Positions 1 to 64,000 of a DNA stretch of 64,000 nt are shown here, one piece after another. The notes beneath the pieces are model-generated. The model saw only the letters and a program-made list of their open reading frames with translations. It did not search any database and was not told the DNA's origin. Made by a program: the position numbers and the translations under genes. Source of the stretch: Podarcis cretensis (lineage: Eukaryota). The DNA lies in the NCBI GenBank assembly GCA_951804945.1, contig OX638150.1, forward strand, positions 29,140,001-29,204,000. The letters are read 5' to 3'. How positions within the stretch are numbered: position 1 is the stretch's first letter; each line of letters starts with the position of its first letter.

Positions 1-24
1 TAAAAAGGAAAAAAAAAACTTGTG

Positions 25-155
25 NNNNNNNNNNNNNNNNNNNNNNNNNNNNNNNNNNNNNNNNNNNNNNNNNNNNNNNNNNNNNNNNNNNNNNNNNNNN
101 NNNNNNNNNNNNNNNNNNNNNNNNNNNNNNNNNNNNNNNNNNNNNNNNNNNNNNN
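25..155. other. Assembly gap (N run)
   Basis: Run of n characters that truncates the 5' part of a MITE copy. Confidence 0.99.
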
Positions 156-491
156 AAATTAATCCGTTCCGTGAGGCTCTTCGTATAGCGGTTTTTTCGT
201 CTTGCGAAGCAAGCCCATTGACAGCTTAGCGGATTAGCGCTATTAGCGGTTTAGCGGCTTTTAGCGGATCAGCTGATAAGCGGCTTATCAGCGGATCAGA
301 TGATAAGCGGCTTAGGGCTTAGGAAAAGGGGGGGGGGAGGGAAAAAACCCCACAGGAACTTGCAAGACATTTTCGTCTTGCGAAGCAAGCCCATAGGGAA
401 ATTCGTTTTGCGAAGCGCCTCCAAAACGGAAAACCCTTTCGTCTAGCGGGTTTTCCGTCTTGCGAGGCGTTCGTCTTGCGGGGCACCACTG
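156..491. mobile_element. Tc1/mariner/pogo-type MITE, family A copy 1 (left end lost in gap)
   Basis: Ends in ...TTCGTCTTGCGGGGCACCACTG followed by TA. Near-identical to the copies at 3738 and 25891. Confidence 0.85.
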
Positions 492-2386
492 TATAGAATA
501 TGAACCACTCTTCTGTTTGGGAGTTGATGTTCTTTGATGCTTACTGGAGAGGTCGAAGCAAAGTAAAATGTTCTCTCCCCGAAAGCATGAAGCTGATCAT
601 CAGTGGGAGTCCATTGGTTCTTCTTGGGATGGGCAACTGTAGCACCTCCTCTGTTCTATGTTCCCTGCGGCCACAACAGCATTCAGAAAGTTCCATGACA
701 AAGGGAATTTAATTACCATTTCAGCACCAGTACAGCAATTTCCATTAGTGGAAACAGAGGCAATTTTCCAGCAAGAATACCCTGTGGTGCTGTTCCTGTG
801 CCACTGGTGGTATTTAATCATGTAGACGGAACGCGAGGAAGCCGCAGTAAGATGCAAGCAGGAAATAATTTGTCTGCTTTCTTTCTAAGCCGAATACATT
901 CAGACTGTTTCATTCCTTTGGCTGAAGAGAATATTGGATGCTGAAGTCCACAGGCTACTTTAGGGTCACCTTCTTCTGGAATTTCACTTGGGTGCCTATA
1001 TCCATTCAGACCTCACTGGTTTCATCTCGTTTGCCAGCATGTAATTGGTGCTGGGAAGGCAAGGAAATTGATGCAGTATGACATGCTATTTTTCAAGGTT
1101 TTCGTCTTGTATCTCCCTGGTTCCATTTGAAAAGGGAAGACCTGCCTTGTATTCTCCCAAGTTTTTAGGGGGAGGATGTTGTATTATTTTTGCCTCCTTT
1201 TCTTCCTCTTCTAAACATGATTTGAAATGGATTTGAGGTTATACTGTGTTATTTTCATGGTGCCCCTGTATACCTTGATGCAGGGCTGTCTTTCCTCTGC
1301 TTATATAAAGTTCTTAACCATCTTATTGGACCCATTGGAACTGGTCCATGATGTCTTTTTTGTCATAGGTGGTTTGATGGCTGCTGTTTAGGCAATCAGC
1401 ACATTGTGCAAAGAGCCTTAAAGATTGCAATGCCTTAGTTCCTTAACTGAATTTTAGTATTATGTTCAAGTGTTCCTACCCTATATTCCTTCCTGATTCT
1501 ACCATTTTTTGGCCACACTCTGTTATTTTTAGCTGGGCCCTCGTCTGTCCTTTTTACCTGAAGCTTCAGTGAACTTATAGTTTAGGCTGCGAGTCTCCTT
1601 CATTTGTCCTTGCCCAACTTGCAAAACTATTAGGTGTGCTCTGGGAAAGCCCACCTCCCACTTCCCTGCCTATGTTGGAAGGAGGAGAATAGGATCCCGT
1701 TGGAAGCAGGAAAGCCATTTCTCTGTTCTCTTGATGCTTTTATGGAACTCAAATTGGCAGCATCACTCTGAGTGGTTGCCTCCTCCATCCTTGCCCTCCT
1801 GCTTCCTCCAGCTCTAAACACTTCATTTGTTGTGAGAGGTTCTGGAAGAACAGAGTAGCGATAGCCCAGCTGCAGCTTCTAAGGCAGGGGATCTGTGAAG
1901 GGAAGCAGCCCAATCAATGGCTCACAAAAGCAGACTCACAGCTGAGCAATAAAAGCCGTGGGCTGCTCTCGCTGCAGATGCCCCATAAACCTGGTGCATG
2001 AAGGCTCTTTTTGTTAGGGATCTGTACTATTCTCATTGCTGGCAGCCCTGGAGGAAGGGACAGGTCCCTTCTCCTTGCTCCAGGGAGAATATTGCCCAGC
2101 AATTTAATTGAGGCAGTATTTTACTATCAAAAAAGACATGCCAGAGAGAGAGGTAAGATTCGGCCTTTCCGAGAGGAGGCTGGTTCAAAGTGCAGATAAA
2201 ATAAATAAAAATATGCAGGTGTTGTTTTATTTGTTGAACGGGATCCAGAAACTTACTCACATGGAACTTGTTTCTGTTTTGGAGAGGACTATATTTCTCA
2301 ATCAATATATTGTTGTTAGGGAAAACGGATTATTTTTCCACCTTATGGGACCATTGCCCTTTGGCATGCTGTACCAAATGTGGTGT

Positions 2387-2741
2387 GGGACGCGGGTGGC
2401 ACTGTGGGTTAAACCACAGAGCCTAGGACTTGCCAATCAGAAGGTCGGCGGTTCGAATCCCCACAACGGGGTGAGCTCCCATTGCTCGGTCCCTGCTCCT
2501 GCCAACCTAGCAGTTCTAAAGCATGTCAAAGTGCAAGTAGATAAATAGGTACTGCTCCTGCGGGAAGGTAAACGGCGTTTCCGTGCGCTTCTCTGGTTCG
2601 CCAGAAGCGGCTTAGTCATGCTGGCCACATGACTCAGAAGCTGTACACCGGCTCCCTTGGCCCATAAAGTGAGATGAGTGCCGCAACCCCAGAGTTGGTC
2701 ACAACTGGACCTAATGGTCAGGGGTCCCTTTACCTTTACCT
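2387..2741 (+). mobile_element. Sauria SINE (tRNA-derived), full length
   Basis: GGGACGCGGGTGGC head, GGTTCGAATCC B-box, (ACCTTT)n tail. TSD TACCAAATGTGGT at 2372-2384 and 2742-2754. Two further copies in the window. Confidence 0.92.
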
Positions 2742-3266
2742 TACCAAATGTGGTAGCATGCTCTATCCTTCCCCTGATCTGATGTTGTTATAAGGAGACA
2801 ACCACATCACGTGTGTTCTTTTAGTGCATGTGGGTGGGGAATCATTTGAACCCTCTTTTGTGACCCTAATTACAATATGCAGATTATACCTATGCAATAG
2901 ACCACTGAGAGGATACTCTTCTGTAAACAACGCACGGGAAGCACAAAAATGGGATGCAGATATCATTTGTGCATCTCTTCCTTGCTCCTTCCAGTGACGT
3001 GTCCCAAGTTGCCCCTGCTCTCACTCCTTGCAGTGACTTTTCAGATTTGTTTTGTAACTTTAGGTGAGCTTGCTACCCAAAGGGGTTTTGCTTTGAATAG
3101 CCAGATGGGTTCACACGGCAAGTCTCCATTTTCCTCAGGGATTCCTCCCGCTTTGCACATCCAGAGTAGGCATCACGCAGCTTTTAAGAAAGGAGTGAGC
3201 CTCTCATCCAGGTTTTTGTTTTGTTCATAAATATCCCTCCAAGGGCATACCAGCCATCTAAAATAT

Positions 3267-3402
3267 CAGGCATAGGCAAACACGGCCCTCCAGATGTTTT
3301 GGGACTACAACTCCCATTATCCCTAGCTAACAGAACCAGTGGCAAGGGATGATGGGAATTGTAGTCCCAAAACATCTGGAGGGCTGAGTTTGCCTGTGCC
3401 TG
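3267..3402. mobile_element. Palindromic hAT-like MITE (~135 bp)
   Basis: CAGGCATAGGCAAAC...GTTTGCCTGTGCCTG termini with GGACTACAACTCCCA / TGGGAATTGTAGTCC internal inverted repeat. TSD degenerate. Confidence 0.8.
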
Positions 3403-3737
3403 TATTATCTCATGGAGTTACCGTAGATTTGATAGAAGATTATGGAAATAAAAAGAGCAGTACTGAAATGGTACGTTAAATGTTTCTATTGCAAGTTTGG
3501 AGTTTTGTATTTTTTATGTTTATTATAATAAACTCTCTAATTATACATTTTTTTTAAAAAAAAGATTTGAGTGAGAGCAGAAATTAAGTCATTTTCTTTC
3601 TCTCCCTCTCCATGTCTGCGCATTTGCACATATGCACATGTGCATTTGCACACACACACCAAGACGCCTTCTCATCCATTCAGAGTGAATTTAATGTTTC
3701 ATCATTGCCTTTGAACCAAGGCTTGCAGGGATATGTA

Positions 3738-4079
3738 CAGTGGTGCCTCGCAAGACGAAAAGAATCCGTTCCGCGATTCTCTTCGTCTAGCAGTTTTTTT
3801 GTCTTGCGAAGCAAGCCCATTGATGGATTAGCGGATTAGCGCTATTAGCGGTTTAGTGGCTTTTAGCGGCTTATCGGCTTAGCGGATAAGCGGATAAACG
3901 GCTTAGCGGCTTAGAAAAAGGGGGGGAGGGGGGAAAAACCGCAGGAACTCACAAGACATTTTCGTCTTGCGAAGCAAGCCCATAGGAAATTCGTTTTGCG
4001 AAGCACCTCCAAAACGGAAAACTCTTTCGTCTAGCGAGTTTTCCGTCTTGCGAGGCATTTGTCTTGCGGGGCACCACTG
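3738..4079. mobile_element. Tc1/mariner/pogo-type MITE, family A copy 2
   Basis: TA|CAGTGGTGCCTCGCAAGACGAA ... TTTGTCTTGCGGGGCACCACTG|TA: TIRs plus TA duplication, no ORF. Confidence 0.9.
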
Positions 4080-4287
4080 TATCGTAGGGGGCATGGATCA
4101 AATTCATAACTAACTTTCATCAGATATATACCAATGTAAGGAGAAATTGGAGTCTTTTAAACCTATAGTGCTATAATTTTCTAATGAAGTCTATAGCCAA
4201 GTAAGTTCCACTCTGTCATTGTTATCCTATGTTATCCCAGAGTCAGTTTGCCACATTATCTTTGCATCTGCTATTTTATTTTATATC

Positions 4288-4288
<1 letters not shown>

Positions 4289-4330
<42 letters not shown>
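4289..4330. repeat. (TCTA)n microsatellite
   Basis: Tandem TCTA/ATCT units seen directly. Confidence 0.95.
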
Positions 4331-4331
<1 letters not shown>

Positions 4332-5281
4332 CACAATTTCCAAAACCACATTCACATTAAAATAAAAAAAATCCCATTCATATATTTCTTTAAAATAAAA
4401 CAATCATTTATGACTTCTCTTTTTGCCCTTCCCTGGTTCCTTTAATTTTTGCCAAGCCTCCTTATTTGGGACCTCACTCGCCCGCCATTACTGGATTAAC
4501 AAAATCCTGGCTGCTTTAGTAGCATACATAAATCGATTGCATCTATTTCTTGTTGCATTGCGACCTATTATTATTGTGATTATTGCTATGCTTATTATTC
4601 CACTAACTATTCTAAAAAGTAATTCCCATTTGAGATCCTCGAGAGACAGAGTTCAAGAGGGGCAGTAATGGAGAAATGACTTGTTTATGTTCACGTGGAA
4701 AGTGAAGGCAGAGAAGGGCATAAAATCTACCCTCTGATCTTTATTGCACTCACCTGTTCACTCTAACACTTTGTTGAGTCGAGGATGCAGGGCACCCTCC
4801 TCCTTATTTGAATTGCATTCTCTAAAGTGCCATATGGGTAGCTTATGTCTCTTTCCCCCCTCACCAAGAGGGCAAATTTTTTTTAAAAAAAAAAATCAAA
4901 AATCCAAGCAGGGGATCTGTAACCATCTCCAGCTGTCATCTCAGGAAGAAAGAGAAGAATTTACAGTTAACAGTAATCCACTGGGAACCTTTTCTGTACT
5001 GGTTTCATTGAATTAAATGAGACACTTCGGCAAGCACTCCTCCTTCCCATGTTTGTTTAGTGTGGTTTTTTTAAACAACAACAAAAACCTGAAATTGCCT
5101 CTGAGGACTTAACCAGACCTCCGTTTGCCCCACTGCTTCCCTGGGGAAACCGGTAATCTTTAGCGCTGAATTGCAACAAACAGCAATAGTTTCCCCCCCA
5201 AATTGCTGTTGGTTCCGATTTCAGCTTTAAAAAATAATGCAGGAGCTTCATTGTTTGTTTATCTGTAGTTTGGCTCTAAGC

Positions 5282-5417
5282 CAGGCACAGGCAAACTCGG
5301 CCCTCCAGGTGTTTTGGGACTACAACTCCCATCCTCCCTAGCTAACAGGACCAGTGGTCAGGGATGATGGGAGTTGTAGTCCCAAAACATATGGAAGGCT
5401 GAGTTTGCCTATGCCTG
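5282..5417. mobile_element. Palindromic hAT-like MITE
   Basis: Same family as 3267-3402. Imperfect 8-bp flanks CTCTAAGC / CCCTAAGG. Confidence 0.82.
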
Positions 5418-7984
5418 CCCTAAGGACTGAAGGGAAGAGGTCAGGTCCTCCCCACTACCCAAGCTTAATGGGGACAGAGCTCAAGGAGATGTCTTAACAG
5501 TGCAGCACATGTAGAAAGACCTGCCACAGGTGGAAACAGTCAGGAGGAAAGACATGGATTGAGAACATGGGCCGGATGCTGTAGGTCAGTAGAAAATCCA
5601 GGGGCTGCAGTGGAGGGGATTTCAGAAGCAAAAGCTGCCAGGGTGTTTGGGAGCCACCAGGGATTCCTGTGTTCTAAATCCCACCCTTTCAGGCTCAGAA
5701 GAACCATTGTGTCGAGTGAGCACATCAAGAAGAAGGCTGGGGTCTCAGTGTGGGGGTGGTAGTCCATCAGGGCAAATGAAGCACTGCACCCACCTTTTCT
5801 AAGCCAGCCCCCACCTACCTGACTTTTTAGAACCAGTCCAGGAGGTGCCAGTACCTGCCAGCTTCCTCCTCAGTTTCAGGTGTGTTTGCATTACTGCCTC
5901 AGAGCACAGCGAGGTTGTTGGGTTCTTTTTTGCAGACCCCCCCCCATCAGCTGTTGACATGGCACAGTCCCAGCCCAGCCTCTGAATGAATAGCTCTAGC
6001 TCTGAGGGTAGGAGGCATGATCAAGTGGTTAGAGCAAATTATGAACTATATTCCATTTAGCGAATGGGATTCTGTGCTCAGTCCTGCCTATCAGAACAGC
6101 CACTACAGTGGCTAAATGGCCTTAGTTATCCTTGCCTGCTTATTTGTGTCGTTAAAATTACTTCTAGGATGCACCCTTCTGAAATCTAGCCCTGCGAAGC
6201 ACAATATGCTGTTTCAGGCATTTCTGGCTGCGCTCATTACTCCTCGCCACCCACCACCAGCATGCTTGCCTTTCGCGTTGTTGATTTAGTACTGACTCTT
6301 CCCCCTGAAAGAGCAGCTGCATGACTTCAGAGCAGGGCTTTGTTCCTGCGAGAGATAAATTAGAGGCATCTCTTAGGGAGACTGAATTACCCCAGCAAAC
6401 CACAGCTTGGAAATAAGGGGATGAAACACCTTTGTCAGGTTCCCTCCTCTCTCCATAGCTGGATGAGGAACGCCGTCCAGCCCCACACGTGATTCCAGAT
6501 CCTAGCTGGGAAGTCCATCTGGAACAAGTGCTGAGAAAATCCCAGGCTCCTGGTTGCCTAGGCACCAAAAAATGTTCTGTTGGTGCCTAGACAATTTGCA
6601 AAGAAAATTCAGTTCTCTGCAGCATTGCTCCCTCAAAACTCTTGTTCAGGTTCTCGGGAAATCCAAACATTTCCCCCGCAAACTGCCCTAGAACTACTAC
6701 GGTAAATCGCACAGCAGTTCAATCCCACCCCCACGCCTGGGCTCGGTGGTATTGCAAATGCCAGCAGACAGATGGATTACACTCTTGCCAGTTTTGGGCC
6801 TCGTGGAAACACAGGAGTCAACCGGAGGATATGGGCCTCTCTCTTAGCTGGTAGAAGCAGGGCTGCATCCTTACAGAAAGCCAGGAATCCCACTGCTGGG
6901 GTTGAGGAGGCAGGCAAGGGATGCTTATTGCCATGGCGATGGTGTCATGACAAGTTATTTTGCTCCATTTCACGGCATGTGTGGGATTAGAACAGAGAGC
7001 AAGCGTTTGTGACTTTGCATGTGTGTGCAGCATCTATTGTTTAATGTGCCTACGCATAGTTGTATGCTCTCACTCACACACAATATCCTCTCCTATCCTT
7101 TCATCTTCCAGCATTTACATGTTCCCATACACTCTCCTATGTACATGCTTTGTCTCATACGCGTATGTGCTTCTTAACATACCATTGTAGCAACCAGTTA
7201 AATGCTCCCCCTGGGACTATATTAGCTAGCTTAAATTGGCAAATTAGCTCTTTTGCATTACAAAGCATCTTGGGCTCCGTGATCTTGATGCCTTTAATAT
7301 TTCTTTTGTTTATTGACTTCCCCTTTTTGCTGTGAAATTAATTTTTATTGCTCTGATTGTCTCATTTCCCCTTTAATCTTCTGAATGCCAGCTATCTTCA
7401 TTATTTTAAAGGAGCTGCCGTACTGGCCTTCAGGATACAGCAAGCATTCTCCCTCTTGCTTGTTTCCCCCCTTCTGAAATGTGTGCAGTCTCCAACATCC
7501 CTTTATGTTTCAGGAGGCAAAACAGAGGGGGTGCTCAGAACCACCAGAAGTCAGGCCTTCTTCAAAGCAGCTGGCTGCTAGCAGACAGTGGTCTGCCAAC
7601 CAGGCACTGAGGTCTTATGCACACTTTCTGTTGTTCCATAGGGAAACCCACTCTTTAGTGCTCATTCGGAGCAAACAGCTGTTTGGATTTTCTGCAGGTT
7701 GCTATTTGTTCTGATTTAGAGCTAAAGAGAGGGTTTTTCCTGAGAAAGGAGCGAGGCAAGAGGGAAACTGCTTGGATTCATGCTTTCTAGGTAAGGGACA
7801 AGCGGAAATGTCCCTCCGTGAATATCCACACTGTCTGAAACTGGCGATAGCTTCTCCCTGAGCATAATGGAAATGACTGTGCTTTTCACCAAACACTGTG
7901 TGTGTGCAGCAGGGTGCCATGGGTCCAAACTGAGAAGGACAAGCACCACGCTGCTTTCATACAGAGCAGTGAACTATGAACAAC

Positions 7985-8165
7985 AGCGAGCAGTGTAGTG
8001 GCTGGAGTTTCAGACTAGGACCTGGAGGACCAGGGTTCAAATCCCTAGTCGCTCTGGGTGACTTTGGGCCAATAACTGTCTCTCAGCCTCACCTACTTCA
8101 CAGGGATTGCTTGAGAGGGAGAACCATGTACACCACCTTGAGTTCCTTGCAGAAAATAAAGAAAT
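7985..8165 (+). mobile_element. Degenerate tRNA-derived SINE (CORE/MIR-like body)
   Basis: GTGTAGTGG A-box-like and GGTTCAAATCC B-box, followed by GGGTGACTTTGGGCCA...CTCTCAGCCTCA. Boundaries approximate. Confidence 0.55.
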
Positions 8166-8873
8166 CCATTAACAAATTAGAAATCTGAGGTATGTGAGGG
8201 AGGTGGATGGAGATCAGCAGGGCTGTGGGAAGTACAGGTAGGGCAACCAGGGGCCTATTTTATGTTAACCCAGCAGCATCCATCGCTGCCCCAACCTGGA
8301 CAAACTCTACATGTTAAAAGCAGAGAGGAAATGTGCTGTGCACCTCTGTCTCTTGCATGGCACGGTTGCCTCCGACTTCTACTTCTCCTCAGCTTCTCCA
8401 GGATGTAGGCCATGTAGGACCAGGCCAGGTAGTCCACATGGGTTGAAGAGCATCTCTGGTTCCTTCTCTTTCCTATATCATACCTGATCTCTGAGCAGAA
8501 GGGAGAGTGAAATGGGCTTGGGAGTGTTCCAGGAGTTGGGAAGGAGAGTAACCGACAGACCTTTTGTCTGAGAAAGTGTTTTTTAAGTGTATCGGTTGGA
8601 GCAGGGGGCGAACGTGCTTTGGTGCTGTCACAGCAAAAGGGTTCCTTAAGCCCAGAAGCTCTGGGCTAACTTTGAGCCTGTAACAAAGGAGGGGGGAAAG
8701 GTGAAATTGTAGTCAAGTGCCATTCTGCAGGGTTCTGCTCCTGGATGTCCTTTTTCCGTCTTCAACTAAATGCTTCCCTTTTAAAAAGAAAAAAGTACAT
8801 CTCCATCCTTGGCTTTCCCTGCCCTTCCTTTCTAATCTTTCCCCCCTGCTGTGTCCCATTTGTCTCCCTACAG

Positions 8874-9007
8874 ACGGCACTCCCTTGAGTGAGCTCTCCT
8901 GGTCTTCCTCTCTGGTGGTTGTGGCTGTTTCCTTCTCTGGGCTGTTCACATTCATCTTCCTCATGTTGGCCTGTCTGTGCTGCAAGAAGGGGGGCATTGG
9001 CTTCAAG
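8874..9007 (+). CDS. AATK: AATK/LMTK1 coding exon (human exon 2 equivalent): hydrophobic segment and MLACLCCKK palmitoylation motif
   Basis: cag|AC GGC ACT...TTC AAG|gtaagc, 134 nt. Encodes (D)GTPLSELSWSSSLVVVAVSFSGLFTFIFLMLACLCCKKGGIGFK, recognisably AATK. Confidence 0.96.
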
Positions 9008-9446
9008 GTAAGCACTGTGGGAAGCCCACCTCCTCCCTAGGGCTAGCTGTGTAGCAGCACCGTACTTTGAGGTAGAGAGGGAGGTCGTTCTCTGTCTCCT
9101 CGGGGTCTGTGATTGCAAGGAGAGGTGGCGGGTGCTCAGCATTGGGCTAGAACAAACCTCGCTCTGGGTAGCCCTTCTTAGAACACCCGTGGCAAGGAGG
9201 CAAGATTCGTGTGGGAGAGAAGCAGATTTTGGGGGCGCACCCTTGTTCACAAACCCTTGCTGCTCAGAGAAAGCAGGGGCAGAGAGAGAAGTGTGTTTGT
9301 GTGTGAAAGAGAGAGGGCAACAGCCAAGCAGCAGGCAAAGGATCTTAGCTGTGACAGGAATTCATCATGGGCTGAAGATGAAATGGGGTGGGCAAGGTTA
9401 GTGAGCAACAACATCTCCAACAAAGCCTGGTGTCAGGGGCTTGCTG

Positions 9447-9586
9447 AGAATCATAGAGTTGGAAGGGACCACAAGGGTCATCTAGTCGAACCCCCTGCAA
9501 TGCAGGAATCTTTCGCCCAATGTGGGGCTCGAACCCGTGACCCTGAGGTTGAGAATCTCACGCTCTACCAACTGAGCTAGCAAGCC
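9447..9586 (-). mobile_element. SINE with tRNA-Lys-like head and CR1-derived 3' tail
   Basis: Minus strand reads CTAGCTCAGTTGGTAGAGCGTGAGA...GGGTTCGAGCCCCACATTGGGCG, then CTAGATGACC...GGTCCCTTCCAACTCTATGATTCT. Confidence 0.75.
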
Positions 9587-10483
9587 TTAGAACAGAGCAA
9601 GGGATGCTTGTCTGGCATTCTGTTGGAAGTGGGGGTGTTGGGGTTGAAGGAGACCCTGTTGAGTCCTAACCAACCCAGAAGAAGAGGCGGATGGGCAAGT
9701 GGAAACATAGGAAGTTGCCTTACTCCGTTCGGACTGTTGTCTGCCTAGGCCTGAGTGCCAGCAGCTCACCAGGGTCTCAGGAGGGCCATTGCCACCACCT
9801 GCTTCCTGAGCCTTTTAAATGGAGAGGCCAGAGAGTGATCCAGGGACCTTCCACATGAAATGCAAGTGCTCTTCCAGTGAAATAACAGCTTCTGCTGTTG
9901 GGCCCAGAGGCAGTGGGCTTCAGTGTGATGGCTGCTGTTTCCCTGAGGCACTGTGTCAGAATTTAGACCAGGTTTGTACACCGATGCCCTTATTTGTACG
10001 CGTGACAAAGGTACAGTCCTGCAAGTGGGGCGATTTAGTAAACCAGAGCTGTCTTTAAAGCCTCCAGGAAGGTCAGTGGGGATTGTTGGTGGGGCTGAGC
10101 TCAGGAGGGAGGAGGGCATTCTCTCTGGAAGCCTCCTTTGCTCAGTCTGGTGCCGTGCTGTGAGGAGCAGGTAAGAAGAGCCCACAAAATACGAAAAGGC
10201 ACACAAAGAGAGTAGCAAAAGTCCATAGGTGCCCTTGAAACAACATCAAAGCGTGTTTCAGGTCCGATGGCTCTTCGTCAGCAGCAACCAAACAAGTTTT
10301 AATGAGGAGATAAGTGTTTGTGCAAACTGTCTGCCTTAACACGCTCTTCCGTGCACACCTTTTGCAGGTAAGGGCGCAAACTCCCAAGGCGCTTTCCTCT
10401 CCCTGACAGCATAAGCTCTGTCGACTTCTAACGGGGAGCTCAATGGTGCAGTAGGCATTTCAGGGTACTGAGATGGCCTAAGA

Positions 10484-10845
10484 CAGGGGTCCCCAAACTA
10501 AGGTCCACGGGCTGGATAAGGCCCGAGGGACTTGTTTATCCGGCCTGTAGCGAGCCCCACCACCTGCTCTTACCGGCTCTGTGCTGTGCAGCTGCTGACT
10601 TCCGGGTCGGAGGAGCACCGGAAATAGCTTGTGCGCATGCGCAAGCGTTATTTCCGGTGCACATCTGGGTTGGAGGAGGCCCGTGCACATGTGCACAAGC
10701 TATTTCTGGTGCTCCTCCAACCTGGAAGTGTGCCAGAAATAGCATGTGTGCATGCGTATGGGCATGTGCTCCCCTACCCTCTGGCCCACCATGTGATCGG
10801 CGCTGGAGACACCGGCCCAAGGCGTGGTAAGTTTGCTGACCCCTG
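10484..10845. mobile_element. Non-autonomous hAT (Charlie-like) DNA transposon
   Basis: CAGGGGTCCCCAAACT ... AGTTTGCTGACCCCTG termini. 8-bp flanks GCCTAAGA / TCCTAAGA (7/8). Confidence 0.85.
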
Positions 10846-11213
10846 TCCTAAGAGGAAGGATCTCTTTCTTTTGCCTCTTGTCTTGAAGAAAATACATGAG
10901 TCTTAGTTTGTGAGCCACACATGACATACCCTTCTTGCCAGAGTAGTGTCAGGGTGTCCCTTCTTAAATTCCCAGGCTGGTTGGCATCCTCATCCAGTCT
11001 TGGCGGTGGCCTGCCCTGGAATGCCCCACGAGGGAGTGGGCAGCGCCAGCCTGACCTCACAGGCACAGAATGTGCTGGAGAAATGTGTTGCTGAGATTCT
11101 TGCGGGGGCTCTTGGCAGCCAGGCCGTGGTGCAGCCGTGGGGTGCTGGAATGGAAGCTATGGACAGTTCCGTGGGCTGGCGGCTGTGCAGCACCGGCCAG
11201 GTTTTGCCGTGGG

Positions 11214-11255
11214 AACAATGAGGCGCTTCAGAGGCCCCTACGCTGCCTATATAGG
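11214..11255 (+). promoter_or_regulatory. Candidate internal AATK promoter: SOX motif (AACAATG) and TATA-like/CArG element (CCTATATAGG)
   Basis: AACAATG at 11214-11220 and CC(A/T)6GG at 11246-11255, just upstream of a candidate first exon. Motif evidence only. Confidence 0.4.
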
Positions 11256-11341
11256 GGGCGCAGGGAGGGTTTGCAAAGCAGCCTCCATGCTTTCCCTGTG
11301 GAAATGCTGCAGCAGCTCAAGGGCGTCATGGCACAAGGGTG

Positions 11342-11401
11342 ATGCTCACCCTTTCCTACCTGGTTGCCGGGGCAGCCTTCGGTGGGATAAAGTCCGTCCA
11401 G
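11342..11401 (+). CDS. AATK: Candidate alternative first coding exon of AATK (MLTLSYLVAGAAFGGIKSVQ)
   Basis: ATG at 11342, 20 codons, CAG|GTAACT donor in phase 0 matching the phase-0 acceptor at 14218. No transcript evidence. Confidence 0.5.
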
Positions 11402-13769
11402 GTAACTGGAAGTGCCTACTTGGCTTTTGCACGGAGTGAATGGGGAGGTGGGAGATGCTGCGGCCTCAAATTGCAGGTGGGGTGTGTGTGCATGTGTGGA
11501 TGGGGAGGCGGGCGCATCGAACTTTGAGTGCTATTGCCGGGGTTGGTGGTGTTGAAGGGCACTTCAGGGAGGGTTCATTTATTAACACTCTTTCTCTGGG
11601 CACTCTTGCCTAGAGCTGGAGAAGCGAATCCCGGGAGAAGAGGCTGAGGATGGTTTTGAGGTGTCTGCCCTGCACGGGGGCCAGCACAGTGCCAAAAACA
11701 GCCTGTAATGTAGAACTGGGGAACCCTGGGCAGCCCTCCCCCTGCCCCCTGACCAAGGTGAGGCTGCTTCTCCCTCAACTGTATTTATGACTGTGTCTCT
11801 CTCACTGGGGGCAGGGTGGAAGGAGCAGAGCAGCCGCCACTGGCCACACAAGCCGAGACAAAAGCAGGGGTACCAGCGTGGGACAATAAGCAGCCGGCCA
11901 AGGGCGGGGTGGGCACAATGGGCTGCGTTGCTCTGCATTCAGGTCCCCTGGGGCTTCCTAGCTTTCCCATGCAGAAATAGGACTGGGGGCAGAGGCCTGG
12001 AAGCTGTTGCGCCGGCCATTAACCTGCCCCCTAGCCCAGCCTTGTGCCCTCCAGATGCTGTTGGTTCCCAACTCCCATTCCCAACTCCCATCAGCCCCAG
12101 CCAGCATGGCCCAAGGGTCAGGGATGCTGGGAGTTGTAGTCCAGCAAAAAGCCAACAAATGGACACCAGGTGGGGAAAGCCAGCCTTAAACCTTTGTCGC
12201 TTTGCCTATGGGACTGAGCTCCATCTCTTGAGTCTGCAGAGAATCCTGGGCAGATGATGCTTTGCCAGTTTTTGCTGCTTCTGTCCTGTTCATCAAAGCT
12301 TTTCTCGCCAGCTGCACCGCTCATGGAGCGTCTGTGTTTCCAATGGGAATTGAAAATTGGCTGCCATTAAATGTCCTAGGAGCTGTTGCCCTGGATCCGT
12401 GAAACCAAGCTTGAGCTAGCAAACTACCCCCCCCCATCTCAATTTGTGTTTGTGTGTGTGTGTGTAAAGAAAGAGTGCGAGTAAGTGCACTGCTATCTCT
12501 GTCACCCCACCCCCCTAAGTTTCAGTGTTTGGATCTGGACGGGAGCGTACGAGCGGCTGCGCCCTTCACACGGCTGTGGCATGGTTCATGCGTGTGCTCA
12601 ATGGTGTATGTGGCTGCTTGAAGTTGAATTGCACCTGCACAGTCCCAGATGGCAAGGCTGTTTGCATGAAGCGGCTTCCCCATGCAGCTATCCCATCTAC
12701 AACCACCACCACTCTACAAGAACAGGGCATCGCTGAAGCTGCCCTGTCTGAGCGGAGGGAGGTCTGCTTCACACAAGTGGCTGGCTGTCTTGCTTGCTTG
12801 CTTGCTATTTCATAGAGCTGCATTGTGCAACTCCCATTTCAAGCTGTTATACCATAGGGATGAGCCAGGCCCGAGTGTGCGAGAGGGCTCTATAGGTCTG
12901 TGTTACTGGCCAATGTTTACTCTCCTCTTGCATATGGACACTACAGAGACTCCTAACAGTAACTCCCTCCCCCAGGGAACTCCAGGAATTGTTGTGGGGT
13001 GGGGTGGGGGGTAGCGGAGGAGACGGGGGAAAGAATTAGGCAATCTCTAACAGAGAATTCAAAGCTAACTCTTCAAAGGGCATTTCCCCCATTATCTTGG
13101 GTTGGCAATTAAAATGGTTAAAGCCAATATTGGTTTTAGTTCAAATTGGGCATATGTATGAGAAGGCTGTGCTTAGTGCTTTTGTTTTTCCATTGTGTGT
13201 AGCTCAAGGATGTTTATACATGTATTCCTCCCCTGGCTGTTTATGGGATGGGGGAATGTGTGTGCCTGTTCCTCCCCACCTGTGTGCTTGCTCCCTTGTA
13301 CAGAAGAACGCAAGGGAGTTGCCACCCACCACCTGGGTGCATTTTGGAACTAGGAAGCTGCCTTCTACCAGGTTAGGATAAAGAACAATGGCAGTAAAGA
13401 TCCTTAGAATTCAAGACATGAACAATGGCAAGACCCAGAATATGAAAATTGTATTCCATTATTCTTATGAGTAAGGTAAACTACATCAGCGAAGGTACAG
13501 AAACACAAAACCAAATGATACAAATCAGAGGAAAGCATGCCAGTAGAGAAAAATCCATTTTGCCTCCTCAATCTTTTTCAATTCTGCTTTCTCAATAGTC
13601 AGAATTGACTTTTTATCTACCTGTCTGCTGTCTTCTGAATTAAATTATTTAGTTTTGTGTTTCTGTATCTTACTTGGTGTGGTTTATGTTTTATAGATCA
13701 CCATTATAGTACAGTGGGTTTTTTTTTTATAGTCTGGGCCTTGTAATTGTGTATGCTTTGCTTCACATA

Positions 13770-13928
13770 ATGTTGGACTATTGGTCCATCTGGCTTATCT
13801 CATGCCAGTTGGCTGCATCTTCCCAAAATTCCAGGCAGGCAGCCTTTCCCCTCCTTACCTAGAAATGCCAGAGATTGAACCTGCCACCTTTGGCATGCAG
13901 AGCAGGTGCTCTGCTACAGAGCCTCAGC
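13770..13928 (-). mobile_element. Degenerate tRNA-derived SINE
   Basis: Minus strand has GCTCTGTAGCAGAGCACCTGCTCTGCATGC...GGTTCAATCTCTGGCATTTC head. Boundaries approximate. Confidence 0.55.
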
Positions 13929-14217
13929 TTGCCCCTTATTTATGGGTTCAGTACATGTATCTGTGCCTCTTCATCTGTGTTTGAGATGGCACCGATGATG
14001 ACAGTGATGACAGTGTTATAGAAGAGTAATGATTGCTTCACATGCATTATTGCAATAATCCTTACGTGACTGGCATTACGAGTACTGTATGATGATGGGG
14101 AATGCCTGCTTCCACCCTTCCCTTTTCTACATGTGTATAAAAATGTTTCCTTGCCCTGTGCTGGGCTCCTTTTTCTCTCTCCCTATCTGTCTTGCCCACC
14201 CCTATCCCCCACCCCAG

Positions 14218-14359
14218 GAATTTGATAATGCCGAGGGAGAAGAGTATGCTAGTGAATTCTCAGCCCAGGGCTCACCCGCTACCCAGAATGGCCCAGAAGT
14301 TTACATTCTGCCTCTCACCGAAGTCTCCTTGCCCATGTCCAGGCAACCTGGGCGCTCAG
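14218..14359 (+). CDS. AATK: AATK exon 3 equivalent
   Basis: cag|GAA TTT GAT...CGC TCA G|gtaag. EFDNAEGEEYASEFSAQGSPATQNGPEVYILPLTEVSLPMSRQPGRS. Confidence 0.96.
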
Positions 14360-15986
14360 GTAAGTTGCTGAACCCTCTGCATTTCGTTGCACCCTTTCAG
14401 TTTTAGCAACGAGGCACACTTGCAACACGCAAAATAAGAGCATGACCTTGGATTTTCACATGGCTAATCAAACCTGGAATCTCCGTTCTTGCAATAATGA
14501 GTATGGAACAGAAGTTCTGTTCTTGCAATAAGGAGTATGGATTAGAATCCCCCCCCCCATGAAAGTGGGCAGAAAACTCCTTCCTTTAACCTTCGTGATT
14601 TTGCACTTTTCACTATGGTTGAAAAGGTGTAATGGGTTGCCTATGTGCACCCTCAAAGCAACTATGTACTGACACATTTATTATGGCACTAAGACATTTG
14701 TTATGACATACGCTACCCTTGATTAGAGTGCCATGATAAATGTGTTAGTCTTTCAAGTCTCTCTTTTCTTTTTGTTGCAAGACGCTACTAATACAGCAAC
14801 CACTCTCTGGAAGTTTTCGTCATTCCCATTCAGTGATCTTACATATGAGTTGTTTCCTAGAGGAAGCTGTCACAGGTGTGCAGAGAAAAGTGAAGCAGGA
14901 GCAGTAGTGGTCACTACTATTGTTACCTGGTGCTTTTTGTAGAGTGATATAAACGAGAAGTCGAGGCCCAGCCTGCCCCTAGGAGCTTACAATCTCAAGA
15001 GAAGAGGCAGATGCGATCAGAAGAATGTGGACAGTGGAATTACACATCCTTATTTTATTTTATTCTAAAAACCTCTAACCTCAGGCTTAAGCATGTGATC
15101 TGCTGAAGAGTCGGAAGAAATGCAAAATAGCTTAGATGTTGTCTTTTGTAGGCATAGGAAGATGCAAAATCTAGAGCTGTGCAGAGCATACAACCAGAAC
15201 GCCAGATGTTCCGTGTAACACAGAAGCTCTCGTCCTTTTGCCAAAATATGTCCAAGAAAAATACACCTTAAGCTGTTGTATATTCCGTCTCATCCCACCG
15301 GGACCTAAGGCAGCAACAATTGCCCCTAATGAGCAGGCGATCTTAAAGCGGCCAAAACAAGGCAGTATGCTTTCGATGGTATGGATCCAAAGGTCACCAT
15401 AGGGGGGTGCAACCTCTGGGGCTCCCCAAGTGTCCATCCCCCCCACCTCCCAGCAAGATCAAAGCTCCAAGAGATCCCCTCCGTCTGCAGCTCTTTTAGC
15501 TCAGCTGTCTGCCATATATTGCAAGGCTCCCTCCCCACCTTCTCCTCCACACAATGGATGGTCTCATTCCTGCTGCCCACAGCCCACTTGCAGCTGCTTG
15601 GTGGATACTGTGTCTGGGTGGATCAAGTCCTCGTTCCAGTCATGGAGTTCAGTTCCCTTCGCCCACATCTGTACTCTACGATGTAGATGCTTCTGTTGCC
15701 ACTCACAGCAGCTGCAGCGGGGGGGGGGGGGCGGCAGGGCTGGTTTTATGTGCGCAGTGTGTGGGTTTGTTTGCAACTTCCTGGGAGCACCTAGCAATGC
15801 TGCTTTCTGCCCCTCCAAGGCCCTGCCATACATGAGTTGTTCTTCATCACAGGCATTGTCACATCTAAAGAGTCTGTATGCAGAGCGTATTGTATGATGG
15901 CACCTGCCAGTTATGCGTTTGGGGGCTTTTGCTCCCCCTGCACCTACTTCAGAATCCTCTGCCTGCCCGCCCCCCAAGGGAAGATA

Positions 15987-16212
15987 CAGCGGTACCTCGG
16001 GTTACATACGCTTCAGGTTACAGACTCTGCTAACCGAGAAATAGTACCTCAGGTTAAGAACTTTGCTTCAGGATGAGAACAGAAATTGTGCTGTGGCGGC
16101 ATGGTGGCAGTGGGAGGCCCCATTAGCTAAAGTGGTGCTTCAGGTTAAGAACAGTTTCAGGTTAAGAACGGACCTCCGGAACGAATTAAGTACTTAAGCT
16201 GAGGTACCACTG
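15987..16212. mobile_element. Tc1/mariner/pogo-type MITE, family B
   Basis: TA|CAGCGGTACCTCGGGTTA ... TAAGCTGAGGTACCACTG|TA, with repeated CAGGTTAAGAAC internal motifs. Confidence 0.85.
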
Positions 16213-17454
16213 TACTCCAAATCCAGCATGGAAAAGCTCCGGTGGAAGAGCGCCAGGTGAAAGTGCCGGGAGCAGAAGTGGCAGCATCTGACCTTCTTTA
16301 GCTAAGCACCAAGCAGCCCACGTTTCAGGCGCTGGTGCTTTTTGCCTGTCTCCACACCAGATGCAACACTCTGCTGCTGTTGTTTCATTCCCCCTTTAAC
16401 TAGTATCTTCCGGATTGTTCCGGCTTCTTAGATGGGCACCCCAGCCAGTGACTCGGCAGTGCCACCTTGTGGGTTCGGGATGGCAGGGCAACTCCCCATT
16501 TATGCCGTGGCGGGGTGGGGTGGAGGTGGCAGGGGAGGAAATGGGACACAAAATAGGAATGCAGGGCACTTTTTTCCTAAACAGGATGTGGTACCTGAAA
16601 AGCAGGCATTCCGACCTGGGCACCCAGGCTCCCTCCATGATCAGGCAAGGCAGGGAACAGCGAGATAGGCCATCTCCAAGCCTCAGTGTAGGTGGTTGAC
16701 CCCCTCAGCAGAAGTCACTCCTTGCTCCTGTGGCCTGAGATCACTTCCTCTCCTCCGCTACCTTTGGAGACAAAGGCCTTTTGGTCCCCAAGTCCCACAG
16801 GCCCTGCATTCCTTCCCATGTGACGTGGCGAAGGAATCCAAGGCTTGCTCTGCTGTGTGGGATGGAGCCAGCTAGCTGGACAGTGACTCCCCTCTGCTCT
16901 GCCCACACAATTCTTGCCTGGTGCGGCCCTGCTGTGCACTAAATGGGCCCTCAGAGAATGGGTCCAGTGTCCAGATACAGCCATCGCCGCTGGGCGCAAC
17001 AATAGGGCCTTTGCTTCTCCGTGTGATGGGGAGCAGTGGCGTCTGGCACTGAGGGGGCGAAGGGGTGGCACCGCCTGCTTTTTTGAGGGAGGGGGGACAT
17101 GGGACTGCCCAGAAGGGTGGACGCGACACAGCCACTTTCTGCTGCCTGGAGGCTTGGAAGTTCGGCTGTCTATAGCAGAAGGCTCCTCCTGCGTATATGC
17201 GTTTGAGAGAGAGTCTTGCTCGCCTTCAGTCCTGGATCTGCCAACGGGGTAGAGATGCAGCAAAGTCACATAGCCTGGCCTCAGGAGCGGCTGAGGTGTC
17301 CGCTTCTCTCTGCGGATCCCCGTGTGCCTGATCCTTTGGGAAGCTTCCTGCCCCAGACTCCGCTCTTCTGCGGAAAGTTAAGATGAGGCAGCAGGCAGGG
17401 AACAAGCTGGCAGGGCATGCAGAACTTCAAACTGCTCTGTATGCTCCTTCACAG

Positions 17455-17534
17455 TGCAGCTGCTCAAATCCACTGACCTGGGACGCCATAGCCTGCTATA
17501 CCTCAAGGAAATTGGCCATGGATGGTTTGGCAAG
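17455..17534 (+). CDS. AATK: AATK exon 4 equivalent (kinase Gly-rich loop)
   Basis: cag|TG CAG CTG...GGC AAG|gtaagc. VQLLKSTDLGRHSLLYLKEIGHGWFGK. Confidence 0.97.
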
Positions 17535-18771
17535 GTAAGCTCCTCACCTGAGACTGATCCCATATTGTTGATTTATGCAACGGGGCCGCGTTGGTGGCAG
17601 TGGGGGACAGGGGGAGAGGGAGGAAGGAAGCAGATGCCAAAAGGCATGTTGAATGAAGGGATAACAGCGTAACTTTTGCTTCCTGTCCCATTATTCCTGC
17701 CTTCCTTGGTGTTTCCCTTTTGGCTGTTGCTGGTATGGGAGTAGGACCGGAACAACGTGTTCTAATTCACAGGCTGCAAATAGAGATCTTCTTCATTTTT
17801 GACCCAGAGGGTGTGGAAATGAGGGGATTCCATTGAAAGGGTGCGAAGAAGTGAGGAGAGAAAGAATGCCCTGGGTTGGGAAGGTGGGAGCAAGGAATAG
17901 ATTAGGTTTGACACCCCTGTCAGAGATGAGAATTAACAGGCCTTTGTATATTTATTTATATTGCCTGCCTGCCTACTTACTTTTTGGCATCTGTTTTTTT
18001 TTTTTAAATAGTGCCTGCCTCTGCCCCCAAAGCCAATTGTGAGAGCTGGCCATGGGGTGCTGCTAACTGGACATGGGTTGTGTCCAAGGTCCTTGCAAGT
18101 GCTGGTGGAGTGTAGAGCAAGGAGAGGCCTCTTTTTCATGTTACATTTTAAACTTAAGTAAGATGCATTGAAAGAGGGAGAAGGCAAGATATGAAATCTG
18201 TTCAAATGTACGTGTGCAATAACTTCAGCTCACGTCTGGGCCTTGGGGAAGGAGAACGTAGGGGAGAGGAGAATGTAGGCCTGAGAATGCTGAGCCTGTT
18301 CATAGTTTTCCCCGAGTTGCTTTTGTCACTTGGGGAGTTGTCCCATTTGCTCAAGCAGTTGGACACAACTCCACAACTCACATTGTGATTGCTGAAACAG
18401 CATCAGAAACCATGAGTCTGCATAGCCCTCGGCTGATGCGTTGGCTCGGTTGAGAGGATGGATGACATGGAAAAGTGCCGGAAAGTAATTTCTGAATTGA
18501 CACAAAGTGGGGAGGGGGGGATTGAGAGCACGGAGGGGAAATAAATTTCTTACATTCGCTGGAGAATTACAGTAGACCAGAAGCTTTGATCTGAGCCGCA
18601 GATGCAGTAGTCACCTGCTAGGCTGCTCACCTGGCATTTTGCAAAAGCCTTGCTATCTGACAGATACTGAGAGATAATGGCACTTCCTGGCCCATGCAGT
18701 GGCACTGCCCTATGGCAGGAGCCCAAGGTCCCAGTGCAACAGGCTAATGCCCTCTGTCTCTCCCATCCCAG

Positions 18772-18890
18772 GTGTTCCTCGGTGAGGTGAATGCAGGGCT
18801 GAGCAGCACTCAGGTGGTAGTGAAGGAACTCAAAGCCAGTGCCAGTGTTCAAGATCAGATGCAGTTCCTGGAAGAGGCCCAGCCTTACAG
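18772..18890 (+). CDS. AATK: AATK exon 5 equivalent (VVVK lysine)
   Basis: cag|GTG TTC CTC...TAC AG|gtaag. VFLGEVNAGLSSTQVVVKELKASASVQDQMQFLEEAQPYR. Confidence 0.97.
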
Positions 18891-20557
18891 GTAAGTTCCC
18901 CAGGGCCTTTCTGTAATAAGAAACATTGTTGTTGTTTTTAATTGCTGTATTTGTACTCCCAGGTGTGTGCTTGTGGGATTTTCTGTCTCAGGTGTCAAAG
19001 TAACTTGGCCAAACTTGGGCGCTATGCACTTTGTCCTGGGGAAGTGGCTCCACTTGCTGTTCCACCTGAGGCAGTGGAACGTCTTGGGCCGGCCCTGTTG
19101 ATGACCTTGGCCAGGAGAGAAAGATTGTAAGAGGACCTGTGTTAAGTCTTCCCCCGAGCCGAAGTACAAATGTGCTTCTGGAAACCTGCTTGCCTTCTAA
19201 ATAAATACCACTTTCCCATGGATGCGCCCAGAGAAACTTGACAATGTTAAAGAATAAAACTATATAAGACGATTGTAAGAGCTATTCATTCATCTCTCCC
19301 CCCCCCCCACACACACTCTACCATAATTTCCATGCCCAATTGGGAGAACACAGATGAGCCCCCATTGACCCGTTCCCTTCCTGCAAGTCCCTGCCACCAT
19401 TCCTGAATGTTGTGGGGGCTCAGTTGCCTGCAGCAGGGAGCTTGCTCTGCTTGACTAAGCTCTCTGTACTATTTAGACCCTGACACATCGCAGTGTTGTT
19501 GATGATCAAGAGAGCCCTACCCTTGTACACAACACAATGACCAAAACGAACTACAAACAGTGAGATACACCTTGTAGAATCAACCAACAATGAAAACTAG
19601 CAGCAGATTTTGGAACTAAAAAATGTCGAAACCGGTGGCAGAAGTAGTTAAGGCATTACAAATGTAAAATCCTAGTAAAAATGATGGCGTCAACTTATTA
19701 TACAAGACATTTAGATGGAGCTTGACTGATCTCAAATGCTTACTGTATAGCCCGGTTGCCCAAAGGTGTGTGCTTGGGAATTTTTGTTAGCACCGTGCAG
19801 GACTTACATCTAAAACGTGTTTTTTCTCTTTCCTGATAACTTCAAAGTATCCTTGCACCTTTCCCCACACACAATTAATCCAGTATAACTAATATTTCCT
19901 GGTTTTGTGTCATTGGCCCCCAAGGTATTAACACGCTTGAGGCACCTGAGGAAAATGTACTCCTTCTAAGCAACCCAATTCTCTGTATCACCTGCCGGGA
20001 AAGCTGTTCTGTGTTAAAACGATTTGCAGCGTATACCCCCGGGCTGGAAGGAAGTCAAAGGGGCTGCCTTTTGGATTCGAGAGGCATTGTCCGGGGGGAG
20101 GGATGGGACAGTGCTGGGAAAGCGATGAATTACCGTACCGACTCATGAACAAACTCCCCTATTGTCCTTGGCCGTGCTGTGGTGGCTGGCACAGCTTAGG
20201 ACCCATTTATTCGCGGACAGTACAGGGCTGTGCCATAGGAGCCCCTCCCTGTCCCCGCATGAACCTATTGTGTGAGTTGTTTGGAAAGGAGGGGAGAGGA
20301 GAGCACACCCTGGAGCAAATCTCTCTTTCTCAGCTAACCTACTTGGGGCTTCACCTGTAGGCCCAGCCTGCTCCTTCTTGGCTGCCCTGGCCCCAATGGC
20401 TTCCCTAAGGATCCTCCTATCGCCTTGCTCCCTGAGTCTCCTTTTCCTTTGATCTGCAGTGCTGCTGATGCAATTCCCTGCCTGGACTCTTTCCTTTCTT
20501 TTCTCCCCCTCCCCTTTCAGTCCCATTTCACTCTCCTGCTTTCCCCCTGTTTCACAG

Positions 20558-20645
20558 GGCACTCCAGCATACCAATCTCCTGCAGTGCCTGGCCCAGTGT
20601 GCAGAAGTGACGCCCTACCTGCTGGTGATGGAGTTCTGCCCATTG
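20558..20645 (+). CDS. AATK: AATK exon 6 equivalent
   Basis: cag|G GCA CTC...CCA TTG|gtgag. [29 protein letters not shown]. Confidence 0.97.
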
Positions 20646-21058
20646 GTGAGTCATTGCTAGAGGGGAGTTGCACACTTCCTCTCCATCCCCCACTCCACCC
20701 CCCAAAAACCCCTGCTGCTGTGGGCCTCCCCTGATCTTTGGGGGGCAGGTAAGCAACAAGACTGTGGCTGGCCGAGAGCCAAATCCTTGTTTAGGTTCAT
20801 GCCATATCTCTCTCCTGACTCTCGCTTGGGTCACGTGAAACCATTTGCTCACTTCCAGAGGTTTTTTTTTTCTGCTGTTGCGTTCTTTGGGGGAATCTGT
20901 GGCTCCCTGGGTAATGTTAGACTCCAGTTCCCATTATCCCTAATGGTCAGGAATGATGGGAGTTGCCGTTCAATAACATCCGGAAGGACACAAGGTTCTG
21001 TATGCCAGGTGTATGTACTCTCTCCCAAATATGCTTTGTTTTACCTAGTTTGATGGAA

Positions 21059-21410
21059 GGGACGCGGGTGGCGCTGTGGGTTAAACCACAGAGCCTAGGA
21101 CTTGCAGATCATAAGGTCAGCGGTTCAAATCCCCACGACAGGGTGAGCTCTCGTTGCTCGGTCCCTGCTCCTGCCAACCTAGCAGTTTGAAAACACATCA
21201 AAAGTGCAAGTAAATAAATAGGTACTGCTCTGGCAGGAAGGTAAACAGCGTTTCCGTGCGCTGCTCTGGCTCACCAGAAGTGGCTTAGTCATGCTGGCCA
21301 CATGACCTGGAAGCTGTACACCGGCTCCCTCAGCCAATAAAGTGAGATGAGCGCCACAACCCCAGAGTCGGTCACAACTGGACCTAATGGTGAGGGGTCC
21401 TTTTACCTTT
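21059..21410 (+). mobile_element. Sauria SINE, full length
   Basis: Same family as 2387. TSD ACCTAGTTTGATGG at 21043-21056 and 21411-21424. Confidence 0.92.
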
Positions 21411-21852
21411 ACCTAGTTTGATGGTGGGTGGATGCTCCTACTTTAGATACAGGGTTTGACTGAGAGACCATTGCATCTTTGAATTCTGTGGTGTATTTTT
21501 TCCTCTGTGGGGTACTGGCGGTTTAGTGTAGGGCTGGGTAAACCTCTTCCCTGCTCCTGCCACTCAGATGTTGCTGGACTCTCACTCCCATCCACCCCTG
21601 GTCCATTGGTCATGCTGGCTTGAGCTGATGGAAATTGGAGTCCACAGACTTCCCTATCCCTGGGTTTGGTGCACATGGCTCTCCCTCACTCCAGGCCTTC
21701 TTTGGGGCTTAGCTCCCACCCCCTTGGCTGCATTGCAGAGATGCTTTCTCTCTCTTGTTCTCCTCCAACACACCCATTGAGACCGCACAAGAAAGGTCTG
21801 TAGGCAGTGGTGCCCATGGGTAACGTTGTTGCTGCTGCTGCCACCCTGACAG

Positions 21853-21986
21853 GGTGACCTGAAGGGCTACCTGCGGAGCTGCCATGCGGCCGAGGCGCTG
21901 GCACCAGACCCCCTCACCTTGCAACGTATGGCCTGCGAGGTGTCCTGCGGCCTGCTGCATCTTCACCGCAACAACTATGTGCACAG
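21853..21986 (+). CDS. AATK: AATK exon 7 equivalent
   Basis: cag|GGT GAC CTG...CAC AG|gtgag. [45 protein letters not shown]. Confidence 0.97.
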
Positions 21987-22274
21987 GTGAGTCAGAGTTC
22001 CTGTCTCTTTCCTTTGCCGCAATTTCACATGGGAGTGTGTGGAGGAGGGGTGGGGAAGAATCCTGGGAAAGGGGCCCAGTTCTTCATTGGGGTTGACAGG
22101 GGAGCACCAGTGGGATCAGTAAAGCGCTAAGCCCAAAGTGCAGCAGGAAATAAAATGGGATGTACACGCAGTGGTTCACGGAGCAGCAGGTGTCACTGTC
22201 AAAGCCACCCTGTGGAAGTTGCTATATTCCATGCCAGACCATTGGTTCATATTATAGCTCAGTTTTGTCTACAC

Positions 22275-22407
22275 CAGTGTTTCCCAAACTTGGGTCACCA
22301 GATGGTTTTTTTGGACTACAACTCCCATCACCCCTAGCTGGTCAGGGATGGTGGGAATTGTAGTCCAAAAACCAGCTGGACTGGAGACCCAAGTTTGTGG
22401 AACACTG
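22275..22407. mobile_element. Palindromic hAT-like MITE
   Basis: CAGTGTTTCCCAAACTTGGGT...ACCCAAGTTTGTGGAACACTG with perfect 8-bp TSD GTCTACAC (22267-22274, 22408-22415). Confidence 0.9.
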
Positions 22408-22968
22408 GTCTACACCGACTAGCAGCAGCTCTTTGTCATTTTAGACAGGAGTATTTGCCAGCCCTACTTAGGAGGACTGAACTTGGAATCTGCTGCACCC
22501 AATTCCACCACTGATGATCTCTTTCCATATGACGGTGTTGCCATGTTAATGAATGCAGCATGAGGTGGGGTGTTTGGTTCCTGGTTCCTGGTGGCTGGAG
22601 GTGGAGGTGGTGATGATCCACAGAAGCAGAGATGAGGCTTTCATTTCCGCTTTTGGATTTTCTGAAGGGTTCATGGGCTGAGAAATGGGAAGCCTTTGGT
22701 TCATGCGGTGGAAGTTTTGGCCTAAGGGAGAAAGCAAGCCCTAAGGTCCTATGTGGGGAGTGAAGTTATGTGGACTTATGGCCAGTGTGTGCAAGGTATG
22801 GCATGTGTCGCTTGATAGCTTTCTTCTGCAACGGCGTTCTTGTCTTCTTCCTGTTTGCCCTTCCCGGAAACGTGGGGCTCCAGCATGCAACTTGCACTCC
22901 AGGAAGAAACCATCCCGCTGTGGATACCCTTCTGCAGATCCTGATCTCCTCCCGTCACCCTGCTCCTC

Positions 22969-23041
22969 CTCCCCAACAATATCCTGGTGCTGAGTGAGTG
23001 GCACTCAAGAGACTCCAGCATCAGTGATTTTGTTGAAGAGG
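22969..23041 (+). ncRNA. MIR338: miR-338 precursor (5p 22975-22996; 3p 23014-23035)
   Basis: Matches the mature sequences AACAATATCCTGGTGCTGAGTG and TCCAGCATCAGTGATTTTGTTG in a fold-back, inside an AATK intron as in mammals. Confidence 0.97.
22971..23038 (-). ncRNA. MIR3065: miR-3065-like antisense hairpin
   Basis: Reverse complement of 23014-23036 is TCAACAAAATCACTGATGCTGGA (mammalian miR-3065-5p). Expression in this species unknown. Confidence 0.45.
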
Positions 23042-23599
23042 CTGAGCTCTGCCATCTTCTGAGGATGGGAGTCCTCCTCCTTTCAGGGAAGTGCACTGAG
23101 CTACAAACTGGATGTCCCGAGGCTGAATTTTGCCTCTGCCATGATCTCACTTTGTGGTCTTAGATGAGTCCGTCCCCCATTCCCACCTACCCCTCTCGCT
23201 CCCTAAAGGGACAAAGGTGTTTTTAGGAACTAGGCTTTGCAAGTCTGCACAGGCAAGAGCAGATCGAAACGCTACATCCTTCAAAGATACAGCTTTGCTG
23301 GAAGGACATTGTTGGGGAATCAAGAGGGAGGCAAGCAGTTGACCGTGGGTTTAGACTGCTGTCTGTGATGCTCAACCAGTGGCCAGCCAGAGATTCATTA
23401 TTGGTCTTGGTGAGCTAAGCAAACCCAATGAGGGCATATTTGGGTTTCTGCCCTGGCACATCTAGTCAGCCCTTTCCCACTCCCCGGCCCCATAGCTCCT
23501 GTTGGCCTGATCTGGGTCACAATGCATGAGCTCCCTTGGCCAGCCCATTGCTTCACGCCTTCCGCTGTGTAATCTTCGCTGGGCGTTTCTTTTGTCTAG

Positions 23600-23684
23600 T
23601 GACCTGGCGCTGCGGAACTGCTTACTCACGGCTGACCTGACAGTCAAAATCGGCGACTACGGCCTCTCTCACTGCAAATACAAA
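23600..23684 (+). CDS. AATK: AATK exon 8 equivalent (catalytic loop DLALRN, DYG motif)
   Basis: tag|T GAC CTG GCG...TAC AAA|gtaag. (S)[28 protein letters not shown]; HSD and DYG are typical of LMTK kinases. Confidence 0.97.
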
Positions 23685-24203
23685 GTAAGTCTGCTTTGGG
23701 GGCGGGAGCCAGACAGGGAGCACAAGCCAGTGTTGATGGTGGGGTTTGTGTTCAGGGCCCCTGCAAGGCTGATGTTGGGAGCAGCCTTCTTGGGGATGAG
23801 GGGCAACTTGGCTCTCTTGAGTGCAAACATTTTAAGGGGAGAAAAGGCAGGAGGAACAAGTGGTTGGCAAGCAGGACTGTGCCTGCTTCACCGGGGCATG
23901 ACCGTATGCAGGGACCTGCCAACATAAATCTGGAGGCGGGCTGGGAAGTGGGGATTGCGATTCTCCCAGCAACAGTGTGAACATGGCTTAGTGGAGACAG
24001 TCTTATTCTCCATCACCAGCGGTTCTTGGGTTGAGTGGACTAGGCCACCTTTATCATAGAATTGGAAGGGACTCGAAGGCTCATCTAGTTCCAAGACCCT
24101 GTAACATAGGAATCTCAGCTGAAGCATCCACAACAGGTCGCGATTGCTGTTTCTGTTGGTGCCAGTTTGACGTTGTCTTGCTTTGCCCCTGCATGCCTGG
24201 CAG

Positions 24204-24325
24204 GATGACTACTTTGTGACGGCTGACCAACTGTGGGTACCCCTGCGCTGGGTGGCGCCTGAACTCATCGACGAGGTGCATGGCAACCTACTTATTGTTG
24301 ACCAGACCAAGACCAGCAATATCTG
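24204..24325 (+). CDS. AATK: AATK exon 9 equivalent
   Basis: cag|GAT GAC TAC...ATC TG|gtgag. DDYFVTADQLWVPLRWVAPELIDEVHGNLLIVDQTKTSNIW. Confidence 0.97.
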
Positions 24326-25075
24326 GTGAGAAAATCAGGGGTGGTACGGGTGGGAAGGAGCTGTTTCTGGGGTGTGTGATCTTGGGAGGATGGGATAGCA
24401 GCAACGTGAACCCTTAGGCCAGATTTGGCGGGGGTGGGAGGGGAGCAGTGATTTTACTGAGCCAGGTAAACATCTCTTACAACATCTCATCACTAAGTAA
24501 TATTTTACAGTGGCTGTCATGCAAGTTCTATTTTGGTAGCCCCACAAGCCAGCGGGCAACTCCCTGGCTTAGGTTACATTTTGCTCGAAAACAACCGAAC
24601 GGAAACCTTTGGCCAGGAAAACTATGATTACAGTGCAACATGGGATATGCCTGCTGAGTTTGCTGCTCCTGTGTGATGTGCACCTTGGTAAATCTCCCTG
24701 CTGGGCTACTGTAGCACATTCTACATGGGACGACTACTGAAGGCGCAACTGGTCCAGAATGCAGCAGCTGGAATAGTTTCTCTTGGTAGCTACAAGGAGC
24801 ACGTATTTGGTTTTTATTAGCTGGTGTAATTGTTTGGGTTCCTTTCAGCTTATTTTCCCCTTCCCACAGTTTTACCCACATTTTCATTGTAATTTGATTC
24901 TGTGTCTCCCTCCCCCTTAAAGATAGTTGTCCCTTTTGAAGGATGAGCTGTGCATTTGCCAAACAAATAAATGCACCAGCCCTGGGTTCAAAGGGCCTGG
25001 GTGACCCGGCGCTCTCCCTCTATGGTGGTGCCACCTGCCACTCGTGTGTGCTTTGAGCCCCCTCTCTCTTGGCAG

Positions 25076-25225
25076 GTCCTTGGGCGTGACCATCTGGGAG
25101 CTCTTTGAGCTGGGCAGCCAGCCCTACTGCCACTACTCGGACCGGCAGGTGCTCACCTACGCCATCAAGGAGCAGCAGCTTAAACTTCCTAAGCCGCAGC
25201 TCCCACTCTCACTGTCTGACCGCTG
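25076..25225 (+). CDS. AATK: AATK exon 10 equivalent
   Basis: cag|G TCC TTG...CGC TG|gtgag. SLGVTIWELFELGSQPYCHYSDRQVLTYAIKEQQLKLPKPQLPLSLSDRW. Confidence 0.97.
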
Positions 25226-25890
25226 GTGAGTGAAGCAGGGCAATTGGGGGGAGGGCATGGCATCCCATGAGGGGCAGAGGTGGCCAGCAGGCACTAAAGG
25301 ACAAGCGTGGAGGAGGCTGGACCATAGGCAGGTGGGATCAGGTGTGTGGGTAGGCAGGTGCTGATAAACGTCTTTGGTGCCAGACTCCCATCTTAGCCCT
25401 CTTGCTAGCAAACAGCACACCAAGCCGCCAGGACTGGCAAATTGCATGCTTGGTAAATGTGTCCTTTAAGTAAGGAGAAAAAAGGCTGCCACTCAGTCAG
25501 TAGAGCACAAGCTTTGTTGGTAGCCCCACAAGCCAGTGGGCACTCTCTAGCATAGTTCTAGCACCTCTCAGGTGGGCGCCCAAGGGAGGCACTCATGGTG
25601 ACTATTTCTAGAAAAATAGTACTGATTACGCCCTTATTTCAGGCATTGTGATATATCGGTACATCACAATGTTTATCTGGGGATATATCATGACATTGAA
25701 AGCCAGACATTGCTCAGCCCTAGCGCAAGGTTAGCCACACCTGGTCTAATAAAAGGGTGGCTTTAGGGGCGTGCAGAAGAGAAAGAAGAGTTTCACTAGG
25801 GAATTAGGGTAGCAAGGAGCACGTTGCCAAGTAGGTTGCTGGCAAGGAGCAGATTGTAGATGGAGGAAGGCTGGCTCTGTGAATGACGTA

Positions 25891-26219
25891 CAGTGGTGCC
25901 TCGCAAGACGAAAAGAATCCGTTCCGCGAGTCTCTTCGTCTAGCGGTTTTTTCGTCTTGCGAAGCAAGCCCACTAGCGGCTTAGCGCTATTAGCGGCTTA
26001 GCGCTATTAGCGGCTTAGTGGCTTTTAGCGGATAAGCAGATAAGCGGCTTAGCGGCTTAGAAAAATGGGGGGGGGGAGTCGGAAAACTCGCAAGACATTT
26101 TCGTCTTGCGAAGCAAGCCCATAGGGAAATTCATCTTGCGAAGCACCTCCAAAACGGAAAACCCTTTCGTCTAGCGGGTTTTTCGTCTTGCGAGGCGTTC
26201 GTCTTGCGGGGCACCACTG
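25891..26219. mobile_element. Tc1/mariner/pogo-type MITE, family A copy 3
   Basis: TA|CAGTGGTGCCTCGCAAGACGAA...TTCGTCTTGCGGGGCACCACTG|TA. Ends 74 nt before AATK exon 11. Confidence 0.9.
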
Positions 26220-26293
26220 TAATTGCTGAGCGTTGTCCCCAGAGCAAAGGAGCAACTGAGTCTCACCTCTCCTCTGCTCTTCCCTATGCGCAG

Positions 26294-29261
26294 GTACGAG
26301 GTGATGCAGTTTTGCTGGCTGCAACCAGAGCAGCGCCCCACTGCTGAGGAGGTGCACCTCCTGCTCTCGTACCTGTGTGCCAAGGGAGCGTCAGAGGCTG
26401 AGGAGGAGTTTGAGCGGCGCTGGAACTCCATGAAGCCTGGCAGCGGCGGTGGTGGTGGTGGTGGAGGAGGAGGCTCGGGCTCGGGCTCCAGCCACGTGGG
26501 TGTTGAGCTGTCGTCCTTCCCCCTCCTGGAACATTTCTCCAACGATGGCGACGACGTCCTGACCGTCATGGAGACGAGCCACGGTCTGAACTTTGAGTAC
26601 AAGTGGGACCAAGGGAAGACTGAGCACCTGCCGGCCTCGGCCATGAGCCCTCGTGACGCCGCGCGTTACCACGAGCTCTACTACGCCACCAGCGGCAGCA
26701 GCGGCGGAAGAGGGGACGGCAGGCACCTCAGCCTGGGGGTCTCGCCCTCCTGCTACGAGTGCAAAGTGCAGGGCTGCCCTGGCCTGCACACGCCGGGTGT
26801 GGTGCCTGTGCTGAGCGCCCACAGCCCCTCCCTGAACAGCGAGTACTACATCCGCATCGAGGAGGCTGCCTCCGAGGGCAGCGGGACGGACCTTGACTAC
26901 ACCATGTGCTCCTACAGCCCGGAGTTTGGCCGCCCCTCCCACTGGCAAGCCAAGGAGGGCTGCTACGAGTCGAACAGCAGCCCCACTGTCTCGCTCACCA
27001 TGGAGCCCCTGCTGGGGCATTCTGGTGCACATGGGGACAGCGGCCACTGGGAGCCCCCTGACTACTACTCCTATGGAGGGCAAGGGGACAAGGAGGCATC
27101 GCCGTACTACGAGGCCTCCGTGAAAGACGGCCCCGAGGACTACCTGCTTGAGGAGCACGGGGCTTCCGAGTGGTCTGTGGCAGCTCCGCAGAAGAGCATA
27201 TTTGCTGACCCGCTTGGTGTTTCACCCTCGGTGGGCTACGCCTACAAGGAGGAGGCCGCAGTGGCAGACTCGGTCACTCTGGAACTGGGAGAGGAGGAGG
27301 AGGAGGAAGAGGAGGAGGAGGAGAACTCGTGTGGCAGCCCTGGGAGCGAAGGGGATGAGAACGACGGGTCCCCTTCCTCCAGCAAGCACTGGACGTCCAA
27401 CACCTCCGCCAATAACAACAGCTGCCACCTGCTGCCGCCGTGTGAGCCACCTGCCAAAGACAGCTGGTGCTACCGCCACATGATCACTTTCCAGGGGCTC
27501 ATGGCAGAGCCGCTGTGTACTGTACCCCGTGACGGCCCCACGCTAGGCATCGAGGACTTGCGAGCAGCCCTTTTGGGTGAGGAGCGGGTGGCATCATCTC
27601 AGACGGGCTCCCCCTGCCCAGACACCGACTTGCCTTCAGAGGAACGAGCATCAGCCGAGGTTGCCAGCGTAGAGATCGGCGCAGGCGATGCCACAAATCC
27701 CTTGACTGAGAGCGGGGTGGAGTGCCTCCTGGCCGCCACCACTCCACCACCACCAGGGGACACGGATTCAGTGGCGTCAACGCTGGAACCTGTCAACAAC
27801 ACGGACGGAGGGGATGCCACCGTGCCAGAGGAGGAGGCACTAGGAACTGGGGAAGACACCGTCGTGGTGGAAGAGGCCTCGGCCGAATGCTCCCCCAAGG
27901 TGCCACGAGAGATCAACGTGGACAGTGGCAAGAACACCACGACCAGTGAGCAGGACAGGACACCAGACAAGACGGTTTCGAGCGCCAGCTTCCCTGACTT
28001 GGATGAGGCCAGTGACGAGGACACGGCTGAGCTCACATCCGGGGTCTTCACTGACTTCCCAGTTGATTGTACCGAGCGGCAGGACGTCATCGTCACCCTC
28101 AAGTCCTTGCAGAAGCAGGTGGAGACCCCTGACTCGCTGGAGTCGCTGGACATCCCCTCCACCACCAGCTCCTGCGAGGCGTTCAGCCCCACAGCCTACG
28201 TGCCCTCGAGCCAGCCTAAAGCCTTAGACAGCGGCTACGACACAGAGAACTACGAGTCGCCTGAATTTGTCCTGAAGGAGCCTCACGAGCCACGGGAGCC
28301 CGAGGCCTTCACCCAGCTAGAAAAGGCACCAGACGGCCCCGAGGGCCCAGCCACAGAGCTGAGCCTCTCCAGCTCCTTCAGCGCTGAGCTGCAGGGCTTA
28401 GACGAGAAGAACCCTTACCGTGACTCGGCCTACTTCTCCGATTATGATACCGAAGGGGGGACTCGGGAGGATGGGGAAGGGGACAGTGATGGTTCTGAGG
28501 GGCACGAGCCAGAGCTCCCCCAGACGGACATTGGAGAGTTGGGGAAGGACCCCGCCCAAAATAGCTCAGGTGAGTCTCGGCCTACCTTGCTTGAGCCCAC
28601 TTGCCCACAGGAAGACGGCATGGGGTGTACCTTTCCTCCAGCGACTAGCGACCAGGGCACGGGGACAAGCCTGTCGCAAGAGCTGGTAGTGAATGGAGTC
28701 ACTGTTGCTGAGCTGGACTCATCCAGAGGCAAGAGCGGCGAGGCTGTTGCCCTGCCCCAGGTGCCGCCCCCCGCCACCAGGTCCTTTTTCTTGTCTCCTG
28801 TGGTTGCGAGTCCATATGTGCCGAATGGGGCTTGTGAGGGAGATGCGGGGACGGGGAGCAATGCAGTGGCAAGGGCAGCAGAGGAACCTGGGGAAGGGCA
28901 GGAACGATGCTGCCCTGGCGAGCAGCCCCAGAGCAGCCCTGGGCTCTCGCTGGACCTTTCGGCGGTGCCCTCTCGGCATCCGTCTGTCCCTGCCGAGCTC
29001 GAGGAAGAGGAGGACGACACGGAGGACAGCGATGAGTCGGACGAGGAGCTGCGGTGCTACAACATCCAGGACCAGAGCGAGGAGAGCGAGGAGGAGCTGC
29101 CCGCTGTGCCCATTGTGGTGGCCGAGAGCCACAGCGCCCGCAACCTGCGCAGCCTGCTCAAGATGCCCAGCCTGCTGGTGGAGACCTTCTGCGATGACCT
29201 CGAACGCAAGAAGAAAGCCGTCTCCTTCATTGAAGATGTCACCGTCTACCTCTTTGACCAG
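26294..29261 (+). CDS. AATK: AATK large exon 11 equivalent (end of kinase domain and long acidic tail with PP1-docking KAVSF)
   Basis: cag|G TAC GAG GTG ATG...TTT GAC CAG|gtgag, 2968 nt open. Contains YEVMQFCWLQPEQRP, DSGYDTENYESPEF, NPYRDSAYFSDYD, RSLLK and KKAVSF...VTVYLFDQ. Confidence 0.98.
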
Positions 29262-29810
29262 GTGAGTTGTTTTCTGGCGGCCTGGAGTTGACAACTGGAA
29301 GAGGCCCTCAAGTATGCTTTAGCATACTCACGAATCAAAAGTCGTGTGCCTCTTTCGTAGGAAACGCACATGTTTTGTGCATTCTGCAATTTCCATTCTG
29401 CAAGCAACAGAAACACACCACAGCTATAAGCACCTGCTGATCTCTTAACTGAGTATATTTTTCATCGTTTGTTTTGAAAGGTGCTGGTTACCAACATCCC
29501 CTAATCTTGATCGTAGTCTTGCAAGTCCGGACAAAGAAACCTTCATCCTAAGCCTCAGATCTTAATTTGAACATGATTCTCAGTTGTTGTTCTTTTTAAA
29601 AAAAACAGTTACATTAATATGGGAGTGACCCAAACTTTTTGCAAAGCCTGGGTTTGAGAGCGGGGGACGGGGGGGCGTTAATTATGGCAGCTACCCTGGG
29701 AGCAAATAAGGGTAGGAGGGTGTTTATTCCCTAGAGGGCAACCTGGATCCCAGAAGTTGCTCCCAAGAGACAATGAGATAATTATGCCCATTTGTATCTT
29801 CTGCGTGCAG

Positions 29811-29967
29811 GAAAGCCCCACGAAGGAACTGGCAGAGCATCCTTTCCCGGGAGTAACAGAACCTCCTGTGGCGCCACCTGTGCATAAGGACAGCAACGGT
29901 TCCCCAAGCCCAGCAGAGAGAACAGATGCCCCCAGCAGTTCGTCGGAAGGGAGCACCTCTGAAGAGA
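29811..29967 (+). CDS. AATK: AATK exon 12 equivalent
   Basis: cag|GAA AGC CCC ACG AAG GAA CTG...GAA GAG A|gtaag. ESPTKELAEHPFPG... Confidence 0.93.
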
Positions 29968-30294
29968 GTAAGGGTAGGAAACCAGAAGGGAACTGAGCAG
30001 GGCTCGGGGGGGGGGGGCTGATGTTTCTCCATCACGACACCTGCACAGGCTGCTTTTCTGAGCTCAGCCCATCTAGGTTTGCTTTTGGGTGCAATATTTT
30101 TGCACCGCTTCACTATGCAACGGAGATAGGGCACCCTCCAGATGTTGTCAACTCCCAGCAGCCATTATAGCCTTTGGGTTGGGTCAGACTTGGGGATGAT
30201 GGGAGCTGTAGTCGATGACAACTGGAAGGCCATGTGTCACTTGATTGGACAGATTATGGGCTGCGGATTCCAGCCTCTCTGCATTGCTCCAAGC

Positions 30295-30429
30295 CAGCGG
30301 TTCTCAACCTGTGGGTCCCCAGATGTTGGACTACAACTCCCATCATCCCTGAGCTCTGGCCTTGCTATCTAGGGGAGATGGGAGTTGTAGTTCAACAACA
30401 TCTGGGGACCCACAAGTTGAGAAAGGCTG
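30295..30429. mobile_element. Palindromic hAT-like MITE
   Basis: CAGCGGTTCTCAACCTGTGGGTCCCCAGATG...CATCTGGGGACCCACAAGTTGAGAAAGGCTG with perfect TSD CTCCAAGC. Confidence 0.9.
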
Positions 30430-30650
30430 CTCCAAGCAGCAGCTTATGTAAAGCAACCTGCATTTGGCCACTAGAGGGGGATGGAAATTGGTCCTGCATA
30501 GCAAGACCTTTTGGACTAGTAGGAACTTGGCGATGCAGCAATTGGCCGGGAGGCTAACAGGAAGCAGCAGAGGACAATTGGCCAAGCGGGGGTGGGGTGG
30601 GATTTTGGGCCCAGCTCCTTACCCTTCCACTGTGTGTCTTCCCTCTTCAG

Positions 30651-30884
30651 GTGGTGGTTTTGAGTGGGAAGATGACTTCCCCCTCATGGCAGTGAAAGCA
30701 TCCGTCATGCCATCGTTGACGTCGGCAGCACCTGAGCCTGCCCTCCCCAGACTGCCACCCACACTAGTGCCAGCTCAGAAGCAGGTGCTGCCCATCCAGT
30801 TTTCACGCTTCACAGTCTCACCTGCCCCCGTGTCGAGGTTCTCCATCACACACGTCACTGACTCGGACACCGGTTCTGTAGGAG
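30651..30884 (+). CDS. AATK: AATK exon 13 equivalent (FEWEDDF; two RFxV/I SPAK-type motifs)
   Basis: cag|GT GGT GGT TTT GAG TGG...GTA GGA G|gtaag. GGFEWEDDFPLM...FSRFTVSPAPVSRFSITHVTDSD. Confidence 0.96.
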
Positions 30885-32235
30885 GTAAGGGGCATTCAGG
30901 TAGCAGAAGAAGGGGGCCCCATTGAGAAGGGGTGAGCCCAGAAGTCTCAAGACTGTCGCTGTTTTATGTCCCTGGGTCTGGAGGAAATGTCTGTCAAGCC
31001 ACATGGCCTGGCCTAGATGTCACATGATCAACACCAGGAAATGGAGGAATAGTTAAACATTGAATAGGAAATGGGAGACAGTCCTGATTTCCGTGGGAAT
31101 GCTGTTGAGTGATTTTATTGATGGCACTTAATTGGACCACCAGTTCATAAGAATTAATTCTACCAAGGCCATGTTTATGTGAAATAATTTCAGTATACCA
31201 AATGCACTAAAAAAAACCACCCCACATTTTGTAATGTACACAGCAATTGAATAAGTGGAAACAACAGGGATATTATGGATCTGTTTTTAAGAGAGATCCT
31301 TTCTAAGAACCTTTTGTTCACATGGACCTTAGAGGCCCTTGCTCCCACTTCTGAGGTGCGAAAAAGAGTGTGATTGCTCGCTTTGTAGGAAGTAGGGCCA
31401 GGAGGATATTCCCCTACAACTTCACTGAATTGATCCATGGTTGTTGGGATGGACATTGTGTGTTCCTGTTCTCAAAATATAACTGAATGGGGGAAGACCT
31501 AAGACACTCCAGAATGAATAGCTCCTATGGAAGCATCTTAGGATGTTTGCCTATGTTCATTTGGGCACAGCCCGTTCTGTTAAACCCACTGGGATCATGT
31601 TCAGGTGCACCATCAGTGATAGGCAAGTGAAGGAACTACAGGCAAATTATGGACTCCTCTCTGGATTACAAGCTCTGGCCAGCGAGGGTCAGGTTGCAAA
31701 GCATAATCTGGGTCGGGTTCTGCAGTGGTGATTGGCGCCCATTGGGAGTGGTAGGGAGGACGGCAGGGAGGTCAACAGTAGGGGGAGCCAGAGCCAATGA
31801 CAGCAGCCTGGACTGGTGGTAAATAGCAAGGTAGGTAGATGTGGTTCGGCTGAGGGCAAAGCCCCATTCATCTACCTTCGCTAAGTGCCTGAGGCGGAAT
31901 TTTTTGAATGGGGCTTCTGTTTCCAAAGCAACATAAGATGCAAGCCTGCTTGCACTCTGTTCTATGTTGGGGAACCTTAATTGTATTCGTCCTTTAGAAA
32001 GCACACAAAAATCATTGTAGAGTGGGTTGAGGGGCTGGTGGCATGAACTGTAAAATGGGCTTAAGTCATGGGGTCCTGGGCTGGGCTGGGAATTTCTCTC
32101 TCCTTTGGTTGCATTTGATGCAGTAAGAATGGATTCTGCAACTTGGAAAGCTATGCAGAGGAGAGGGGGCGTACAAGGCCTCCTTTAAGGTTGTGACGCC
32201 CCATTACTAACTCTGCCTTTTCCCTTTTTTTTTAG

Positions 32236-32267
32236 GAAGCAGTGAAAACAGAGGCGACAGAGAATGA
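32236..32267 (+). CDS. AATK: AATK terminal coding exon (GSSENRGDRE*)
   Basis: TACTAAC branch point (32205-32211), long pyrimidine tract, tag|GA AGC AGT...GAA TGA, in correct phase 1. Confidence 0.85.
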
Positions 32268-34264
32268 GCTTAGCCATGGGCTTGATTTTGGACTTGCCCC
32301 TTACGGCATCAGTTTCTGCATCGGGGCTAAGGAGTAAGGACGGAGGCCCAGAACTTGGGTGGAGCAGAGAACTCCATGGTGATGGTGATGGGGGCTCACT
32401 CTTACTATATATATATTTTTCTTTTTTAAGAGGCGGATTTTATTGGACAGTTCTTAACTGCTGCTAGGCTGGAGATGCCCCACAGCGTGGCGATTTTGTG
32501 ACAAGCGTGTGGATGTGAGGGTGTGTGTGTGAGGGTGTGTGTGTGAGGGTGTGTGTATATGTACAGATAGACATATAGACCTATAGAACCTATAGCATTT
32601 AAAGGGTAGAGCTGTGACCTCGCTAACATCGCTGCCCCCTCCACCCAAGCCATTTTGATACCCCCCTCCTCCCTCTCCAGCTCATGCCTCTTGGATGTTT
32701 CGACCCACATTGGCTTCCCAAATTGTGGCACTGCCTTGAGATCACCACCACCTTTTCTTCCTCCTGCCTGTTCTTGTAAGCTTCTCATGTGTGCTTTCCA
32801 AGCCCAGCACGGAATAGAGAGCGGAAGCAAGAGAGCACATAGCCTTGCACCGTGTCATTCAGACATGCTTAAATTTGGCCCTTGAAAGCTGAGTACTCCT
32901 TCCTTCCTTCTCTCCCTTCCTTGTGACTGCAAGTCCCTTCTTGCCCCCCTCCCTCTACACCTGGCTGTGTCGGGTGTAGCCTGCTGTTCGGCTGCGCATC
33001 AAATAAGGGGAGAGGCGAGAGAATGGATGGTAGGCAAACTCAAGTGGCACGTAGGGGAGCTAGACGAGGTTCAGGTGGCAATTTCATTTGTGGGACGGGC
33101 TCAGTAGCCGTCTTCCCCTTCCACACTGTGTTTCTGCTGCCCCCTCCTTTTCCCACGTATAGATTCTGCAACTACTGCTGGCAGCTACTGCTGGCCCCCT
33201 GTTCAGCTGCACCACCACTGGAGCACTTAGTGGTATAGGAGCTGTGCCTTAATGGCTTTTGGTGCATCCTTTCTCCATCCTCGCCTTGGGGAAAGCAGCC
33301 TCCCTGCCTGTTAGGAAGTCTCCCTGCCTGTTCGGAAGTGGCTGCGTAAGCAGGAAAGAAAGGGGATGTGCAGGAAATGTAAGGTTAACTTAAAAAAACA
33401 AAACAAAACCCTATAAGCAGGGGGGAATTTTGTGGTGCAGGTGCCCACCTCTCTTCCCTGCCCCCCAACACACCCGCTGTAGATCCTTCCTATTTTCCCT
33501 GCCACAGTATTGTTTAGGTGGAGGCTTTCTGGGGTGCCAAGCTGTGTCCCGTCAGCAAGTGGGTAGGCTGGGTTTGTGTCAAAATGCCAATCTTGGTCAT
33601 GTGGGGAGAGACTCCAACTTCCCTTCGCAACTCCTAGAGGAACTTAACATACAGGAGGAGACTCCTGACAAGATGTGTAGCAAAAGCAGGTCAAACGGCT
33701 ACCGGGACTATTTTTGTAAAAAAAAAATTACCCTGCGCTATATCACCTGCCCTAACAGAGCGGCAGATTTAAGTTATTGTTGCCAAAGAGATGTAAAGAG
33801 TTAACTTTTATCAAGGTTTCTTGGGGATGGGGTGGGGGAAAGGATTGGAAGGAGGGAATCGGGGGAGGGGGGAAAGAGCATCATGGTTGCTTTCTTTTGT
33901 TTTTGGTTTAAATCTTTTATCATTTTAAACTTTAGGATAATTGTGCAATTTGGATTTGTGGGGGGGGGGGGAGGAAAAGTAATGATGGGGTCTACACTCG
34001 GGGGTTGTGGCCTTTTGGGGCTATAGACCAAACACAGATACTGGAAATCAAGGGTGCAGGTAGCAGCTGCTAACAACCGTATTTGTGGACCATTTCCAAA
34101 TAGGGGCTAGAGGACAACCATGGCCACAGGAGCCCGAGACAGCAGCAAAACATTCTTTTCTTAAGAGGCCTTTTTGTTCTTTCAAGTCTCTGGCTGTTTC
34201 TCTTGACATCAGGGCTGATGACTCTTCTCTTCTTTTTAGTTCCACAAGGGGCATAATGCACTTC

Positions 34265-34710
34265 TAAGAGCAGAAGGAGAGCACTTGCGGGTTCAGGCAG
34301 TGGCCCATCTAGTCCAACATCCTGTTCTCACAGTGGCCAACTAGATGCTGGTGGGAAACCTACAGGGCAGGGCATGAATACAGCAGTATTCTCCTCACTT
34401 GTGATTCCCCACTGCATCTGATGGTGGAGTCAGGGCATAGCCATGGTGGCTAGTAGCCACCGATAACCCTGACCTCCATGAATTTATCTCATCTTCTTTT
34501 AAAGCCACCCAGATTTGTGGCCGTCACTGCCTCTTGTGGGAGCAAGTGCCGTAGTCTTTAACGCTGCTGTGTGACGTAGTGCTTCTTTTTGTCTGTTCCG
34601 AATCTTGCAAAATTCAGCTTCATTTTCGAATTCTAGTATTATCAGAGGGTAATACTACTCTCCCCATCTGCTTTCTTCACACCATGCATAATTTTATGTA
34701 CCTCTTCTAT
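34265..34710 (-). mobile_element. CR1-like LINE 3' fragment (degenerate)
   Basis: GGCCCATCTAGTCCAACATCCTGTTCTCACAGTGGCCA...CTCCATGAATTTATCT-type sequence resembling reptile CR1 3' ends. Boundaries approximate. Confidence 0.55.
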
Positions 34711-34720
34711 TATATATCCT

Positions 34721-34857
34721 AGAATTGTAGACTTGGAAGGGACCTTCAGGATCATCTAGCCTTGAATTGCAGGAATATGCAGCTGCCCCATACGGGGATC
34801 GAACCTGCGACCTTGGCATTATCACCACCATGCTGTAACCAGCTGAGCTACCCAAGC
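34721..34857 (-). mobile_element. SINE with tRNA-Ile-like head and CR1-derived tail
   Basis: Minus strand TAGCTCAGCTGGTTACAGCATGGTG...GCCAAGGTCGCAGGTTCGATCCCCGTATGGGGCA, then CTAGATGATCC...GGTCCCTTCCAAGTCTACAATTCT. Confidence 0.7.
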
Positions 34858-37800
34858 TGATCTAATATCTCACCTCTTGTTCATTCCCCACCCCCATACT
34901 TAAGCATTAATTTATATACACGCACAATGCCCCCACCATTCATCTTACCGGATGAACAGAGGTGGGGGTGGCTTTAAGATCCTCCTTCTTCTCATCTTCT
35001 TCCAACCTACTCCCCACACACCAATTTTAGCCAGCTGGGAATCAGTGAAGCTGCATTCCTAAGCACAGTTATAAACTTCGGTGGAAGATTTTAAGTGAGT
35101 AATGTTTAAGAGTCCTGCTGATGGTTTCTAGATTCTTCACATCCTGAGCACCAGCCAGGACACCAAGAAGTGTATAGTTTTGTCTCTCCTTGCCCTCCCT
35201 CCCCTGGAAGCCAGAATATTGTTATGTGCATGGCATTCCTTGCTGGGAACTGTTGCTTCCTTGGTCTGCCAGGCATGGAAAGTTAGCCATGATCTGTTCA
35301 CAGCCTCCTTGTATGCTGAGGTCAAATACACATATTTAATTCCTCTCCTACTGCAGACCAGCATATACACGATACCTGCAATTATCTCCTTGCTGTATAG
35401 TCCCTAAACACAAATGGATAGCCCTGGACTTTGGAAGTAGCAGTGCTCTTGTCCGGCTTTTCTTCACTAAAGTTTGCATTATGCCTGGGTAGGTGACAGA
35501 GATAGTATTGCTGTTGACTCAATTCCCTCTCCTTGTGGCAACCAGAAAACTGTTGCTCAAGCTTGTTCTCCTGGTCGGGGCTGCCAGACTTCAGGGCATT
35601 CACCGTCAGGTGTTTGTGGTTTGATCTTGCTCGAACAGCTGAATCTGTGATGCCACCCACACTTCTGGCCAGTGTGGCCAACTGGGAAGAGAACTCCAAA
35701 GGAAATCATGGACTGGAGGAGGAGCCAGCAAATAAGCAGTTCTAGCATTGATGCCAGGATATACCAGAGTAGGGGCAGCAGGTCTGACCCAGGAAGAACT
35801 GCAAAGATCACAGCACATTTTCTTTCCTGCCCAGTTTCATTTGGCTGCTGCAACTCATTCCTCCAGTGAGTTGTGCTCCATGCACACCAGCACATGCCTA
35901 TTCCCAGGAGCCAGAGAGGACAGAGTGCAAGAGGGATTTCTGCAACTTCTGTTTTCTGCATTTTGCTTTGCTACATACGCCACACACAAGTGCCACCTAC
36001 AGACAAGAGCTACCCCTTCTTATTGAGCAGAATGAGGTACTGCTTCCAGTGGCTAAAAGGGGAAACCCAAAATGGGAACCTCAAGGCTGGGGGAAAAGGG
36101 CCCCCCTCCCACCCTGCAAAAAAGGAAGAGTGGTTTGTTAGCGGTTAACCTCTCCAACCAGAGCAGCTTCAAGAATCCAAGTCCGGGCAAAGCCTTCTGA
36201 ACGAATGATTTCCAAGGCTGTAAAATGGCTCTGTCCCATGGCTTTGGGCAGATATTTATGCAAGATGTCCAGCTGTCTCCATATCAGAATGACAGTGTTC
36301 CCAGTAAGTAGCATCCACTTTGGATATGGTCCATCCTGGCACAAGTGCAGCTGTGAGCAGCTGGTAGGATTGCCATAGGGGCTCAGTGGAACTCTCTCTC
36401 TTCCCCCTCGTTGCTGCATCAGAGCACACTAGCCATTAACTAGAACAGGAGGAATCCAGGGCACTTCACAATCCAGGAATTTGCACTAGAATTTGCTTGA
36501 CAATGCAACAGAATTCCAGGTTGGACCCTGTGTTAGAGAAGGAAGGTTTGATGCAGAAACAGAAGCGGCTCTTACCTCTGCAGTTCACGTGCATCTTGGA
36601 GGGGAACAGGAGGAGAGCTCTGTTAGGCTCCGTGGCAACCTCTCTGCGTGTGCACAGCTGTGCACAGGGATCATGCCCTTCCCAGTTGCTCTTCATTTGG
36701 GAATGGAAGGAAGACCACTGAGAACCATGTATAAGCTGTTCTGCTGGGTAGAGACACGAAGCCACTCGGGTGAAAGGGGGCGGGGTGTACTTCTTGCCAC
36801 ACACTACGGCCAGGATTCCACTCTCTACCCAATAGTTACTTGGGCAAAAAAAGAGAGAAGCAGGGAATGTCATGAACACTAGTAATGTGCCCACAACTAC
36901 TGATGGCCCAAGGGTTTTGGCCTCTGTGGTTCCAGTCAACTCATTGTGGGTATAATTTGAGGTGGACCACGCACAAATTGCTCCACGCACAAATTATCAC
37001 CAATTAATCACAAATTACCAGCAGAGCTGGAAGCAACTAACTACCACCTTGCAAGATGTGTGGGAAGAACAGAAGAACTGTCATTGGTTACCCCTTCATC
37101 TTAATTTCTTTCTGGCTCAGGAATTCTCCGGAGCTGGAGCCAACTGCAAGTGGGCAAAGTGGAGAAAGCCTGCTTTCTTACAGTGCCAGCTGCTTTGGGT
37201 TGCGAAGCATACATTTCTAGCACCTGTGCCAACATATATTGGTGGCTAGAAGCCAGGCTGTGCTGTAGCCCACTGTGCTATTTGCACCATTATAAAGTCA
37301 GGTTTGCTACAAAGCCAGCACAGTTGGGTTTCTGCATTTGGATTAGTGATGCTTCCGCACTATTGCATTTATTCTGGAATGGCCATTCTTCGTCCACTCA
37401 CTTTTTACAGGGCAATCACAGGACATTGCAATCAAATCATTCCCCTCCCCTCTTCTGCACTATGTTTCTATGACTTTGCTTTGGGAGAATCTGATGTAAG
37501 AAGAAATGGAACAGCAGCACAGGGTTAAGCCACCTTGGTGCTGCCCTTATGTTCCTCGCTCCCTCCTCCTCAGAGATCTTTTGACAGGTGCAGTGGGGCT
37601 CCCAGCAACTGAACCCTATTGCTGTACCTCTTCAACTGGGGCACTCTTTCATTATTACCTTTTCAGCCGGTGCCATTTGAGCAACGTACATTTAAAAACA
37701 ACAACAACAAAGCGTTCGAAGGTCTTTTCACATTAAAATAAAATATTTGAGCAACAGCGCTTCAGTGAAAAGAGCATTTTAGCCCAAATTTAAATGTTGG

Positions 37801-40575
37801 TGATAAAATTAAATACCGTTGAAGGGGTTCATTAGCTTCACTGTTAGCCGCCCACCCACATGGCTATGTTAAGCTCATTGTTGTGAACAGAACATGGCAG
37901 GATGTACATGCACACATAGAACACAGCACCAGCTGAATTGGGGGAAAGCCTGTTGCAGTTGTGCATGTAGCAAAAGGGTAATGACTGGGTAGCACTAATA
38001 GCCCGCAGTCTGAAAGCACCCTTAGCTGTGCGGTCCTATCTATGCATGTCTACTCAGGGTAAGTCCCACTGAGTTCAGTAGGACTTACTCCCAGGTAAGT
38101 ATGTAAAGGATTGCTGCTTAAGAGTACATTATTTATCATGTGGCCTCTCATAGCATCAGGAATAACCAACATTTGTTTTTATTTAAACAGCTATCCTTCC
38201 ATCCCTTGTGGCTTTTGAAGCCCCATCCATTCATACCACATGCATGGAAAGCAAGTAGGTTGTTGCCAAATGCAGGATTCTCCTTGGCACCATGGGAATG
38301 TGACTTAAGTCTACTAACTATCCATCTGCGCTGGTGTGTCTTTTCAAATTGCCCTCGCCATACCCTGGGGAGTACAACCAGGGCTTTGTGTGTACTGCCA
38401 TTCAGTGGAAAATGTGTTTCTTTTTTTTTGTTCTTAATACAATACTTGCTGCAGAATGTGGTTTCGTAAGAACCTCTTCTTTCACTTGGAAAGAACAGCA
38501 AGTTTCTAGCCATTATGATTGCAAGGATAAGCTTGAACAAACCTCAGAAGCTGGAGAGGCTACTGGTTCCCTGGTGAGGTTTAGTTGTTGTTGCTGCTGC
38601 TGCCACAAGGCTTCAATAACCCCTTTCCTTGCCATGAAAGGGCAGGGAAGCAGAATACAGGGAGCATCAGGGAGATCTTGCAAATTCGCTTGATGTATGT
38701 AATATATAGTCTATGTAGCTTGTCATACACAGCCCTATTTCTATCAGTTTAGGGTGGAAGGTGAATGGTCCAGCTTACCATGAGGCTTGAGTTTCATTTT
38801 GGGCTTTATTATGCTTCCCAACCTTATTGTTTCCTGGCCTCGGTTTTCCCCATCTGTAAGTGTTATGGGAGGCCGGTCCCAGCAGAGCTAATAGTTGGCA
38901 AACCAGGCTTACTATGTAAGCTGTAGAGGCAGCTAAGGGTGACTCCAAAGTGCTCCAAACAACATTTGCTCCCAAGAACATCCACGGCCAATAGTGAGAC
39001 AACACACACTTATTACCATATTCCTACAAGGGCACCTTGCATTTTATTTATTTAAATTCCATTTAAATTGTTAAAAACACCTCTAAGCTGTTTACATAAA
39101 ATACAAAATGTTATGTTAAAAGTTATGATCGGTAAAAGTCAGGAATGAGAAGTAAGGATTACCAGAAGTGGAGGGGAAATTTACCATTTCCAGTGTTCGA
39201 GGTTTCTATGCTTATGCCACTCTATAGGATCAGCAGCAGAATAAATTATGCAAAGTAAACAAATTGTGCAAATAAAGCAAATTTGCATGATTTATATAGG
39301 ATGCAGAATTTACCTTTTTTATTTTAAAGTGTGTCGCGCATTGACTGCCTTAGTGAGCAAGGAGGGCGTAGCAAGAGACCTTCATCCAAGATGGTTGTAA
39401 AGCAGATTGAGCCTGCTCACGCTTTATACCAGTTTTCGTTGTCCAGCCTCCCCTTCCTCTGTAAGAAGCAGATGTGGCTCAGAACAGATTTTTTTTTTAC
39501 TATGAGAGAGCAATGCTTAAGTGCCTACAGAACAAGCAGATGAGGCCATGAAACCTCTCTCCTTATGAGGAAGTTGCCTACCACCAATGCTGGCTTTGGG
39601 TGGTGGAAATACTGCAAAACAACATTTGCTCCAGAGCTGTGCAGCTTTTCATTTTCTAAACCCCTGAGACAGGTTAATCTAGATGCAATATCCAGAGCAA
39701 AAGTCAGTGGTAGGCATAAGATGACAAAACGACAAACCAATCCCTTTATCCACATGGGTGCAATATGCCTCTTATGTAATGGGAAGAGTGGATTTCATTC
39801 CAACAGGGCTGAGTGCTGTTATTCTCCAACTGGGAGACATTTGGATTGGAGGAACAGCAGCCACATGCAGAAATGGTACTCCTCCCAGCATTGAGGTATA
39901 AAACTCCAGGCGATTCCACAAGGGAAGGTAGGCTTTATAGGCTGCTGAACACTACTGGCACCTCCAAGCAAGCACACTAGGCAGTGCTATTTGCATGGGC
40001 CCCATTTTCACCTGATATACTCTGTATAATTACCCCACATTTCTTTCCGTCGTAGGCATCTGTCGGGCATGGCACGGGTGCAACTGGGCATACACAGCTT
40101 GCGGTGGTGGTATCAACATGGGCTGTTTTTGAGTGGGGTTTCTATCCGTTACACTTGGGTTCCTTCCACATTCAGTGAAATGGGAGAGTGGAAGATTCAC
40201 AGGCACAATGAGTTCCGTGGAGCGCAGCTTTGAGGGTGGGAGTGTTGCTAAGTGGCTACAGCGCAGTTCGGCCTCCAAGCCGCGTTCCTTTTGGCACTGC
40301 ATTTGAACAAGAAACGCTTAAGGGTGTGTGTGGTCTATAGCATCAAAATGCATTCAGCACCTGAGAGGCTGCATGAAGACAGAGCTAGAGAGCTATGTTT
40401 TGGATTGTGCTGGTTTTTGGTTTTTTAAAAAAAGAAAAGAGAGAGAGAGAGGCTATTTACAGTGTATATTTTATTGATACGGGTCATAATTGCTGTATTT
40501 TTTATCAGTGCTGATTTCCATACAGCTCCCAGCATGTGTGTCAAATACCATTGGTCCAATAATAATAACACTAAA

Positions 40576-40581
40576 AATAAA
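40576..40581 (+). terminator. Candidate distal AATK poly(A) signal (AATAAA)
   Basis: AATAAA at the end of an AU-rich, UTR-like block (40450-40600). Other AATAAA at 37737 and 39271. Confidence 0.45.
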
Positions 40582-40651
40582 ACATTTTTAAAATAAGCCA
40601 TCCTCTGCCTGCTCTCATCGTAACATCTACTATGCGTTGAAGCCAGCATAA

Positions 40652-40657
40652 TTTATT
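40652..40657 (-). terminator. Candidate distal BAIAP2 poly(A) signal (AATAAA on minus strand)
   Basis: TTTATT on + strand about 70 nt from the + strand signal. Confidence 0.35.
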
Positions 40658-41121
40658 GGGGTTTCATAGGTTAAGCCAGAGGCTGTGATAGAGGGAGGGC
40701 AGATGAGCTTACTTTGCGACAGGCACTGCTCCTTTCTCAGGAAGCAAACTCAGAGGTGCAGGAAAATCTGTACCTGCTGGATTTCTGACTCATGCTAAAG
40801 GCACAAAAATCCGGTGTTGTGCCAATACTCATGAGAGCATCTGTTAGTCACTTTGTGTTCTAGACTTCTATACTACTCTTGTGGATGGTGGCAAGCAAAT
40901 TTAAAAACACCACTTTACAGCTGTAGTCAATCCCTACCTTAACCCAGCAAGGGGGCTGTGTGAGTGTGAGTGAGCTCAGCAGCACATGGAGCCTTTTCAA
41001 ATACTTCCTAGTGCCCTACCTGAACCTTATTTAGTAGCACAGGAGGATGGCTGGGAAGGAAGCAGAAAGGTTGAGGTTTTGCTATTGTGGGCTTGTTTGT
41101 TTTTTAAAGCAGCATCTAGAG

Positions 41122-41259
41122 CAGGCTTTATCAAGCTGTGGGTCCCCAGATATTGTTGAACTACAACTCCCATCACCCCTAGCTAGCAAGGCCAGAGCTC
41201 AGGGATGATGGGAGTTCTAGTCCAACAACATATGGGGACCCACAGGTTGAGAACCAATG
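41122..41259. mobile_element. Palindromic hAT-like MITE (30295 family, opposite orientation)
   Basis: Perfect TSD ATCTAGAG (41114-41121, 41260-41267). Loop GCAAGGCCAGAGCTCAGGGATG is the reverse complement of the loop in the 30295 copy. Confidence 0.88.
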
Positions 41260-43187
41260 ATCTAGAGCAAACTGGTGAAGTTTGCAGACCAAAGGCCACA
41301 TGTGACACAACAAATATCCACAGCTTGCTTCCTAGGCAATGTTTTACCCCCATTGCTTCTGCATCTTACAGAGCGACTTGAGTGGAGATAGTGGTGCCCT
41401 AATTAGTACAGGGGACCTAGCGAGGAGCAGGCTAAACCACCAGATTCCCATCAGTTTTGTACCTAGGCCTGGCCTGTTGTTAATCTGATGTTGAGTACAA
41501 CCTCTTGAAGCACTACTTTCATCTCATTCCCCAGTGGGGTTTTTTTTCGGGGGGGGGGAGAGGTTTGTATCCTTGTTATCTAGCTTATAGTATGAATTCT
41601 TCCAATACAAACAAGTCCACCTCTTCCTTAATTTTAATTCATGAAATAAAGGGTCAAGGATAACGGGCACAGTGTTGAGGGGAGAGGTGTTTGAAGGAAC
41701 GCCTCAGTCTCCTGCAGTTTAAATAAGTGTTTAAATTACAGAAATTCTAAATGCTTCACAAATGCAATTGGGTTAGTCTGTAGCAGCAAGCAAGGAAGGA
41801 AAGCAGTGCTGGGCCTCCTTTGAAGACCCACATAGCACATTTTACCTGGAGCATTAAATGGCTGCCACACTGCATTTCTGAAAGAGAGAGAACTCCTGAG
41901 CACTAATCCTTAGGGCACGTGTGGCTACATCAGCAGTGACAGGCATGCACAAGCCTTCAAGCTGGAGCAACAGAGAAGGGATAAAGACACCTTGCCTGCG
42001 GTAAGTATTCATGAAGTTCTCCTACGTAATCTTGTAGATAGGTGCTTCCACTACCCTTTTCAGCGTTCCGCATGGAGCTGAAGTGTTTGGTAGCTTGTAC
42101 CTTCTATTCGTTTTTGCTACGAGCCAGCTGCTGACTGCTGTATTTCCTTCTGTTCTGGGTGGTGATAGTGGTTGCTGATGTAGACAGATAAATTTGATAC
42201 CACAAGCAGCTGCTCAGTGTCCCTCTTCCAGCACGAAATGTTAGCAAGTCACGGGGCACTTCTGGATCGAAACAGGCCGATTGTACGGTTGTTCCCTATT
42301 CTCAAAAACACGTTAAACGTGCCCATCTCATACACTGAGTTGCTGCATTTTAACTGGAGATCTACAGCCCTCCCTTTTGTCATGTAACAACACTAGTACT
42401 TTGTCCCTTAGGCACATAATGGTGTTCAAAGCCTTGAATTCACATGGTGTGCCTTTGCACAGAGGGTCAGATAATATTATTAACCTAGGAAACCTAGAGG
42501 AGATTTAAGTCCAGGTGTCTCTATGCTGCCTGCATCTTGGTCACTTCTGCCAGAACTAGAGTGTAACATTACACAGCAAACTGGGCTACACTCCTGCAAC
42601 CATTGCTACATTGGGATGGGATACTTTCTACCCTTGTTGCTGGCTTGAGACAAGTGTGAATAAAGAGCTAGAAATAAATAATAATAATAATAATAATAAT
42701 AAATCTGGAAAGAGTCTCTTCATCTAAGTAGAATTTGACCTTTCTGCATAGTATGGCTCTGTGCCATTTCTCAAAATATTAAGCTCTGGCTGAGAAACCT
42801 CATCACACTCCTGTGGACAAAGCCCTGAGGTAATTATTAGAGAGAAAGAAATATATTTCAGAGGGAGGAAGGTAATAGAAGCAGGCAGGATACACTCAGG
42901 CACGCTGGCTGCAACACAGGACCTGCATGTTTACTCATAAGCAAGGAACGGCCTAGAATTGCAGCTGTCGGCCAAGGTCGGCATTTGCCAGATTATCTGT
43001 CCCAAACAGGAACAAACAATAATTGGTCTGTACTTAAAATACATTATCTCTGTACAAAAATAAAGGTGTAGAGACATGTATGGAAGCACATCATGAGCAT
43101 CAGTAAAAATGCAAGCAATGATGTCTTTCCATGTAGAATACTAGCGAGATCTCAGCCCCTCTAAATAGGCTGGCACTGCGGATGCAT

Positions 43188-43235
43188 TTATTTATTTTAT
43201 TTTATTTTATTTTATTTTATTTATTTATTTATTTT
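43188..43235. repeat. (TTTTA)n microsatellite; (AAT)n/(TTA)n tracts also near 42677 and 43384
   Basis: Seen directly. Confidence 0.9.
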
Positions 43236-44945
43236 AGACTCTAATACAAAGTGAGGGCACAGAGTCTAATCATCAAACCTTCTCAATTTGCATGCGTGTT
43301 TTATCTGAGAACCAAACAACACAAGGCAGCTCTGTGGTTCTTCAACTTGAATCCACATGTGGCTGCTCTCTTTCCCCTAATGCTTATTAATTATTATTAT
43401 TATTATTACTATTACTATTATTATTATTAGAGAGTACTGGCAGCAGTTAAGGAGAGGGCCCGTTTAACCGTTCTTTGGTAAATGTTTGCCTACTCAAACA
43501 CACCAAGCTGCTTTTCCATGCATGGAGGAAAGAGATAGAAGGCCCCTGGCTCATCTTCTCACCCCACTTCCAAGAGAAACTCCTGATAATCCTGCCTTCC
43601 TTAGCAATCACATCACATCATGTATTTGCTTAGCTTGCCCCCAAATTACTTCTGACTGGGATTTTGGAGGAGGCGCCAAGGTGCCTGCAGTATCTCATGG
43701 TAGGTTTAGAGATGTGAGACAGCTGCCACTTCCCAGGATGGACGGCTGAATTACCTTTCATTAGAAGTCAGATTGCGGATGAACTCCAGCAAGAGGAAAC
43801 TTGGCCAGAAATGATGAATGTGCACCAGAAGCCAATCCTGTGACCCCAAGAGTGATCTGCAAGTTGACTGCTGCTGTTAGGGGAGACAGTAGTACAGATC
43901 CCGCCTTTCCAGTTTGGAAGCGCATGCTAACATCACCTTGCTGGGATAGCCATGCAACACTGAGTGCTGTGCATTGAAGCTTTAGGGAACTTTGGTCCCC
44001 CCAGCTCAACAGCATATGCAAAAGCTTCTTATGAATACATTCTAACATTCACATTGTAAGGCAGGAGCAGCTAGCCTGTGGTTCTCCAGGTATTTCTGGG
44101 CTAAAAGTCCCATAATCTCTGACCATGATGGCTGGAGCTGAAGGGAGTACAACAAACCTAGAGGGCCACAGCTTAGCCACCCCTGTTGTTAAGGCAAAGG
44201 CAAGGGCATCTTAGAAAGAAAAGCAGGCTATAAAGAGCAACAAAAGAGGAACTCTGCAAGGTCCTGGTTCACTGCCCAAGAGTAATACTAATGGCATTGA
44301 CCTGCAGTACCAAACTGGGGCCAGGCTGCCTAAGCTGGCTTCTTCCTGTGGCATGGACACTGAAATACTGCACCAGGCAGTATGTGTAGAGAAGAATTCC
44401 ACTGGAAGAGGAGTTCAGGGCAGAAAGAGGGGTGGGCAGCAGAGAGAGAGATAAGCTAGCTTTGTTAACTGTTAGGGTTCTCCCCCAGCCTAGCTAATTA
44501 GCAAGGAGTTCGAGTGAGAAGAGGGCTGGTGCTCACTGAAAAGCAACTCAAAAGGGCGTTTCCCTACTTGGTGCACCATAGCCATGTGCACACAACATGA
44601 AAAATGTGTACATAACAATTTGACTATGATCAGGCACAGGATGACTGCCTTGTGAAGTTCGACCTGCCTTTTACTTCATTCCATACTTGCAGTGATCTGG
44701 ACTGGTCATGAAAATTAAAAGGGTAACTAGAGGACTAACTTTTGGAGGTAACTAGAGGTAACTTTTGGAGTCTGGCTGTGCTAAGTTTAAGGAGAGTGGG
44801 CTACCCAGTGAAAACGCAGCACAAGTCAAAATGAGCCAGTGAGTCTTCCATCTATATAATGCGCTGCTCTGGCTGTAGAGCTGTGCAGTACAGACTTGCA
44901 GCTGCTAGCAGCCGCTGTCTGGTGACACCGGGCAGTGCTAAAGTT

Positions 44946-44984
44946 TTTATTGACAACCACTGAAGTCCAGAGGCTCAATTTATT
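44946..44984 (-). terminator. Candidate proximal poly(A) signals of the BAIAP2 M-type terminal exon
   Basis: Two TTTATT (minus-strand AATAAA) at 44946-44951 and 44979-44984, about 460-490 nt after the stop. Confidence 0.5.
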
Positions 44985-45436
44985 CAAATCCACACGTTTG
45001 ATTGTGCCGAGAGACCTCCATAAGAAATTAATTGAGAAATAAGATAATTGCAAAACGGAATGTCTCATCCTGCTCATACTAGCTTTCCTAGCTTATTATC
45101 ACCCTTAGAAGGTTTTGAACATAAGTCTAACAGAACAGACTACATGGCCTGGTTCATCGTTCTAGCTCTCCATTCACAACAGAGACATCATGTACTCTTT
45201 GAGGTACTTATCACTCCAAAGGCCAAGGTATATCTTCTGCTCTAAAGACAAAAATAAAGAAAATGAGTGCGCCAACTTCTGCTTCTCAAGCAGGAGGCTG
45301 AGATTCAGTCTAACTACAAAAATAAAGAGTTGTGGAAAGATAGACACGTGTGCTTTACAAGGACACCACAGAAATGCCACACAGGTGAAACTCAAAAAGG
45401 TGCGAGGTACCCGCCGTCGCCCAATATCCCTGGAGA

Positions 45437-45506
45437 TCAGCTGATGAGAGGAGCGGAACGATCGTTCGTCACCGTTGGTTTGAGTTGGACATTGGCAAAA
45501 GGATTC
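45437..45506 (-). CDS. BAIAP2: BAIAP2 alternative terminal exon, M/IRS-58 type (WH2-like): RNPFANVQLKPTVTNDRSAPLIS*
   Basis: Minus strand ctctctgcag|G AAT CCT TTT GCC AAT GTC...ATC AGC TGA. Phase-2 compatible with the 55988 donor. Confidence 0.93.
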
Positions 45507-46220
45507 CTGCAGAGAGAAAGCAAGGCTCAGTTTTAGTGGGAAGAACTTTAGGAACCAATTGGCCTACACCCAATGAGACAACAGGAAGAATGAGAGATGC
45601 AACAAGGACGACAAGGATGCCTGTACAGTGCACACTAGAAAACACAGTTCCTGCTGCAAAATCAAGACAGCATCAATTCAGACAAAAATCTTTTAACTAC
45701 TTGGAAGGTATCTTTGCCCTAGATGGCCAAATCTTAATGGCAAGGCATTTAAACATTGGCATTCAATATATTTAATACTACGAGTCCTTTCAAGATTCAA
45801 GCTGGAGAGTCCCAGTGATTAAAATATTAAAAGAACACCAATTCCCCCCCAAAAAAAAGAATTGCTGGACTCTTCCACAACTGTTTCTAGTGTTCCGGCA
45901 TGAGTGCCGGTCCTCTTGTAGCCGATAAGGCACTATCCAAGAGATACCATCAAGCTTGGGGGAAGCTCAAACTATTTAGGGGGGAAATTGTTTAAGGTGG
46001 AAACATCCCAATGAGGACCAAGTATGCTCACTGATCACAAAAGGCTGGCAGTTGCTGTGGAGCAAACAGAAAACCATGTGGGGAGGGGGAATGGAACAGG
46101 CCACGGCTGACAGACTGGAACCCTGAACAGGAGTCCTCCCCCCAGCACCATTTCATTGCAAGTCCCATTTGTTCTTCCACAAATCCAAGCCACCTGTAAA
46201 CAGAATGGCCTTTTTAATTA

Positions 46221-46479
46221 CCGTATTTTTTGCTCTATAAGACGCACCAGACCACAAGACGCACCTAGTTTTTGGAGGAAGAAAACAAGAAAAAAAATAT
46301 TCTGAATCTCAGAAGCCAGAACAGCAAAAGGGATCGCTGCGCAGTGAAAGCAGCAATCCCTCTTGCTGTTCTGGCTTCTGGAATAGCTGTGCAGCCTGCA
46401 TTCACTCCATAAGACGCACACACATTTCCCCTTACTTTTTAGGAAGGAAAAAGTGAGTCTTATAGAGCAAAAAATACGG
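46221..46479. mobile_element. Tc2/pogo-like MITE
   Basis: TA|CCGTATTTTTTGCTCTATAAGAC ... GTCTTATAGAGCAAAAAATACGG|TA perfect 23-bp TIRs, with an internal hairpin. Confidence 0.9.
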
Positions 46480-49104
46480 TATGCCTTTTTGCAATTAAGG
46501 GGGCATGACTATCCGTCGTTCGGTTTGGGCAAGGTTAGGCGGCCTGCTAGCATAGATCTGCCTGCAGACAGAAAGGTCTACACCCTTATGACCGGGTTTC
46601 TTTTCACCGTCCAAACTGTATTGGAGGAATTTGCTCCAGGACTGAATCACTGCTTTCTAGGTTCTCCCGAGCAACTGGACTATTTTCAGATTATGCTGCT
46701 CTTCTCCCTCCGCACCCGTGCCTCCCTCCTGCAAGCAATAAGTCACATTTTGTTGATATTTACGCCACACCCACGTTGCACAGCATTGCTTCCTCCAGAA
46801 CATCTTGCATGTATTCGGGGCAAGCTGCTGCTCTCCAAATACTCGCTAACACGTAACTATTGTGAGCCTGCCACACTCTCGGGTGCAGGCTGCTCCGCCA
46901 CAGACAAATCTAGAGCCTGACTTAAGGTCGCCGGGTGGGTGTGAAGGAGGCCTTTCCAGCCAATAGCCAACTGCATTCCTGAACTATCTTGGCACAGAGA
47001 GATCTGAGGGGGCGTTGCTTCAGCTGCTCACCAACAGGCAACAATTTGCGGAGCATGGCTCTGCAGCTTAGAAATGGTGCTTGAAATTTCTCCAAACTGG
47101 CTGGGTTTTGAGCCAGGAAGAAGAAATTTCAGATCCTGCAGCCTTCCCTCTGAAGACGGCAGTCTTTAAGACATAACATCCCATGTAAGACATTGGCAGC
47201 ACAACATTCACACACAAAAACGATCAACTCCCTTTTATCGAAGTCATGCCTTTTTGATCCAGAGTTCGTGCGGTGTCTTCTTGTCCCTCCCCATCCAGTG
47301 TGGTCTCAACATACTGGCAGGTGGAATACGCTTGAAATTAAGTGCTTATTTACACTTGCCATTTCTGTGTCGCTGCTTGGGATTGAAGGGCTGTTTCTTG
47401 CAGTTTTAGGTGATGGAGCATTGTTGGAAATCACTCCCCAGACCTGAGCGGGGAGCCATTAATACATAGCTTCCCACTTCCAAGAAAATCAATGGCACTG
47501 CCAAACTGCCCTCGGGTGATTCCTTGTAGGGGAAGTAAATAAAATTAATCCACGCTGCTACCACTGTTGCAAGGGTCTGAGAAACGAAGACGCTCGTTTT
47601 GTCTTAACACTTACCATATTTAGCCGAGAGCAGTTTTCTGGCTTAAGGAGAACCACTCTTGACCTATTTCCTTTGCCATAGAAATATGAAATACCATTTC
47701 TACACGGTTAAGGTTACAACTGCAGGGCGAAAAAGGCTGACTGAAAGCGATTATTGCTGAACAGATCAAGTTATGGCCACATGTTGAAAGGAAACAGGTG
47801 ACACAAAACTGGGCAGATGTTAAGACCACATTGCCTGCTATCTCTAAAGGAGAAATAAAGCAAAATACAGACTGGTGCTTATTGTAATAGGCAGGCAATT
47901 TCTTCAAGGTGAGGGGGAACCATTCTTTTGCCTAGTTCTGTTGGTGAATTTTGAATCGCCAGAGCCTGTATTTGTCTAATTTTTATATCTCTCTCACACC
48001 CAGCCCTCTGTTGTTGTCACAACTGTCCTAAAGAGGCAGCCCGTATTTTTGTGCCATGATTTCCCCATGGTATTACTGCACTGTAAACATACAGGTAGAT
48101 ACAACACCAACGTACATTATATTCCAGGTTCAGAATGCGTCAAGGCAAAGGGTGGAACATCTGGTCCTCCAGATGTTGTTAAACTACAACTCCCATCATG
48201 CCTGACTACTGGCCATGGTAGCAGGAGGCAACAGGAGTTCGGAGTCCAGCAACATCTGGGTTAGCCACCCCGTCCCAATATATAGGTAGGCAGAATTCTC
48301 CTTCACAAGAACCTATTGGGTTATGAACCATTTCTACCTTGAATGTGTTTACATTCCTTTGAGCTTCAAAGTTTACAATTCTCAGTGACAGTCATGTCCA
48401 TGATGCAGGCAAAAGTCAGAATGCTGCAACTTCTGTGAAGGCCACGTTTGAAGGCTAGCACTGGTCCCTAGCTTGCCATCAGACTTAAAAACACACTGTT
48501 CCCTCTTCTTCCCAATGTTAAGAGTGCTCTGAGGGATATGTCATTGTCACAATGGTAGGGTGAACTCTCCCAAGGGTTTGGGGACACAGACATTTGGCAA
48601 GTATGAACGCTCAAATTAGGGCACCCAAACCAGATCAGCTTTGAACCACCTGTTAAATGAGATGCAAGACAGAATTCAGCTTTTTGCAAAGTCTCTCACA
48701 GTAGACAGAAAGTGTGTTGCATCAAAGGAGCAAGTGGGAGAAAGGGCAGATTATGAAGACAAAGAAGGCCTTACGCACCCATGTGTGATGCACAATTCCC
48801 ACAAAAAAGAGGTGAGCATCCCCACAGCATGCACAAAACCAATATATAAAACTTGAGATACCAGCATAACAAGCTGGCTCACGTACAGCTGACTCAAGGA
48901 GAACACGCTGAGAAAAGACAGGAACCCGTCCTATTTTATGGAGAACTAATTGCCTTGTAGTTTAAAATTTAAGGCATGCTTCAAAAACTAACAAGTATTT
49001 TGCTTTTTAAAAGAGAGGACTGGGCAATTGTTTCATAAAGCGGGAATTGGCATGTATGGCAATGGCTTAATCTTATCTAGAATTACAAACCGGTAGCCAA
49101 TATT

Positions 49105-49447
49105 GCGGGTGGCGCTGTGGTCTAAACCACTCAGCCTCTAGGGCTTGCTGATCAGAAGGTTGGCGGTTCAAATCCCTGCGACAGGGTGAGCTCCCATTGC
49201 TCAGTCCCTGGTCCTGCCAACCTAGCAGTTCGAAAGCACGTCAAAGTGCAAGTAGATAAATAGGTGGGAAGGTAAACGGCGTTTCCGTGTGCTGCTCTGG
49301 TTTGCCAGAAGCGGCTTAGTCATGCTGGCCACATGACCCGAAAGCTGTACGCCGGCTCCCTCAGCCAGTAAAGCGAGATGAGCGCTGCAACCCCAGAGTC
49401 ATCCACGACTGGACCTAACGGTCAGGGGTCCTTTTACCTTCACCTTT
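49105..49447 (+). mobile_element. Sauria SINE (few 5' bases missing)
   Basis: Same family as 2387/21059. TSD TAGCCAATATTGC at 49094-49106 and 49448-49460. Confidence 0.92.
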
Positions 49448-50019
49448 TAGCCAATATTGCACCAGGGGTTTAAACTCATGCTTGACCAACACTTCTTAGA
49501 AGGGCCTTGGACAGAGAAATGAGCTTTGTTTCCCAAACAGATAATAATAGTGACCTTTTTCAATGTTATTGTCCAAATGAATGAGGAGTGCAAAATAATG
49601 TTATCCACTCACAGCACCAGATTATTGATAAATAATAATGGTAACAGATGGTCTTGCCCTAACAGAATATTCTCAAGAGTATATTCTGGAGATACCGTTA
49701 GCACAACATCAAGATTAGGTTTTGATGCTCACACAGCAAAACACCAGTTTAGGGCACTTGTGATTCTCAATAAAGGCAATTGCAGTTCCAAACAGGAATC
49801 TAATGGCTTTAGCGACTTCCACAAGTTTCTAGTGTATGGGAAGACCTAGAAACCAGAGTCACTGAAGAGAGAAGGCATTTCTTAGGGAGGGCTGGATTAA
49901 GACCTTTAGAAGCTCTAAGTACCGTACTTAAAAGATTTTGGTGCCTCCACATATATCTAATTCAAACTATAAACAATAATAAAAACACAGGTTTATTATA
50001 ATGGTTCCACAGGTATTTT

Positions 50020-50275
50020 GATAGAGCAAGACTTGTTCTCTATTGCTCCAGGGTACTGGGCTAAAATCCAATGGTTAGAAATTAGAGGAAAAACAGATTT
50101 TGGCTAATCATTAGAAGAAACTTGCTAACAGCAGAAGCTGTTCAACAGAACAGATTGTATTGCTGAAGGTATTTAACCAGAGATGCTATAACTGAACCCT
50201 GCATTGCAGATCTTGAACACAGCAGAGTTTATATTGAACGGCCTCATGGGTCCCTTCCAGTTCAATGATTTTGAA
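50020..50275 (+). mobile_element. CR1 LINE 3' fragment
   Basis: Degenerate RT C-terminus-like sequence ending in GGTCCCTTCCAGTTCAATGATTTTGA. Boundaries approximate. Confidence 0.6.
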
Positions 50276-51915
50276 TCCTGTCATCACACCTAAGTACAAA
50301 AAGCTAAGGCAGCAGCCCCAAACCCCAGCCCAAAAAAGAGAGAGGGGGAAACTAGGCACCCTAATGCAGATATGGATAGGAGTGCCACCCTTCTTCCGGA
50401 GCAAAGCACCTCTTTGCAGCCAGAGCTGATTATTTAAAAAGGTCTGCTCAGTTCACAGCAGCAAAGATTAATTATCCTATTTTTAAAGCACAGGCAATTA
50501 ATATTCCCAACTTAATTAATGCAGAGGCTAAGATCATTTTTCTCCCAGGGGATGCTAAAATAGATTCTTGAAGCTGAAAGGAACTTAAACAGGAGGAGAA
50601 AGTATTGAAGATTGTTCACACTGTGACTCATCAAAGAATAGTTAACTATTTTTGTAATGGCAAACGAGAAAAGGAGGGGTAAGCTCCAAGAGCCTGATGG
50701 AAGCAGCATAGAGACTTCCTTGAGTTTCTGAGGTTCAGTGCAGAGTTGGGGTGGCAGGGAGAGCAGAAACTAAATCTTTTTTATCACCACCATACTTCTT
50801 CCCTGGCTCTGAGATTACTTCTTTTGTTCCACTCTGTTGGAACAACATACCTGGCTTGGCTAATGTAACCTGGATCAACATGTTCAACAACACAGTTAGG
50901 ACTTGAATTCTAGTGGGGAGTACAAACCCAAGTGTATATACATATATTGGTGTAGGAATCACAGGGCAAAAACAAAGAGATCACTGAAAACATGAGCAGC
51001 TGTGCAGAAAACATTACTTAATTCTTTGTCAGTATATCCTTACATGTATGGGGACCCTCTGTGCATACAGGATATACCAAATGATTTCAAGTGTTGGGAC
51101 AGCAACTCAATATTCATTTCCATACACACATTTCCCAGCATGCACATGGAGTTGTTGTAACCCATAAGTCAATGGAAAGACATTGCTGGTGCAGGGCTCT
51201 TTTTGTTCATGAATGTCCCTGCACTTTTGGACTGGATCTTCTGTGTTCCAGGACAGAGCCCTGGCAGGAAGACAGGAAATCAAACAGGAACAAACCAGAG
51301 GGGGTCCATCACATTAAAGGGGTAAGAAAGCCAGTGGCCCCAAGGTCCAGTGAATTTAACAGATTATCACTACGGCTGTGCAAAAAGCTTCCTAATAATA
51401 AGCTAGAAACCAGATAGAGACCCCAGAGCTGCCCAGATTTAGATGCACCCAATGAAAAATTCAACCCTAGGGGTGATGTAGCAGAAAAGAAAAGGGTAGG
51501 GAGCATTGAGCATGGAGGTTTGGGGTAGGCATTATGCTAGGAGTTGTGCGGAAGTAAGAGTGGATTACAGAAAGGGAAGCACTGCTCCAAAGGTCAGAGG
51601 AGGAAAGGGAATCCAGCTTCCGTCAGCCAGAAAAAGGCAAAGAAACTTCAACCAGTGGACCGAGTGGCAAGCGAGTGAGTCAAGCTCTGAACTGACGGAT
51701 CATCGGTGGAGAACGGAATTCACCAATAGTGCTGTTTAGCAGCGGTAATTTTTTCCATCCCTCCATCCCCATATTCTGGTTCCACCCTTCACCAGCATTT
51801 AAAAAAAGTCTGTCCAGAGCACTCTTAGGAATGAGGTGGGAGCAAAGGGAAAGGAGTTGGCATGTGGGGGGAAAAAATGATGAACTTACAACTATACACA
51901 GTCAGGGGACACCTC

Positions 51916-51943
51916 TCAAAACCTGGCCACTTCAACATCTGAG
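51916..51943 (-). CDS. BAIAP2: BAIAP2 alternative terminal exon, T type: (S)SDVEVARF*
   Basis: Minus strand ccatttttccattacag|C TCA GAT GTT GAA GTG GCC AGG TTT TGA. Matches the mammalian ADVEVARF C-terminus. Confidence 0.9.
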
Positions 51944-53269
51944 CTGTAATGGAAAAATGGAAAAATAGAGAGGCTGTTTGTACTTTGCACACATGCACAC
52001 TCCATAAACAATTGGGGAGGAATCAGTTATTTAGAGCAGGAGCTGATGATGCCCCTTCGACACGCAACATTCAGGTGGGAGGGGTTTCCTCTGAGGAAGC
52101 TGCATTTGTTACTGCACTATACAACTTATGGCTAATGAACGGCAATTAAAAGGATTAACTGTAGGGAAGGGAAATTGAGGCCCTGGTCCTTTCTAGTCTG
52201 GTCAGAGGCTAAAATGAAATGACAACTCCTTGGAATATAGGCTTAAACGTCATCCTCCAAAAACATCCCACACTCTATTTCCTCTTCTATAAAATTTGCA
52301 GAATAGTCGCCCTTTACTTGGGTCTTCATAACTTTCAAGACTCGTGAAGCGTTTGGGAAAGGAGTGACAAATCACAACAAAGATCACATGGTGATAATTG
52401 TACAGAGCCTCTTCATGCTGAAACCTTCAGGCAGTCAAGCAACTGTGTGATAATTTCGATCGTCACATGGATATAACATGGCCGTGGGAAGAAAAGCAAC
52501 TGCTTGCTCCAGCTTTATCTCATACAGCCACAGGAAGAGGCTGAGCTTACTGCACCCTCAAGTATCCTCACAATTCTTTATGGTATTGACCAGCTGTTAA
52601 TGAAGCTAGGCTACTTGCTCACTAGACTAAAGTAGTTGCTATGCAGGGATACGATAACAAGCTGCTGTGATGAAAACAACCAACTGCAGGGACAAAAACT
52701 GGTTAAGCAAACAAACAAACAAACTAACAAACAAATCCTGACAATTCAGTTGAACAGGTTATTCCATATGATGCTGGATAAAACCCCTATTAGTCAGGAT
52801 TTAAGCTCTCCCATGATAAATCCCTGACAAATATCCTGTTTAATATTCTGCCAGCTGACCCGTGTGGTTTGTTGGAAAGAATTTTCTGCTGGATTTAGGA
52901 GATCAGCTCAGGTTCAGGGCAGATGCCCCACTTGCCCCTTTGAGCAAGTTGCCCTCTCGGCCTCAGCATTCCATCTGTAATACTGGAATGATTACGGTTT
53001 GATCCTTAGGACTGTTGAAAAGGTTACTGGGAAAACAGCTATTAAAAGCACTCCATGCATTCAAGAGATCGCAGTTGGAAAAGGATGAAGCAGGAAAGAG
53101 GACAAAAGATTGATGAAGGCAGGATGGGATCTTTCAGCATCCTAGAGGTGTAGAAAATACCTGCAACACACACTGTTGACTGCAGGGCTTGTTCGTGACA
53201 AAGGCAATTAAAAAAAAAACAAACCTGAAGAAAATCACCCAAGCCCAACTCGATGAAGGAAATCAAACT

Positions 53270-53275
53270 TTTATT
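53270..53275 (-). terminator. Poly(A) signal of the BAIAP2 S-type terminal exon (3'UTR ~1.75 kb)
   Basis: Minus-strand AATAAA followed by a GU/U-rich downstream element, at the end of an AU-rich UTR-like block 53270-55019. Confidence 0.65.
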
Positions 53276-55019
53276 CAAACATCTCGGTACAGGGCACATT
53301 TCTCTTCAACTATTTGTCATCATTATTATTATTTATTACTCTTTGCTTTTATTTATTTTTTAAAAAAACAACACAGAACTTTCCCCCCATCACTTTTACA
53401 ATCCTTAACACAAGTTTTGTGTATTATTATTTTTTTGCTTTGTTGTTTTCTACATCGATTCTTTTACTACAGAATACCCTGGATGTAAAAAGTCTTTTTG
53501 AGCAAAGTTATGACAACAATGGAAGGAGGTTCTTATTACATATGCCCCAAGTCTATTATTTTACTATGTGTGTAGAGATAGATCTTTTATATATATACAT
53601 ATAGTCAAGATAATATTGCCAGCAGCCTCCAATACAGATAAAATATTTTGCTCTGAGTTTCATTTTGTCTGACTTTCTTATTTATTTATTTTTAATCACA
53701 TTGGGGTCATAGGAATACAGCTTTACACTGTAGACTTTGCAACAGGAACTGAAAGTGTTAAAAGTCTTTAACAGGGGGGCCACGTTCACAGAGTTCAGTG
53801 ATTGAAGAAGCAATACCAGTAGCCATTAACTCCAATCCTACCCGGTTTGCCTCTGAAGTTAATCAAGAATACACAAAGAAGATTGACAGTGTTTTAGGAA
53901 ATGAAGCAATTGAACTTTGCCCGAAATCACCAAAAGTTCAAAACCCCACCCCGCCCCACCCCCAAAACACACGTGGTTCTTTCCTTCCACCCCCTCCCCT
54001 CTGCGCAAAAGGGGGATGCGGGGAGGACCACCCCTTCACTTTCATAAAGAAAAAGTCTTTGGAATGATTTGGAAAGCTGCATAAATGACAAAATATTCCT
54101 TCCCCCCCCACCACCCTGAAATCCCAACTTGGCTCCACTACCCCAGAGTGCTAACCATGAGGTAACAATACCTTCCTACAAAAAATATATATATATTATA
54201 TGTATATATAAAACAAACCCCTTTTAAAAAGGAATACTGGGTTGGTGCTCAGTTCAGTTGGTTGGATCAGGTTAACAGTCCAATCCTCACTGAGAAACCA
54301 GCCTCTGCACCAGCCAGCCTCCCTATAAACCAGTCTGTGCACATCCCCCCTTTTTTTGACAGAAAAAAAACTGGCATCATGGTAAAGTTCAAAGAAAGAT
54401 ATCTGAAATAACAGTACGTACACCATAGGCCATGCATATTTGTTCCTGGATATATCTTATCTATAACTATCCATCTAGATAGATAGATATAGATATTTCT
54501 CTTTTTTTACTTCTTTTTTAAGGAAAAAAAATATCCATGTATTTTGCTATTAATGTGCAGCTCACATTAAAGTCTTTGAAAAGGGGTTGTGGACTATCTT
54601 TATATATATATATATATTTAAAAAACCATTTACAAAGTACAAAGAGAGAGAATGAGAAAGAGAGAGGCGCAGGATTTCCATCGAGTTAAATGTAAACTGC
54701 ATTGAGGCGGCGGCAGCTGCTGCTGCGAAATCTAACAATTCCCGTTTTAATATTTTCTACTCGGAAGGGTGTTTTTGCTTTTGCAAGTGGCAGGGAGTGT
54801 GGAGAAGGTTGCAGCACCATGGGTTCCTTAACGATCACAAGAGTTAGAAATCCAGGGTGGGGGAGAAGAGCGACTTTCTTTCTTTTTTTTAAAAAAAGAG
54901 GGTAGTTGGAAGGAAATTGTGCAGAAGGAAAAGAAAAGAAAAAGAAAAAGAAAGAAAGAGAAGAGAAGCAGAAAACTCTTCCAAGCAGCAGCTGCCATTT
55001 CTAGTCAAGGTTCCTTCTC

Positions 55020-55050
55020 TCACACTGTTGATACCAAAGTGCCACTGCCG
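55020..55050 (-). CDS. BAIAP2: BAIAP2 alternative terminal exon, S type: (S)GSGTLVSTV* (class I PDZ ligand)
   Basis: Minus strand ttctttctattccacag|C GGC AGT GGC ACT TTG GTA TCA ACA GTG TGA. Confidence 0.94.
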
Positions 55051-55900
55051 CTGTGGAATAGAAAGAAAAAGGACAGGATACTGCCAAACCGCACTTGCAC
55101 CACGAAAGGAAAAAGCATCCGATGGACAAGAACCAAAGCCGCAACACATCTCAAGTGCCATGCAGTATCCCCTCTGGCCTAGAACCCTGCGGGGGGCCGG
55201 GGGAAGAGACTACTAAAAGGCGAAAGATACTATTAGTCTGCCCCACTGCACTTTTGAGATTTGCTGCAGGCTCAACGTGCATCTCTACCCTGCTGCCCGC
55301 TGCCATGTGCTGAACAACTAAAAAAAATGGAGAATTTGAAAGCTTGCTCACTATTCTGTGACATTTTGATTGGACCTAATAAAAAGTATTGTTTTACCGT
55401 GGGTTTTGAAGTCTCTGCTTCCTATAATAAATAGCTTTTTTGAAAGCTGTCTGCTATAAGTGAATTCTTTTTACATGCCTGATATTTCACAGTCCAGAAA
55501 GCTATTACCAGTGCTGTCCTGTCCCCCAATACCTTCCGTCCTCTCATGTACAGTACTTGGCTGCTCCCTACCAACTAAGACTGAGAAAAACCACAGTTTA
55601 ACTCTGGTTTGCAAGGAATGCTTGGAATTCACGAAGAGAGGGAAAAGCAGGGCAGGCAGCAATTGAGCTCACTGCTGCTTCAACAAACCATAGTTGTCTA
55701 GATGGGAGACCACCTGGTATCCATGCACATGCTGGGTTCCAGGCAGAAGAAGGGATAAAATAAATGTAAGTACATCAAAACCTAAACTCCTTGTATCCTG
55801 CACTTAAAGGCAGGTGGCTGTTAAGCCCTGGAAATTGCCATTTTCAGAGTGCACCAAATGGTTGGGGAAGTGGTTGTATGCAATCCAGGGATACTGCTGT

Positions 55901-55903
<3 letters not shown>

Positions 55904-55945
<42 letters not shown>
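55904..55945. repeat. (TG)n microsatellite
   Basis: Seen directly; about 40 nt into the intron downstream of the last common BAIAP2 exon. Confidence 0.95.
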
Positions 55946-55947
<2 letters not shown>

Positions 55948-55987
55948 ATATATATCTATGATGGGTTCAAAAGTCCAAGCCTCTTAC

Positions 55988-56022
55988 CTGCTTGAGGGTC
56001 TTGCTCCATAGTCATCCAGTCC
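55988..56022 (-). CDS. BAIAP2: BAIAP2 last common coding exon (35 nt): GLDDYGARPSS
   Basis: Minus strand ccacag|GGA CTG GAT GAC TAT GGA GCA AGA CCC TCA AGC AG|gtaag. Confidence 0.94.
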
Positions 56023-59000
56023 CTGTGGATGAGAACAAAAAGAAAGCAAGGGGTGTCATTCAGCAGAAGAAACCACATTTGCCAAAATACAGCAATGGAA
56101 GAAAAATAAAAGCAGCACTGACAATCAATGGTTTTCTGGCGCAGAGTCAAAGTGTTTGGGTCTCAAGAAGGATTTAGCTACCAAAGCCATAGAGTGAATG
56201 GTAAGAAGTTACGTCCCTTTCACAAGAATATGACTTTGGGCAGCAAAAGCTGTAGAAGGAGGAGGATAAAAACTGAGCTCTGACATTTCAGCTTTGACTT
56301 GGGACAGAAGAGGTCTCTAACTTTTAGTTGCAGTGCAGGCTGCTGCTGCTGGGCTGTTGCAAAAACACCCTGTGGAAAAAGAAGGTTGGTGGCATTGCAA
56401 TGTCTGGTGGAAGCAAGCACAGGACTCTGCATAGTCTCATCTCTTTTGAGGATTGTCTTCAAAAGAAAATGCCAAAGCGATGGCTTCCAAGCATCAGCGA
56501 GATGGATGAAACCGAAGCAGCAGCAGCACACAGAGAAATGCAGGCTGCCTCTTTCATCCTCATGCTCCAATGGGTACATATAAAGAAAACGACGGACACT
56601 TATTTTTCCTGCTCGAATGGGTCCCAGGAGAAGTCAAATCACAAGCCTGGATGTGATGCATTTCAAAGTCCCATCAACATTTAAGGGGAAAATTGTGAGC
56701 TTGGGGAGCTCCAGCAGGCATGCGTGTGCCTTACATTTTGAAGACACAGTCCTGCTCAAACCCTTTGGGCTATGCTTGCTGCAGCGAAGCCAAATGCAGC
56801 AAGCCAAGGAGGACTATGGATGTTCCCTGGAAAACTCCAGTCACTTCCTCCTTCTCCTTGCTTAAAAATACCACTTATTATTCTGGACAAAAATATCAAG
56901 GTTTCCCACCAGGCAGCAATTTTCAGCTGCTCAGGGCTGACGGTCTGTAGCATAAATGCTGGGGCAACCCTCAATCAAGTTTAAACTCCATGTTTAGCTC
57001 TTAACCCAAGCCAAGTCTCACTAAGGGTCATTAGCCACAGAACCTATTGGCAGGAACAACTAACAAAGCTTCATCTATCTGCAATGGGGCCGGGGTTGTG
57101 GGAAGGGAGGCTTCCAAGTCAAAGCCTCAGAACCAGTCATTTAAGAAACCAAACTATTTTCCTGTTCCGGACAAATAAAAAAACTACCATTATTTTGTAA
57201 TTTAATCTTATCACAATTATGCTCAGTTAAAAATTGCAGTTTTGTCGGTTCCACTGCCCTAGCTTCTTCTGTAACCCAAATACTGCTGTTTCGTCCCAGC
57301 TATAAATATCTTTAGACAGCAATAATCGTCCCCGATTATCTGCCCTTGATTTAATATTTGTATCCTGCTTTACTAACAACAAAGTTGAGATCAAAGCAGC
57401 TCAGAACAATAGGACACCTTTTGCAAAATACTGGCTTCAGCAGCAAACGTTTTCCAACTAGTGAGCCTCCTTTTGCTTTCCAGTCACCTTGGTTGATTTT
57501 ATCTGCATCTTTCCATCCATCCCCTCAACCTTTTTACTTAACAACTAGTCTTATTTGGTTGAGTCGAGTCTGCCAGGCTCACTTGTGCCAGGGGGAACGG
57601 ATGAAGTTGTTGGGATTCACATCAGCCCTAGTCCACATGGCCAAAATTTGGCAATCAAGCTGTTTCTGAAGGGCACTACAATGGCAACCACTGTGGCTCA
57701 AGAAGAGTCAAGAAGACTAGACTCAACCAAACAGCAGCACAGCTGCTCAACTAGTCAAGTGGAGGACACCATGTTAGCTACCTGTTCTCTATGATTTAAA
57801 AACCTGAAAGGGGGCGAAAATAAGCTTTGTTGACGGGTGAGCAACCCATTTCTAGCAGTAGACACTCATAGAACGGCCACATGTTACCAGTTGGGTATTT
57901 GCGTTGCTGTTTTACTGCCACTCTTTGTGCCTCACCCATCGATAATTTCCCAATGGGTTCATTTATTCTCCATAGTTTCTGTTCGTGCTTCTCCTTCTGA
58001 TTCATTCCACTTCCCCAAAAATGCATTCTTTTGGAAGAATGTGGATGGGAAGGAGAGAGGGGGCAGGATTACCCAGGTTGGGTAAGCCACAAAGATGCAA
58101 CAGGCAGAAAACAGGCCCCAGAAACCCCAATGGAAACATTGCGTTCTTGGGACTTACGGCTGTTGACCTAGGATAAGGCTGGTAGGAGGCAGGTAGCAGT
58201 TGGCAGAGGCCATTGGAATATTCATTAATTGCACAACCGTAGGGCATAACGTACTCCTACAAATAATGAACATAAGCATCTGTTGGCAAGTTAAGCCTCA
58301 CCTGCTTGTAAAAAGACCTAGGTTAGAAAACAGACACTTGGAGAATGTTCACTTCAGCAGTGCCTCAACCAGGACTCCTTTTAGCAAAACGACCTCCCAT
58401 CCACCCAAGGCGCAGACGCAGCTCTGTGCTTTGGGCCCAGCTCTGCTGCTGCTTGGCTACAGAAAACAAGGGCAACTTCATTTTCTGCAGGTGCGGCACA
58501 TGCAAGAAACTAGAGTCTGCCATAAAGAGAGGCTAGGTTTAGCTGCTGCATCGAAAGAGAGAGTGGCTTTACTGCCTCCCAGCATTCTACTCTGGAGAAG
58601 TCTCCAAATACTTTATAGGCAACAGGACACGTGGGGGTGGGGAGAAACCCAAGTGAATATATCCCGAAAGGTTGGGAGAAGGGCTTGGATATCTTGTTGC
58701 ATACAGCCCAGTGAACATTCCACAAAATGCAAATAATTCACACCCCCAGTAAAATCCATCCACAATTACTCCTCTGTCCCCACTGGGAGGAATAAACCTA
58801 AACAGATATTGCTAGTGCTGCTCAGTTAAAACCAGCCTGGCATATAGCTGCTTTCAGCTTTATTGCCTAGGTGAGGCAGGTTAGTTCTCCCAACCACAGA
58901 CCCACACATCTTGCAGGTTCTTTCTCAGTTCTGGAACCCTTTCGTGCATGGAACTTCTAGCCAGCCAGTGGAACAGGCGTGGGGAGCCTTTGGGCCCTCC

Positions 59001-59455
59001 AGATGTTGCTGGACTCCAGCTCCCAGCAGTCACAGCAGAGCCAGGAACAATGGGAGTTGTAGTCCGCCAACATCTGCATCCCGGGTCTAGACAGAAGCTG
59101 CAAGCTCTTTGCTCAGAGCTGTGAAGTAGAAAAGCAACTTTTAACACTCACAGCCTAATCTCAGTTAGGCCATTCCCACCATCCATGACCTCTGCTCCCT
59201 CTACCTAGGGATGATGGGAGTTGTAGTCCAAGAACAGTTGGAGACCCACGTTTGGGGAAACCCTGTCTAGATGTAACAATAAACTTTCTTTGAAAAAAAG
59301 AAAAGCAGCAGTTTGACACCAGGAAAATAAAATGCAGCTGCCGCTGCCAAAAGCAGAACTTTCATGCTCTGAAAATTCAAATTTGCTGCAGGCAGTTAAG
59401 GCAGGTTTCATCCACCAACAGACAGCGCCTCTCCCCTCCCAGTAAGGTTCCTCAC

Positions 59456-59606
59456 CTGGGCAAAAGCAGGCACTGCCACGCTGTACGGCCTCTGTTTGAA
59501 GGTGTTGACGTTCTGTGACTGGAAAGCTCGGGAAGACATGCTGTAATCTGGAGGGGGGATGTCATCTTTGTCCAGCAGATTCCCTGTGCTACTGCTTTTC
59601 CCTTGG
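59456..59606 (-). CDS. BAIAP2: BAIAP2 exon with WW-binding PPPDY motif
   Basis: Minus strand ttcttcag|C CAA GGG AAA...GCC CAG|gtgag. QGKSSSTGNLLDKDDIPPPDYSMSSRAFQSQNVNTFKQRPYSVAVPAFAQ. Confidence 0.95.
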
Positions 59607-60814
59607 CTGAAGAAATAGATAAAATTTGCTTAGCAAACATAGGAAAATTGGCTTTCTATGTTTTTATCACTTCTCATTTTTATATGTAAGCCGGCTTGAG
59701 TCCTGTCAGAGGAAAAGGCGGGATATAAATAAATTGATGGCAATGATTACAACGACAACATTTCCTTACTTCACAGAATTTTTGCTAGAAGTACTTTCCC
59801 AGCACTTAAGCCACCAACTTGCTCTCTTCATGACCGTCTTACTTGAGGATGGCCAGAGAAGCCAATTACTAACATATCTAACTGCCATTAAGTCCGCTGC
59901 CTGAGGAAATGAGTTATTTTGTGCTCCTGGCCTGTCACCAGCTATGATCCTGGATTTGATTTGGGGTGAGGGGAGAAGAGGACTTCAAGGGAGGGCAAGG
60001 CAGCCACAACTGAAATTGGCAAGGGAGGGAGATAAATCTATCAAGTCACCTCCTGGAAATTTTCCAACTGTCAGCTGACTTGAGGGAAGAATTGTGTGAC
60101 AGGAGCCACCTTGTCCCTCTTGGCCTGGAAATTGTTCCCTGCTATGCTCCCAAATATGACCTGCAGAGGGGGGGGTGGGAGAGCAAAAGCTGCTTCCAGG
60201 GAGGGACTGCTCTTTATCAAGGGCAAGACAGTGAGAACTGCCACTGTCATTTGATTAGGATATAGGCCTCTCTCTCTCTGTCTTCTAAACCACCAGAAAT
60301 TGCATAGACAGAACAGTGTGAGAGCACTAAAGGAATCGTGCTTGAGCTTGTTTTAACCCTCCTCCCTGCAATTCATTTTCCCTCTTGTGTCGTGCGTTTC
60401 GAGACTGCAAAACCAGGAGCAGGGACCAGCTTCGTATTGACTTCTGTAAGCCTCTCTGTGAGGTTTTTTTAAACCAGAGGGTGGGGTATAGAAACATCTT
60501 AAATAAAACAAATAAGTAAATCATCTGAATGCTTTCACTGAAATGACCCCTTCCTCACTTTCAACTGAGGAATCAATGCTGACTTACAAGCCCAGCAAAT
60601 CTCTCTCTCTCTCTCTCTCTCTAGATGCTATAGCATCTACTTATGCAAATTTTTCTTCATTCTTTCAAGGAATCGTTTCCCCCACACCCAGGCCTGGGTT
60701 CTTTCAATTTTAGTATCCGTGCCCATTGTGTTTATCACTAACAAAACATTGCGATAGGAGTCGTTCCATCAAAAGTATATTTGCTTTGGGCTGTTCCTAC
60801 TCTCTCTGTGTTCC

Positions 60815-60819
<5 letters not shown>

Positions 60820-60896
<77 letters not shown>
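60820..60896. repeat. Compound (TG)n(AG)n microsatellite
   Basis: Seen directly. Confidence 0.95.
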
Positions 60897-60900
<4 letters not shown>

Positions 60901-61125
60901 GGCAGACAGACACCAAATATTTTTGGCAGCAAAGCCTGCCATACTGGTTTGACAAACTTGAGGCAGGTACAGCTGGTTAATGACAAAAGAGGAGCCAGAA
61001 AGAGGGCAATGCAAGACAGGTACTGATTCTGGCTCAGCAAGGGCGGGGCTGATCTCTGTAAATACAAATGTCATTCAAACGCCACATGTTTCTGTGGAAG
61101 CCAGCAGACAACACAACCTTCTTAC

Positions 61126-61194
61126 CTCATGTGCAACCTTTCGCTCCCATCACTGTCCAGCACACGTGTGTAGGAGAAAGGAAACCAGCCTCTC
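61126..61194 (-). CDS. BAIAP2: BAIAP2 exon, end of SH3 domain
   Basis: Minus strand atag|G AGA GGC TGG TTT CCT TTC TCC TAC...CAC ATG AG|gtaag. RGWFPFSYTRVLDSDGSERLHM. Confidence 0.96.
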
Positions 61195-62574
61195 CTATGG
61201 TACAGATTAACAGAAGGACGAGTTAAAAGTTATTTCTCTCTCTTACACTGGGGGGGGGGGGAACCCCCACTTAAAACTGCTACAATCACAGCACTGGGCA
61301 GCCTACCTCCCTCAGTCAAATTTGCCCAGGTTCAAGGCTCTTGTACATTTTGTATGACTCTCAAATTCCAAACCATGTTTTCCGAACCAAGTAATTTTGG
61401 ACACTTTCTTGTGGCATGTTCTGTATTTTTGATAGGTGAGTGGTTTTTGACTCGGGGGTGGCAAGATACAGATCACCTCCTCCCCGGTCATGAGTACAAC
61501 ACCAAATGAAAAAGGAGCAGCAATAGCTGCCCCTCCCCAGCTGATCAGCATCCAACACGCACCACTGACATGTGGCCCCTGAAGGGTTGTCAAATGGTAA
61601 ATGTGGCCCTTCAACCAATAAATGTTATCCATCCCTGCTGTAGAGGCTCACCAGCCAAACTGCCCCTTTTGCCAGTATCACCTCTCACAGTGTGGTCATC
61701 CATTTGGGCTGAATTATTAACTCAAGTTCATGTCGGCGAACTCTCCTTTGACCTTAAAGGCTTCAAGGCCCAGTTCTGCTTATCAGGCCAGCAATTTACT
61801 TGGGCAATTGCCATTTGAAGCAGGCCACCTGAATCCTGCGCTTAGAGATTCAGTTCTTCCCAGACCCCTGGAAAGAATGGTAATTGCTGGGAGAAATACT
61901 GGAGAACGCTGTAGCTCCAGATTTAGGACCTTTTAAGACTCAAGATCCTGGTTATGTGAGAGCTCACAAACACTCTGGGATTGTGGAGGAGCTTACCTAC
62001 CTACACAACCGTTGCCAAGCAACAAGCTCTCCTCTACTCCTTAGCAAACACATTGTGCAAAAAAGCGAGCCCTGCTGTAGCAGTCTAACCCAGCAACAGC
62101 TTTTGTTCCATGTTATGCCACAGACACTCTAGGAGTGAAAAGGCCTGCAATTTCTGCCATTCCTTTTAACTTCCCTTTGGCATGCTTAACATCGGTTAAG
62201 ACTTCTTCCTTCCCCAGTGTGGGAGCTTCAAAGCAGAGGGCAGAGCTGTTCATTATGCGCTCCGCACGTTGGCACACCAAACTCCAACCACAGTGCAACA
62301 CACAAGATAAAAAGTGTAAAGGATATTTTCCAAAATGGTCATAGGCATCATTTACTGCCAGGAGTGGCAAACTTGCATGCCTCATCCAGCCCCCTGGCCC
62401 AGTTTGGTTTCCTCGGGGGGTTTTAAAAAAACAGATAATCAGATCAGAGCACCAGGCAATTTTCATTGTCATCATGGTGCTAGGCTTCAACTTCTCTGCC
62501 CAGTTTAACGCCATTAAGATGCAGGCCTCCTCCTGCTCATCAGAAGACGGATCTGATTATCTGTTTCCCTATTA

Positions 62575-62772
62575 CAGTCATACCTCGTTTTGCGGCCGGG
62601 ATCCATTCCGGAGCCCCGGCCGCTAGCCAAAAAGGGCGCAGGGCAGGTTTGTGCTTCTGCACATGTGCGAGCGGCAAACCCGGAAGTAACCCGTTCCGGT
62701 TCTTCCGGGTTTGCTGCCGACGTTCGCCGGAATGGACGCTAGTCAAGGCAGACGTTCACGGAGGTATTACTG
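62575..62772. mobile_element. Tc1/mariner/pogo-type MITE, family C
   Basis: TA|CAGTCATACCTCG ... CGGAGGTATTACTG|TA. CpG-rich with an internal GCAAACCCGGAAG / CTTCCGGGTTTGC inverted repeat. Confidence 0.8.
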
Positions 62773-63355
62773 TAGTTATTATTCCTAATGCCCCTTCGCC
62801 ACTAGAGGGCTGCAGCACAGAGGGGGCAATAGGGAATAAACCTCCCATTCTCTGCTCCGGCACTATAGTATACCAGAGAAGGGGTGACACTCCACTCCAT
62901 GCATGGGGAATGGACCACTTTTGGCCACACCCACTGCTGTCCTATGGCTCTCAAGCGAGTTGGGACCAAAAAACGCTTACCCATCCCGATTTACTGGAAA
63001 GTCAAGATGTGTTTCGAAGAAGGAGAGTGTGAAGAAGAGCCCCATGCACAAAATACACTGTTTTTCCCAATAAATACTGGCTTGCAGTTTTGGAATGTTT
63101 TGTGCTTGGCCTTCTGGCCCTACCTTCTTATACAGATGTAAGATACTGGACCAACAACACAGACGCCATCATCCCAGCTTTGATCTGGGCTATGCTATGC
63201 GTGTGAATGTTCAGAAGCCGAGACACCTGAGTGCAAGAGAGGCAAGGTAGAAGTACTGCCTCCAGGTACTCGGAAAAAGAAGATGCCCCATGAACACTTT
63301 TAAGAGGGACCCCCCCACACACACATTCTCAAGACTCAGAAGCAACCACACTCAC

Positions 63356-63557
63356 AATTTTGTCTTCTCGCTCTCTCCGTAGTGCCACCCGTCTCTGGCC
63401 TCAGGCACTAGCAACGTAATGAGGTCCCCTTCCTTGAAGCTCAGCAGGGTGGTGTTATCCCCGGCAGCATGAGAGAAGATGGCTCGTACTCTTGTCCGGC
63501 CGTTCTTTTCCAGCCCTGCTGCCATGGAGCTGGAACGGGGCAGAGTCTTGTTTTCAG
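63356..63557 (-). CDS. BAIAP2: BAIAP2 (IRSp53) SH3 domain exon; upstream exons lie beyond the window
   Basis: Minus strand ccacgccag|CT GAA AAC AAG...ACA AAA TT|gtgag. ENKTLPRSSSMAAGLEKNGRTRVRAIFSHAAGDNTTLLSFKEGDLITLLVPEARDGWHYGESEKTK. Confidence 0.97.
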
Positions 63558-64000
63558 CTGGCGTGGGAAAAGAAAAGGATTAATGAAGCTGGTTCGCAGG
63601 ACTGGAACTCTCATCCTGGAATATCAGAACTGGCTCTCGCCAGTTTCATAAGCTGGTCTACACTGAGCAGTGGCTGGTGTGGCAAGGGGCATTTACTTGA
63701 CCACCCATCACCAGCTTTGCTGTGGCTTACAAGAGGGGGAAGGGTGAGGCAGTGGGGCGGTCGGTGTGCTGCAAGGGCACTGGGGTGAGCACTGGATTGG
63801 CTTCACCAACGCATTTGCACCCTGCTGACCTTGCTATTGCCTCTCCCCTCCCACTTCTGTCCTGGTAAGCCACAGAGGCTTTGGTGACTGGAGGTCAGGT
63901 AAGCGCCACCCCTCCTAGTGGACCCTCAATGTGAAGAAAACTCAAGGCTCGACAATGTCGCCCATTCTTTTTACTTTAAAATGCCAGGTGCCATCTCAAC

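Follow-up and report, generated by a model that had tools for sequence, protein, structure and literature searches.

The AATK locus and its intron 2

The DNA analysed here, a stretch of 64,000 nucleotides that is called the window below, contains on its plus strand most of the lizard AATK/LMTK1 gene. Comparison of Podarcis muralis LMTK1 with the window gave 92% for the large exon and 95-100% for several small exons, and exon 1 of the long form of AATK was not found within the 64-kb window. The features of the gene that are needed for the argument are as follows.

8874..9007, plus strand: AATK exon 2, encoding the transmembrane segment and the MLACLCC palmitoylation motif; skipped in the new form
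11275..11341, plus strand: presumed 5' leader (start inferred) of the alternative first exon, containing three ATGs, at 11287, 11304, and 11328; 11288-11341 aligns with a 5' extension from Crotalus
11342..11401, plus strand: coding portion, MLTLSYLVAGAAFGGIKSVQ, of the alternative first exon, 20 codons with a phase-0 donor at 11402; orthologous N-termini in 32 of 377 proteins
11614..11757, plus strand: 48-codon cassette exon of squamates (SWRSES...CPLTK); its acceptor and donor are proper, and both borders are in phase 0
14218..14359, plus strand: AATK exon 3, shared, with a serine in QGSP that corresponds to Ser34, the Cdk5 site (described in a passage of PMC7344150), and a downstream Met, that of MSRQPGRS
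22970..23039, plus strand: miR-338 hairpin (Rfam RF00686, 85.2 bits), lying within intron 7 and 3' of the new start

The exons at 21853-21984 and 23598-23684 flank miR-338 and thus define intron 7, and a passage of PMC3281898 places rat miR-338 in intron 7 of Aatk likewise. Just 3' of the kinase domain, at about 26440-26480, the large exon encodes 12 consecutive glycines together with Ser-Gly repeats. Reads pile up heavily on interspersed repeats at 9447-9579, 10480-10850, 12081-12147, and 13865-13920, the first of which is tRNA-like (Rfam 29 bits) and is probably a SINE.

The starting point of this study was a sequence-only reading, which had proposed that intron 2 holds an internal promoter and an alternative first exon. 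All the letters it named are present: AACAATG at 11214-11220, CCTATATAGG at 11246-11255, the ATG at 11342, and the donor CAG/GTAACT, which sets the end of the exon at 11401. Six donor-like sites occur in intron 2, and an open in-frame ATG lies upstream of three of them (11401, 11757, and one that closes a frame of three codons). The acceptor of exon 3, a pyrimidine tract and AG before 14218, is also in phase 0. Three further ATGs, which the sequence-only reading does not mention, precede it at 11287, 11304, and 11328. The context of the ATG at 11328 is strong and that of ATG 11342 mediocre, and the frame of 11304 and 11328 ends at a TGA overlapping the main ATG. These three upstream starts, one with a strong context, could curtail translation in this lizard; the residues of the Crotalus 5' extension rule out an ATG at the positions matching 11304 and 11328.

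Conservation of the start peptide and splice routes

The protein set comprised 377 sequences, taken from the 120 listed of 292 matches to exon 3, from searches with the N-termini of the gecko and warthog isoforms, and from 30 clusters with at most 15 members each. The start of exon 3 was visible in 321 of the 377 proteins, and the peptide was recognized in 32, by pattern in 31 and by eye in a bat protein (P0333). It is followed directly by exon 3 in 26 of these 32 proteins and via the cassette in one, whereas four bird-like contigs and a hippo protein read through an intron that is short, the hippo exon lying 92 codons before exon 3. Exon-2 sequence stands in front of the full peptide in none of the 32. 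The direct joins, which are mostly documented by predicted models in protein databases that can contain in-frame forms only, come from two newt-like Logan contigs and from 18 named species ranging from newt to mouse: the amphibian Pleurodeles; the squamates Heteronotia, Paroedura, and Crotalus; the turtle Mauremys, whose peptide is divergent; the crocodilians Gavialis and Crocodylus; the birds Anas, Oxyura, Gallus, Pitangus, and Pseudopodoces; and the mammals Phacochoerus, Lagenorhynchus, Kogia, Panthera, Myotis, and Mus. One of the newt-like contigs (P0029) encodes a whole protein of 1654 amino acids with the alternative start, and because that full protein is contained in 7004 bases the contig must derive from a spliced transcript.

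In tblastn searches of the 64-kb window, the peptides of gecko, crocodilian, newt, duck, chicken, warthog, and mouse all found their best match at 11342 (E 6e-11 to 2e-3), and the divergent turtle peptide gave no match there. Alignment of 18 orthologues with the window peptide showed M1, L7, and A12 in all 18 and L2, T3, and Y6 in 17; the other changes are mostly conservative, and the peptide lengths, 20, 23, 24, or 28 codons, vary only after residue 14. Judged from these alignments, the coding part is conserved far beyond chance, and the pattern of substitution together with the late change in length is that of a coding exon on which selection acts, although the databases can hold in-frame forms only. 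The sequence-only reading had made its proposal depend on conservation of the ATG, frame, and donor in relatives, and this was clearly found, as a homologous peptide opens LMTK1 from newts to mice. Its central claim, an alternative first coding exon in frame with exon 3 that drops the transmembrane segment and the palmitoylated cysteines of exon 2, is thereby borne out. The form with the peptide was found in none of the five Podarcis muralis members, in none of the 15 listed of 18 Anolis members, and in none of the marsupial, lemur (five), and lungfish (two) members listed. All things considered, 11342-11401 is very likely a real coding first exon of AATK.

The closest annotated counterpart is isoform 4 of mouse LMTK1 (NP_001389718.1, a curated-type RefSeq accession, and also the predicted XP_006532055.1), which begins MLTLCYLIARCAGG. 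Its orthologous first exon, MLTLCYLIARCAGGTRLALWQGK, is joined to exon 3 and has its best match in the window at 11342, but it encodes 23 rather than 20 residues and has gained two cysteines that are absent in the lizard. The window exon is therefore the lizard orthologue of an annotated, apparently unstudied mouse isoform; no paper naming NP_001389718.1 was found in the literature searched. Nearer relatives keep the 20-codon length as well: isoforms X4 and X5 of Heteronotia binoei (XP_060108198 and XP_060108199) and X1 of Gavialis (XP_019371253) have 14-16 of 20 residues identical to the window peptide. These reptile isoforms are predicted models, and the form is absent from the closest lacertid records compared.

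Both splice routes open to the new exon are represented by predicted models in Heteronotia binoei. The sequence-only reading had predicted a junction from 11401 to 14218, and that direct join is annotated in orthologues, but a second route from 11401 to 11614, through the cassette, was overlooked. Because gecko isoform X4 joins the new first exon to the cassette, two junctions are expected from 11401, one to 14218 and one to 11614. In squamate models the cassette adds 48 residues ahead of exon 3, placed after either exon 2 or the alternative first exon, and the lizard copy is 100% identical to Podarcis models and 96% identical to those of Hemicordylus. It was not seen among the turtle, crocodilian, bird, and mammal models compared. 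The cassette is nearly invariant across gecko, snake, iguanian, skink, and lacertid models, encodes four cysteines, and has an in-frame ATG at 11650 (MVLRCLPC...), at which one Paroedura model (P0371) starts. Unrelated inserts of 24 amino acids in marsupials and 43 in lungfish occur at the same junction.

Four of the 24 listed read runs were aligned to 8800-14450, all from relatives and none labelled as RNA: contigs of X1 and X11 and raw reads of X20 and X22. Depth was nil over 11068-11445 and fell mostly on repeats, and no joint was seen at the exon borders or at 11401. In the two raw runs exons 2 and 3 had no depth either, so the gene itself appears silent there. One X1 contig starts 24 letters before its exon 3 match, and a metagenome match to exon 3 at one locus was dismissed as chance, since it lies in an apparent bacterial gene. 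Contigs from two of the relatives' runs span the cassette donor unspliced within 11576-11850, that of X1 with no differences over 218 letters and that of X11 with a depth of 90, where exon 3 has 18, and with a run of A behind it. Since these contigs cross the donor, conservation of the DNA reaches into the intron past the cassette, and the stretch 11576-11850 may double as an enhancer or as a separate RNA end.

Promoter motifs and SOX10

Four stretches of intron 2 bear on the question of how the new exon is transcribed.

10976..11128, plus strand: upstream intronic stretch that aligns, with apparent frame shifts, with the N-terminus of a model from the iguanian Phrynosoma (P0012, E 5e-6)
11214..11220, plus strand: candidate SOX site, consensus AACAATG; the motif is frequent in the window
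11246..11255, plus strand: CCTATATAGG, both TATA-like (one mismatch to TATAWAWR) and a perfect CArG box; likely core promoter with a predicted start near 11275-11280
11840..11925, plus strand: motif cluster with SOX-type motifs (GACAAAAG and ACAAT twice), the MYRF consensus GTACCAG at 11870-11876, and a GC box; candidate enhancer

Taken by themselves, the motifs do not reach significance. AACAAT is found 45 times in the 64 kb, five of these in intron 2, CArG boxes number three against 6.8 expected, and the pair of SOX and TATA motifs at the given spacing, a pattern chosen post hoc, occurs once in the window and also in 12 of 100 shuffles. Thus the SOX site at 11214 that the sequence-only reading had singled out is present, but at a frequency that does not exceed chance. 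The same applies to the counts for the TATA/CArG box, although the box seems to be kept in rattlesnake and ruddy duck, as indicated indirectly by a trace in their proteins. In one frame of the window the box reads CLYRG, and LYRG occurs once across the three plus-strand frames; of the 377 proteins only two contain LYRG, and both instances are in 5' extensions of the alternative first exon, from Crotalus (as CLYRG) and Oxyura, at 107 and 134 nt before the ATG, respectively, compared with 94 in the window. This trace is an exact word observed post hoc, and in whole-segment comparison Crotalus ranks 8th of 174 and Oxyura 143rd of 180. These extensions cross the TATA box as coding sequence, which speaks against a TATA role, since a real extension would place the start further upstream.

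Upstream of the box, 10976-11128 is likely promoter-proximal regulatory DNA; it is probably non-coding, and the Phrynosoma model uses it as a coding start. A contig from a relative matches 10895-11045 with three differences. Several likenesses were tried and discarded. Equating "MAHKG" of Phrynosoma with the ATG at 11328 was dropped as it maps near 11020, the resemblance of jaguar AYTGG to AYIGG of the window, seen when mammalian 5' extensions were compared with the TATA region, was a likeness by eye that stands unranked in the window-wide test, and a rat Aatk ChIP primer (PMC9723594) had no match in the window within three mismatches, its 10-base part found by eye at about 11877 being regarded as chance. 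The cluster at 11840-11925, in which the MYRF consensus occurs once, exactly, on the minus strand, is by its motif content a better candidate for an enhancer responding to SOX10, MYRF, and KLF than the single SOX site at 11214.

Eight start clusters are listed for rat Aatk, and the major pair consists of 8250 and 8249, the latter 3.1 kb downstream of the former (PMC7430845 supplement 1). Each reaches about 47 RPM in nerve, the log2 fold changes without SOX10 are -10.4 and -12.3, and a SOX10 ChIP peak covers 8249, a cluster 126 bp wide (PMC7430845). AATK is also one of the genes for which SOX10-dependent starts are assigned to differing coding sequences (PMC7430845 supplement 2); the main text of that paper is silent on Aatk and describes SOX10-dependent starts as not enriched for TATA. 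Supposing that LMTK1A starts at 8250, near exon 2, and that mammalian intron 2 measures about 3 kb, 8249 would fall near the 3' end of intron 2, a position that fits the new exon because the hippo exon is only 92 codons before exon 3. The statement in the sequence-only reading on a SOX10-driven internal start in rodents is supported indirectly by the SOX10-dependent Aatk starts in rat Schwann cells; the identity of 8249 with the new exon is something we infer. Passages of a review state that SOX10 activates Aatk and miR-338 (PMC8269442), and at a rodent intronic Aatk enhancer MYRF and KLF are described, in passages of PMC7026603 and PMC9723594, as acting together with SOX10. That element lies inside the gene that hosts miR-338, and the MYRF and KLF motifs of the lizard cluster at 11840-11925; the passages on the rodent element give neither the peptide nor a link to the new exon. 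A SOX10-driven glial promoter of the new exon is, in our judgment, probable.

The N-terminal peptide and the role of the new form

In passages of the 2020 and 2024 reviews, LMTK1 has only two isoforms, the palmitoylated LMTK1A and the transmembrane LMTK1B, and its regulation and human isoforms are described as still open (PMC7344150, PMC11550312). Both use exon 2 with Cys4, Cys6, and Cys7, and the roles of the palmitoylated cysteines and of the Cdk5 serine are treated in a passage of PMC7344150. LMTK1A, LMTK1B, and the new form come from one gene, share exon 3 onward and the Cdk5 site, and differ only in how the N-terminus contacts the membrane. In contrast to the two known isoforms, the new form skips exon 2, and with it the three cysteines; the window peptide has no cysteine, and the first 14 residues of the sauropsid peptides are likewise free of it. 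No description of this N-terminus was found in the literature searched, which was mostly without subscription papers.

The sequence-only reading had supposed a signal- or anchor-like peptide, and this part of it is not supported. The best 19-residue hydropathy is 1.35 for the window peptide and 0.48-1.14 for eight orthologues, compared with 2.56 for the exon-2 segment, so that the peptide is too weakly hydrophobic for a signal peptide or a membrane-spanning anchor; a hydrophobic segment of about 19-21 residues, as in LMTK1B or a signal-anchor, is absent from the peptide, and position 10 is often basic (eight of the 19 peptides have Arg there, and ten have either Arg or Lys). AlphaFold2, given a newt-like fragment with 18 sequences, predicted a single helix over residues 3-13 at low confidence (pLDDT about 65), and positions 3, 10, and 14 share one narrow polar face. 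Sauropsid peptides have a low hydrophobic moment of 0.01-0.22, with 0.17 for the window and 0.01 for the crocodilian peptide. Starts with ML or MF suit acetylation by NatC, and the invariant ML/MF start of the peptides would suit it. On balance we slightly favor a short hydrophobic helix with a basic linker that would bind either a membrane surface or a partner protein.

Taken together, these findings are best explained if the conserved 20-residue start peptide of tetrapods belongs to an alternative first exon of AATK that is probably driven by SOX10 in myelinating glia and whose predicted helix would replace the lipid and transmembrane anchor, a reading to which we assign a probability of roughly 65%. 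Its observed part consists of the ATG, the open frame, the phase-0 donor, and, in 18 named species, orthologous N-termini that run into exon 3. Transcription would begin about 30 nt past the TATA-like box, near 11275-11280, and the transcript would be spliced from 11401 to 14218 or from 11401 to 11614 and from 11757 to 14218, routes that are annotated in gecko and predicted for the lizard. Given the order of the gene, such transcripts would contain miR-338 and retain the Cdk5 site and the kinase domain while lacking exon 2. Residues 1-13 are predicted to form the hydrophobic helix, followed by a variable basic linker, and might bind a membrane surface or a partner without palmitoylation, so that the kinase would be placed differently from that of LMTK1A and LMTK1B. 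A bolder version, which we offer tentatively and consider somewhat doubtful, is that a third, glia-specific LMTK1 of tetrapods arises from a SOX10/miR-338 promoter, that its acetylated 13-residue helix, retained since amphibians diverged, docks the kinase on another membrane or partner than the palmitoylated neuronal forms, possibly at mitochondria, and that the role of AATK in myelination is the role of this form.

Other explanations accept the exon but read its purpose or its control differently. The promoter might be non-glial, either neuronal or driven by SRF through the CArG box, with the SOX10-dependent starts of rodents lying elsewhere in the gene. The box is indeed a perfect CArG, and the SOX site is single and its motif common; we nevertheless consider this rather unlikely, because of two rat starts one lies 3.1 kb inside the other and depends strongly on SOX10, which would suit a mammalian intron 2 of about 3 kb, and because the hippo exon is situated merely 92 codons before exon 3. 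It is less likely still that the main job of the exon is to start the primary transcript of miR-338, with ribosomes mostly using the exon-3 Met (MSRQPGRS) to make an unanchored kinase. The three upstream ATGs and the mediocre context at 11342 would agree with that, as would several models opening at the exon-3 Met (e.g. Podarcis X5, P0169) and the induction of miR-338 by SOX10 through Aatk described in passages of PMC8269442. Against it stands conservation at the level of residues, with conservative changes, from newt to mouse; the rattlesnake lacks the ATGs of 11304 and 11328, and the protein form is curated in mouse RefSeq.

Mitochondrial presequences are amphipathic helices that are rich in Arg and free of acidic residues, and the Leu/Ala/Ser/Arg-rich, acid-free composition of the peptide raises the possibility, improbable in our view, that it would direct a form of the kinase to mitochondria. 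Acidic residues are absent from 16 of the 19 peptides, and of the six mammalian ones four have a hydrophobic moment of 0.44-0.45 and all have two to four basic residues; against this, the window peptide has one Lys and the low moment given above, that of the crocodilian peptide is close to nil, and it is the hydrophobic core rather than charge that is conserved. The reading of the exon as an internal cassette entered from exon 2 through an acceptor was rejected as highly implausible. An AG at 11253-11254 follows 13 pyrimidines in 20 positions and is in frame with the donor, and in one model from chicken (P0284) exon 2 is spliced to a point halfway along the exon, at the equivalent of 11372-11401, but Met is invariant in all 18 orthologues and exon 2 never precedes the full peptide in the 32 proteins. 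The chicken join suggests occasional use of an internal acceptor.

An alternative promoter is an ordinary event, and the form is already present in mouse RefSeq, which limits the surprise of the present findings. A third N-terminus of LMTK1 that extends from newt to mouse and lacks the anchor of exon 2 is nonetheless a concrete construct for testing. If the form with the alternative first exon is the one driven by SOX10, knock-outs and antibodies directed against exon 2 would miss glial LMTK1, and the glial kinase may reside in a compartment other than that of the neuronal forms.
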